This document shows positions 1-64,000 of a DNA stretch of 64,000 nucleotides, piece after piece. Origin of the DNA: Octopus vulgaris (Eukaryota); contig OX597836.1 in NCBI GenBank assembly GCA_951406725.2, positions 23,312,001-23,376,000 on the forward strand. Reading direction: 5' to 3'. A program made the position numbers and the translations under genes. The notes under the pieces were generated by a model. That model saw only the letters and a list, made by a program, of their open reading frames with translations. It was not told where the DNA came from and ran no database searches. Within the stretch, counting starts at the first letter, position 1. The number at the start of each line of letters is the position of its first letter.

Positions 1-60
1 TGTATGTATGTATGTATGTATGTATGTATGTATGTATGTATGTATGTATGTATGTATGTA
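1..60. repeat. (TGTA)n microsatellite
   Basis: Perfect tetranucleotide run at the window start. Confidence 0.95.
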
Positions 61-1112
61 TTTACACCCACACTATATCAAAACGTGTAAAAGATAAGTG
101 TGAACCGAATCCAATTTCTGGTTGCATTATGTCAGTTGAATGTTAGTAGTATGTGAGTATTGTGTCAGTTGAATAATTTCCCATATTTCTTCTTATTCTG
201 GGCCATAATAATAGCATAGTAATATCATATGTTGATGAAGGCTTTTACTCGAGAATGTTTTAATTTTTCTCAAGGGTGGCGTGAGATCACAATTTAAGAG
301 GCTATGATACAACCAGTTCCATTTTGTTTTGGACTCACCACCAGACTTAGCAGATATGAAACCTCTTATCTTCTCATCTTTCATTTAATTGGTTTGGTAA
401 TCATATAAAGTAGAATTAATCTTCAAGTGGGATAAATCTACGAGCTACGTCCAACTGTTGGTTTCATTTCATTTCATGTAGAGGTACCGGGTGTTGCTTG
501 GGTGTCAAATAAATATAGAAACCACCTTTTTTTAAAAATTAAATTTATATTACTAATTTCCTGAATAAAAAGAAAATGCAGCGATTATAGGCAAATTGTG
601 TATTTGGTTAAAAAAATCATGTACTTTTTTCTGGATAAAGACAAAACAAAAAATGTAATTTAAAAATATTCTACGTAATCATAGTCTTTGTGTTCGAAAA
701 TGAATCTGAAAAATATCATAAGAAATTTAAGAAAGGGGGGTGGGGGTGAGGAAACGATGCCAGTAGGTTTACGTGAGAAAGACGGTTCTAATAATGAAGA
801 AAAGAGAAAAGGAAAGAATGTTTATAAATAACTGTTGTTGTTGTCATGGTGTTACTTTGTTGAACCCAAAGATATACATATGTCCTTGTCTCCGTGTCCG
901 TGCTGAGCACGAGCATTCCAAATGGACACATATTACCCCAGGGAAATCTGAAATACTGTTTATTTTTCTCATTATTCTGGAATAATTTATGTAGGCAGAC
1001 TTCAGTAAAGATTCGTAGAGTAATTGTGCGATTTTTCTGGATAAACAGAAAAGATCGATGCTAATCGAGACACATCAAGTCACAAAGGGCAAAAACATTT
1101 GCTAGTTTACTT

Positions 1113-1672
1113 GGATCTCTCTAGTTTCGCTCACAGATTTTAAAATTATTTTTTTAATTAAACAGTTTGAAACTTCATATACTGGTGTAATTTCTCAGCT
1201 GAACACGGTTTACTTTCAACATTTTTGACAAAATTTTATATTTTAGAAGCTGTTTTTCTTTTACTTTTTGATCGATCACCTCTTTGTACGAATGGTGAAA
1301 AGGCAAATGTACAAAGAGGCGATCGAAGAGCAAAAACAACAGCAAAAAAACAAAAAAGCGTGTAATATGCAACAAACAAAATAAAATAAAACAGTGGTGA
1401 CATTTAGTCGAGATGCCCGGAAGTTGTTGCTTTTCGATTACTATCACATATAGCAGTGCCTTTCTTCAGCTGAATACACGTCGCTGGTTGGTCAAAATTA
1501 TCCAAATACGACAAATTTAACACGAAATAACTTCTAAAATACGAAATTTTGTCAAAAATGTTGAAAGTACATCGTGTTCAGCGTGAGAAATTACACCTGT
1601 GTACGAAGTCTCAAACTGTTTAGTTAAAAAAAAAATACGTTAAAAAATCTGTGAGCGAAACTGAAGAGATCC
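1113..1672. mobile_element. Non-autonomous DNA transposon (MITE), Merlin-like
   Basis: Long (~140 bp) imperfect TIRs, GGATCTCTCTAGTTTCGCTCACAGATTTT ... AAAATCTGTGAGCGAAACTGAAGAGATCC. Exact 8-bp TSD GTTTACTT at 1105-1112 and 1673-1680. GG..CC ends with an 8-bp TSD fit Merlin; MULE is not excluded. Confidence 0.85.
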
Positions 1673-2059
1673 GTTTACTTTAGCAAGCTCTGTAACTTAG
1701 AAACAAACTATCGACTTGGCATGTCACCTTCTCTATATCATTAACGCACACACGAAACACATGAGCGATGTAACATAAGCTGAGGAAATACAGGTGAATC
1801 TGTCATGCGTTAAGAACTGATTCTGTCAGTAAAGAATGGTTTTAGAGTATTGGCGGGGCGAAGCTTTTCCGATTGACCTCCAGGGTCATGAAATCTGCGC
1901 TACATAAGTATAATATTTCATTGACAACAAAATGTTATCAAATCAGAGAAAGCACGGGGAGTGAACTTTTACAAAATAGAGGAATGAAATATGAAGTATC
2001 GTGTTTCTAAATTCACTGTATGATCATGTTTAAATCAGTGATCTCACAAACGCCCATCA

Positions 2060-3000
2060 GTCGTAGGGTGACTACAGTCACCCAGAAATGGGCCAAGAGA
2101 TAGCTATCCCTGTAAGCTCGGGCAGAGGTGGCTAACACGTATACCGCATCCGTCATCTACTATCGCTTGACCGTCGTGCCTTGTCCTGGCCACTGTCTGA
2201 TTATGTTGGAGCGTATACTCTTTCGCTTCTTGTGGAAAGAACGTGTCCTGATGGTCAGGCGGTCTATCTGCTGTCAACACCCGCTGAGTGGTGGCCTGGG
2301 CATGCCGTGATTGATGATGGGTAGACATGCGTTGAGGCTACGACATCTCCAGTGCTTCCTTGGTGGTGAACAGGTGTGGTCGCCGTTCGCAGCTAGTTTC
2401 TTTAACGGAACTGCAGTCCTGGGTAAAACAGAGACCGAGGAGGAATATTTGGAAAGTGGAATGTCTTCATCCGCTCACAGCCCTCAGCCAATCGGACACT
2501 GTGATAGGTGGAATGTCCACTTTAGCTTTTTATAGAGGATTAGTGGAAGAAAAGTGCGACGACGTTCTTGGAGAGACCTTGAGCGTCGAAGAAGAACTAG
2601 GCGCTCTTTTCCAGAGAACTTTCGGCCCGGGACCAATGGATGATTTCCAAAAAATCTCTGTCTTGGTTGTGCTACCGGAGAGTTTTGCCTGTAACCTCCA
2701 ACATTATGTGACCTGCTTGCCTTCCCTTGGGCTGCGTCTGAGCATTATCAAGTAGGAGACATTTCCATTGGTTCCAGAGTACTGGGGACTCTGTGGGTAG
2801 CGTTATTGTGATTACGATGCATGCAAAGGTGTAGGAAGGACCTTACTTTGATATATAATCGATTCGAGGATGGTTTTGTTGAATGGTTTATTTTCTTTGG
2901 TATACCATTTTTCTAAGTGTTTTTTTTTCCTTCTGTTTTCTTAGTTGCTCGCCTGGTGTAGCCTGTGTATATTCTTTATAATAAAAAAGTTAAAAAAAAA
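2060..3000 (+). mobile_element. 5'-truncated L1/Tx1-clade LINE remnant (post-RT region plus A-rich tail)
   Basis: Translation KW..R*LSL*ARAEVANTYTASVIYYRL...ILFRFLWK...QHPLSGGLGMP resembles the L1/Tx1 ORF2 thumb motif (W..R.LS..GR / F.FLW / GGLG.P). Contains stops and frameshifts. AATAAA and an A-rich tail at ~2980-3000. Confidence 0.75.
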
Positions 3001-3383
3001 GAATTGAAAAATATTCTTAGAGGTATCCTTCAACAACTTGTTTTCATCTTTAGAAATAAGAATCAGCAGCAGTGGATCGGTAAACATGTGGCGGAGATAA
3101 TTTTTTTTTTTATTATATGAGAAACTTCAATTTATAGAATTTACGAATTTTTGACATTGGAACGAGATCCAGTTTCATGTACATGTAAGTCGATGGAATC
3201 CGTCTATATAGAGTTCTCTTTACGGGAGAAAAAAAATTTCAGTAAGAGACGCATAATCTGTTAGAGTCCTAAATTCCTGGAATAGTGTTATAAATAAATT
3301 TGTACTCACAAATACTCATAACGTATAATGTATAATTTAAATATTTTATAACTAGAGAGAGAACTCATTCATAACCTGAGACT

Positions 3384-3627
<244 letters not shown>

Positions 3628-3679
3628 ATACATTAAAATGTAGACAACGCATATACTTTTGGAATTCGTCTTATACATA

Positions 3680-4480
3680 GGAAGTATGTTCCAGAAGGTT
3701 ATCTTATACATCTAATTAGATAACCTGCTGCTTTTTTTTAAAATTCCAGATTGAAGGAGATGGCTGTAACATCTCTTTGAACACGGCCTGCAAAACACTG
3801 CTTGTCTCAATTGACTAGTTTGGGAATGCAGTCGGGACGGGAAGAGAATCTGAATGTTTGCTATGCAATAAAGTTGTGTTAACCTGGGCAAAAACTTATG
3901 AAATGCTCCAGTCGGTCATGGATTAACTTGTATGAGCCGATCGTCTGTTTATTAAGAGGTTGAAGGACGGCGGGGGATGGAGGTGAGAGACGATGAGAGG
4001 TGTGGGAGGGATAGTGACGTCAGAACATCAGAGTTGATTGAGAAAGCCGTCGTGTGTCCATAAAGACAATAAGAACAAAGTTTAGAGTTGGTGTGACAAC
4101 TGAAGATGCGCAAAACTTGTGCAAAGTTAGTTCTCAGAGGGCTCAGTAACGAACAGAAGCAAAGACGCATTGGTGACCGCAGGGATATGGTTGGGTTCAT
4201 AATCCCCAATCTAAGAATGCTTGAGTCTCCGGTGACCTGTGACGAAAACTGGATCAACTGTTATGATTGAGTGACTAAGGGACAGAGTTCCCAATGGAAA
4301 AGCATCCTGCCCCCCCCCCCCCCACCGCCAAACCCAAGAAAGCCAGGCAAAGCGAATCCACTGAGAAGCTCGTCATAATCCCCTTTTTCGAGAGCTAGGG
4401 TATCATATATAGACGGCCAGTGAAAAAAAAGTGCTTTGTGGAGATTTTGAGGGAGTTCAGGAAGAGATTTCGTTGCAAAA
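3680..4480 (+). pseudogene. Decayed mariner transposase
   Basis: ATG at 3826 (MQSGREENLNVCYAIKLC), then MRKTCAKLVLRGLSNEQKQRR, VTCDENWI.CYD and PKPKKARQS..T.KL, i.e. the mariner WVP-like linker and first catalytic Asp motif. Frameshifted and truncated at ~4480. The 5' boundary is approximate. Confidence 0.8.
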
Positions 4481-4650
4481 GACCTGTTGACAAAATTCCG
4501 TGCTGCACGGAATTTTCTCAGTCAACAGGTCGCGGTCTCAAAGCGACGAAAATATTTTGGCAGATTAAATTTAAATGTTGAAGTGAATCTGAAGGTTTTT
4601 GTGTGTTTCTTAAATGGCTTATAAACACTTTCCACGCTGCAATTGTAGTT
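4481..4650 (+). mobile_element. Palindrome-headed short element with a degenerate hammerhead-like fold (putative PLE terminal remnant)
   Basis: Inverted repeat 4481-4503 / 4505-4531 with a 4-nt bulge, followed by GTCGC-loop-GCGAC-GAAA and palindromic AATATT (4529-4556). Confidence 0.4.
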
Positions 4651-4733
4651 ATAGTTATAGAGTTACGTAAGAATAATTGAAACAGAGCTAGTGATTGAAT
4701 ATTTGGTTGTGATTGAAAAGATATTGTCTTCCA

Positions 4734-4795
<62 letters not shown>

Positions 4796-4839
4796 TATAA
4801 ATATGTGTGTGGGACCATTTGTGTATATCTGTATATTCT

Positions 4840-5537
4840 TTTATTCTTTTACTCTTTTACTTGCCTGGGTCATTTGACTGCGACCATGCTGGAGCACCGA
4901 CTTTGGTCAAACAAATCGACCCCAGGATTCTAAGCCTAGTACTTATTCCATCGGTCTCTTTTGCCGAACCGCTAAATTACGGGGACGTAAACACACCAAC
5001 ATCGGTTGTCAAGCGATGGTGACAAGACTAACACAGACACACAAATACATACATGCATACATACACACATGCATGCATACATACATACATACATACATAC
5101 ATACATACTTATATACATATATGACGGGCTTCTTTCAGTTTCCTATTTCTTTGCTACCCACAAGGGGCTAAACACAGAGAGGACAAACAAGGACAGACAA
5201 ACGGATTAAATCGATTATATCGACCCCAGTGCATAACTGGTACTAATTTAATCGACCCCGAAAGGATGAAAGGCAAAGTCAACCTCGGCGGAATTTGAAC
5301 TCAGAACGTAGCGGCAGACGAAATACCGGTAAGCATTTCGCCCGGCGCGCTAACGTTTCTGCCAGCTCGCCGCCTTATTTCAGCTTCTTTCAGTTTCCAT
5401 CTACCAAATCCACTCACAAGGCTTTGGTTGGCCTGCGGCTATTGTAGAAGACACGCCCAAGGTGTCACGCGGTTGGACTGAACCCGGAACCATGTGGTTG
5501 GGACGTAGGCTTCTTACCACACAGTCACTCATGCTCC
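4840..5537 (-). mobile_element. tRNA-derived SINE family A (GGCGCAGGAGTGGCTGTGTGG head), interrupted by a family B SINE
   Basis: Reverse complement aligns by eye with the family A copy at 6418-6870: same head, internal microsatellite and (GTAAAAGA)n tail. Confidence 0.9.
5144..5374 (-). mobile_element. tRNA-derived SINE family B (GGCGGCGAGCTGGCAGAA head) nested in SINE A
   Basis: Matches copies at 31729 and 51029. 16-bp TSD GCTTCTTTCAGTTTCC at 5128-5143 and 5383-5398. Confidence 0.92.
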
Positions 5538-5584
5538 TATATGTGAATGCTTTATATCAACATATCTTTATATGTATTTGTTCA

Positions 5585-5684
<100 letters not shown>

Positions 5685-5696
5685 GTGTAGTATGTA

Positions 5697-5998
5697 TACT
5701 CTTTTACTCTTTTACTTGTTTCAGCCATTTGGCTGCGATCATGCTGGAGCATCGCCTTTAGTCGAAGAAATCGACTCCAGGACTTATTCTTTGTAAGCCT
5801 AGTACTTATTCTATCGGTCTCTTAACATAAACACACCAGCATTGGTTGTCAAGCGATGGTGAAGGGACAAACACAGACACACAAGTACGTACAGTTTCCG
5901 TCTACCAAGGCTATAGTAGAAGACATCTGCCCAAGATGTCACGCAGTAGGACTGAACCTAGAACCATGTGGTTGGGAAGCAAGCTTCTTACCAACCAC
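5697..5998 (-). mobile_element. SINE family A, internally deleted
   Basis: Homologous to 6418-6870 with several internal deletions. Confidence 0.85.
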
Positions 5999-6047
5999 GC
6001 ACACACACACAAACACACACACACACACACGCGCGCACACACACGCG

Positions 6048-6110
<63 letters not shown>

Positions 6111-6417
6111 GTATGAATATTTATATATGGTTATACATACATATAGATATACACATAAGCATATATTTAGTAGAAGTACTCATAGCTCGGCTGGATGTGC
6201 ACAAAGAAGCGTAGATATTTTATCGATTCAGAAGCGAGGAAATGCAAAGTTGACCTCGGCGGGATTTGAACTCAGAACATACAGAGTCAGAAGAAATGTC
6301 AGGAAGCATTTGTCCGACGCGCTAACGATTCGGTCAGCTCCCTGTGTTTTGGCCTTCATATTAAAATGTCAAACTGTCAAACTGTAACTGGAAATTCTAA
6401 ACGTAATAACTACATTA

Positions 6418-6586
6418 GGCGCAGGAGTGGCTGTGTGGTAAGTAGCTTGCTAACCAACCACATGGTTCCGGGTTCAGTCCCACTGCGTGGCACCTTGGGC
6501 AAGTGTCTTCTACTATGGCCTCGGGCCGACCAAAGCCTTGTGAGTGGATTTGGTAGACGGAAACTGAAAGAAGCCCGTCGTATATA

Positions 6587-6642
<56 letters not shown>

Positions 6643-6870
6643 TGTATGTGTTTGTGTGTCTGTATTTGTCCCCCTAGCATTGCTTGACAACCGATGCTGA
6701 TGTGTTTATGTCCCCGTTACTTAGTGGTTCGGCAAAAGAGACCGATAAAATAAGTACTGGGCTTACAAAAGAATAAGTCCCGGGGTCGAGTTGCTCGATT
6801 AAAGGCGGTGCTCCAGCATGGCCGCAGTCAAATGACTGAAACAAGTAAAAGAGTAAAAGAGTAAAGAGTA
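6418..6870 (+). mobile_element. SINE family A, full length
   Basis: A-box TGGCTGTGTGG, B-box-like GGTTCAGTCC, CORE-like ACCTTGGGCAAGTG, internal (TA)n/(TG)n and (GTAAAAGA)n tail. At least 8 copies in the window. Confidence 0.92.
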
Positions 6871-7200
6871 TTACAAAGATTTCTCGTTGTTCTTCTGACT
6901 TCCCAATAGACGAGTAGACATTCTGCCCGTGAATAGATAACATGGTGATTTCACACCCTCATCAACTACATCTTTACGAAGCTAGGGAAACGGTAGAGAT
7001 AGCGTTTTTTACTGTGTTGTTCTTACTTCTGTTGTAATTCTAAACATTTGTAGAGACTTGAAATGGTAAATCATTGAAGTGTAGACAGTCTTAAGATAGC
7101 GGAGTGTAGCACTTGTGTATTTATCAAAGCGTTGCAAATAAAGCAAGCGTCTCGGGAACCCCGAACCGCTCTGAACAGCCTTGAATTGTCTCAAGCGGGG

Positions 7201-7339
7201 AAAATTCTTTCTACCGCACCCCGCTTCAATTTGGTTACTCGTCTGTCCCAGATGATCTGTGACCTCGAAGGGATTCGAACTCCATTCCCGGATTAAAGCA
7301 AATCATCTGTCAGTCGCTAGACTGTCTCCGCCATGTTGC
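7201..7339 (-). ncRNA. tRNA-like Pol III unit (A and B boxes); head of a rare SINE or a small RNA candidate
   Basis: Minus strand reads GCAACATGGCGGAGACAGTCTAGCG ... GAGTTCGAATCCC. 8-bp stem 7249-7256 / 7302-7309. T4 on the minus strand at 7201-7204. No proper cloverleaf. Confidence 0.35.
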
Positions 7340-7800
7340 TCTATCGTACATAAATTTAATAATAAAAAAAAATATAAATAAGACTAGATAAAAACCAAAA
7401 TTGTACTTAACCATTTCATTGGTTGCCAGGGGAAAAGTTTAAATGATTATAAGATTACTGAGATTTGGCGTCGATTTGTCTGCAACACAAATTGAAGAAT
7501 ATAAGAAAGAGTTTTTTTTTAGTGAACCTTCAAAGTTCAGTGGAAATCTAAGCAGACCGATCGACTTTTGCACCATGGCACCGCTTGATGGGACTGGAGG
7601 CGATGTAGCATAGATCAAGGGAATATTAAGTTCAAATGGGAATAAGGAAGCAAGGAAAAGCCATGCACAACGAGGTCATTCGCACTAAAAACTACGTTTG
7701 TAGACAATAATGGCGATGATGAAGACAGAGAATCTCAACAGGGACATCTAAACAGCTTTTTTGTCCCTTTACTTGTATTCCTTTTATTTATCATAGCCTC

Positions 7801-7948
7801 TTGTTGTTGTTGTTGTTCTTCTTCTTCTTCTTCCTCCACCTCCTCCTTCTCCTCCTCCTCCTTCTCTTCCTCCTCCTCGAGCATGAACAACATAAATTAC
7901 TATAATAACCACCACCACCACCACCACCACCACCACCACCACCAACCC

Positions 7949-7993
<45 letters not shown>

Positions 7994-8023
7994 TTACTGC
8001 TGCTGCTGCTACTACTACTACTG

Positions 8024-8080
<57 letters not shown>
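7801..8080. repeat. Compound trinucleotide microsatellites (TTG/TTC/CCT/CCA/CTA)
   Basis: Read directly; source of the poly-H/poly-L ORF artefact. Confidence 0.95.
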
Positions 8081-8615
8081 TTCCTCTTTATCTCCTACCC
8101 CGCCATCATATTTGTTGTTGGTATTGCTGTTTTTGTTCTCCATAAAGGTCACATTACATAAAAACTTTGCGTTGGAGATATTTTTTCTAGAATTAGCGTA
8201 TGAAAAAAAGAAATTCTTTGCTTGCTTTGTTCTTTTGCGGCCTCAAATCTTCAGAATATTTGAACGCCTACTCCATTACCTGGGGTAAAGGAAATGTCTG
8301 TTTCTTTGACATTTCAAAGAATAATTATAACATAATTTTGAATTTGAAATATTTATACATTCAAGATGGCTGCCTGAGACGTGGTGGGAAAAGGTGCTTC
8401 TCACAATGATGGCAGCACCAATATCCGCACCATTCTAGGTCCCGGTGAAATCAATGCAATGGACCCTATAATACATATTTTGTTGACAGCAAACCACAAA
8501 ATAGATCAGAATTAGATCCCTGGACTTGTGATGCGCCCGGGGCCAATCAATGCCTTGTTGATAACAAGCCACAATATATCTGAGTGACCTCTGGGATTCG
8601 ATGACAGTCTGGACT

Positions 8616-8963
8616 GGGAAGCACTCCGTCGGTTACGACGACGAGGGTTCCGGTTGATCCGAATCAACGGAACAGCCTGCTCGTGAAATTAACGTGTAAG
8701 TGGCTGAGCACTCCACGGACACGTGTACCCTTAACGTAGTTCTCGGGGATATTCAGCGTGACACAGAAAGTGACAAGGCCGGCCCTTTGAAATACAGGTA
8801 CAACAGAAACAGGAAGTAAGAATGGGAGAAAATTGTGGTGAAAGAGTACAGCAGGGATCACCACCACCCCCTACTGGAGCCTCAACGCCCGGTCTGGGAA
8901 TCGAAACCGCGATCCTATGACCGCGAATCCGCTGCCCTAACCACTGGGCCATTGCGCCTCCAC
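8616..8963 (-). mobile_element. tRNA-derived SINE family C (GGAGGCGCAATGGCCCAGTGG head)
   Basis: Homologous to the copies at 9448 and 15158, with a short internal deletion after the head. 12-bp TSD ACAGTCTGGACT at 8604-8615 and 8964-8975. Confidence 0.92.
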
Positions 8964-9447
8964 ACAGTCTGGACTAACATGCCACTGTAAGGGATGTTTC
9001 TACTGTGGATTTGGTGGTTTAGTGTCATACTTTTACTAGTGCATCGAGTCCCTGGAAGATGAGTGAAGGGACAGTCACACATCAGATATACTCCTTCGTG
9101 TTGGGAATAACACAGATTTTAGGATTCTGGGTTACAAGTATAGAAGTTATCAGGTGTGATTTAGCATTTAGTGGTGGTGGTGGTGATGGTGTAAGAGGTA
9201 TGTTTTGGTATTGACTGCTATTGCTTGTACGAAGTGTGCATCTTGTCCTAGGTAAATGGATGAAGTTACAGTCACTGTGAATGCATAGTCTCTCGCGTTG
9301 TGAATAGCGGCATATTTTGGGGTTTCGTGCGTTCATAGTTTTACTTTATTTACAGTTGGCAGATTTACCACGGAGCTGTCAGGTATACATTCAGAGGGGG
9401 ACAGTGGAGGGGGGAGGAGTGATTCTTCATTAATCGGAGTAGTAGTA

Positions 9448-9832
9448 GTGGAGGCGCAATGGCCCAGTGGTTAGGGCAGCGGACTCGTGGTCATAGGATC
9501 GCGGTTTCGATTCTCAGACCGGGCGTTGTGAGTGTTTATTGAGCGAAAACACCTAAAAGCTTCACGAAGCTCCGGTAGGGGATGGTGGTAATCCCTACGG
9601 TACTCTTTCACCACAACTTTCTCTCACTCTTACTTCCTGTTTCTGTTGTACCTGTATTTCAAGGGGCCGGCCTTGTCACTCTCTGTGTCACGCTGAATAT
9701 CCCCGAGAACTACGTTAAGGGTGCACGTGTATGTGGAGTGCTCAGCCACTTACACGTTAATTTCACGCGCAGGCTGTTCCGTTGATTCAGATCAACCGGA
9801 ACCCTCATCGTCGTAACCGACGGAGTGCTTCC
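9448..9832 (+). mobile_element. SINE family C, full length
   Basis: A box TGGCCCAGTGG, B box GGTTTCGATTC. Flanked on both sides by TAGTAGT(G). Confidence 0.92.
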
Positions 9833-10362
9833 TAGTAGTGGTAATGGTAGTAGCAGTAGAATAAGATGACAATGGTAATGATGGGTCTCTTGTGTTATTC
9901 TGAGAAGAAACTGAGTGGCCTGACTGCGGAGAAGAGCTAAGGACTGTGCTGTTTAATAGGTCATCAATTGTTCTAGTATTGATGAGTGACTTCAAATACT
10001 GATCTTTATTGTTGTTGCTATTGTTTTCCAAGAAAATGTGGAAGTGGACAGCTGAACTGGGAAAGGGTTTGATGAAATCTCCGTCTCGGATATTGGTGTC
10101 AGAGGAATCGTTGCCCCAGCATTTCCCAGTTTCGTTTTAATCTTCAGTTGTGGTAAGGGCAGTAACAGTAGAACAAGATGACAATGATGATGATGATGAT
10201 GGGTCACTTGTGGTATTCCAAGAAAACGAGGAAGTGGATAGCTGAACTGTGAAGGGCTCTTCACTGCGGATTTTAATAGTTAATCAATTGTGCTAGTACT
10301 GAAAGAGTGGTCGTTGTTGTTGTTGTGGTTGCTATACTGGTGTTATATATTTAGACACACAC

Positions 10363-10477
<115 letters not shown>

Positions 10478-10771
10478 CACACACACACACACACACTTAC
10501 ACACACACAATTTTAGTTCTAATGTTGAAGATGCTTTAGTCCGGTAATATATCTTTCTAGTTATTTTAGGGGGATTTTCTTTTTATTTATTTTAGTTCTT
10601 TGTTCTTATTTTGTGAAGAAACCTAACTTAATAGAAACCTAATATTGAATTTTGCACACCCACAAAATTTTAGCGTGTGCCAGTGCACCCCCTGCACCCC
10701 CTGTTCCCGGGCCCTTGGATGTAGAAATCCAGATGTTGAAAGAGATCTATCGGTCTTTAACAGGAATATTC

Positions 10772-10837
<66 letters not shown>

Positions 10838-11139
10838 GGAGATATGTGGTATCGATGTGTCCAGTGTGTTACTAGTTATAATGTGAGAATAGTTTATCAG
10901 TTAATACCAACGAAATATGTTGTCAGACGTCTGGGACGAAATGTTTTTGTGTTTATCCTATAAAGAATTGTGGAGGATTATACCGGGGTGGTTACAACAT
11001 ATCCCAGGTGAATTGGCTTTCGAGTGCCCTGATCACCCAGGAAGGTACAGGTAAAAACATAAACAATGGCACAAGATGGGGTAGTAGTGGGTCTTTTGGA
11101 AGGTATCGTGACCTAAATGAGGGTCCCCTAACTATAGTG

Positions 11140-11528
11140 TAAGGTGTTCAGTTTCCTTCCCAAAAACATGGTTCCAGGTTCAATCCCACTGCATATCACC
11201 TTGGAATATAACCTCGGGCCAAGCAAATCCAAAGTAAGTGGATTTGGTGAACAGAAACTGAAAGAAGCCTGTCGCTTATATATATATATATGTTCTTCGT
11301 GTGTGTGTCTTTCTGTCTGTGTTTGTTCCCCACCACTACTTGACAACAAGTGTTGGCACATTTACGTCCCCGTAAGCTAGTGGTTCAGCTAAAGGGCCCG
11401 ATAGAATTAGTACCATGCTTAAAAAATTAAGTACTGGGATCGATTCATTCGACTAAAAGTTCCTCAAGTCAAGGCATTGCCCCAGTATGGCCACAGTCTA
11501 ATGACTGAAAGAAGTGAAAGATAAAAGA
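11140..11528 (+). mobile_element. SINE family A, diverged
   Basis: Colinear with 6418-6870 with many substitutions. Confidence 0.85.
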
Positions 11529-11547
11529 CACACACACATACATTTAC

Positions 11548-11749
11548 ATGTGACCGCGTGTGTACCGTTGGCGATTTTTTTCCCTCTGTCTTCCCTTCTC
11601 TGGATCTTTCCTTCTCCTATGTTTCCGACGAAGAGCTCCGCTCGAAACGTTAAACCCTCCTTCTTTCCTTCTTTCCTGAGCGTCCAATAATACTATATTT
11701 GTTCCACGTCCTCGCATTGTTGTGTTTTTTTGTGCTTTCTTGTTTGGAT

Positions 11750-11753
<4 letters not shown>
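11548..11753 (+). mobile_element. Short HHR-bearing element, family H2, ending at (TA)n
   Basis: Pyrimidine-rich element containing the HHR fold at 11621-11655. Shares TTCCTGAGCG, TAATAC and CCAC downstream blocks with family H1. Its 3' end recurs at 52419-52478. Confidence 0.65.
11621..11655 (+). ncRNA. Minimal type I hammerhead ribozyme fold (C4 variant)
   Basis: GTTT | CCGACGA | A | GAGC-TCC-GCTC | GAAA | CGT-T | AAAC. Stem I GTTT/AAAC, palindromic stem III ACGT, predicted GUU cleavage site. Confidence 0.65.
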
Positions 11754-11809
<56 letters not shown>

Positions 11810-11814
11810 GTAGA

Positions 11815-11861
<47 letters not shown>

Positions 11862-12002
11862 GTTTATTCTGTTGTTACCTGTTCTCTACGGGCATAGTGT
11901 GTCTGCAAACCAATGCCCAGAGATAACACGGGTAACTGATACCGATAGTATATATGGACATTTTATTTCCTAGTTGGTTATTATAACCGCTAACTCTGCT
12001 TA

Positions 12003-12072
<70 letters not shown>

Positions 12073-12103
12073 TGTATGTATATATATACATATATATATT
12101 ATA

Positions 12104-12288
12104 TAGATCGTTAGCTCCTACTCGCATTTTTTTCTCTCCTTGTTTTTTTTTTCTGTGTATCTTTCTGTCGAAGAGCGTAGGCTCGAAACGTAAAAGACTT
12201 TTTCTATTCCTGAGCGCTATACTAATACATTTGTTTGTTTGTACTCCACCTGCCTTCGTCTTTTGTTTATTTTCGCAAACTTCCCCTT
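12104..12288 (+). mobile_element. Short HHR-bearing element, family H1, between TA tracts
   Basis: One of four homologous ~185-200 bp copies (12104, 38886, 44944, 62970), each flanked by (TA)n. Confidence 0.8.
12160..12197 (+). ncRNA. Minimal type I hammerhead fold with CUGUCGA core
   Basis: TCTTT | CTGTCGA | A | GAGC-GTAG-GCTC | GAAA | CGT-A | AAAGA. Confidence 0.65.
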
Positions 12289-13478
12289 TATATATATATG
12301 TATATACACACACTTGTAATAAAATATATTTTACAAAATATGAAGTGAATGTAACAGTGTTTTAAATAATTGTCGTGACTCTGCCATTATACAATGGTGT
12401 GTTTTCTGTTTATAGAAAAAGGTAAAATGCAAACCAATCAACCGTAAACCAATCAAAGTCTATTGTGGGGTTGCGGAAAGGTACGTTACAGAGTATGCGG
12501 TGTATGTAGGGGTGGTTGAGGTGGCGTTGGTGTTGGTTGTGGTGTTGGTGGTGTTGGTGGTGGTGGTGGTGGTTGTGGTGGCAATATTCGTGTCGACGGT
12601 GGAGGTGTTTGGTTGAGCTAATATTGGTGGTGGTGGTGTCGGTGTGTGAGAGGCGGCAGCTGTTGTATTTCGTGTTGGTCGTGTTGGGAAAGGCATTGAT
12701 GGTGATGGTGATGGTGGCGGTTGTATTCCTGCCTGTGACTGTTAATAATTGTGGAAGTAATACATAATACTAGCGGTGTTGCTGTTGTCACAATGAGGGT
12801 GGGGGTGAGGTGGGGGGATACAATGGCTGTGGCTGGGGTGGGGGTGGGGGAATACAATGGCTGTGGCTGTGGCGGTAATGGTGGTTACGGTGGGTGTCGG
12901 AGAGCAAGCTTATCACTGAATTGAAACGACAGCAAATGTAAATATAGATATCACTCCGCTCGCCCCTAAACAAACCCACAGCCGAAGACTATTTAAAATA
13001 TGGGGCGGGTGTCTTAATAGCGTCGATGGGTGATGATTCATATAATACCCCTTTAGGTCAGTGGGGCACAATGACGAATGTACAAACATATTTTTATATT
13101 CTTAGGACGATCATCCCTTTAGTATATCGGGCTAATGTTTATTTAGATATGAATAGTGTACAAGAGAAGAAGGGAACACAGAAGAATAATTTAAGTAAAT
13201 ATTCATTCGATCTTATGACATTACGTTTGCTTACTTTGACAACACATTTAGAGTTGTTTGGGGAGTTCAAAGTTATGTTCCGAACGCGAGGCTGGCGAAT
13301 CGACATGGCGGCCACTTGTCAAGATCCAGTTACAACATCCGGAAGAAACGTATTAACTTAATCAATTTCGGTGTAACAAACAAACCCGAGTTTGACACCA
13401 GCCGACAACAAGCGAAACAGTGTCCCACGTCAAGTGATAGCACTATCCAGGAGTGTGATTGCTGTCCATCAATGTCAA

Positions 13479-13518
<40 letters not shown>

Positions 13519-14338
13519 GCATGTTAGAATGCATGCAAGTGTGTATGTATGTATGTATGTGTGTATGTATGTATGTATGTATGTGTTTGTTTGTATGTTT
13601 GTATGTGTGCATGTTTGCATGTGTGTATGTTTGTATGTGTGTATGTGTGTATGCATATATGTATGTATGTATGTATGTGTTTGTTTGTATGTTTGTATGT
13701 TTGTATGTGTGTATGTGTGTATGTATGTATGTATGTATGCATGCATGTATGTATGTGTGTGTATGATATATGTGTGTATGTGTTTATGCGTGTATGTTTG
13801 TATGCGTGTATGTTTGTATGTGTGTATGTGTGTAAGCATATATGTATGTATGCATGTGTGTATGGATGCATATATGTATGTATGCATATATAATCTATAT
13901 ATGTATGTCTGGATGGATGTATTGTTGTATATATGATGTTTGTATGTCTCTCTCTCACTCTCTCTCTCTCTCTATATATATATATATGTGTGTGTGTGTG
14001 TGAGTGTGTGTGTGTGTGTGCATACGTATAATACATGCATGTATATACGATGTATGTATGTATGCTTGCATATATGCATGAAGTATATAGGTATGACATA
14101 TGCATGTATACATGTATATATGATGGATGTATGCATGTACGTATGGGTGTTTTTATGACATACATATGTATGTATCACATATGAATGTATGCGACGTTCA
14201 GATTCTTCTTCTTCTCCTCCTTCTTCTTCTTCTTCTTCTCCTTCTTCTTCTTCTTCTTCTTCTTCTTCTTCTTCTTCTTCTTCTTCTTCTTCTTCTTCTT
14301 CTTCTTCTTCTTCTTCTTCTTCTTCTTCTTCTTCTTCT
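13479..14338. repeat. Degenerate (TCTG)/(TGTA)/(TG)/(TA) block followed by (CTT)n
   Basis: Read directly. Confidence 0.9.
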
Positions 14339-14760
14339 ATTCTAACACTTAAATAGACAATGAGGTGTAAAGGGAAATGGAGATTTTTTCCTTTCCATCC
14401 TTTCGGGGTTTGATGAAATAAAATGTCTCGGATATTGGTGTCAGAGGAATCGTTGCCCTTTAGAGTTTTTACCCATTAGAGAACCGTTGAGATATATTCC
14501 ATGTCGCATGGAATCCTAACATAAACAAACATTCACCGTATATCTCATAAAATATCTTCTGTAAAGTTAAAATTTCGTAAGACAAGCAAAACATTTTGTT
14601 TGCCTGATAACTGGTGCAAGCAAAAACTAACTTTAGTTTTTCTCGTTTTTACTGATAATGGAAAAGATAACAGAAATTAAATTGCTTTTTCAAGAGATCT
14701 CTTAAGGTTTTCCATCACACTTGAAAAATATCAAGCATATGTATTCACACACACACACAC

Positions 14761-14806
<46 letters not shown>

Positions 14807-15157
14807 ACCAATATCGTATACACACATAGCAACAGAACAGATAATAATTATTACAATAAGTTAATCTTTTAGTAAGAATATTGAAATGATGTAAGATAAA
14901 TGAAGGCAATAGGTCAATTGATTCTCTAATGAGAACCCTGCGCTTTGCCTTTGGTGTATAAAGATTTAATTCTAGGCCAAGCGTTTAGATAAACACACAT
15001 CGATTTCATCTTCAAGTGAATGGAGACGATTTCTGTCTGTGCTCTGAATAATTGTTAAGCGTGGGCAAAGGTTCCCTCACGCATGTAGCAAGTTGAAACC
15101 TGCAGCCGTAAAATATTCATTGCTTTTCTTTGTAGGACATGATATTCGTCTTTCACA

Positions 15158-15544
15158 GGAGGCGCAATGGCCCAGTGCTTAGGGCAGCGGACTCGCGGTC
15201 ATAGGATCGCGGTTTCGATTCCCAGACCGAGCGTTGTGAGTGTTTATTGAGCGAAAACACCTAAAGCTCCACGAGGCTCCGGCAGGGGATGGTGGTGATC
15301 CCTGTTGTACTCTTTCACCACAACTTTCTCTCACTCTTACTTCCTGTTTCTGTTGTACCTGTATTTCAAAGGGCCGGCCTTGTCACTCTCTGTGTCACGC
15401 TGAATATCCCCGAGAACTACGTTAAGGGTACACGTGTCTGTGGTGTGCTCAGCCACTTACACGTTAATTTCACGAGCAGGCTGTTCCGTTGACTCGGATC
15501 AACCGGAACCCTCGTCGTCGTAACCGACGGAGTGCTTCCATCCC
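15158..15544 (+). mobile_element. SINE family C, full length
   Basis: 14-bp TSD ATTCGTCTTTCACA at 15144-15157 and 15545-15558. Confidence 0.93.
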
Positions 15545-16634
15545 ATTCGTCTTTCACAGAAACCCAGAACTTGTTAGAATTAAGTCCTGAAGATGAACAG
15601 AAACCCCAGAGAATGAAATACCTCAATCTTTCACTTTGAGGATTTGAAGAGGAAAATAATGTTCGATTTTGATCAATGGTACTTTGTGGGTTGGATTTCA
15701 AAAGAATTTGATATTTACTGATATTCATCCTGAATCTGACCCAACTTGAACCGAAACATTTTCAGACTTTCTTTTACAATATGATTATTCTAAAGATTAT
15801 GAGTTCTTTTAAATCAGTGGTTCTCAACCATTTTAATAATCATATCTAAGTTATTAAGTTCTGTTGACATAAAACAGCGAACTTTCTAAAATTCTTCAAG
15901 TCTGATGACTGAAAAAAGTGAAAAAGTAAAAAAAGAAAGAAAAAAGATATGTATGTATGTATGTGTATGTTTGTCATTATTCAGCTTATTTCAAGATTTC
16001 TTGCTAATAGAGAAAGAACCGGTTTCTAACCTAGACCCAAGGTTCCTTCATTGGAATTTCAATACCAACAACAAGGTTTGTATGTAGGCATGTATGCATG
16101 TATGTACGTGCAGATTTGTATGCTGTCTGTATGTATGAATGTATGTATGCATGTATGTATGTATGTATGTATGTATGTATGTATGTATGTATGTATGTAT
16201 GTATGTATGTATGTATGTATGTATTCTGAAAATAATCAAAAGCGTAATAAAATTCTGCTTGTCTCAAAATTTCAACAGACCCGGATAAGCACATTTAAAA
16301 AAATGCTCATCAATAAAAATCCTTTTCAAAATGGTCACGGCAAAATGAAATTAAGACTTGTTTATAATATCCTCACGAAATGTAACAGTAATCTAATACT
16401 TCGCCTCATTATAAACAGCCAATATATTTTCTAGCTTCTTAAAATGGTATACGCCTAGATAACAATAGTACACGTGCACATAACCTACTCGCCTTCGATG
16501 CTTTCTGAAACACCTGATTCTCTTCCTGCCACTTATCCTTTGTGCAACTATATTTAACCAAATTTTCTACCTGTCACGATGAACTCCTCGAAACAGTAGG
16601 ACAAACAGTATTATAATTCTTTAAAGAAGCAGTG

Positions 16635-16719
<85 letters not shown>

Positions 16720-16810
16720 TTGTCTGTCTGTCTGTCTATCTATCTATTTGTCTGTCTGTCTCTATCTATCCATCCATCCATCTATCTATCTATCTATCTA
16801 TCTATCTATA

Positions 16811-16849
<39 letters not shown>

Positions 16850-16901
16850 TTGTATGTATGTCTGTCTATTTATTTGTCTGTCTATCTATCTATCTATCTA
16901 T
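16635..16901. repeat. (TCTA)n/(TCTG)n microsatellite
   Basis: Read directly. Confidence 0.95.
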
Positions 16902-17936
16902 CGAGATGCTTGAACAAAGTGGTAGTCGGTAGGCGAGAAGTCTGGTGAGTATGGCGCATGGGGCAGATTTTCGTAGCCCAATTCGTTCAACTTCTGCAGG
17001 GTCAGTTGTGCGACGCGCGGGACCGATAGTTGTCGTGGAGAAGAATTGGTCCTTTTCTGGCTGTTGTTGTCGGAGATTCTTATGCATTTCATCAATTTGC
17101 TGACAGTACTTCTCCGCCGTAATGGTTTCGCCTGGATCAAAAAAGCTGTGATGGATGAGACTGGCCGCAGACCACCAAACAGTCACCGTCACCGTCACCT
17201 TCCTTTGGTGCAACTTTGGCTTCGGGAAGTACCGTGGAACTTCGTTGGCGTCCAACCACTGAGCTGAGCGTTGCCGGTTGTCGTAAAGAATCCACTTTTC
17301 ATCGCAAGTCACAATCCGGTGGAGAAACGGGTCGTGCTTGTAGCATAAAAGAAGGGAAGACGACATTTCAAAACGGCGTTTTTTTTTGGTTGTCGTTCAA
17401 TTCGTGCGGCACCCATTTCTCAAGTATTTTTGTTTCTCCAATCTCTTCCAAGTGGTTGGAAATTGTCGTAAACGCTACGTCTAATTCAGAAGCAAGCTCT
17501 CGAATAGTTGTTCGTAGATTGGCTTCGACTAAGGCTCTCAGTTGATCATTGTCAACATTCGATGGCCGACTACTACGCTTATCATCTTCAAAACTCTCGT
17601 CACCGCTACGGAATTTCTTGAACCACCATTGTTCTGTACGTTCATCAGTGGTTCCTGGGCCAAACGCATCGTTGAAATCGCGAGGTCTTTCAGCAACTTT
17701 TCGGCCTAGCTTGAACTGGAATAAAAAATTGTGCGAATTTGCTTTTTGTCCATGTAGTATTCAACGTTCCGGAAAAAATGGCCTAATTATTAAAAAAAAG
17801 AAGAGTAACACGATTAGATCGATCAAAAAAGGGCTTCAAAATAATACATAAAGTCAAAGTAATTTAACGAAAATTAATTTGAAAATACATAATTTAAAAT
17901 CAAAATTTTAAACTACCCAAGAACTTTCTTAACAAC

Positions 17937-17940
<4 letters not shown>
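16901..17940 (-). pseudogene. Mariner element (Hsmar1/Mos1-type transposase pseudogene), 3' end lost
   Basis: ORF fragments IVTCDEKWILYDN..RSAQWLD, VTVWWS and [17 protein letters not shown] carry the DD34D motifs. 5' TIR TTAGGTTGTTAAGAAAG ends at 17940 next to TA. Confidence 0.92.
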
Positions 17941-17981
<41 letters not shown>

Positions 17982-17983
<2 letters not shown>

Positions 17984-18363
17984 TTACTCTTTTACTGTTT
18001 TATTTGTTTCAGTCACTTGACTGCGGCCATGCTGGAGTACCACCTTTAGTCGAACAAATCGACCCCAGGATTCATTCTTTGTAAACCTAATACTTATTCT
18101 ATCGGTCTCTTTTGCCGAACAGCTAGGTTGCCGGGACGTAAACACACCAGCATCGGTTGTCAAGTGATGGTGGGGAGAAAACACACACACAGACAGACAT
18201 ACACACACACTCACTACGGGCTTCTTTCAGTTTCCGTCTACCAGATCCACTCACAAGGCTTTGGCCGGCTTGAGGCTATAGTAGAAGACGCCCAAGGTGC
18301 CACGCAGTGGGACTGAACTCGGAACCATGTGATTGGTAAGTAAGCTACTTACCACACAGCCAC
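17982..18363 (-). mobile_element. SINE family A
   Basis: Homologous to 6418-6870. Confidence 0.9.
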
Positions 18364-18389
18364 ATTTTTATACATATACATATATACAC

Positions 18390-18790
18390 ATGTTTTTTTC
18401 CCTCTTCTATCTTTTCTATTAAAAAAAAAAATGTTTCTCCCTGCGTTCACTATTTTCCTCTCGTTCTGGATTTACGACCCTCCATGTTTGTTTTTGTTCG
18501 GTTTCCTTGTACGTCTTCACTGCCATTATTCTGTTCTCAACTTTGATCTTCCATAACTCCAAAATTTTATTTTAGAATTTATCGGAGTAACTGTCTTTGA
18601 AGACTCATATTGTCGTTGAATGCTCGAAATGAGGAGTATATTGACAGCCAACAACTGATGAAGGGTTTTTTTCTCTTTGTTAACTCGTCCTTCTTCCCCC
18701 TTTCCCGTTCGTTACGTATTTCTCTCGTTTTTCCGTCGTTTGTTTACGTATTTCATGTTATTTGTACTGTTGGTGACGTCCTGTACCCAT
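18390..18790 (+). mobile_element. T-rich short element ending at (TA)n, with a structured core (possible type II HHR)
   Basis: Same compositional layout as H1/H2. Contains CTCGAAA (18623-18629) followed by CTGATGA (18655-18661). Single copy in the window; boundaries approximate. Confidence 0.4.
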
Positions 18791-18799
18791 ATATATATA

Positions 18800-18885
<86 letters not shown>

Positions 18886-19069
18886 GGTTTTCCGGTTTCC
18901 TTGGCGTATAGGTTCCTTTTCTTTAGTAATCGACAGAACATTTTACACAATCTTCACATTAATTATTTTATTTTATTTGAATGCTGGCCACGAGTAAGTT
19001 CAGATTTATTATTTTTAATATAATTCAGTGAAATTGCTGACAAATCATTAAGAGCCCTTTTTGTTAAAG

Positions 19070-19268
19070 GCACAAGATTTGCAATTTTGGTAGAGGGGAA
19101 TATTCGATTACACTGACCCCAGTGTTCAACTGATAATTATTTTATTGACCCTGAAAGGATGAAAGGCAAAGTCGATCCCGGTGGAATTTGAAATGATAAC
19201 ATAAAGACGGACGAAATACCGCTCAGCATTTTGTCCGGCGTTCTAACGGTTTTGCCCGCACGCCGCCT
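19070..19268 (-). mobile_element. SINE family B, diverged
   Basis: GAAAGGATGAAAGGCAAAGTCGA..GGAATTTGAA block and head remnant. Confidence 0.8.
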
Positions 19269-20257
19269 CGGGAAAATCATTAATGTCAACAAAAGTCGAT
19301 GTTGTTCAACCACAAAACAGTGTTTTTGACCTTTTTTTTTTAGCACGAATAAAAAAAAAAAAAGACTTATAGCTTTTAGCGATGGATTTTTGTTGCAGGA
19401 ACAATTATGATTCGATCACATATCAGACGATCGATGAAATTCAAAGCTTTACTTTTCATTCCATTTTCTCGATCATCATATAATTGACCATTACGCATTA
19501 ATGAAATTTATTGGAAACAATCAAAATACGTTGGTTTTTCATTAACAATTAATTAATTATTTCACGAAGAACTTTGTCTAACTTTTATGACTAATCCACT
19601 GTCGTCGATAACATTTTTGTTCATCGCCGACAAAAACACACGGCTTGAAATACACATTTATACAAATCTATCAATCACTATTTTTACTTCGATCTCTCAT
19701 CTAATACACAAGTAATTTAGACAATTCACAGACGCTATTCACCCCAGTTTTCTCAATTCAATCATTTCAGAAAAATAGTTAAATTATTATTTTCTTACGG
19801 TCATTTTTATATTCGTCAGTTGCTTCTCAAACTATTGTAAATTCATTCTTTCGAGACAATGCATCAGAAGATGGCGATTTTAAACACTTATATGTATTTT
19901 GATGTATAAAAATGTATCTTTCTTTGATTCCAACATTTTTTTTACCTTCTTTTACTTAATTCTTTATTGAACAATTAATTATATTTCAATGAAGCAAACT
20001 ATTATTTATTTCAGACATAAAACAACGGGTCATGGATTAATTTGAGATAAACTTTCCTATCATGCTAATGACGATCGCATTGATAAGCGATAGGGGCAGT
20101 ACTGGATTTAGATAATCACTAAACAATGCTAGGGCCCCTCAAGCTGCATGTACCCTATCTTATATACATAAGTTATTAAAAGAGATATCTATGTGTTTTA
20201 ATATTTCGTTTTTGGATTTGGTTTGCAAGATTCTTTATATGAGTTCGTGTGTTGAAG

Positions 20258-20405
20258 CATATTCTGTTGTGTCTGGGGAGAGTCATTTTCTTTTTGTGTT
20301 TTATTATTTAACACACTCACCGGTAAAGTGGAAATTTTACCGGTGAGTGTGTTAAATAATAAGGCACAAAAAGAAAATGACTCTCCCCAGACACAACACA
20401 ATATG
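20258..20405. repeat. ~70-bp near-perfect inverted repeat with a short spacer
   Basis: CATATTCTGTTGTGTCTGGGGAGAGTC...CACCGGTAAA / TTTACCGGTG...GACTCTCCCCAGACACAACACAATATG. Confidence 0.9.
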
Positions 20406-22369
20406 TGTTTTAAATTTTAGTGAAATCTTTGGGTGGAATATTTGAAGAGGCGTCCTGCAAACTTATTGCTTTGGAGTCAACAAATCAAAAACTCGTCCTG
20501 AAGAGAGGGTACTGGCAGTAAATATATTTAATCTCGATCTGATCTTGGTTTTGGGGGCTTATAATGGCTTTCGGAAATATGGAGATATTTTTACCGTTTG
20601 CCTCTTGTGATTTTATTGTTATTGTTCCTGTATTCGACAGAGTATTCAACAAAATGTATGGGTCTGTTTATATTTCAATAAATTTTGATCAGATTCGCTC
20701 CTTTTCTTTTTTAATTTTTTTTTTTTTTGAAGTTGCGATGTATGTTGAAGAAATTCACGAAATTCATGAAACTGTATTGGAAATATTTGACGAAAAAAAG
20801 CATTGATGATTGAAATAATTGTTTCTAATTCATGTACAAGGTAAGCAGGGGTTAAATGAAGAGGTTAAGTCGAAACTATCGATCTCAGGTCTTGATTGGT
20901 ACTTGATTTGATCGAACCCGCAAAAATGAAAATACAATGTTGACGTCGATGTCATTTGAAATCACAACGTAAGGAACCGGACAAAATATCTGCCAGCAAT
21001 CGAGAGTTTAGCGGTTCATATCCAGTCACAGCTGGTGCGTCGTAAACATGGTCATGAATTGGTTACAAAACGAACAACAACAACCCGTAGACGTAGGACT
21101 AACAAACGGGTAGTGGGCGTGACGTTGAGGATCGTGTTGGTTGGTGACCACTACCCAGGAAATGCTCGGCTGATAAGTTCATATTTATCTATTACTTCAA
21201 TAACAACCAACAACAATAGGCAAATCTCAGCAAAATAAACAAAATGTAAACTGACCATCCTATTTCTCCACATTCCACATGTACACAGACATGCATTCTT
21301 AAAAAGAATCTAACTCCACTCAGCCGTGACCCTCTTTGACAGTGTCACTATAGCTTACACCACCACCGCCGCCACCACCACCACCAACAATGACACCACT
21401 GTCGCCATAACTATTACATCTGACTCCACCACCGACTTCGTCACAAACATCATCATCACCACCACCACCACCACACCATCCGCACTATTCGACTTTTATG
21501 CCAACCATAGGAACTGTTCGTTGTGGTGCAATGGTAGAGGTAGGGGTACCGAGGAAGTGGGTGTCTCTAACCAATCGCCCTTCTCAGATTACGCACACCT
21601 TACAGTCAGGTGAGAGAGGAAGGGAGGAGAAGTTCGCACCTGTTCAAGTAACAAGTTGACTTACTCGACTGCTTTACTAGTACACATTCATTCTCACATA
21701 TAAACGAGCCCAAAAATATATAAATACCTATTATAACTTTATAAAGTGAACAGAGCAAGTCTTTAATCGATCTCAGCCCAAAAAAGTAACACTTTACTTC
21801 CCATTATGTAAGACTTTCTTATACCGGAGCATAAACATATCACGCAGATAACACACTCTGCCGCTTGTCAAGTGTTGTGGCGTTAGTAAAGACATATAGT
21901 AACACACATACAACTCATCTCTCTCTCTCTCTCCTTTGCATACTTTATATATAAATATATATAAAGTTTGTAAAAGGAGATACGTAAGACAGAAAGACCT
22001 AGATAACAAAAACAGTTAAATAAGTTAAAAGAAAACACCGTCGTCTTGTAAGGTGGAGAGAGTGAAGGAAGGACGAGTTGAACAGTACTTATAACAACAA
22101 AAACAAAGCATTAACTACACAATTAAGGAAGTCGAAATATTTTTTTAAAAAAGAGGGGATATCTATACACTCAACGCAGGTAATTAAGATATACAAAGAG
22201 CAACTGGATTACCACTTTACAACATATTTCTACAATGTCGAAGGTAAGTGTTTACTTTATTGTCAGAGTTTTACACACACACACACACACAGACACACAC
22301 ACACACATTCACAATTATATTATCGTCAATTCATATCCGCTTGTTTCATGCTGCTATGGATTAGGCATG

Positions 22370-23116
22370 CAAGCACGCCGGGCTAAATACGTTGTGGGTA
22401 TTTCGTCTGTCTTTACGTTCTGAGTTCAAATTCCGCCGAGGTCGACTTTGCCTTTCATCCTTTCGGGGTCGATAAATTAAGTACTAATTACGCACTGGGG
22501 TCGATGTAATCGACTTAATACCTATGTCTGTCCTTGTTTGTCCCCTCTGCGTTTAGCTCCTTGTGGGTAATAAAGAAATAGGAATTTCGTCTGTCTTTAC
22601 GTTCTGAGTTCAAATTCCGCCGAGGTCGACTTTGCCTTTCATCCTTTCGGGGTCGATAAATTAAGTACCAGTTACGCACTGGGGTCGATGTAATCGACTT
22701 AATACCTATGTCTGTCCTTGTTTGTCCCCTCTGCGTTTAGCTCCTTGTGGGTAATAAAGAAATAGGTATTTCGTCTGTCTTTACGTTCTGAGTTCAAATT
22801 CCGCCGAGGTCGACTTTGCCTTTCATCCTTTCGGGGTCGATAAATTAAGTACCAGTTACGCACTGGGGTCGATGTAATCGACTTAATACCTATGTCTGTC
22901 CTTGTTTGTCCCCTCTGCGTTTAGCTCCTTGTGGGTAATAAAGAAATAGGTATTTCGTCTGTCTTTACGTTCTGAGTTCAAATTTTGCCGAGGTCGATCT
23001 TGCCGCTCATCCTTTCGGGGTCGATAAATTAAGTACCAGTTACGCACTGGGGTCGATCTAATCGATTGGGTCCCCTCCCCCAAAATTTCGGGCTTTGTGC
23101 CTAAAGTAAAAAAGGA
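22370..23116 (+). repeat. Tandem array of the SINE B body, 184-bp period
   Basis: TTTCGTCTGTCTTTACG recurs at 22401, 22585, 22769 and 22953. The first three units are near-identical; the fourth ends in a different 3' tail. Confidence 0.92.
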
Positions 23117-23209
23117 TACACACACACACACACACACATGGTACTTGCGTGTCGGTGATAAAGGTATTCTTATTTACGTTGTTCTATATAATTATAATAG
23201 CGTATTGCG

Positions 23210-23668
<459 letters not shown>

Positions 23669-24360
23669 ACTGATGCAACCAGAGGTCTTAAAGTAACACA
23701 TTTTTGCAGTGGAACTCGAAGTAAATAAAGGTATAAATAAAAACGTATAAAATTTCAGTGAAGAAAAAAAAACAAAACAAAAAAAACTGGAGGCTATCTT
23801 GAACTTTTCTTTTAATCCAAGTTTTTTTCTTTTTCTTTTTTTTTGTTAAAATCCAATACGCGCTTTTCTTACATGTAACGTTGTCTGACTGCAAAAAAAG
23901 TCTACTCTCGATTCTTCTAATGTAAACGCTAGAAATTCTAGTTTCAGCTGTGCTATTAATTCTTTGAAAACTAAATTCTTTCTGTAAGCATAAGACTCAC
24001 AAGACGAATACAGAAATGAACGAAAACTCTTTTACGTATCTCTTACACTAAGATCATCCATCTTCTCCAAAAGCCTGTGAGATGCTGGGGTCAAAACTTG
24101 AATCTTTTTTTCGGCCCGAAATGTGTGTGAACTTGCACAGTATGGACGGGGATACAGTTATATTGTCTTCTTATGCTAATATGAATTATTTATGCGTGCT
24201 TCTATTATGAATGTCAATTCATGATATGCAACTATGAACGTCTGTACGATTATGTGTCTATTTGTATGGGTTTATATAACTATATGGACCGGCGGTAAGA
24301 GGAAGTAGGGATGTATGTGGTCGAGCATTATCCACGTGTGTGTGTGCCTGCGCGTGTGTG

Positions 24361-24362
24361 TA

Positions 24363-24431
<69 letters not shown>

Positions 24432-24464
24432 GTCTATCTATCTATCTGTCTGCCTGTCTGTCTA

Positions 24465-24553
<89 letters not shown>

Positions 24554-24606
24554 GTATCTATCGATCTACCTGACTGTGTGTATCTATCTATCTGTCTGTT
24601 TGTCTG

Positions 24607-24659
<53 letters not shown>

Positions 24660-24668
24660 GTCTGTCTG

Positions 24669-24720
<52 letters not shown>

Positions 24721-24855
24721 ATCTATCTATCTATCTATCTATCTATCTGTCTGTCTGTCTGTCTGTCTACATGACTGTGTGTGTATCTATCGATCTACCT
24801 GACTGTGTGTATCTATCTATCTGTCTGTTTGTCTGTCTATCTATATGACTGTGTG

Positions 24856-24907
<52 letters not shown>

Positions 24908-24985
24908 CATCTATCTATCTATCTATTTATCTATCTCACTCTGTGTGTATGTCTCTCTCTCTCTCTCTCTCCCTCTCTCTCTCTG
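24361..24985. repeat. (TCTA)/(TCTG) compound tract with a duplicated ~60-bp interruption
   Basis: GTGTATCTATCGATCTACCTGACTGTGTG at ~24552 and ~24781. Confidence 0.9.
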
Positions 24986-25455
24986 TGAAAGTGAGTGGAG
25001 ATAGTGGGTAGGACGTTGTACTCACGATCGCAAAATCGTTGTTTTTATTCTCAAACCGGAAACACATTTTGTCGACATCAAACACACTAAAATATTTTTT
25101 ATTCGTAGAAAAACATAGAAATACATAAAAACTTGATGTCTTCAAAGTTTTTCAAAGCAACTCATTGTAATTTTAAAATTATCTGAACAATTACACTTCG
25201 AATGAAATATAATTTTCTTTTGTTTTTTAATCAACATCTGTGTGTTATGCTTAACATTCATCTTCAATCCCGTCTTGCCTATATTTGCGTTTCTTAGTAC
25301 AATGTAGATTTTCATTCTATTGCTTATCTTTATTGATGTTTGTTCCATATCGCCTACAACCCAGAATAAACGTTTCTTTTAACGTCCTCCTACATCGTAT
25401 CAATAATACTGAATTCTAAAATTGTCACACATTCACAGACGCAAGTGGAGCATAA

Positions 25456-25685
25456 CCTATTTCTTTATTACCCACAAGGGGCTAAACATAGAGGGGACAA
25501 ACAAGGACAGACATAGGTATTAAGTCGATTACATCGACCCCAGTGCGTAACTGGTACTTAATTTATCGACCCCGAAAGGATGAAAGGCAAAGTCGACCTC
25601 GGCGGAATTTGAACTCACAACGTAACGCAGACGAAATACCGGTAAGCATTTCGCCCGGCGTGCTAACATTTCTGCCAGCTCGCCG
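25456..25685 (-). mobile_element. SINE family B
   Basis: Homologous to the copies at 31729 and 51029. Confidence 0.92.
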
Positions 25686-26188
25686 CTTCGATATATCCGG
25701 TTCGATCTATCCAATAATTTTACTAGTATTTTATCGATCCACAAAGGATGGGAACAGGTTTCATCATAGAAGATAACGAAAAGTAACTGACCACAGCAAC
25801 TTTAATCGTAGCGACTAATGAGAACTAACCACGGTAAGGTTTAATCGATGAAGATGCTGAGAGACAAATGATCACAATAAGGTTGAATCGTAGGTGTATT
25901 GAGTGCAAACTGACAACAACAGGTTTAATAACAGAAGATCGGAAAATGATTGCCGTAGGTAGTTTTATTACGCATCTTACGAGTTCATTGTTACATCATG
26001 TAAAAATATTTTTCTAACCTAGGCGGGCGACCAGATAACACAAGGGACTCTAATACTTGATTGAGACGAGAGCAGTCAACCTCACTTAATTATTTGTTGA
26101 GATCGTTTTGAAGACAGCATGCAAGAATGTGATGTTAATGTTTATATTTTATGATTACCGCAAATTTCCTTAACTTGACATAAAGATA

Positions 26189-27366
26189 TTGGATCGTCCC
26201 ATAAATAATGTGGGCTTTATATTATACTTCTTTTATTTCTCAAAATTAAGATAAACAAAGTTCTTTTTTAATCTAAAATATACTCTCCTTCGTTTTCTAC
26301 AATGCTCTTCAATCTGTCTGGCAGACTCGCTAGGCCCTTCTTCCATAATTCTCTTGTCCGTGACGAAAAATACTCCTCCAGTACTCTTCTGACCTTGAAG
26401 AGTGCTGAATAAATGATAATCAGATGGGGCAATGCCCAGCGAATATGATGGGTAGGGTATCGTTTCCTATTCAAACTGCTCCAGCCTTTGGAATGTCATC
26501 CTTGATGTATGTGGCCGAGCATTATCCTCACGGAAGAAGACCTTTTATCTTGAAATCAAAGATGGTCGTTTTTCTTCTAGCGCTGACTTAAGCCGCTCAA
26601 GCTGCTTGCAGTAGATCCCCTTTGTTATCGCTTGGTTTAGGTTTAAAAGTTCAAAGTGGATTAAATCTTTCATATCCCACCAAACAGATAACAATACCTT
26701 ACGTGGGTGAAGACCTTCTTTACCCTGGTGTGCCGGTGTTTCTCCTTTCCCTATCGACTGTCTTCGACGCTTAACAGTTTTGTAGAGAACCCACCAGTCA
26801 CTATTCGGTAAAAAAAGTTCATTGGTGAGACGTGACAGCAAAGAAGCGCACACATTCACTCTCTGCGCGCGATTAGACTCAGAAAGTTTGTGAGGAATCC
26901 ATTGATCCAATTTCCTGACTTTTCCGATGGCACGCAGGTGTCAATGAATGGTTGACCGACCACATCAAAGCTTCTCTGCTAGTTCCTCAACAGTTACGAT
27001 GGGATTTTGTTCCACCAGGGTTTGCAGGACGTCCTCGTCGAGCTCTACACATCTTTCTGGACGAAGATTCTCTTCTTGGTTGTAGTTTCCGGCATTAATA
27101 TTCCTCGCACTTTCCGTTGCATTGTTGCCTTTATTGAACTCATAAAGCAAAATATGCCGAATATACTCCTTTGGCACTTCCATTTTATCTTTGAAAAACT
27201 AACTGTTAAAATCGAACTGCACTCTTCAAAACTTGCACTAAGAATAACTGCAGGGTAAAATTACTACTTGCTTTTATAGCAAGTTGATGCAGCTAGTTTA
27301 TCCCGTCCCCCTCCGACTTTTAGTTCGGACAATTGAAAAAAACTGCATTATTTAGGGATGACCCAA
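26189..27366 (-). mobile_element. Mariner element with both TIRs and a disrupted transposase
   Basis: TIRs TTGGATCGTCCCATAAATAATG ... CATTATTTAGGGATGACCCAA flanked by TA. ATG at 27183 (MEVPKEYIRHILLYEFNKGNNA), then WIPHKL and KVLLSVWWD. Frameshifts and deletions. Confidence 0.92.
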
Positions 27367-27734
27367 TAAATTTCGATTTATACTGAATCAATTTTTATAT
27401 CTTTGCACCACTTAAAAACATAACGACAACTAATTCAAATATCACAAGAAAGAATTGATATGGGAACAATCAGTATAAGATTCATTCTTTGAAAAAACTT
27501 CTTAAGCCTTTCTGAAAAGTGTCGGAATCACTGTTGATCATGAGTAAAACGATGTTTTCTCAGTGCCACCGAATAGAGAGCAAATGGTCAGCTGCCAATC
27601 AGAGTTTCTAAATTCATTGGAACATCCAGGAGTTCAACAGTTTGAATTAAATCATAAAGTAGGACTTGTTCCCATAATTTCTTTGTGTCCTGGATGCACC
27701 ATGCCTGGTTGTAAAAAATTGCATACTCTTTGAC

Positions 27735-28100
27735 CTTACCTAGGTGTTTCGTGTATTTTAATATCGAACAGCATCTCCCAGGTGAGGCAGCCGAAGTTGA
27801 TCAGAACCTGACTTGAGTACCGGCAGCAAAATGTCCAAATATCAAAAGCCATCTGATGGCTTTCTACGCAGCTTCACTTACACAAAGAATGCTTTTTTCT
27901 CCTTTGTTCCATCCGAGAAATCCAATCAGTTGAGGACTTTTCAGAGAGTGCATCCCGCAAAGCTTTTAGAGCACACTTCTGTAACATTGTCAATAGGTTT
28001 ATATGTTTTCCAGCCTCTCTTCTAGCACTTTCCCATCGGTTCCTTGTGCTGGGCACGTTTGTGACCATTGACGAATCCCACAGTCAGATAGGAAGTACGT
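27735..28100 (-). mobile_element. 3' fragment of a restriction-like-endonuclease non-LTR retrotransposon (HERO-like)
   Basis: Minus strand gives LTV..., then VSEAA*KAIRWL, similar to the HERO C-terminal EAAE.AS.WLW. It is followed by CTGATCAACTTCGGCTGCCTCACCTGGG..CGAAACACC, recalled as a HERO-type 3' UTR (from memory, unverified). Confidence 0.5.
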
Positions 28101-28851
28101 GACTGCAATTGGTAAAGACTTTCATGGACGGCCGTATGTTGGTGGTTCACATGTTTGGAATTAGAACAATAAGTTTATACAGGTTGTATAACAAAACAAA
28201 CATGTATACACACGTGTGTACGCGCACACGGTCGTCTAGACACGTTTTTCTCTTAATGCTTGACTATAGTTATTTTTGTGTCTGGTTTCCGTTATTTGTA
28301 GTTTTGAATACGGTTTGTGCGTGAGTTTCTCTCTCTCTCTCTTTCTCTCGTTGTGTGTGTAAGGGAATTTGCTGGCAAGGCGTGTGAATTTCCCTTCTTA
28401 TTCACATGATATAAAGCTATGAATGAAATTCGACAGTTTTAATAGAAAATCTGAGTCTGTTTTCTGTATAGCAATGGAAATCGATGTAATCCAGCCACAG
28501 ACTCTCTTCGGAGAGAGGAAAACAAAATGAAGTCGATCCTTGGCCGGGGATTTTAGTTGTCATCATCAGTTTCTGTCGTCATTAGACGCCATGTTACCTG
28601 AGCTTTATATGTATATATTGTGTATGTATACGTGTGTGTGTGTGCGCGCATGAGCGTGTGAATATATATGCGTGTGTGTGAATATGTGTGTGTGTGTGAA
28701 TGTGTGTGAATATGTGTGTGAATGTGTGTGCGCGTGTGAATATCTGTGTGTGCGTGTGTATATGTGTGGGAATATGTGTGTGAATGTGTGTGTATATGCA
28801 TAGATATGTGTAAGTATATATGTGTATATGTATATATATATGTATATATAA

Positions 28852-28900
<49 letters not shown>

Positions 28901-29656
28901 CATGTGTATGAATATGTGTGTCAATATATAAATATATATATATATGGGTATATATATATATGTAATGAATATATGTGTATGTGTATATCTATGAATATAT
29001 ATATATATATGTACATCCATCCATCCATCCATCCATACATACTAATGACTGAAACAAGTAAAAGAGTATACATACATGTATATAATCACACAGACACGCG
29101 CGCGTTACGAAATACCAGACACAATATAAACACAAAACCACTGAGATGCGTAATTGTCGAACAAAGCAACAAGCAGCAATTCATTCTAAGTCGCAAGGAT
29201 TTCCCGTCATATTATTCCCCTACATGGTGTGGAGCTAGTTTGAAGGAGATTCGGCTGCTGTTCGAGCGATTAATTTATAGTCACACCCTGTTGTACTAAT
29301 TTAATTGTTTAGTTAGTTTTGTCTAACCCCAGGTGAGCCTTGATCGAACGGATCTGTAATCAAAGGCATTCCAGTATTGACCACCACACCCCGCTTTTCT
29401 ATCTGCGGGGAATCCAGAACGACGTAACCGCTGTCACTCCCGCCGCCACACTCCCACACACGTCCACATGCTTAGAAGAACGTTCTGAGACACCCACGCA
29501 GTCAAACTGTCTCTTCCCTAAACGAACAAACCACTCTTAGAAACATATTAAAAACAAACACTTTACAGATTTAATACAAACAATTAAGGAACCAGATAAG
29601 ACACACTCACGCGTACACACACACGTCTCTCTCTCTCTTGTCGCTTCTCTGCCAAG

Positions 29657-29746
29657 TGACGTGATTGTGCCGACATGAAAGAAAAGACCAGCTCGTAGAA
29701 ACAACATCGACAAGAATTAGGCGGAAGTGACGTTGTATGACGTCAT
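29657..29746. promoter_or_regulatory. Cluster of CRE/ATF sites including an ETS-CRE composite
   Basis: TGACGTG at 29657-29663, CGGAAGTGACGT at 29722-29733 and palindromic ATGACGTCAT at 29737-29746, in non-repetitive sequence. Confidence 0.45.
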
Positions 29747-29829
29747 CGTTGGTGATTTGACAGTCGGGTTGTGGCCACCACCACCACCCACGTTTATCAC
29801 CTGTTGGTAACCAGATAGCAAACGACTTC

Positions 29830-30230
29830 TACGTGACAGCTTGACCTGCTAGAAACAACAACCAAAATCTCTCTTGAACCACGCACCATCGTCCGGGAAG
29901 ACACTTTAGATAACGAACGTAGTCCTGGATTCATTGGATATAGGAAAAATAGACGTGATTGTCACGGTTGGAATACCTTTGTGTATGAGTCTGCCCTATC
30001 AATGTTGACCTGAGGTTAAACAACTACAACGAGAACAATAGTTTACATCAGTTGAGTGTGGTGGTCGCTCATTTTGCTAGAAATAGCAACAAAAATCTCC
30101 CTCAAATCACACCTTACTAAGGAATAGCACATTGGACTAACCCTAGTCACGGCAACAGAAAAAGCTGGGATGGTCACGGCTGGAACGTTTCAGGCCACAA
30201 ACCTGTTTAATCAGGTACAACTAATATTTA
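29830..30230 (+). repeat. Two diverged copies of an old interspersed repeat (family E, CAA-tailed)
   Basis: GCTAGAAA.A.CA.C.AAAATCTC and GTCACGG.TGGAA blocks at ~29848 and ~30076. Related minus-strand pieces at ~29305-29400 and ~57930-58030. Confidence 0.6.
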
Positions 30231-30285
30231 CTGAGGTTCAACTAATATTTTCTTACTTACTTACCTCACCCTCCTCCTCTTCCAC

Positions 30286-30330
<45 letters not shown>

Positions 30331-30973
30331 AGAAATTATTGAAAGAGCAAAAGTATATATATCTCGTATTCATCCGATTACTGGAGCTGAACTCTTTAGA
30401 AATTGTGATCACAGAGGGTGTCCAACTCAGACAGTTAAGTGCTAAGTGACCCCAATAAGTTGGCCTTGATAAGATACGAATCGCTAAACCGCGGAATGCG
30501 ATAAACAACAGCCAAGCCATTTGTTCTAATCTAATCTAACTTGCAACTGTGGATTTCCAATACGTCTAAAGAAGGCGGAGCGCTTAAATGCTGAAGTAAG
30601 GCGAAACTTTGTTAACCGCAATGTCACGCTGGAAGGTTTACGTTTAGGTCACAATTGTAAGAGAAATGCACATATGTAGATCAAATGAACGGAGAGCTCA
30701 CGAGTATACAAGAAAGGTGTAAAATCTTGTTTAGCTGTCGCTCACTGGCGCGTATGACCTGTTAGCTTGAGCCTCGTTTTCGCTCGTTGTTTCGATGTCT
30801 TTCTTATCGCAAGCTGACATATACACTCGCTCTTGGTCCTCCCGCTCTTGACCTCGCAGAAAAACATCGAAGATGTGACAGTTGGAAAGAGAAAGGGATG
30901 CACTAATACTAAATTGGTACTCGTTTACAGCCGATTAGAATTGGTCGCACAGCCGAGAAATCAAACAAACGTC

Positions 30974-31410
30974 GGATCTTTTCGGTTTGAACGGCAGTTT
31001 TTTTAAATAATTTCCACGTAACTAAACACTTTTAAACTTCGTATACTGGTAGAATGTGTTTATAAAACATCTTTTTCTCTTGGCTTTATTGAGAAAATTC
31101 TATAGTTTGTAAGACATTTGTTGTTTTTTTCTTCAATTTTTGCAATTTCAACCAATCAATGACGTCTATTGGAGGTGAAGACATTCTGTGCCGTATGAAT
31201 ATGTCCCTCGTTTAAGAAACAGATTGGGTTTATATACATTTCTGAAGAAAAAAAGATACTCTTCCCCCCAACCCTAACCCTAACTAACCCTAACTAGCCC
31301 TAACCCTAAAACAGATTGAAATGCAATAGATCGATAATAGGGTCATAATTATGGGTGACAATTTCATATGACACCACTAGAAAAAACTGCCGTTCAAACC
31401 GAAAATATCC
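30974..31410. mobile_element. Merlin-like MITE carrying telomere-like repeats
   Basis: TIRs GGATCTTTTCGGTTTGAACGGCAGTTTTT / AAAAACTGCCGTTCAAACCGAAAATATCC. Exact 8-bp TSD CAAACGTC at 30966-30973 and 31411-31418. Degenerate (TAACCC)n at 31270-31309. Confidence 0.88.
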
Positions 31411-31728
31411 CAAACGTCTGTATGATCGCAAACCCATGAAAAGAAAAGTATTTCTCATAGATTATAATGTATCGACAATAATTACTTATTATATTTAATT
31501 CGGTCCGAGTCGATAAAATAAACACCAATCGTATACTAGGGTCAATGTAAACGATTTTAACCGATGTAAACGATTTTCCTGTGCTGTGATCACCCTCATG
31601 GTCTGCACTAATTACTAGTCAGTGACTCTCTCCCCAGGAGTCGATCCTATGGTATTCCTTCCCGCATGGTTTTCTGGAGGTCAGTGACTAACAACTGCCG
31701 AAGAGGAACATTAAAAACTACGATATCA

Positions 31729-31959
31729 GGCGGCGAGCTGGCAGAAACGTTAGCACGCCGGGCGAAATGTGCAGCCGCATTTCGTCTGCCGTTACGTTCT
31801 GAGTTCAAATTCCGCCGAGGTCGACTTTACCTTTCATCCTTTCGGGGTCGATTAAATAAGTACCAGTTACGCACTGGAGTCGATATAATCGACTTAATCC
31901 GTTTGTCTGTCCTTGTTTGTCCTCTCCGTGTTTAGCCCCTTGTGGGTAGTAAAGAAATA
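31729..31959 (+). mobile_element. SINE family B, full length
   Basis: Head GGCGGCGAGCTGGCAGAAACGTTAGC, B box GAGTTCAAATTCC, TSD GATATCAG. Confidence 0.92.
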
Positions 31960-32337
31960 GATATCAGCTGTCCAGCTATCTGCAAACAATCAGCCGGTCC
32001 TTTTCCTTAATGTCATGTCAACTTAACGATTATCTCCCTTGCTCATATAAAGCTTGCTTTTAATTGTCATTTAGCAATCATGACGCATCCTCCCGAGACG
32101 GAGATAATTTTAATAAATCAAGAATTAATGTTGTATGGTATTTGATAGACCTGTATTTATCTGTTATTCAAACACATACCAGTGACCACTGGCCACTGAG
32201 TTATTATTCTAAGCTTATTTTTATTTAAGTTAAATGAACGTATTTCGTGGACAGACATGCTTTAAAGATGACCTTCTTACCTTCACAACGGTTCAAATGA
32301 CTCCAGGTTCAAATCCCTATACCATATCACATAATCA

Positions 32338-32374
<37 letters not shown>

Positions 32375-32460
32375 GTTGCTGCTGTTGCTACCGACACTAC
32401 CACTCTCCAAACCACTACACCATCATTTTCACCGCTACCACAACACAGCACTTACACTAT

Positions 32461-32493
<33 letters not shown>

Positions 32494-32644
32494 TACGTAA
32501 CCACTCCCTCCCTCCGCACTCGTCACCCCATCCTCCTCACAACTTCTCAAGTCAAACTATGACCCAATTGTGGCTTTGTTCAGATTTTCATTGAATTCTT
32601 GTCAGGTAAGACTGACCTGTGTAATTTGCGTGGGGTGGGGGAAG

Positions 32645-32846
32645 TGTGTGCGCATAAATATGTGTGTGTGTGAGAGAGAATATGCGTTGGGATTTGTGTG
32701 TGTGTGAATATGTGTGTGGGGTTTGTGCGTGTATGTGTGTAAATATGTGTGGGGATTTGTGTGTGTGAATATGCGTGTGGGGTTTGTGTGTGTGTGTGTG
32801 TGTGTATGTGAGAATGTGTGTGGTGTTTGTGTGTGTGTGTGTGAAT

Positions 32847-32884
<38 letters not shown>

Positions 32885-32914
32885 TGTTTGTGTGTGTGTG
32901 AGAATGTGTGTGGG

Positions 32915-32949
<35 letters not shown>

Positions 32950-33446
32950 AATATGCGTGAGGGTTTGTGCGTGTGTGTAAATATGTGTGGAGATTTGTAT
33001 GTGAATATGTGTGTGGAGTTTGTGTATGTGTGTGTGGGAATGTGTGGGAATTTGTGTGTGGGAATATGTGTGTGGGGTTTGTGTGAATGTGTGTGTGTCT
33101 GTGAGAATGTGTATGTGGGGTTTGTGTGTGTGTGTGTGAGAATATGTGTGTGGGGTTTCTGTGTGTATGTGAGGTTTGTATGTGTGTGTAAGTGAGAATA
33201 TGCGTGTGGGGGGATTTTGTGTGTATGTGTGTGTGTGTGTATATACGTGCTTGGGTGTCTATTCGTGTGTGTTAGCCTGTGTCTGTGTGTGCGTGTGCGC
33301 GCGTCTGTGTGATTGTGCTTGTGTTTGTGAATAAATGTGTTTGTGTGTGTGTGTGTGTGGGCGTGAGTAAATATGTTTGTGTGTGTGTGTGTGATTGGGT
33401 CTATAACGTAAATTTTGCATTTGTCTCTGTTTGTGGCTGTATGAGG

Positions 33447-33512
<66 letters not shown>

Positions 33513-33960
33513 AATGTTTGTGTGTATATAGGTTGGCAATCTGTGTATCTGCTTGTGTGCGTGTGAGTGCAGCCGTATCTGCAAGATTGTGTATGTGTGT
33601 ACTTGTGTGTATATTTATGTATATGTGTGTATATGCGTACGTATGTCTGTCTGTCTGTATGTATGTCTGTTTATGATTGTATGTGTGTGTGTATGTATGT
33701 ACATGTATATTTGTGTGTGTTGCACGTTTGTATGTGTGAACGTGTATGTACGTATATATATATATACGTACATAGAAGTACGTATCTATGCATGTGTATA
33801 TATTTGTTTGTGTACGTAAACATGTATATATATATATATGTGTGTGTGTGTGTATATGTATAAGTGGATGGATACGTGTATGCGTGTTTGTTCGCATGTA
33901 TGTATGTAGGCATGTGTGCACTGAATGTGCATGAATGTGTGTGTGTGTGTGTGTGTGTGT
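32645..33960. repeat. GT-rich micro/minisatellite
   Basis: (TG)n with a recurring GAGAATATGYGTGTGGGGTTTG unit (32660-33230), then degenerate (TG)/(TGTA). Confidence 0.9.
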
Positions 33961-34059
33961 ATGAGGTGTGTACTTATGGTTTTATTGCACTTCATGGATT
34001 AATATTATACGCTCCATTTTTTCACTTTACTTTCAAACAGGTCGTTTGCAACTCTCTTT

Positions 34060-34098
<39 letters not shown>

Positions 34099-34208
34099 TG
34101 TCTACCTATTTGTGTTGCATTTGTGTGTACGGCACAATGGCCTTTTCCATTTCAGTGAAATCTGGTGATTAAATAAAACGTGCAATACGATGAAAAGCAT
34201 CTCTCTCT

Positions 34209-34274
<66 letters not shown>

Positions 34275-34279
<5 letters not shown>

Positions 34280-34465
34280 TTTATTTTATATAAGGAGTTT
34301 ATACTAGAACTGTTTCATTCAAAAGAAATCATCAAGAGCTTCCTGATGATTTCTTTTGAATGAAACAGTTCTAGTCCTGTAGAAGCTCCTTCTATAAAAT
34401 AAATTAATTTACTCTGCTATGTATTGAGTACCTTATTTACTGTGGTTAACCCCGACTCAACCCGG

Positions 34466-34470
<5 letters not shown>
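34275..34470 (+). mobile_element. Short element H3 with a canonical-core HHR and an inverted partial copy, between TA tracts
   Basis: 34304-34334 is the reverse complement of 34344-34374, and the homology extends imperfectly outward. AATAAA lies downstream of the HHR. Confidence 0.75.
34336..34388 (+). ncRNA. Type I hammerhead ribozyme, canonical core
   Basis: GAGCTTC | CTGATGA | T-TTC-TTTT-GAA-T | GAAA | CAG-TTCTAGTC-CTG | TA | GAAGCTC. 7-bp stem I, 4-bp stem III, GUA site with the predicted cut after 34381. Confidence 0.8.
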
Positions 34471-34505
<35 letters not shown>

Positions 34506-34513
<8 letters not shown>

Positions 34514-34790
34514 ATATTTCGGAATGGTCATATTGCCAGTTTAGCCAATAAAAACACACGCACTATATATTTGGTGTTATTTTGCTTCAGTGTTATTTAT
34601 TTTTTACATTAATCTTAATCTTATTTCGGCCAGAGTTCTTTCGTCACACTCCTGTGACCGCATCAGTGGTCCTTTGTTTTCTTCTTTCGTATTATTGGCT
34701 AAACTGGCAATATGACCATTCCGAAATATAACAATATCTGTTTCAACACACGACTTCACATAAAAAATCTTGCACAACAAATATTTAAAC

Positions 34791-34791
<1 letters not shown>
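34506..34791 (-). mobile_element. Short element H4 with 46-bp inverted arms and a minimal HHR fold, between TA tracts
   Basis: Perfect inverted repeat 34506-34551 / 34692-34737. HHR-like fold on the minus strand at 34628-34672. Confidence 0.65.
34628..34672 (-). ncRNA. Minimal hammerhead fold (C9 variant)
   Basis: Minus strand: GGACCA | CTGATGC | G | GTCAC-AGGAGT-GTGAC | GAAA | G-AA-C | TC | TGGCC. Confidence 0.55.
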
Positions 34792-34827
<36 letters not shown>

Positions 34828-34828
<1 letters not shown>

Positions 34829-35483
34829 GAGGGGTAGTCAAAAATTATCCTCACTTTTGCCATAACATATCTTCATTATTGTCACACTGCCTTCTGCGCA
34901 TGCGTGGTTGTAGTTGGTACTATTGTGGTCACGTGATCGAAGTTTGAGCCGGATCGCGCCATTTTTCTTTCTGGCTTTACATGGCCGCTCCACTAGCAAT
35001 GTCCACCAAAGAGGAACAAACAGCAACGATCCGAGAGATGATAATGGGGAAACGGTTCACCATTAGCATCTCTCCAGCTTGCTGAATCTTCTCGTCAGTG
35101 GTGGAGGTTGACAGGCGTCTTGCTCCCTCTTCGTGCGTCACCTTTGTCCGGCCCCTTTTAAATTTCTCCATCCACTCATACACACTTCTACGCAGTAGTG
35201 TACTGTCTCCGTATTGTGCTAAAAGCCTCCGATGAATTCCAGCACTTGACACACCTTCCGACCAGAGAAATCGGATCGCTGCTTTTTGTTCTTCTTTGCT
35301 GTACATTGCTAGAGGAGCGGCCATGCTTACACTGTAAAGTACAAAAGAAAAATGATGCGATCAGACTCAAACTTCGACCACACGACCACAATAGTACCAA
35401 CTACAAGCACGCATGCGCAGAAGGCAGTGTGACAATAAAGATATATTATGGTAAAAGTGCGGAAAATTTTTGACTTCCCCTCA
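34828..35483. mobile_element. Non-autonomous mariner derivative with ~200-bp inverted 5' ends
   Basis: Termini CGAGGGGTAGTCAAAAATT / AATTTTTGACTTCCCCTCA with TA flanks. Minus-strand ORF 35324-34977 (MAAPLAMYSKEEQKAAIRFLWSEG...SVYEWMEKFKRGRT) is a mariner N-terminal HTH. The ATG region is repeated on the plus strand at 34981. Confidence 0.9.
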
Positions 35484-35640
35484 TATATATATATATAAGT
35501 AGTTGAATGAATTATCCTAGTATGGTTAACCGATACCCGGGTAGCAAATTCACGTCAGAAAACACGGTTGAAGCTACATGCCAAGGGCAGAAATCACGTG
35601 CTTTCGTGTGGAAATTTGTGTGTTTTTTTTTACTATAAAC

Positions 35641-35783
35641 AAATGAAAGAATGGAGTCGAACGACGATTTAACAAAATTCCTTTATTCTCGACATATGCT
35701 GCAGTCTTAAGAATATGCTGTCTTCCAAACATATGTCGAGAATAAAGGAATTTTGTTAAATCGTCGTTCGACTCCATTCTTTC

Positions 35784-35787
<4 letters not shown>
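35641..35787 (+). mobile_element. 58-bp perfect inverted repeat with an HHR 3'-half remnant, abutting (TA)n (H5)
   Basis: Arms 35641-35698 / 35730-35787. The right arm begins CAAA-CATATG-TC-GAGAATAAA (palindromic stem III, GUC triplet, polyadenylation signal). Confidence 0.6.
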
Positions 35788-35833
<46 letters not shown>

Positions 35834-36344
35834 TTTCTCGGACAAGTGCAAGGGACTTGTTTCTGCCTAATTTCAACATCATTTGCCAAAATAGTAGCGA
35901 AAAAATTTCCCAGTAAATCTGTATTATTAATGGGGAAGAAGAACTGAAATTTTTTCGGAATGAAATAACTTCCAAACATTACCCAGACTATCCACATCAT
36001 GCATATCAGGAGATATGGTCAATAGTAGTCGTTAGTGTTTGTATGTGAATGTGTTAACGTGAATGTAAGTACATTTGCTCAAGATGGCTTCGTAGTGTAT
36101 GTGTGTGCGAGTGAGACTGCGTGCACGTATATGTGCAGGTGTGAGCGCGTGTAAATGTGTGTTCGCGTAGATGTACCGGGAGGTATGACCAAAAGAAACT
36201 TAGTAACACACACACACACACACACAAAACCAACAAGACACACACAACCACATATACATATATATTCAACTTACCCCTCCCCTCAAAATTGCTGACCTCG
36301 TTCCGTAAGTCAGAAATAATAATTATTGTTTAGCAGATGGAAGG

Positions 36345-36510
36345 AGGCCGTGAGCTGGCAGACTCGTTAGCATGCCGGATAAAGTGCATACCGGATAAAG
36401 TACGGTACGCTCTGAGTTCGAATTCTGCTGAAGTCGACTTTACCTTCCGGGGTTCATAAAATAAGTACCAGTGGAACATTGGGGATCGATGTAATCGACT
36501 AGGACCCTCC
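36345..36510 (+). mobile_element. SINE family B, diverged
   Basis: GAGCTGGCAGACTCGTTAGC..GAGTTCGAATTC..GTCGACTTT. Confidence 0.8.
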
Positions 36511-38304
36511 TCCTTATTTAGGAGATGCTACAACTAGTAGAGTGTGCTATTTGCTTATGTCTGTCTGTTTGTCTCTTTTCTACCAATCACACCATTGTTA
36601 ACATTTTGCTTATCTTTCTGGTCGTCTAAAAGTTCGTACGTAACTTGAAATCCTCCTGTTGTTGTTGTTTTCTTCTTCTTCTTCTTCTTCTTCTTCTTCT
36701 TCTTCTTCTTCTTCTTCTTCTTCTTCTTCTTTTCTTTTTCTTTTCTTTTCTTTTCTTTTCTTTCTTTTTCTTCTTCTTCTTCTGTTGCTGTTGTTGTTGT
36801 TGTTTAACTGTGACAACCCTGTCTTAATTCCAGTCATATTGTGCATAGAATTACGTCATGTTATGTATCCTTCCCTCTTTTGTTGGGTCTCATTTGTGAG
36901 AGGTTCAGCTGCTATTTCAGGTAAGTCGAATGACTACGCAGATACTTCCTTGTTGCTCGTTATTGTTGTTGTCGTTGCTGGTAGCTGAGTCATTGTAGCT
37001 GCTGTCGGCTGTCTTTGTTGATGTCGGCCCTGACACCATTATTTCGCTGGAGTCTCTACTTTTTCTGTTCCACTCTAATTCTCTTTTCCTCTTTGTGCAT
37101 TACTCCCCACCGCTTCTCTTTCTCTCTATCTCTTCCCCTCCGCAATTTCTTCGCTGTAAGAGTTCTCTATATCTTGTTTGTAAAATCGATCGTGATTATT
37201 ACACAGTGGCGCAGGGTTACAAAAGTACAAACAAAAAACCACGACGTGAAGATAGTATTACTCAGATGGTGGGGGAGAGGTGTGGATGAGTACCGCGAGT
37301 CCCTACAGGTATAGTTACGGGGTGATTGTAGGCACCACAGAGGAAGAAGATTATATCAGGCTGATTATATCAGGAGTGGGACGCCAACACAGTGTGAGGT
37401 TGGGGAAGGAAATATTAATTCCTGACTGACCTGAGCTCTTTGTTTCTTCTTTGTTCCTGCCCACCCAATCAAAAATGGGAAGGAAACCTGAAATAATGTA
37501 ATTCTATATACTCTATGATTAAAAATAATGTAAAATAGTCGTGGCTGGACCGACCTGGGGCTAAACAGCAGCAACAACAACAGCAATACGAATCAACGAC
37601 GGAGCCTTTAAAAAGTCTCTGACCAGTGGAAAACGTAAAATGAACTTACTGGATCCCTATTCTGTACTAAAAATACAGCGATATGTTAAACCCCACCCTC
37701 ACCGAGTTTTGATAAGAAACCCTATTTCATAGGATTGATGTGGAACTAGTCAGCATCCCCCAGTTTCTAAACAGTATAGTCTATTAAATACTGTTTCAAA
37801 AATAATTTATGCAGGCACCCCCCACCCAACTGATTTTTTTTTTTTTGCTTTAGAAGATATTTTAACCGAACTCTTAAACTGGGTCCCAATGAGATTCTTG
37901 GACTTTACCAATCTTCTTTGTGAATCAGTTACTGAACAATGAAACCTTCGCCATTTGTATGTATTGTCTTGTTTCCTGGTTGGAATTGGAAGACCTTCAA
38001 GTTTAATAAACATGAGATTGCTCACAGAGTTGAATAACGGTAGAAACTTCATTTCTATCACAACAAGGCTAATAGTACTGGAGCCTTTGTGGTACTCAGA
38101 AGAACTGTATGCGATTACCTTTGAATATTTTATTAAAGGATTCGGGTCTGGTGGAATATGTTATCCACCGTTGCCTCTAGAAAGTCTCCATGGTTTCCTT
38201 TTACTTCTATCGTCGCTCAATTGCTCCACCCTATTCGTCATTTCGCAGTTTTCTATACTACATGTGCATATCGTGTGCGTGCGTATATATATATATATAT
38301 ATAT

Positions 38305-38366
38305 AACGAAGCGACTGAATTGCATCATATATATATATATATATGATGCAATTCAGTCGCTTCGTT
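38305..38366. repeat. Perfect palindrome centred on (AT)n
   Basis: AACGAAGCGACTGAATTGCATC-(AT)9-GATGCAATTCAGTCGCTTCGTT. Confidence 0.95.
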
Positions 38367-38818
38367 CAACACTCCGTTGACAAAAGTTGAAAGCTATATC
38401 AATAGCTGTCGCCTCTGAAACCCAATGGAGCTCCAAAAACAGAGACTTTAAAACCAGTTCATGAAAACTTTGAGACAGAGGTGGAACTTTTGCAGAGCAT
38501 GGCTGATTTTTTACAAACAAACTGTTGTAATAAAAGGTCATAAGGCAGGTTTTGAAAAATTTTAACTTTTTTTTTTTTATTCAAGAATAAAATTCATATT
38601 GACTGGGTCTTATCTAAAAGCAACTTGAAGGTCATAACAAACATTTATAATTCTGCTTGTGATGTAAAGGTCCGTCAACTTTGGTTTTTAAGCATTTTAG
38701 GATCATTCAGCATTGTTCATTAGAAGCTGGGCTAAAACTATGTAATGAACAACATATCCAAATGATAGTTATGTATTTCTATTAAGCAGCAACTTGTTTT
38801 ATTTGGTTGTCGCACTTG

Positions 38819-38885
<67 letters not shown>

Positions 38886-38887
<2 letters not shown>

Positions 38888-39088
38888 CGGGAAGCTTTAT
38901 GAAAATAAACAAAAGACGAAGGCAGGTGGAATACAAACAAACAATTGTATTAGTATGGCGCTCAGGGATATAAATAAAACAAGTCTTTTACGTTTCGAGC
39001 CTACGCTCTTCAACAGAAAGATACACAGAAAAGAAACACAGAAAGAAACAAGGAGAGAAAAAAAATGCGTGCAGAGGCTAGCGAATCA
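38886..39088 (-). mobile_element. Family H1 HHR-bearing element (HHR 38984-39021, CUGUUGA core)
   Basis: Minus strand: TCTTT | CTGTTGA | A | GAGC-GTAG-GCTC | GAAA | CGTA | AAAGA. TA flanks. Confidence 0.8.
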
Positions 39089-40045
39089 ACATATATATAT
39101 GTGTATGTGTGTGTGTACATATATGTGTGAAACTACCATCAATGCATCAAGGTTCACAGCATGCATTCCGGACAAACTGAGATTATGATTATTGCTGTTT
39201 GCTAAAATAATTTTGCAGTTTTTTCATTAAGCCTCTGCTGTGCATTATTTTTATAAGCAGCCATAACTGTACAAGTATAATTCTGAAAACACTTTTCGTT
39301 ATACAACAATCTCGTTTCCCTTCCTTCTTGCTTTCTCTTCATATCATTTCTTCAGATACCCTGATGCTCTAATTTGGTGAGTCATTTTTAATAAACGGGG
39401 ACACATGTACTACTATCAGCCCAGGGTAACCTGAGCAAACAACAGCAATTGTAATGTTTTCGAACACGAATTCTGATACAAAATTTGTCCAAGATCTCAC
39501 CGTCACCCGATACCAGACGCCAGGCAGATGTGTAACTTGAACCTTGCTACCTCAATGACCCCAAAACAGTTCAATGATTTCAGAAACTGAGACAAATCGG
39601 AAAGAAATAAACTCTTTTCCTCTTTCGTTGATTTTTAAGAATTTTTTTATTTTATTCTTCCTCCTCTTCGTCTTTCCCTTTTTTTTTGGTCACCATTGTT
39701 GTTGTTGACAAGGGAAGACACTGGAATGGAGACGAAATATTTGGAAACTGGAAAACAAAACGAAGAAATAAGTTGTAAAGAAGGAAAACTATTGTAAAAG
39801 AAGTAAATAAAATGGAAGATAAAAATCAGAGTTATCTTCTGTAGGATTTGAAATCAGAATGTAAAGTTGTGTTTCATTATTGATTTCTAACATAGGTCAA
39901 AGGTCACATATTTTGGGTGTGTTATAAGGATAAAGCGCCACGACCGGCCCCCCTTTTTTTTTTACCAACAACAGAAGAATAGAGCGAAAAGTTGGCCTTC
40001 ACAGGATTTGATCTCAGAATGTAGTGCTAATAAAAATAGAGATCC

Positions 40046-40126
<81 letters not shown>

Positions 40127-40954
40127 TGTGTTGATCCTCGTTTCATTGAAGTATATTAACTAAGAATATTCGTGTTAGGTCAACAAACCGTGTTTAGCTC
40201 AGTAAAATTAGATATACAGAGGTGAGTCAATTCAGGGAGGATGTTTCTATGCAATTGTTCAAACTACAAATAATAGCATCCACATCTAATTCACATTCCA
40301 GTCAATTATCTTGAAGGAAAAACAAGTCACGTGGTTCTAGGTTCAAGCTTGGAACGCCTCTCGTCCTAAGTCTGCTAAAACAGGCCTGACTTGGCGCTCG
40401 CTAAACTATAAACAAAACGATACATCTTTCTCGCTAAGTTAAAATCTACAAACAGCAATTCAGAATATTTTTATAGACCAGAATATAGAGGAGAATTACA
40501 ATAACGTGTTTATATATAATAGATAGATGGGAAAATAATCCCCACTGGATATGTTGCCTCTGTTTATTTAAGCTCATCCTGAAGATGAGCCAAGGAAAGT
40601 TTAAAAACGTTGATGGTGGATTTGGAAACTTTGTTGTTCCAAACGTACCACAAGGAACTCACACAGAAATTTAAAAAGAAAAACATTTAATAAAACATTA
40701 AACCAGAAACCAGGCGTGTTTTCAATGCAAGATATCTAACAGAGAAGCTGTTTCACAGATACGTACACATAGTATGTATGTATGTATGTATGTATGTATG
40801 TATGTATGTATGTATGTATGTATGTATGTATGTATGTATGTATGTATGTATGTATGTATGAATGAGGTTGTTATATAACAAACAACCTTCTAAATATTTC
40901 TACTCTAATGTTTTAGTGTGCTTCCTTTTCGGATATATGAACTACGGACCGATG

Positions 40955-40964
40955 TATATATATA

Positions 40965-41005
<41 letters not shown>

Positions 41006-41020
41006 CACAAACACTTATAC

Positions 41021-41065
<45 letters not shown>

Positions 41066-41071
41066 GATACA

Positions 41072-41109
<38 letters not shown>

Positions 41110-41115
41110 GATACA

Positions 41116-41159
<44 letters not shown>

Positions 41160-41165
41160 GATACA

Positions 41166-41209
<44 letters not shown>

Positions 41210-41320
41210 TACATATATATATATATATATATACATATAGATACATGCATATATATATATATATACATACATACATAGATACATGCATATATACACCTAC
41301 ACACACACACACATATATAT
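40955..41320. repeat. (TA)n-based minisatellite with a recurring CATATAGATACATGC unit
   Basis: The unit occurs 4-5 times, separated by variable-length TA runs. Confidence 0.9.
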
Positions 41321-41892
41321 ATAAACACTGATCTGTATTTATTTGGCGAGTGCATAATTTGAGAATGTGTATTGAAACTGAAGCAGTTACACCCAGGAAG
41401 AGTAATTTTAGTCAAAGGAAACACAAAACCCGGTTCTATTTATTTTCCCTTCATTTCTTGTTCCGTCAAGCGTTTTGGTTGCACTTCTGCGTCCTCGTGT
41501 CGTGTCCTACATAACCCCACACAGCATGACAACGTTTTTGGCATAATAGGGTTTAGGCGAAAAGTGAATATAATATAACTTTCCCGATTTCTTAAATAGT
41601 GAAGATGATTCCCCCACCCCTCAGATGTTATTATTGTGTTTCCAAATGTAAGTTCCTTCACCCACCCTTGTTTTTCTTTTTATATCTAAATGGGTTTTTA
41701 ACTCGATATTTACATGATATTATTTATTACTTAGTCTACTTCGAGTTCGACCGTTAAAAACGAATTATCTCATGCCTCTCGAAGTTTCTAAATAATTATG
41801 ACGTAAACTATATGTGAGTATGTATATGAATGTGAGTGTGTATGTATGTATGTATTTATATGTATGTATCGATACTTATGCATGTATTTATA

Positions 41893-41980
<88 letters not shown>

Positions 41981-42063
41981 TGTGTGTGTGCGTGTATGTT
42001 TACGTATATGTATATATATATGTTTGTTGTGTATAGGCATATACGTGTATGTATGTATGTATG

Positions 42064-42140
<77 letters not shown>

Positions 42141-42984
42141 AAGAGAGAAATTGAGCGAGTTAGCTAAGTCTGTTAGACACTTAATCCACCATTCTTTTAG
42201 TATTAGTCTACAAGTCAGAAATCGCAGTGAAGTGAAATATCTCAACCTTGAAATCGAACCCGTGTTCCAAGAATTTACTTGCTGAAAATTCGCCACTAAA
42301 CTGCAGCGCCCTCTTTACAAGTCTGCACTCGGGATGGGGAAGGGAGAGAACCATCTGTCGCTATGAAATGTTAACCAAACACTTTGAACGGGTCTCCATG
42401 CGGGAAAGAAACAACAAGTTGAATTTCATCAGCGAACTTTATTTTTAAACCTCGCGTTTGAAGAACAACTGTGTCTATGTGTGCGTATGTGTATATGTGT
42501 ACGAGGAGCTGTTCCTCCTTTTCTTTCTTCTCCTCTATCGCACACTGCTTCTCCTCTGACCTCACCTTCATATGAAACCGCTGCCGCCGCTGCTTGCGGT
42601 ATGTTCTTTAGCCGTTGTTATTTTTGTTACTATGGTTGTAGTTGTTGCTGGTGGTATGAGAATTGCAGAGGTTTTCCAGTTTGTTGGTGTTGCGGTTGTT
42701 CTTAAACTTGTTAGTACAATAAATATTTTGGTCGTTGTTGTTGTACCTGCTGTTGATGGTTTTCCTCCTTTGTATAAATCGAATATTTTACACACACACA
42801 CTCGCACACGCACACACACACATCCATTCATGCATGATTATTCGGGGCTGTGTTGAGTAAGTTTAAATTTACGAGACTTTGATGCCAGACGTGCTGAAGG
42901 TCGCTGAATTACAAGAAACCCATTCGGTCTTTCATTCACTCATAATATTTGAGATTACGAAACTATATAAAAAATACATCCGAT

Positions 42985-43258
42985 TAGGTGGATAAGCGTG
43001 TTTCACTCACGACCCCCAGACCGGCTGCGTGTTGTATTCTTGAGCCAGACACTTCGTTTCACGTTGCTCCAGTTCACTCACCTGCAAAGGGGCAACCCTG
43101 AGCCGGACCAGCCCTTCTGATCAGGGCTAATGTTGGTCTGTTCGCCTAGCCAGCGGGGTGGCATCATTCGCGAGCTAAAACGATACAAAGCGCATTGTGA
43201 CCAGCGATGTATAACGGCATCTGATAGTCTGATCGATCACGTGATCATGTGATCACGA
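42985..43258 (+). mobile_element. Putative SINE family D (CORE/V-like central block)
   Basis: Degenerate tRNA head, then GTTGTATTCTTGAGCCAGACACTTCGTTTCACGTTGCTCCAGTTCACTCA and a (GTGATCAY)n tail. Single copy in the window. Confidence 0.55.
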
Positions 43259-43329
43259 TACTATCTATGACAAAGAAAGCGTAATCAGAGCACATAACAC
43301 TGGGAAAGAACATTTATGGGCCTCAGGAC

Positions 43330-43470
43330 TTTTAAGAGGCAATAATCTAAAACCAAATTGTGTTTGCTGTATCAATAATCATATCGATATTTGGGCTTAT
43401 CGATTGGAAGCTAGACGAGATCCAGACTTCTGACGTGAAAACCTTAATATCAACCCACATTAGGCCAGAA
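43330..43470 (+). mobile_element. Dong/R4-like LINE RT-thumb fragment
   Basis: AVSIIISIFGLIDWKLDEIQTSDVKT resembles the R4/Dong motif AVS...Y.FG.IDW...E+...D.KTRK. Confidence 0.5.
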
Positions 43471-44756
43471 ACGTCCACATCAACAATGATACAGACCATC
43501 AACTGGAGACAAAATAGCACCGATTCAGTTTTTGAATGTTCTGTCATATTCCTTCGACATCTACAAATCACGAAATGTTAAAGTCCAATAATGCATTAAT
43601 TCTAAATAAATGAGGCCGAAAGATCAAGAGAATTGGAAAACACCTCCTCGGAAAGTATTCTTTGGATGGTGGCCAGGGATAAAGATGCATAGAAGTTGCA
43701 CAACTCTTCTATAACCGGTCATGCATCAGTAGAAAGCCATGCGTGGTTATATTTGTAGAATACTTCGAAGTGACAGACATAACTAAATTGGGGGACCGAC
43801 AACTGGCGTATTAGCTTTCACTTTCACATTAGGTCTTACTTTGAAGAATATGTTTTTGCAAAAAAGAAATAAGAAATAATAAGAAAAAGCCTGATGCACA
43901 AAAGGGTTAAAGCCCCAGAGTTATGATAACCGATGTAGATTCCACAGAGTTAACTCGGAATATTTCATTCACGTTATAAAACCCTAAAACCCGAAAACCC
44001 TTTTCTGTTGCGTCCTGGCCAGTGCTTTTCAGTGTCATACTGAATCTGCCTGGGGATTAGGCTTAAGGTACATATGTCTGTGGTATACCCGAGTATTAAT
44101 ACGGTAATTCAATGAATTATTAGTTCACTTGATTGAACGACAGAATACTCATCGCCGAAACCGACGGAGATCCATTTACTATTTAAGTGTGTGTATATGT
44201 GAGCTACTACAACGTTTGGGTGTCACTTTAAGTACATTATCGCCATCTGTCAAATTGCTGCAGTTTGTGAGTGTGTGTAATCGTGAGAGTATGGTTTTGT
44301 GAATGTCTGTGTGCATGTGTGTATATATTTATGTTTACTTGTACATTCTACTGCAAGTTTTTCCATTAACTTCTTGTTTTCTCACAGAACAACCCCGTCG
44401 CCTGTTTAAATGCTTCTCTCAAACAGTCTCACTCCAAAATAGATGTACAGTCCATTTACAAGACGTAATAACAAGCTTTTCGAAGTAACTTGAAATGGAA
44501 TAACGACCTATGTGGTGTGTCGTAATTCATCTCTCAACTATTTTAGGCGACCAGACATTATTACAAATGCTTTGGATCCTTTTCATTGGTGAAACTATTT
44601 GCAATCAACATAAGCTGCAACATTCGTCGATTCTTGTTGTCTCATGGGTTTAGAATCGGACCGTCAGATTAAATAACATCAGATTATCTGGAAAAATTAT
44701 TTTACAAACAAAGCTTACACCAATTCAAAATTAAAACCAAAACAAAACATTAATTA

Positions 44757-45137
44757 GGCGCAGGAATGGCTGTGTGGTTAAGAAGCTTGCTTTCCAACCA
44801 CATGGTTCTGGGTTCAGTCCCTCTGCGTGGCACCTGGGGTAAGCGTCTTCTATAGCTTCTGGCCGACCAGAACCTTGCGAGTGGATTTGGTAGACAGAAA
44901 CTGAAAGAAGCCTGTCGTATATATATATATATATATATATATAGGGAGAGTTTACGAAAAAAACAAAAGACGAAGACAGGTGGTGTACAAAACAAACAGA
45001 TGTATTAGTATAACGCCCAGGAATAGAAAAAGTCTTTTACGTTTCGAACCTACGCTCTTCTACAGAAAGGTACACAGAAAAAACAAGGAGAGAAAAAAAT
45101 GTGTGTAGTGGCTTACGATCTATCATGGCAATCTATC

Positions 45138-45180
<43 letters not shown>

Positions 45181-45330
45181 TGGGTATGTCTGTGTTTGTC
45201 CCCCACTACCGATTGAATAAGTAGAAGGCTTCAAAAATAAGTACCGGTGTCGATTTGTTCGGCTAAAACCTTTCAGGGCGGTGCTCCAGTATGACCGCAG
45301 TCAAAATGACTGAAACAAACTAAAAGATAA
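44757..45330 (+). mobile_element. SINE family A carrying an H1 insertion in its internal TA tract
   Basis: Head at 44757, tail at ~45330, H1 at 44944-45130. Confidence 0.88.
44944..45130 (-). mobile_element. Family H1 HHR-bearing element (HHR 45033-45070, CUGUAGA core)
   Basis: Minus strand: CTTT | CTGTAGA | A | GAGC-GTAG-GTTC | GAAA | CGTA | AAAG. Confidence 0.8.
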
Positions 45331-45821
45331 CGTAGTTGATAGATCGATCAACTTTCAATACATTCTTAATTGTTCGGATTAAGAAATCATTAAAAAATAA
45401 TTCGGATTTGTTTCATAGTTAATTACTCAGTACAAACGAATTCCTTCAAAAGGACATCAGCGTGTGTTTTTGAAACGCACGAAATACTTCCAACTGATTT
45501 GATTAAATTTATAGGTCTTCTGTTTACGAAGTAAATTATCAGCTCTCAGCCGAAACGGAAGTGTGTTGGTGCCTGCTATTTTAAGTTTTAATAAATCGCT
45601 TTTCGAAAATAAACTCATTATAAAAAGAAAGGTTCATTAGGGTATCATTGAAGACGTCGCCTTTATGTAGTTTAATGATACAGTAGTTTCCCTGTCGCCT
45701 TTGGCGGGATTTCAGTTCAACACAGAAATACAGTTTAATGAACAGTTAACCAATAGTACTGCACTTATTCTCCGCTATTGTACAATACAGAGGACTGGGT
45801 TTTCACAGCAGCAACTATCTA

Positions 45822-46038
45822 TTACTCTTTACTCTTTTACTTGTTTCACTCATTTGGCTGCGGCCATGCTGGAGCACCGCCTTTAGTCGAGCAAATCGAC
45901 CCCGGGACTTATTCTTTGTAAGCCCAGTACTTTTTCTATCGGTCTCTTTTGCCGAACCGCCAAGTGACCGGGACGTAAACACACCAGCATCGGTTGTCAA
46001 GCAATGCTAGGGGGACAAACACACACACACAAACATAT

Positions 46039-46099
<61 letters not shown>

Positions 46100-46263
46100 T
46101 ACGACAGGCTTCTTTCAGTTTCCGTCTACCAAATCCACTACAAGGCATTGGTCGGCCCGGGGCTATAGCAGAAGACACTTGCCCAAGATGCCACGCAGTG
46201 GGACTGAACCCGGAACCATGTGGTTGGTAAGCAAGCTACTTATCACACAGCCACTCCTGCGCC
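45822..46263 (-). mobile_element. SINE family A, full length
   Basis: Close match to 6418-6870. Confidence 0.92.
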
Positions 46264-46374
46264 TCTATGGCTATTACTACAACAACGACAGCAGCAGCAG
46301 GGTTGTAGGAAGTAAAGTATCTTGGTCAGGAACAAAATACAATGGTTGTATAAAGGGTACACGTGCATGCAGTA

Positions 46375-46945
46375 TTGGCCGACTAGTTAAGACGTTAGCT
46401 TCGCAAATACTACATCTCCAGTTCGATCCCACTCAGTAGCATCTTGGGTAGATGTCATTTTCTATAACCTCGGAACTCAGTTTTCTATAAACTGAGACGG
46501 AATCTGTATATAAGCCCATCGTGTGGATTGTAGATTGGAATTCGAAAGGTACAGTCTTATCACATACTGTGTCATGCTAATTTTGCCCGAGACGTACGCC
46601 TGTAGAGTACTCAGCCATTTGTACGTTAATTCTGGCGTTGGTTATTCAGTTGATCGAACAACTAAATACTCATCGTCAAATGACAGACATGCAAGTGTCT
46701 TCTACCAAAGCCGTGGGAGTGGATTAGACGGAAACTAAAAGAAGCCCGTCGTATATATATCTTTGTGTGTCTCTGTTTATCCCTCCACTACCCATCGGTT
46801 GACATCCTCGTAACATAGCGGTTCAGCCAAAGAACCCGATAGAATAAATACCAGGCTTTAAAAATAAGTACTGGGGTCAATTCATTCGATTAAAGTTTCT
46901 CCCGGTGGTGCCCCAGTATGGTCGCAGGCTAATGACTGAAGCAAC
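46375..46945 (+). mobile_element. Old composite of SINE A pieces and a SINE C 3' fragment
   Basis: A-like 46375-46520, C-like 46550-46690, A-like 46690-46945. Confidence 0.65.
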
Positions 46946-47364
46946 GTGCAAAATGGCTGGGTATAACTGAGACACGCGTAACGCTAATATAATTCTCAGA
47001 CAGAATCTGTGTGCAACAAGTGTGACAAGACTGTACCTTTTGAATTATATGTACCGTTCATTGGAGGTACATATAATTCATATCGACTCCCAAAACTTAG
47101 CCTTAGTGAATGCCATGGTAAATGAAGTTGCACAGGGTGGGTTTGATCCCGGGATCTCTTGGTAACAAAGTGAATTCTTTAACTGCGCAGTTATGCGTTC
47201 GCCCACGTAAACAGGTGCATGTAAACGCACGTATATGTATATGTATGTATATATATATATACACACACACACATGCCTATTACACACACACGTAAGTATA
47301 TATATATACATTTGTATGTATATATATACATGTATATATATATGTATGTATGTATGTATATATA

Positions 47365-47427
<63 letters not shown>

Positions 47428-47889
47428 GTACATGCATGTGAACGTCTACAAATGTATCTGTGAGTGACCCATATTTCGAATATTTGTATACATATGTATG
47501 TTCATACATGCATACGTACATACGTACATAGACACTCATACACACACATATATAATTCATTATATTACTGGTACTAACTTTAATCTTCTTGATGTGTAAT
47601 GAAAAGTTCTTCCTCACCGGAAATATTCCAAGAAAATATATACGTGCCACACTCAGTAACTTCAGACAACCAGTAGATTTAAGTATGCCTGCTTGTGCTT
47701 CTCTGTATGTGTATGTGTGCGTGTGTGTGCATGTTTGCGTGTGCATAGTATGATATATAATATATGCATCCGTGTTTATAGATGCGTGTCTTGTGTAGGA
47801 GTGTACCGATGTTTTCGTACACACCCCCACACCTCATTTATGTATCACGGGTTTCATAACTAGAGCAGCGTCAAGATTCATAATATACA

Positions 47890-47933
<44 letters not shown>

Positions 47934-48054
47934 TATATACATACGTACATGTACAAACTGTATATTTAAACATAAATACTGTATAGGTTACGTACATACG
48001 TATGAACAGCTCCAAACTTATGCACAGCACATCCACACCAAAGCCATCATCATA

Positions 48055-48500
48055 AATGTTACACTGGATCACTCTGGCTTTCCTTCCCATCCGTACCACA
48101 AGTCAAACAACTCTTTCAACTATATACACATACACTCCATCTCTACTAGAAACACCATCAACTACCTTATACCCAGCATTTCCCATTGGGTTACCTATCC
48201 TTTTTGTCAATAGACAAGTTTTATTTATGGATTTAGCACTTTATTATAACGATAGACTTCTCAAAAGTATCTTCAAAATAAAATTTCCTGCTTATAACCC
48301 ACACCTGGACCGCAAAGACGCGGAAATAGTTATAGAAAAAGAAATGTTATTTGATTTACTTCGATACAGCGTTAATGCAACTGCATTAGGCGAAAGCTTT
48401 CCTATCTACTTATATTTTCGTCACAATATAAGTGCCACAAAATAGTTAAAATTTCATACTCTATCACTCCTAAATTGCAAAACTATTAAACTTTCTCTCA
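48055..48500 (+). pseudogene. Penelope-like element RT thumb/linker remnant
   Basis: Frameshifted peptides NVTLDHSGFPSHPYHKSNNSFNYIHIHS, INYLIPSIS, ALYYNDRL, YSVNATALGESF and VKISYSITP follow the PLE order DVTL.L....PY.KPN....YI...S.HP / YN.AL / PYS.NV.T.IG..F / VKISYS..PN. Confidence 0.7.
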
Positions 48501-48857
48501 TCAAATCCTGTAACTTTACTATCACTAACAACTGCCCACTAAACTGTTTTGCTAAGGTCTGTCTCTATATAACGAGTTTAATTCTGACGGATAGAGAGAT
48601 AGTGATTGTTCAGTGAGACGGATGGTCGGATTCAGATAGTCAGATGGACAGAGAGAGGGATAGTTATGAAAGTATAAGTCGCTTGATTAATTGACAGACA
48701 AACAAAAATATTGATAGATAGACTGTCAGATCAATAGTCAACTTGATGGACAGATAGATAAAGATAGTTTCATGCATCGTTATAGCTTTGTCTGTGTCAT
48801 ATACTATTTGTCTGCATTCATATGTACACACACACACACTCACACACATGTATATGT

Positions 48858-49087
48858 ATTTCTTTACTGCCCACAAGGGGCTAAACATAGAGGGGACAAA
48901 CAAGGACAGACAAAGGGAGTAAGTCAATTACATTGACCCCAGTGCGAAACTGGTACTTTATTTATCGACCCCGAAAGGATGAAAGGTAAAGTCGACCTCG
49001 GCGGAATTTGAACTCAGAACATAGCGACAGACGAAATACCGCTAAGCACTTCGCCCGGCGCGCTAACGTTTCTGCCAGCTCGCCGCC
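48858..49087 (-). mobile_element. SINE family B
   Basis: Full length, flanked on both sides by ACATGTATATGTA. Confidence 0.92.
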
Positions 49088-49449
49088 TTATACATGTATA
49101 TGTATATACGTACGTTTGTATATATGCGCATGCATGAATGTATGTACTCATGTATGTAAATGTGTGTGTTAACGCTTCTGGCTGGGTATAGTTGTATGTG
49201 TGCGTGTGTATATGTGCACTGGGTCAGTGCTTTTGTGTTTGTGCGATTCTGCTTTTGGATAACCTTAATGACATTTTATTCCCCGCCTACTTCCGGCCTA
49301 CAGTCTCCAGTATCACCGTCGCCATTATCATCTTGGCCGCCATCACCACAATCGTCACCAAAATTACTTCTGTCTCCCTCCACCGCAACCATTAACACCT
49401 TAAGGCCATCACACTATCACTACCATAATCGTAGCATTCATATACTTGT

Positions 49450-49632
49450 ACACCACCGCTACCCACCATCACCACCACCACCACCACCGCCACAACCACC
49501 GCCACCACCACCACCACCACCACCGCCGCCGCCGCCGCCGCCGCCACCACCACCGCCGCCGCCACCGCTACCACCACCGCCATCACCACCATAATCAATA
49601 TCATCGCTCTTATCTTCACCACCATCACTACC
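49450..49632. repeat. (CCA)/(CCG) trinucleotide tract
   Basis: Read directly. Confidence 0.9.
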
Positions 49633-51028
49633 AGAATCGCTAGAGCGTCGAAAAAAAAAATGCTGTAATGTGTTTATGTTGTGAGTTAAAATCCTGCCGA
49701 GGCCCACTTTTGTCTTTCAATCAGGGAAGAGGTTAAACGATGTTATCGGTATATCTATCCTTCTGTACGTTTGTTTATCCGTCTTTGTCCGTATATCTCT
49801 ATGCAAGGAATCTTGGGATGAAGCAGAATATATTTCGTTGGTCTGGCTGTTCATAATAAAAACAACATAAAACCCAAACCAAGCAATGTGAGTTCTTCAT
49901 GCTGAGTGGCCTAAACCACATGCCGGCATTCACACACACACACACTGAACGAAAGTTACCTTGACAAATAGTTTCACTACTCGAATACTCATCAGGTCAA
50001 TTAGATCACTGGTCTAAATTCGACTTAATATAAGTTTATTTGACGTTAATCGATCGCAGGTAACTTCCCGAGAAAGTAACAGTTTCTGATTTTTAAAAAA
50101 ATTAAGTAACAAGAATTAAGAGCCCACCTCAAGAAACAAGGACATTCCTCAAGTAAATATGATCTCAGAAATCCTCAGTTGGTAATATAGTCACCTCACC
50201 AACCGCACCTTCAGCTTTATAAGAAAATTATTCATTTCCGGATAATATCGGTGTTAAAAGTTTTCCACGAAATATCTGTACAAAAAGAGAACGAAGCAAA
50301 AACAATTTGTGAATAAAAATTAAAATTCAATGCTAAATTACTTTAAAAAAATTAAAAAAAGCAGCACAAGTTTTGTCTCGAAATAATCTCAGGAAACCAT
50401 GGATAGAATTGCACATGGAAATAGTTGTAAAAGAAATGAGGTTAGAATTGTACTCCGATGAAAGAAGTGAAGATAAAACTTCAGTATGAAATTGTTCCAA
50501 AAGGAAGCGAGATAAAATTTCACCATGTAATTGTTCCAAAGAATGCGCAAAAGCCTGTAACTTTGCATTGAAACACCTGCCAGATTATGCCATTAGATAT
50601 TTCAATGGAAATACCAGAAAAACTAAGAATTACAGAATGTAAAGAGTAAAAGTAAACAAAACATTTTTATGAGAAATAACGCTTTGTTAGACGCAATCAT
50701 TCTCTCAACACCGCCGTCTGTTTTGCTATTTTACTGCATAAATGGTTTAGCAACGCCAACCGTTTTCAGTCTTGCTTTTAATGAATTCAAAACTAGTTGC
50801 ATATAACAGCTGCGAAGAACTTCTGGGCTGCTTAAAAGGTTTTGGGGGATTTGAGCTGTTTATATATATATATTAGAAAATCTGACTCTATTTGCACGCG
50901 TGACAATGGTTTTATATTGTCCTCATATGAGGCTTTTCCAAATGACTCTTTCCTGAAAGAATGAAACTTATTGGAACCGAAACATTGAATAAGTGCATTT
51001 CTCTGACTATATTAAAGTGACTATATTA

Positions 51029-51259
51029 GGCGGCGAGCTGGCAGAATCGTTAGCATGCCGGGCGAAATGCTTAGCGGTATTTCGTCTGTCGTTACGTTCC
51101 GAGTTCAAATTCCGCCGAGGTCGACTTTGCTTTTCATCCTTTCAGGGTCGGTAAATTAAGTACCAGTTACGCACTGGGGTCGATGTAATCGATTTAATCC
51201 CTTTGTCTGTCCTTGTTTGTCTCCTCTGTGTTTAGCCCCTTGTGGGTAGTAAAGAAATA
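51029..51259 (+). mobile_element. SINE family B, full length
   Basis: TATATTAAAGTG duplicated at 51008-51019 and 51260-51271. Confidence 0.92.
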
Positions 51260-51294
51260 TATATTAAAGTGGTTTTTCTCTTTACATATCTGAT

Positions 51295-51850
51295 TAACAA
51301 GGCTTCTAACAAGCTACGACTAAAAATTATTCAGTGATCCGTATTATGACATCAGAACTGTATGTTGTCCACATCCAAGATACTCCATGTCCAACGGCTC
51401 ATTCCACTTAGTTGTAAGGAGACACCACGGGATAATATAATCCACCGTTGAAAACTACCATAGAACTGTGGAGTTAATGATTATTTAGTTAAATTCTAGC
51501 TCTGAGTTGGGTTCTTGCGATGGATATAACCAAAATAGATGCTGTGACCTCTAACTTGCCTCTCTATATTTATAACAATGCTTCTAACAAGCTACGACTA
51601 AAAATTATTCAGTGATCCGTATTATGACATCAGAACTGTATATTGTCCACATCCAAGCTACTCCACCTTCAACGGCTCATTCCACTTAGTTGTAAGGAGA
51701 CACCACGGGATAATATAATCCACCGTTGAAAACTACCATAGAACTGTGGAGTTAATGATTATTTAGTTAAATTCTAGCACTGAGTTGGGTTCTTGCGATG
51801 GATATAACCAAAATAGATGCTGTGACCTCTAACTTGCCTCTCTATATTTA
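51295..51850. repeat. Tandem duplication, 2 x 278 bp
   Basis: TAACAA.GCTTCTAACAAGCTACGAC at 51295 and 51573, with few substitutions. Confidence 0.92.
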
Positions 51851-52474
51851 AATGTTACAATGAAAGTAGATTTCGTTTCTCATTTCATTTATATATTTAC
51901 GAGCGCTTGAAGCAACTAAAAAATTATAGATCTTGGTAAAGCTGTGTTGCTAATAACAGTGTTTTACTCGTTAATGGTTACTCTGTAAGTAGAGAAGGCG
52001 GTTAAATGATAGAGTAACACTTTGGCTCAGTTAGTTTAACCAGTTATTCTTGTAGTTGTTGTGCAGTTTGAACAGAGAAATGGCGGACTCTCACCCACTC
52101 ACCAACAACATGGAAAGCTTTACTACTCGTCCCGGCCTATGCTTCTCTCTCTCTCACACACACACATACACACACACATATGCACACTCGCGCGCACATA
52201 CACTACGTATATATACTGGCACTCCGTCAGTTACGAAGATGAGTGATCCAGTTGATTCAAGTGCATTGGGATCGAACATGGAACTAAGTGTTTACGAAGT
52301 GATTTTTATCGTATAGTTCTATATTTAAGAGATGAGGGATTACGTAGATTATTTACATTAGTAACATTTGACGGACGTAGATAATGTAAATAATGTAAAT
52401 AATGTACATAATTTGCATGTACCACGTCCTCGCGTTGTTGTTTTTCTTGTGTTTTTTTTGGGGGGCGGGTTAAT

Positions 52475-55617
<3,143 letters not shown>

Positions 55618-56063
55618 TGATCATAGAAAAAATTCTTGTTTGTCTCCATTCAACCAAGAATAAAAAACCCCTCCCCTCTGACAGATCTAAATAACAAAGT
55701 GAACTCAATGATAAAATATACAGACGGAGAGTAAACATACTACTATGATGTTCTTAAGAATGAAATCAACCTCTCTGTCTGTATATCTACCCTCTTTATA
55801 ATGTTGGCCAATGAAATATTGATAAGAATGTGCATTGTCCATTTGATTGGAAAATTCTTTAAGTGGATGAAGATTGCTCGACATATTAAAACTTTGTTTA
55901 ATAAAATGAAGTAGCATGAAACGATTTTACTACTCTACTTTGTATATACTTGTTGCTTATTTTGATAATAATCACCCTATTTGATTTATATGGATAATAC
56001 CATACAAAATTCTGATGCCTTTAACTTAAGTACCATATTCATCTGAATCTAAATTTTGGTGAA

Positions 56064-56130
<67 letters not shown>

Positions 56131-56776
56131 AATATTAATAAATAATAACAATAATAATATAAGTGGCCAGGAAGCATTAATACCAAAAAGGCAAATTTAT
56201 AAATTTATAATTAATTATTAATTATAATTGAGAGTACACGAAGTACCGGCGTTGCTAGAAATAAGAGTCGAAAAATACTCAAATAAGCCCCAATTTCACT
56301 GAAAATTTAACAAGCTGACGAAAATCGGAGTAACGAGTAAAGGTCAACCTACCATTGCAGGTGAAAGACGCAAATGAAATTCGCAGATATACTTATATCA
56401 CGTGATTTCCAACTTAGAGATATTTCTCTTAGTTCTCCTATCAGTAGGTCTCGCTGTCAAGAGTTAAGCTCATACTCGCTTCGTTATGCCTATTAAAATC
56501 GTTGAAAAGACTAAAAATCTGAATCCAATCTATTACCAATCTTAAAAGTATTACGTCACTCCACGGTGTTGCACCGCACTGCATTGTGCTATAAACATTC
56601 ATTATCAGTAAAATAAAACATTATCAATTAGACTAAACGTTATCACCCTTCAATATTTCATTTGTGATTGCTTCGTGAAACAGTGTTTACAACTGCAACG
56701 GCAGTGACAACGAAAACAACAGCAGTAACAGTGGCGGCGGCGGCGTCAGCTGCAGCAGCAGCAGCAACAGCAGCAA

Positions 56777-56809
<33 letters not shown>

Positions 56810-56999
56810 CAGTAGCAGCAATCTCGATAAGTAGAGTAAATTAAAACAAACATCATCACTGCCATCATTGTCATCACCATAACATCACCAGTACATTCAC
56901 CATCACTATCACACTATATCTGCCTTCATCATCATCACCACCACCACCACTACCACTACCAATAACAGTAATAATCATCATAATAATAATAGCAACCAG

Positions 57000-57036
<37 letters not shown>

Positions 57037-57717
57037 GCAATATCGACGCTTGTAATATATTTATATTTATATCTATCACAGTGAGCGAGACTAACTGGTA
57101 CTCACTGACAAGCTGACTTCCTGCCAATTCTACAAGAAATGAAATAAAAATAAAGCAAGCCAGTATATTTTATGAATCTCAGAAGGTGGCATTTATATTG
57201 CCATGGTTTCATTTTGGAAAAATGTCCTCTTAAAGTAACAAGTGAAACTGATTCAATCGGGTATCGAAACCAGGTCACCGTATTTGCTTACCATGTCTCT
57301 CGGAGTATCACTTTACAAAGTCACATTACACATTAAACATTCAAGTGACTTCGTGGTGTTTTAAGTTCTTGTGGTTCCAAAGAAACAAAGTTTTCGATGT
57401 GGAACCAAATTCCAGATGGGATGCCAATTGCTCTACCAAATTTACCCCAGGCACATTCCTCAAGGCCAACCTCTCTCCAGAAATTTCAGATCTCAATTCA
57501 AGTCGAAAACCATTATTGTAATACTGAGGAAGCAGTGGTAGCAGCAGCAGTAGCAACAACAACAACAACAACAAAGCTCTTTTCGCATTCAACCATGTAT
57601 AAATTCTCTATTAATACTTTAAAATGTTGCTATTTCTAGCAGGTCGAGTTACCATGTAGGAACTTCCTCATTGACTCGTGTACCACGAGTAATTCTGAGT
57701 TCGGCATAGAAAGTAGA

Positions 57718-58012
57718 ATATATTTGTTGCCGTTGTTGTTGTTGTTGTTTAACCCTGAGAACGTTGAAAAGCAAAACCGACTCCGGGTGGTTTGAACGTG
57801 GCATGTAGAGGAGAGAGAATTTGCTGAGTACCTTTCATTTGACACTGAGTAGAGTTGGAGACTTCACTCAACGAAAGCAATTTGTTGTCGTTGCTGTGGT
57901 TAATATTATCTAGGTTCCTGCTTTTTCTGTTGTTTAAATCAAGCTCAGTTCTTACCGAACAGGTATAATAAAAGGCGTTCCAGTTGCGACCATTCCGCCT
58001 TTTTTAAGCCTT
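57718..58012. repeat. ~295-bp direct repeat, copy 1 (copy 2 at 59413-59707)
   Basis: Near-identical ATATATTTGTTGCCGTTG...TTTTTAAGCCTT; the two 'MSNERYSANS' ORFs reflect it. Confidence 0.9.
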
Positions 58013-58610
58013 TGTGTATCTAGGATTATAGGCGTCATTCCTTTTTGAAATACAAACAGGAATGTTAATGGTGCTTCGCTTGTTGCTAATGCTGCTATTG
58101 TAATTGTTGCTCTCATTCTGCTGGTGTTGTTGTTGTTGTTGTTTAATTCTAGATCACCTCTGATCTCGCAGACTTATGCAAGTGTGACGGGCTACCATTC
58201 ACACATCTATTACTTCAGGTCTATTATATCCCTGTTTGGTCAAGATAATACTGCATACTCCCACGTGCAGTGGTTAATAGTATGAGGTACACACAATATA
58301 ACAGTCTGTCCACTGTCATGGCTATTTCTGTAATCATGTTGTCGTTGTTGTTATTGTGATTTAGACTCAAATCATCTTTGAATGACAAACCAATGATTGC
58401 ATTAACCAATGTATGAAGAGACAAAAAAGAACAAAAAAAAACACAAAAAAACCAACAAAATGGACAAGCGCTTATATATGGCGTTAAATTATTTACAAAA
58501 GATGTTACATAATCGTATGTATAAACATATTTGGCGAAGGAGATATAACCGTTAGTAGTTCTTTACACCTGTTTCGAACATGCAGCGGCTGGTTGATGCA
58601 ATAATGTACA

Positions 58611-58772
58611 GGCGCAGGCGTGGCTGTTTGCTAAGAAGTTTTCTTTTCAACCACATGGTTCCGGGTTCAGTCACTCTGCGTGGCGCCTTGGGCAAGTGTC
58701 TTCTACTAAAGACTCGGGCCGACCAAAGCCTTGTGAGTGGATTTAGTAGATGGAAACTGAAAGAATCCCGTC

Positions 58773-58818
<46 letters not shown>

Positions 58819-59065
58819 TTGGATGCATCTATCTATGTGTATGTGTGTCTTTGTGTCTGTGTTTGTTCCTTTATCACCGCATGACAACCGATATTGGTGT
58901 GTTTACGTCCCCGTAACCTAGCGAGTCAGCACGAGAGACCGATAGAATAAATACTAGGCTTAAAAAATAAGTCCTGTGGTCGATTTGTTCGACTAAAAAG
59001 CGGTGCTCCAGCATGGCTGCAGTCAAATGACTGAAACAATTAAAAGAATAAAAGAATATAAAGAA
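58611..59065 (+). mobile_element. SINE family A, full length
   Basis: Homologous to 6418-6870. Confidence 0.9.
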
Positions 59066-59412
59066 TTAATGATTTAATGGCATATGTAAGAGCTTTTTCT
59101 ACTGTCTCTTTATTACCGTCTCGATCTATACATTTCTTCTGCTCAGCTCTTATTGATAAGGATGGTCAATTAAAAAATCTCAACTCGTCCGGTGTTCTAT
59201 GCAGGAATTGGTCTACAGAGTCATCAACAGCATCACCATAAAGGAATAAGGGAAGCAAAGAAGAAACTAAATTCTCGGATACGAAAGATAGCCACCGCCG
59301 CTACTGCCGCCCAATCTCACCCACATCGACTTTCACCTTTTATAGGATTGAAAAAATAAAATATTTGGTTGTAGTTTTTTTTTTTTCCGTGATACTCCTA
59401 ACCACCGACAAT

Positions 59413-59707
59413 ATATATTTGTTGCCGTTGTTGTTGTTGTTGTTTAACCCTGAGAACGTTGAAAAGTGAAACCGACTCCGGGTGGTTTGAACGTGGCATG
59501 TAGAGGAGAGAGAATTTGCTGAGTACCTTTCATTTGACACTGAATAGAGTTGGAGACTTCACTCAACGAAAGCAATTTGTTGTCGTTGCTGTGGTTAATA
59601 TTATCTAGGTTCTTGCTGTTTCTGTTGTTTAAATCAAGCTCAGTTCTAACCGAACAGGTATAATAAAAGGCGTTCCAGTTGCGACCATTCCGTCTTTTTT
59701 AAGCCTT
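59413..59707. repeat. ~295-bp direct repeat, copy 2
   Basis: See 57718-58012. Confidence 0.9.
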
Positions 59708-60311
59708 CTGCTTGGGTTAGGAACCATAATCAGCTACTTCAGTCAAAAATGTCTTTTCTTAATGACTCAAACGATGATATAAATCTAGACAGGTGTGTTC
59801 ACATTACTGTTCAAGTTTAACAACTGCTTTTAAGGAATTCTCTATCAATATCAGCCGGACAGAGTATGACAACTTTCTTGTACATATCCATGCTTATACC
59901 AGAAGGTAACGAGCTGACGTCTTTACAGAAGGAATGAGTCATAGTTCTGATTAAAAATGGAATAATTAACACATTTCTTACATAGCACAATGATTTAAAT
60001 AGTTGGCGTAATTTCTTAGTTACCCTGCTTACTTCTGACCTACATAAAAGTCATTCGGTATTCTCCCCCCCACCTCTCTCTGCTTGTGAAAATTATGTCC
60101 GGTTTCTTCTGGAACTTGGTGATCGCTGAATGGGATAAAGCTATAGATTCGTGTTATCATCTTTTAAAGCTATCCGCTGGGGTCAACTCTGCCTTTTACT
60201 TTTTCAAACTTGATAAAATAAAGTACCAGCCAATACTAGGCAGTACATTATCGACTATACCCGTCTACCCTAACTTTGCAGGCCTTGTACCAAAATCTGA
60301 AACAACTAACA

Positions 60312-60362
<51 letters not shown>

Positions 60363-62088
60363 TTTATTGAGTGAGAGAGCAGTGCATGCCATCAAAGTGA
60401 CACGGGTAAAATATACGAAGTCCATAAGGGTACACCAGGCACATGCATCACAATCATATGTGTGCGACATGGTGATAAACAGTGCATGACCTTGCATGTG
60501 GGGGCCTGGTTAGAATTTTCTTCAGGTCAAGAAGCCCATCTCGCCCATAAGGTCCCTGAATAAGGTTTGGTTAAAGATGATGAAAAAACACCCATATTTC
60601 CAGAGATGAATTATCTAAACCCCAAAGAATTCCTCTCAACAAATAGCTATGATGCTACCCCACTACTTCTCGTAATCAGAGATGCACATATCGTCAGCCA
60701 GCAAGAGACATGCTCAACTGGTTAAGGTCAATTTCATTCATTTTCTTTTACTCTGGTTTACCTCTTCTCTTGCACGATATTGGCCAAGGAATGGGTTTTC
60801 TCTGTATTTTTGTTTTCTTAAATATATCTTGAAAATCCATTTTGATTTTGTCCTTTGTTGTTTTTTTTTCTTAACCTTTACAGTCGTATTCCTCATTATC
60901 TAATATGTTTTATCTTTCTATTTTATTATTTCCTTATATACAGAGGAAAATTTTAAATCGTTCTTTGACAATTCTCTTTTACACTTATTAGCTTCCTTTC
61001 GCTTTATTCTAAGGTTTTTTCCAAGTCCCACTGGTATTACTTTGTAATAGTGTTCTATTTGTACCAGACCTCATCATCTTTATGTGCAGGATAGATATAT
61101 TCCATTTACATGAACTTCGAGAAGATTCGGAACACTCTTAGTAGTTTTTTTTGTTGTTGTCAACACCTTTTAATTAATATAGCTTCGAGTTCATGTTTGA
61201 ACTGTAGTTTTTAAGAGGGATGGCTAATGTATATATATCAATTATGTAATTACTAGTACTGAATTCAGTTTTTTAATATTAATCTGACACTTTTGTTATA
61301 TTATTCTGTCTCGTTTCGTTTTTTGTAAAAAAATATTTTATCAGTTTTGTCAACTCCTAAATATTTGTGTTGATTATTCTAATTTAATTCTCTGATTTCG
61401 GTGTAAAATATTCTTAGTTCTCTTCTTATAATTTATTGCTGTGACACACTTGTCAAATACCAGGCCTATTCTTATGTCTTTGGCGAATTTATAGGAGGGG
61501 AAAAATCAACCTTCTCAAGAACTACTCATTTCCCTATGACGTTCCATAAAACTCCGGTACTCCTGGACTGGTCCACTTCAAGAAAGGTCTCGAGATAAAA
61601 CATTAATAAAGAGTTAAGCAAGGGTGTATTTGCCGCAAATTTCAGGAAGATGCTAATATCGACAGGAAGTGTAGCCTCTCTTGGAATGGTGACCGTTACA
61701 TCACGTTATATTTGAAGGTTATATTTTAGCGATCCAAAAATAATACAAAAAAAAAAAAAACCGGAGACAGCTGACAACTGGCCAGAAAGTAGTTCATGGT
61801 TGACGGGTTGAATTACTGGGTCATTGTCTCATTAAACAGACGATTGTCGACTTCCGTTCTATGGATAGCTTTGACCAATAACGACAACAACAACAAGAAT
61901 AGTAATGACATGAGCTATATCATCATCATCGTCATAATTATCATCATAAACATCGTGTCTATCATGAATAACATCATCATCATCATCATCATTAGACTGA
62001 AAAGAGAAAATCATCTCAAACAAAATAACAACAATAATAGTGATGGTGAAAATTACTACTCGCTTTTGTGATTGTTCCATTCCCCGCC

Positions 62089-62152
<64 letters not shown>

Positions 62153-62168
62153 TATATATATATATATA

Positions 62169-62617
62169 CTAGCAGTAATACCCGTCGTTGATCGGGTAAT
62201 TACTTTTACTGTCTCTCGGGCCGAGAAGCTAGAAAGATGGGTATATATCATAGAGAAGAATAGCTTTGCGGAATCCATTTGACTGCGATGGCATTGAAAA
62301 GGCTGCAGGTCAAGTGGAACATCACTGTTCATATAGAAAAAGCATTGCACGTCGTGCGTTTGTTTGGTGTTCGTTTTGTGACGTTCTTTTTTTCAGTAGA
62401 CATTTTTGTATATCAGGAATATCAGCAAATATTAGTGAAATGAAATTACAAATTCTGTGTCCTGTCAATGTTAATGCTGAAATTCCGACGCTATATTACA
62501 GGAATGGAACGCAAGGCAACAGTAAGTAATAGCCCAATGAAATTACAAACGTTGTGTCCTGTCAGTCAGATTTAGGTTTACTCGTCCTGTAAGTGTGTAT
62601 TATATAAGAGAAAAAGA
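62169..62617 (-). mobile_element. Non-autonomous Helitron
   Basis: Minus strand starts A|TCTTTTTCTCTTATATAAT (62617) and ends CTAG|T (62169). Subterminal hairpin TACCCG/CGGGTA at 62179-62198. No TSD. Internal repeat AATGAAATTACAAA..TGTGTCCTGTCA occurs twice. Confidence 0.7.
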
Positions 62618-62969
62618 TGTAATAATTGAAGTAGAAATAAGATGGATTTCATATACGAACTTCTGTTTGTTCTTCAAGTTGCAATCCAGCAACTTTTAGA
62701 GTTTGGCCCTGACTTTTATTAATGCTCACAGCAGAAGAAAATGACTTAAATTTGAATGGGACATTAGATGGTATAACTGGCATGCAAGGAACGAAGACGG
62801 TGTCACGTTTACCATAACCAGTGAGAAAATTTGCCTCAATGCAGTCGTCATAGGTTTGTGCACAATTAGTGTTGCATCCCTTGAACCATTTACTTTCACT
62901 TTATGGGACAACCAACACACAAACGGACAGAATATCTGTTTTATATATGTATATATATATATATATATA

Positions 62970-63157
62970 CGCCATGATAGATCGTTAGCCACTACACACA
63001 TTTTTCTCTCTCCTTGTTTTTTCTGTGTCCCTTTCTGTAGAAGAGCGTAGGCTCGAAACGTAAAATACTTTTTCTATTCCTGAGCGTTATACTAATACAT
63101 CTGTTTGTTTTGTACACCACCTGTCTTCGCTTTTTTGTTTTTTTCGTAAACACTCCC

Positions 63158-63158
<1 letters not shown>
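62970..63158 (+). mobile_element. Family H1 HHR-bearing element (HHR 63031-63066, CUGUAGA core)
   Basis: TTT | CTGTAGA | A | GAGC-GTAG-GCTC | GAAA | CGTA | AAA. (TA)n on both sides. Confidence 0.8.
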
Positions 63159-63193
<35 letters not shown>

Positions 63194-63194
<1 letters not shown>

Positions 63195-63977
63195 GTGATC
63201 TGATCAATAAGTATCCGGACTGTTACTGAAGCACGCAGAGTGAAGCCGCTTGGCGCAAATTGACCTTGGACACTGCTGTGCAAGCGTACTTAGTTTTAAC
63301 GTTCTAGCTCACTTTCGCTGTGTAGCGTGTAACCACGACAGAGGAAGTTGAGCAGAGAATCTGCATCAAATTTTGCCAAGAGCTTGGCGATACTTGCTCA
63401 GGGACTTATGCAAAGTTTCCAAAAATTTCTCATCGTTCACAACACAATCAAGAAGATCTTGTGCAACTGAAACCGGTGTGTCTTTTTTCGTCAGCTGAAA
63501 ACAGTTTTGATACAAGTTCGGCAGACACGCGTCTCATACCCAAATCTTCAGTGATAATGGACTGAACTGAACCGTAACTAATCTGCACATCCTCTGATAA
63601 TTTCCCCTCATAGCTGCATGCACATCTGCAATGTTTTTCTCAATTCTGCCGGTTGCGGGTCTCCCAGAACGCTCATCAATATCGACATTTCTCCGGCCAT
63701 CTTGGAAACGTCTGAACCACTCGTACACTTGTGTGCAGCTCATACACTCCTCTCTATGTACTTTCTGCAACTTTGTGCAGGCCTCTGAGCAGGTATTGCC
63801 ATGACAGCTTTCTCTGTCATGGTCAATGCGACGATCACACGCTACACACCTTCCTTCCAAGCACTACTGTAACAGCGGAAGTGAACTCGAGCATTAAAAT
63901 TTAGTGCAGATGCATAGCAGAGTTCAAGGTCAATCTTTGCCATGCAACTTCATTACTATGGCAACAACCCGGAAACT
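63194..63977. mobile_element. Non-autonomous mariner derivative with inverted 5' ends
   Basis: Plus strand EVEQRICIKFCQELGDTCS (~63343). Minus strand GNTCSEACTKLQKV..QVYEWFRRFQDGR..DERSGRP. Diverged long inverted arms. Confidence 0.8.
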
Positions 63978-64000
63978 CATATATATATATATGAGAGAGA

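What the first reader, a model, noticed from the sequence alone, without database searches (positions are those of the whole stretch)
12160..12197. Family H1 conserves a non-canonical hammerhead core, CUGUNGA (U at position 6)
All four copies have T where the nearly invariant A6 should be (CTGTCGA, CTGTTGA, CTGTAGA, CTGTAGA). The free position 7 varies (C/T/A), as in real HHRs. Stem II (GAGC/GCTC, one copy with a G-U wobble), GAAA, palindromic ACGT and the GUA triplet are kept. A fixed U6 across diverged copies implies the family amplified with this core rather than decaying to it. It is either a natural active variant, a deliberately slow ribozyme, or a fold kept for RT recognition.
Basis: partly seen in the sequence, partly recalled or inferred. 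Interest (0 to 1): 0.75.

Follow-up and report, generated by a model that had tools for sequence, protein, structure and literature searches.

The report
U6-core hammerhead in young Penelope elements
A jumping-gene family with thousands of copies in this animal genome, including young intact ones, carries a hammerhead RNA motif with U in place of a normally fixed core A; it likely works as a slowed, protein-assisted self-cutter, but cutting is untested.

Summary
Observation confirmed. The four copies are solo end-repeats (pLTRs) of a Penelope-like retrotransposon (RT plus C-terminal GIY-YIG). U6 is the family state: 8,017 of 8,325 exact genome matches, 67 of 71 copies sampled from a flank anchor, and both end-repeats of young elements with unbroken frames (up to 99.8% identical between chromosomes). 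Along a ladder of nine hand-sorted subfamilies whose flanks differ by up to 38%, only N7, H17 (C/A/U, never G as majority) and one old A6 group change in the motif. Relatives in other animals have A6, so U6 is derived. Against a finely tuned variant: the sister family H2 is younger still and spreads with U4C plus a stem I mismatch, published CUGA mutants are slow, and few copies start at the predicted cut. Best reading (0.5): an attenuated, protein-assisted dimeric hammerhead that must usually stay uncut while RT copies across it; main rival (0.3): a non-cutting fold kept for protein binding. I found no natural U6 core in eight literature searches, but could not read Lunse 2017. The scan had not noted this sequence before; it noted other core variants in this genome. 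New variant of a known kind; interest 0.5.

The parts
12105..12289 (+). H1 solo pLTR (5'-truncated Penelope-like element end), between (TA)n runs; subfamily S6 type
   Evidence: 82% to the young pLTR of L132 over 204 columns; no ORF fragment in the window
12160..12197 (+). Minimal type I hammerhead motif: stem I 12160-12164/12193-12197, core 12165-12171, extra A 12172, stem II 12173-12184, G12-A14 12185-12187, ACGU palindrome 12188-12191, H17 12192
   Evidence: architecture as in Cervera and De la Pena 2014
12168..12168 (+). Position 6 of the core, U instead of A
   Evidence: 8,017 of 8,325 exact genome matches
62970..63157 (+). H1 solo pLTR, subfamily S5 type; motif 63030-63067, core CTGTAGA, one stem I mismatch
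44944..45134 (-). H1 solo pLTR, subfamily S5 type; motif 45070-45033, core CTGTAGA, G-U wobble in stem II
38888..39092 (-). H1 solo pLTR, close to the young subfamily (92%); motif 39021-38984, core CTGTTGA
11551..11752 (+). Sister family H2 solo pLTR; motif about 11621-11655 with A6 but C at position 4 (CCGACGA); used as comparison

Best explanation
This is the minimal hammerhead motif in the end-repeat of a Penelope-like retrotransposon family that has spread with U at core position 6, and it likely acts as a slowed ribozyme that would cut only as a dimer helped by the element's own protein. Shown: the motif lies in sense in both pLTRs of 4.5-kb RT-GIY-YIG elements; U6 is carried by the young intact copies and has lasted through most of the subfamily ladder; all other catalytic letters are held while N7 and H17 change; most genomic copies were written from RNA that was continuous across the cut site; the two end-repeats of one insertion were copied from one template segment. 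Inferred: two motifs in one read-through transcript pair through ACGU to form stem III; U6 lowers the chemical rate (from published A6 and CUGA mutants); a low rate is tolerated or favoured because reverse transcription starts about 100-110 nt downstream of the cut and has to cross it; occasional cutting and rejoining would give the circle that explains unit-plus copies and head-to-tail tandems. In U7 subfamilies U6 is predicted to pair with A15.1 and close the monomer, which would add a folding brake.
For: Family state: 8,017 of 8,325; A6 (about 65) and G6 (about 34) match the decay control at U4 (about 63 and 22; splits extrapolated from hand counts of the 100 listed rows). Flank-anchored sample: 71 of 90 copies keep the motif, U6 in 67, N7 U30/A22/C12/G7, H17 A56/U13/C1/G1; 4 of 37 motif columns polymorphic (N7, H17, two CpG G's) against 41 of 115 flank columns, Fisher p=0.004 (3' flank alone 24 of 69, p=0.01). 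Young elements: 20 long-ORF loci, all motifs in their sense orientation U6; units 95-99.8% identical. Ladder: flank majorities differ by up to 0.38; N7 majority changes about six times, H17 four times and never to G. Stem I has a compensatory swap between H1 and H2 (C-G to G-C at 2.4/1.4). U6 holds 94-99.8% of contig depth in runs of four other organism labels; in label D only the ~40-nt motif lays at depth while the flanks do not. Related elements elsewhere have A6 in 7 of 8 descriptor hits. 16 substitutions private to one insertion are shared by its two repeats (10 insertions). Literature: minimal PLE hammerheads cut slowly and only as multimers (PMC4209133); the Anolis PLE hammerhead cuts only with its protein (PMC11167929); natural A6C is active at under 0.1 per min (PMC3088659).
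Against: No cleavage was measured. In pairwise mutagenesis of a type III hammerhead all CUGA changes except the C3/G8 swap were low and none was rescued (PMC9901934). Sister family H2 is 99-100% identical among young copies, has unbroken 883-884-aa frames in 3 of 8 fetched stretches and carries U4C plus a U-U mismatch in stem I in 30 of 30 loci; two old H2 copies have G17. In vitro the Anolis element inserts equally well with a dead hammerhead. Of 31 truncated loci read by hand, about 7 start within two bases of the cut, 4 inside the core and 20 downstream, with AT microhomology blurring all: no clear spike. Loop II, free in a hammerhead, is also nearly invariant, which points to a sequence-specific contact beyond catalysis; an old sub-branch has a U-U mismatch in stem II (L145, L146). 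Single-site stasis of U6 is weak evidence: one or two changes on the ladder against four to six at free sites. The closed-monomer effect is seen with 8-nt flanks in U7 subfamilies only. Shared private changes fit a template jump as well as a circle.
Confidence: 0.5

Rival explanations
1. The motif no longer cuts in any way that matters. Its shape and sequence are kept as a binding or positioning site for the RT-endonuclease protein (or another RNA-level role), and U6 was fixed once catalysis stopped being selected.
For: H2 spreads with U4C and a broken stem I and old H2 copies have G17; CUGA mutants are low with no rescue; dead-hammerhead RNA inserts in vitro and no reads end at the cut in Anolis; loop II is held as tightly as the core; no clear pile-up of 5' ends at the cut; 71 of 90 sampled copies span the site.
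Against: The two positions that change repeatedly among H1 masters are exactly the two that the catalytic consensus leaves free, H17 moves among C, A and U but not G, and the only subfamily-level departure from U6 is to the canonical A. A protein reading this fold would have to mimic the catalytic constraints.
Confidence: 0.3
2. U6 is a fully active alternative core: in this dimeric, protein-bound context (extra A after A9, loop GUAG) uracil does the job of A6, so the consensus should read A or U at position 6.
For: Long stasis of U6 with every other catalytic letter intact; presence in four other organism labels; an A6 subfamily nested among U6 subfamilies suggests that both letters work.
Against: Published position-6 and CUGA changes are slow; no compensating change is visible in the core; H2 shows that impaired cores spread here, so stasis does not need full activity.
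Confidence: 0.12
3. U6 was selected for a reason unrelated to catalysis that overlaps the motif, such as closing the monomer into a rod (U6-A15.1) or extending the pyrimidine tract of a splice acceptor.
For: Predicted open-core probability falls from 0.09-0.49 (A6) to 0.01-0.02 (U6) in four U7 contexts and from 0.49 to 0.09 in one A7 context with 8-nt flanks; the motif follows a long pyrimidine tract.
Against: No such effect, or the reverse, in C7 and G7 contexts or with 25-nt flanks, and the oldest U6 subfamilies are C7; no joint or loose end at an acceptor inside the motif among the rows shown.
Confidence: 0.08

Closest known systems
Minimal type I hammerheads in pLTRs of metazoan Penelope-like elements (Cervera and De la Pena 2014, PMC4209133; read main text parts 1-2 of 4 and supplement parts 1-2 of 3)
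   Same: Type I order, extra nucleotide after A9, G10.1-C11.1, short stem I, palindrome in place of stem III, one motif per pLTR, thousands of solo copies.
   Different: All representatives in their Fig. S3 as read have A6 (their descriptor required it) and no cephalopod is listed; the core variant they report is U3-A8. Here U6 is the majority state of an expanding family.
Natural core variants A6C (phage Bcep176) and U4C (viroid) (Perreault et al. 2011, PMC3088659; passages only)
   Same: Single substitutions in the CUGA turn that occur in nature and are slow in vitro (A6C under 0.1 per min); U4C is the change in sister family H2.
   Different: Those are rare single examples with full stem III; no U6 is mentioned in the passages seen; here thousands of copies and long persistence.
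PAc Poseidon element of Anolis (PMC11167929; passages and part 2 of the main text)
   Same: PLE hammerhead upstream of the RT start, AT-rich targets, tandem locus.
   Different: No core change is reported for PAc in the passages seen; its ORF starts inside stem II, while here the ATG lies about 750 nt downstream; PAc cleavage was measured (protein-assisted), H1 was not.
Small hammerhead variants of PLEs that cleave as dimers (Lunse, Weinberg and Breaker, PMC5785218; not held, seen only as a citation and through the review PMC6765202)
   Same: Short stem III, dimer requirement, PLE association.
   Different: Unknown: whether their large collection holds U6 cores could not be checked.

Membership tests
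EN+ Penelope-like element | Single ORF with RT and C-terminal GIY-YIG endonuclease | tested here: met
   1,080-aa frame from ATG in L125 with DKG, YIDD and a GIY-YIG-type C-terminus; Pfam RVT_1 above cut-off, GIY-YIG E=0.007 but below cut-off; 394 homologs, the listed ones with RT/GIY-YIG-type domain sets
EN+ Penelope-like element | Direct pLTRs, partial and full head-to-tail tandems, (TA)n targets | tested here: met
   4.5-kb units with two motifs in 11 of 20 long-ORF loci, triple tandem L135, 5' repeats of 0.5-1.6 kb; (TA)n flanks
Neptune/Nematis clades | CX2-5CxxC linker between RT and endonuclease (PMC8557442, passages) | tested here: met
   CX4CXXC in H1 and H2 proteins
Neptune/Nematis clades | Placement in the clade on an RT tree with named references | not tested
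   No named reference proteins were fetched; Neptune versus Nematis left open
Minimal PLE hammerhead | Stems I and II, extra base after A9, G10.1-C11.1, palindromic 15.1-16.1, NUH triplet | tested here: met
Hammerhead ribozyme | Core consensus C3 U4 G5 A6 N7 G8 A9 / G12 A13 A14 (PMC3088659) | tested here: not met
   A6 is U in 67 of 71 sampled copies; all other core letters met. Filed as a variant, not a consensus member
Hammerhead ribozyme | Site-specific self-cleavage after H17 | not testable with these tools
   Only contigs were served; genomic 5' ends were inconclusive
Hammerhead ribozyme | Match to an Rfam hammerhead model | tested here: inconclusive
   No hammerhead family among 150 shown of 166 window hits or 41 hits on five copies; the A6 copy L217 was missed too, so these models do not cover the minimal form
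Non-LTR retrozyme | Short tandem non-coding repeats with canonical type I hammerhead (PMC7229834, passages) | tested here: not met
   Copies are dispersed truncated ends of a coding element

The most novel reading that the evidence does not exclude
A6 is dispensable in protein-assisted dimeric hammerheads: this Penelope lineage uses U6 as a selected brake (or as a fully working alternative core), so that cutting is timed by the element's own protein, and consensus-based searches miss whole families of working ribozymes.
Probability: 0.22. Interest if true: 0.75.

Novelty: new variant of a known kind. Interest (0 to 1): 0.5.

Why it matters
Why Penelope elements keep hammerheads is open: the motif is nearly universal in them, yet slow in vitro and dispensable in the one reconstituted system. 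This genome offers a natural series inside one lineage: canonical A6, long-lived U6 (H1) and U4C with a broken stem (H2), the last two in very young elements with unbroken frames. Measuring these with and without the element's protein asks directly whether cutting or shape is selected. If U6 cuts, a position treated as invariant is not, and descriptor searches that demand A6 undercount hammerheads by thousands in genomes like this one.

Tried and rejected
Decay of a canonical core: rejected. Chance motif: rejected. N7 variation as CpG decay alone: rejected, since N7 follows subfamilies and young intact copies are U7, though CpG decay is visible at other sites. Separate U6 families with different stem II sequences: 566 matches with a changed 10.2 position, the 100 listed nearly all decayed H1; one or two rows look compensated and were not followed. 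A C6 subfamily: C6 is about three times the C4 control (about 209 against 72), but U4-to-C makes a CpG that can be lost, and C6 copies are scattered over subfamilies; not accepted. Folding z-scores are not significant (1.09, 1.06, -0.20, -0.38, 1.65). Rfam gave only microsatellite noise. No solved-structure match for the protein. Viral contigs held no relative. Sequencing runs: no RNA holder listed on record, contigs only; the absence of a variant row at position 6 was uninformative (the known N7 variants were not listed either), so one search used an A6 reference. The 5'-start histogram was discarded (the young reference misaligns old flanks). Rows dropped: 19 of 90 flank-anchored loci under 70% identity over the motif (those seen are truncated or interrupted by simple repeats); 22 of 252 copies without a recognisable 3' flank; one search used 89 hand-picked copies. 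Papers not held: Lunse 2017, Arkhipova 2017, Scott 2013 and one further hammerhead review whose id was recalled. Literature searches for a natural U6 core showed none in the listings; only listings were seen for most hits. PMC11014351 has no A6U/A6C/A6G passage. The bioRxiv retrozyme preprint was read in part 1 of 5 only; its supplements are closed, and the supplement of PMC9901934 was listed but not read, so per-mutant values for A6U may exist unseen.

Full report
OBSERVATION. The flagged stretch reads as a minimal type I hammerhead: stem I 12160-12164/12193-12197, core CTGTCGA at 12165-12171, one extra A, stem II GAGC/GCTC with loop GTAG, GAA, the palindrome ACGT and H17=A at 12192. All four sit in ~190-200-base elements that end in (TA)n. 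A relaxed descriptor finds 5 motifs in the window (four H1, one H2) against 0.1 in shuffles. The genome is 2.8 Gb in 227 contigs; earlier scan notes call it octopus-like, which I did not test.

IS U6 THE FAMILY STATE? An exact 35-mer with positions 6 and 7 free has 8,325 matches; 308 have a non-T at 6, so U6 is 96.3%. By hand count of the 100 rows listed, the non-T copies are 68 C, 21 A, 11 G; the control with U4 changed has 157 matches, 46 C, 40 A, 14 G of 100 listed. Transversions at 6 thus sit at the decay background. To avoid choosing copies by the motif, I anchored on a 19-mer about 60 nt downstream of the cut (20,661 matches) and took the first 90 of the 100 listed. 71 keep the motif; position 6 is U 67, A 3, C 1; N7 is U 30, A 22, C 12, G 7; H17 is A 56, U 13, C 1, G 1; C3, G8, A9, A13, A14 and U16.1 are invariant. 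Four of 37 motif columns are polymorphic (N7, H17 and two CpG guanines) against 41 of 115 flank columns (p=0.004; 3' flank alone 24 of 69, p=0.01). Pyrimidine tracts inflate the flank figure, and other flank blocks are conserved too.

WHAT CARRIES IT. Extending 5' from longer copies reached an RT thumb and a GIY-YIG domain in the same sense. A protein search returned dozens of copies with one identical score. Of 20 long-frame loci fetched, 11 hold two or three motifs about 4.5 kb apart; every motif in the element's sense has U6; units are 95.4-99.8% identical, 99.8% between two chromosomes. [quoted passage not shown] The youngest subfamily has GUU, not GUA. The window copies are solo truncated ends of this element.

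HISTORY. 89 hand-picked copies, treed on flanks only, form a ladder of nine groups from 22% to 1.5% divergence from their own majority; oldest and youngest majorities differ by 38% (grouping was by eye and partly informed by motif letters). N7 runs C, C, U, U, C, G, A, C/U, U; H17 runs C, A, A, A, A, U, A, A, U; position 6 is U in eight groups and A in one old group (5 of 6 copies, two of them from the flank-anchored sample). Whether that group is a side branch or an interlude is unresolved. Related elements from metagenome contigs (best segments 41-66% identical) show the same architecture with A6 in 7 of 8 descriptor hits and G6 in one (80 loci), and the representatives of Cervera and De la Pena's Fig. 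S3 as read all have A6: U6 is derived. Laid on an A6 reference, contigs of four runs with other organism labels read T at position 6 in 97.9%, 99.7%, 93.6% and 99.8% of depth (depth is not copy number, and labels may be near relatives). In label D only the ~40-nt motif lays deeply while the flanks do not.

THE SISTER FAMILY. H2 (window 11551-11752) has 11,613 exact matches; of 100 listed, by hand count 74 have C4, 24 U4, and 98 have A6. Its youngest copies are 99-100% identical, form 6.2-kb tandems with unbroken 883-884-aa frames in 3 of 8 stretches fetched, share 68% protein identity with H1, and carry U4C plus a U-U mismatch in stem I in 30 of 30 loci. Two old H2 copies have G17. So two lineages here spread with impaired cores. 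Between H1 and older H2, stem I shows one compensatory pair.

TEMPLATE CLUES. In 10 insertions with both repeats, 24 substitutions are shared by the two repeats, 16 of them found in no other 3' repeat of the set; 26 are in one repeat only, some at repeat boundaries. Both repeats were therefore copied from one template segment, which fits a circle or a template jump; two sibling insertions differ between repeats by the same 2-base slip, which fits less well. If cut RNA were a common template, copies should begin at 1.1: of 31 distinct loci in the first 100 rows, about 7 begin within two bases of the cut, 4 in the core and 20 downstream; inconclusive. Folding predicts a U6-A15.1 closed rod in U7 contexts only.

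MECHANISM. Published data: minimal PLE hammerheads are inactive as monomers and weak as multimers (PMC4209133); the Anolis PLE hammerhead cuts only with its protein, dead mutants still insert, and no reads end at the cut (PMC11167929); natural A6C is under 0.1 per min and U4C is weak in vitro but viable in a viroid (PMC3088659); CUGA mutants are low without rescue (PMC9901934). My best reading (0.5) is a slowed, protein-assisted dimeric ribozyme: catalytic geometry is still selected (free sites are N7 and H17, no G17 majority, only A replaces U6), while speed is not, because RT starts downstream of the site and must cross it. The main rival (0.3) is a non-cutting fold kept for protein recognition; H2, the invariant loop II and the Anolis result speak for it. 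Full activity (0.12) and an overlapping folding or splicing reason (0.08) follow.

NOVELTY. The element type and motif architecture are known. A family-wide, long-lived U6 core was not found in eight searches, but the largest survey of such variants (Lunse 2017) could not be read. The scan has no note on this sequence or with all these words; it holds unchecked notes on other core variants in this genome. Verdict: new variant of a known kind, interest 0.5: real, large-scale and directly testable, but one of several tolerated core changes rather than a proven new chemistry.

Noticed in passing
window 11551-11752; L465-L469: Sister family H2: very young tandem elements (6.2-kb unit, 99-100% identical) carry U4C, GUC and a U-U mismatch in stem I; older H2 subfamilies have U4, and L414/L416 have G17.
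   Followed up: partly
L025, L036, L177, L217, L298: Old H1 subfamily with canonical A6 nested among U6 subfamilies; side branch or U-A-U interlude unresolved.
   Followed up: partly
L313:1420-1640: Copy with an H2-like 5' flank, A6 core, H1 stem II and H1 3' flank; a possible recombinant or intermediate between the two families.
   Followed up: no
L145, L146 (centre): Old H1 sub-branch with a UUCG loop II and a U-U mismatch in stem II in two independent loci.
   Followed up: no
L331:1981: Related element from a metagenome contig with a descriptor hit that has G at position 6; single copy, may be decay or chance.
   Followed up: no
L007:1500-1700: Two H1 ends fused as an inverted pair, and L232/L233 an inverted pair 0.5 kb apart; typical fold-back PLE insertions.
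   Followed up: no
L125-L139 ORF end: The H1 frame runs on into a low-complexity Pro/Ser/Leu tail of variable length; H2 has a ~2.7-kb pyrimidine-rich 3' UTR.
   Followed up: no
window 5353, 31744, 49066: Three copies of another dispersed repeat that contains GAAACGT but no hammerhead core.
   Followed up: no
window 52418-52458: Short fragment of the H2 3' flank at the edge of a long (TA)-rich tract (about 52-56 kb, 10-14% GC).
   Followed up: no

Follow-up and report, generated by a model that had tools for sequence, protein, structure and literature searches.

A hammerhead motif beside its own inverted copy

In the stretch of 64,000 nucleotides of Octopus vulgaris DNA that was analysed (the window), a type I hammerhead motif on the plus strand was observed head-to-head with an inverted and damaged copy of itself, with microsatellite DNA on both sides. 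The features at the locus, with positions counted from the first letter of the window, are the following:

34200-34278, no strand: (TC)n followed by (TA)n microsatellite from the repeat scan, left target flank
34279-34337, minus: inverted, 5'-truncated copy of the element's 3' end, without the tail, ending at the short 3' terminus
34303-34334, plus: antisense arm of 32 nt, pairing perfectly with 34344-34375; inner portion of the inverted copy
34336-34388, plus: type I hammerhead motif, predicted cut after A34381
34337-34340, no strand: self-complementary AGCT marking the inversion junction; it supplies the first four bases of the 5' strand of stem I
34369-34376, plus: loop III with palindromic CTAG, making an extended helix III between two copies possible
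34389-34404, plus: A/T-rich stretch with AATAAA that closes the terminal repeat; the short 3' terminus of the family lies here
34405-34467, plus: one-sided tail; family contigs reach 6 nt beyond it and then run into (TA)n
34468-34509, no strand: (AT)21 microsatellite from the repeat scan, right target flank

With reference to the plus strand, inspection of the motif showed that stem I pairs 34336-42 with 34382-88 over 7 bp, and that the core is made up of CUGAUGA (34343-49), GAAA (34362-65) and GUA (34379-81). Stem II (34351-53/34358-60) consists of 3 bp with a U.U at its base (34350/34361) and a 4-nt loop, while stem III (34365-68/34377-80) has 4 bp and closes an 8-nt loop III. The conserved type I core (CUGANGA, GAAA, NUH) is present, and the predicted fold displays the type I topology of three helices with an open-ended helix I. 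At this locus the inverted arm takes the place of the native 5' side of helix I, which bears on the loop 1/loop 2 tertiary contact of canonical motifs. The motif is the sole match in the window with a stem I of at least 7 bp and a stem III of at least 4 bp, and none of 60 dinucleotide shuffles of the window, scanned on both strands, yielded a match of equal strictness, which speaks against a chance hammerhead-like string. The description in the earlier note of a full-core hammerhead, the best formed in the window, is borne out, as all the parts it named are present; a looser scan gave four additional positions, with weak stems in every one. The seven pairs of stem I that it counted are present at the locus, but the seventh, G34336-C34388, is contributed by the inversion junction; the non-inverted upstream consensus, taken from contigs of the sequencing runs X1, X11 and X9, has T at 34336, so stem I of the family has 6 bp. 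The predicted cut site at A34381 lies 23 nt before the short 3' terminus.

An Rfam scan of the window returned no match at the gathering score. The best hammerhead model was RF00008 (clan CL00010), with 14.4 bits against a gathering score of 48.5 (E 0.63), and of the 60 matches around the locus up to E 10, mostly to microRNA and other hairpin models, none was a hammerhead. A C/D box snoRNA was also considered and rejected: UGAUGA was found, but CUGA is absent before the 3' stem, and SNORD102 reached 19.3 of 47 bits.

The perfect antisense arm upstream of the motif, previously given as 31 nt, is real; it is 32 nt long and forms the inner part of an inversion that continues imperfectly to 34279/34404 (about 125 bp, 83% over 136 columns, E 7e-36). 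Since the inversion extends that far, the upstream part is a whole second hammerhead copy, damaged and on the minus strand. Compared with the sense copy, it shows 4 substitutions, a 5-nt deletion and a 1-nt junction difference (2 indels), by which C3 of the core has become U, the deletion has fallen at stem III, and three substitutions lie in and behind the 3' strand of stem I. Owing to the C3 substitution and the loss of part of stem III, the minus-strand copy would be no working hammerhead. All five to six arm differences fall in the antisense copy, and the sense copy is identical (0 differences) to two contigs of run X9 over 34337-34467. Under neutral decay with equal arms, such one-sided differences have a P of about 0.016-0.03, a post hoc value for this single locus. 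Any of several processes could account for them: errors made in synthesising the second arm, use of a different template, conversion from other copies of the family, assembly polishing or selection. The outer ends of both arms lie in (TA)n, which bears on any target-site duplication.

The repeat family in sequencing-run contigs

We observed that the stretch 34276-34468 is present in 21 of the 24 listed runs, which represent 14 studies and 6 organism labels. Some of the runs that contain it comprise 35-65 million letters and match 0.56-0.69 of its words, and presence even in such small runs points to many copies; none of the runs containing it is recorded as RNA, run X11 being RNA by guess only. 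Family contigs were aligned from four of the 24 runs, amounting to 1701 in X1, 310 in X6, 58 in X11 and 3 in X9, and the contig details given here rest on the 20 of 53 loose ends and the 27 of 2097 pieces listed. Upstream of 34337, the loose ends listed enter a common non-palindromic sequence in X1 (21 contigs, agreement 0.66), X11 (4) and X9 (1), and this sequence is the normal body of the element; among these loose ends, family copies without the inversion therefore occur in three of the four runs. Contig depth drops toward 34337, which may be an edge effect and is given no weight as a sign of truncation. The upstream family sequence was reached for 30 nt only, and no RT or GIY-YIG frame was linked to the family.

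At the other side, the family displays two 3' termini about 65-70 nt apart, each running into (TA)n. The short terminus falls at 34401-34411, with loose ends into (TA)n behind 34401, 34404, 34408 and 34411; the long terminus lies 6 nt past 34467, and a loose end behind 34467 was detected in all four runs (29, 6, 3 and 2 contigs). At the locus, the inverted copy ends at the short terminus and the tail is carried by the sense copy only. Two variants at 5% or more were found inside the motif, at 34354 and 34370, and both lie in loops, for which a hand calculation gives a weak chance value of about 0.05; the variant at 34370 makes the palindrome of loop III longer. A further common variant above the same threshold sits at 34397, in the A/T-rich end.

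The fold-back at AGCT 34337-40 is likewise found in other copies. G at 34335 was recorded in 13 contigs of X1 and 3 of X6, at distances from the end of the contig that reach 32 and 27 letters, respectively, and an extra A after 34336, which gives a perfect palindrome, occurs in 3 and 2 contigs of the same runs. Among the pieces listed, X1 pieces 1-3 span the junction, each with different private changes. In none of the four runs does a contig reach from end to end of the stretch, and 34276-34296 has zero depth in each of them, so the exact locus was not independently seen in another run. Summed over contigs, the junction reaches 1.3% (X1) and 4.5% (X6) of the depth found at 34339-45; depth is no copy number, and because perfect palindromes would collapse in such contigs, junction depth gives no frequency.

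Motif scans of contig collections gave no match in the metagenome set, none and then two in the viral set and one in the genome set, no match being related beyond the pattern. One of the viral contigs, L002, carries at 3001-3055 a well-formed, GC-rich hammerhead-like motif that has only the core pattern in common with the octopus family. Four short family motifs had no match in the supplement of PMC8557442, nor in that of PMC13282606, which contains no sequences. The family was not found described, and it may already be named in Repbase or Dfam, which lay outside this search.

Penelope-like architecture and a proposed origin of the inversion

We consider it very likely that 34279-34467 is a 189-bp insertion stub, lodged in (TA)n, of a high-copy Penelope-like family, or else of a non-autonomous element that such a family mobilised, with a probable Hydra-clade character. 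The hammerhead in a terminal repeat, the adjacent inverted and 5'-truncated copy, the one-sided tail and the interspersed multi-copy family were all found, as in EN+ Penelope-like elements (PLEs); with no family ORF recovered, the case for a PLE origin is one of architecture, and the clade is a lead. EN+ Penelope-like insertions are described with an inverted 5'-truncated copy beside the 5' end, a one-sided tail and a (TA)n bias (PMC8557442), and palindromes at head-to-head junctions have been interpreted as self-priming (PMC3846280). The octopus locus agrees with them in the head-to-head inversion, the junction palindrome, the tail at one end, the (TA)n target and the hammerhead near the 3' end. 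It differs in that the stub is extremely short with both copies cut at stem I (PMC8557442, PMC3846280), in that the copy at the locus has no ORF, and in the tail, which is about 65-70 nt in the octopus family as against 30-40 bp published for Penelope-like insertions. A hammerhead on each strand is not peculiar to the octopus, as Penelope-13_HM also has an inverted 5'-truncated copy with one on each (PMC8557442), and dual hammerheads on opposite strands are reported from Schistosoma (PMC4209133).

The lead to the Hydra clade comes from details of the motif. Penelope-9_HM, Penelope-1_NV and Hydra-1_aMil share the U.U with a stem II of 3-4 bp, the 4-bp stem III and the (TA)n target. By a count made by eye in the supplement of PMC8557442, stem III strands identical to those of the octopus motif occur in 4 of 25 families of this clade, (TA)n is preferred by 26 of 27, and the U.U at the base of stem II is present in 14 of 25. 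The weakness of stem II, to which the earlier note had drawn attention, is thereby confirmed as 3 bp plus U.U, but it is normal for this clade. Loop III, on the other hand, has 8 nt in the octopus motif against 1-3 nt in all 26 Hydra-clade rows, and the family sequence differs from that of Hydra-1_Obim of Octopus bimaculoides. The minimal and dimeric PLE hammerheads (PMC4209133) are also alike in being type I, in having a palindromic helix III that suits dimers and in occurring mostly as dispersed truncated copies; helix II is 3 bp in the octopus motif and 7-8 in the Schistosoma minimal hammerheads, and, unlike theirs, the octopus helix III is able to close in a single molecule.

Animal non-LTR retrozymes (PMC7229834; bioRxiv 10.64898/2026.07.22.740005) likewise carry a type I hammerhead within a repeat, and axolotl HHR_Amex2 has the same U.U at the base of helix II. 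The octopus locus differs from them in having no tandem array, an inverted instead of head-to-tail arrangement and a one-sided tail. A non-LTR retrozyme at the locus was rejected, with no tandem array and no second copy elsewhere in the window.

How such an insertion may arise can be outlined from these comparisons. A protein of the element, for which we infer reverse transcriptase and endonuclease activities, would nick AT-rich DNA and begin reverse transcription at two sites separated by about 65-70 nt. For an anole element, cutting and extension of both strands of the target have been shown in vitro, and the tail of that element corresponds to the distance between two RT start sites (PMC11167929). 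Synthesis of the cDNA would break off prematurely at the AGCT of stem I, which lies 3-6 nt upstream of the core, and the self-complementary cDNA end may then prime itself or anneal to a second cDNA primed on the opposite strand. The outcome would be a head-to-head palindrome with a tail on one side only, in which the antisense arm is the partner copy, and the ribozyme would be locked in any read-through RNA as a by-product of insertion. Whether the AGCT of stem I is a priming hotspot for the inverted arm is more tentative, and we are inclined to doubt it. We conclude that the hammerhead adjoins its own mirror image because of the insertion mode of such elements, not as a demonstrated off switch, and that the inverted stub is a known by-product of insertion in a family not found described.

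Predicted folding, the lock and the host context

The earlier claim that the arm would sequester the core in plus-strand read-through RNA is supported by the folding energies. The active secondary fold makes up a predicted fraction of about 5% in 34336-34395 and of about 1e-28 in 34300-34395; without the arm the active fold is predicted at 1.8 kcal/mol above the ensemble, and with the arm at 39-44 kcal/mol above it. Read-through RNA would form a long hairpin and hence would not cut, and a perfect helix of 32 bp would act as a permanent lock rather than a switch, a lock that the insertion mechanism would produce with no need for selection. The action as a monomer that had been suggested is uncertain: with its 8 nt, loop III could close, but helix III is predicted at -1.4 kcal/mol as a hairpin against -12.8 kcal/mol as a duplex of two copies, being far more stable between copies because loop III carries the palindromic CTAG. 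These energetics would suit the dimer mode proposed for metazoan PLE hammerheads, which as single motifs show no or low cleavage (PMC4209133).

The view that the arm is a built-in switch protecting a host intron was not sustained, for the arm is the partner copy typical of Penelope-like insertions, copies without it exist, and no host exon was detected. In all, 298 stop-to-stop frames of the window (at least 50 aa, not low-complexity) were compared with Pfam, and the matches above the cut-off were to mariner domains only; one frame gave weak Atlas matches only (0.85 or less). No RT was found among these frames, as is expected of a stub. A crude splice scan produced five unconvincing candidates, and small exons could be missed. 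With no host gene found in the window, protection of an intron is unsupported. Separately, a possible 21-nt micro-exon on the plus strand was noticed by eye at 34015-34067, with a pyrimidine-rich run, CAG (34038-40) and, at 34062-67, a GTGAGT that resembles a donor site; it failed the crude splice filter and, if real, would make the stub sense-intronic.

A milder form of this view grants that the inversion is a by-product of insertion and supposes that copies lying in introns in the sense orientation are retained chiefly where the arm silences the ribozyme. The thermodynamic strength of the predicted lock agrees with it, as do the intact sense copy beside a damaged antisense copy, with the inner 32 bp over the core perfect, and the under-representation of retrozymes in Xenopus introns (bioRxiv 10.64898/2026.07.22.740005). 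We nevertheless regard it as improbable, given that no host gene was detected in the window, that unlocked family copies exist among the loose ends listed, that metazoan PLE single hammerheads cleave poorly or not at all, as stated above, that one PLE hammerhead requires its protein (PMC11167929), and that 42-44% of the Xenopus retrozymes are still intronic (bioRxiv 10.64898/2026.07.22.740005); a single point mutation would also be a simpler way to inactivate a ribozyme. A search of titles and abstract openings did not find a retroelement hammerhead sequestered by antisense in introns. Equally improbable to us is the combined reading in which the AGCT hotspot gives birth to locked short insertions, and selection then retains locked intact sense copies in introns while unlocked ones are removed.

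Again, the palindromic unit could be a mobile mini-element, MITE-like or non-autonomous, that was amplified from one founder instead of being rebuilt at each insertion, since a single junction site is found repeatedly in runs that carry two organism labels. This is very unlikely, because the tail on one side only, a 63-nt extension on the right, leaves the ends asymmetric, the junction registers vary among contigs (with or without the extra A, and one with 12 gap letters), and non-inverted copies exist; on the grounds of its ends and of the non-inverted members, a MITE was rejected.

An assembly fold-back chimera or a chance hammerhead-like string within a palindrome is the least likely of all. 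In its favour, the outer left arm is absent from all contigs of the four runs, and an assembly polished with repeat reads may have had its sense copy pulled back to the family sequence. Against it, the two arms are set apart by 4 substitutions and 2 indels, which is not what a folded-back read would look like, the same junction occurs in contigs of two other runs, the shuffles gave no equal motif, and both family variants inside the motif lie, as a weak indication, in loops.

Returning to the insertion stub of a Penelope-like family, the single locus is of little weight, as it is debris from a retroelement whose architecture has been described before. As a test set the family could nonetheless be useful: its contigs are near-identical and number in the thousands, its two 3' termini are sharp and its inversion point in stem I recurs, and these features bear on two questions that stand open in the literature, namely the priming of inverted Penelope insertions and the role of their hammerheads. 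If locked copies were enriched in sense-intronic positions, this would indicate selection on ribozyme activity in host transcripts, and if hotspot and selection both held, an insertion by-product would act as a genome-wide safety catch.

The window itself consists of animal DNA rich in microsatellites, in which mariner remnants occur. Immediately after the right (AT)n, a small MITE-like element with perfect 46-nt terminal inverted repeats occupies 34506-34737, followed at 34814-35497 by an element derived from mariner, whose inverted arms are long (88-89%) and which has a Mos1-type HTH frame on the minus strand (34980-35360), and at 35634-35794 by a 65-nt inverted repeat, 97% complementary, with a spacer of 31 nt. 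Broken remnants of mariner transposase (Transposase_1, HTH_48) lie on the minus strand at 16893-17760, 26548-27198 and 63537-63863. The repeat scan further listed a 278-bp tandem duplication at 97% (51295-51850) together with a TA-rich array of 3.1 kb (52475-55617). Lastly, a 184-bp unit is present in 3.6 tandem copies at 97% at 22397-23065, and presumably resembles an octopus SINE.
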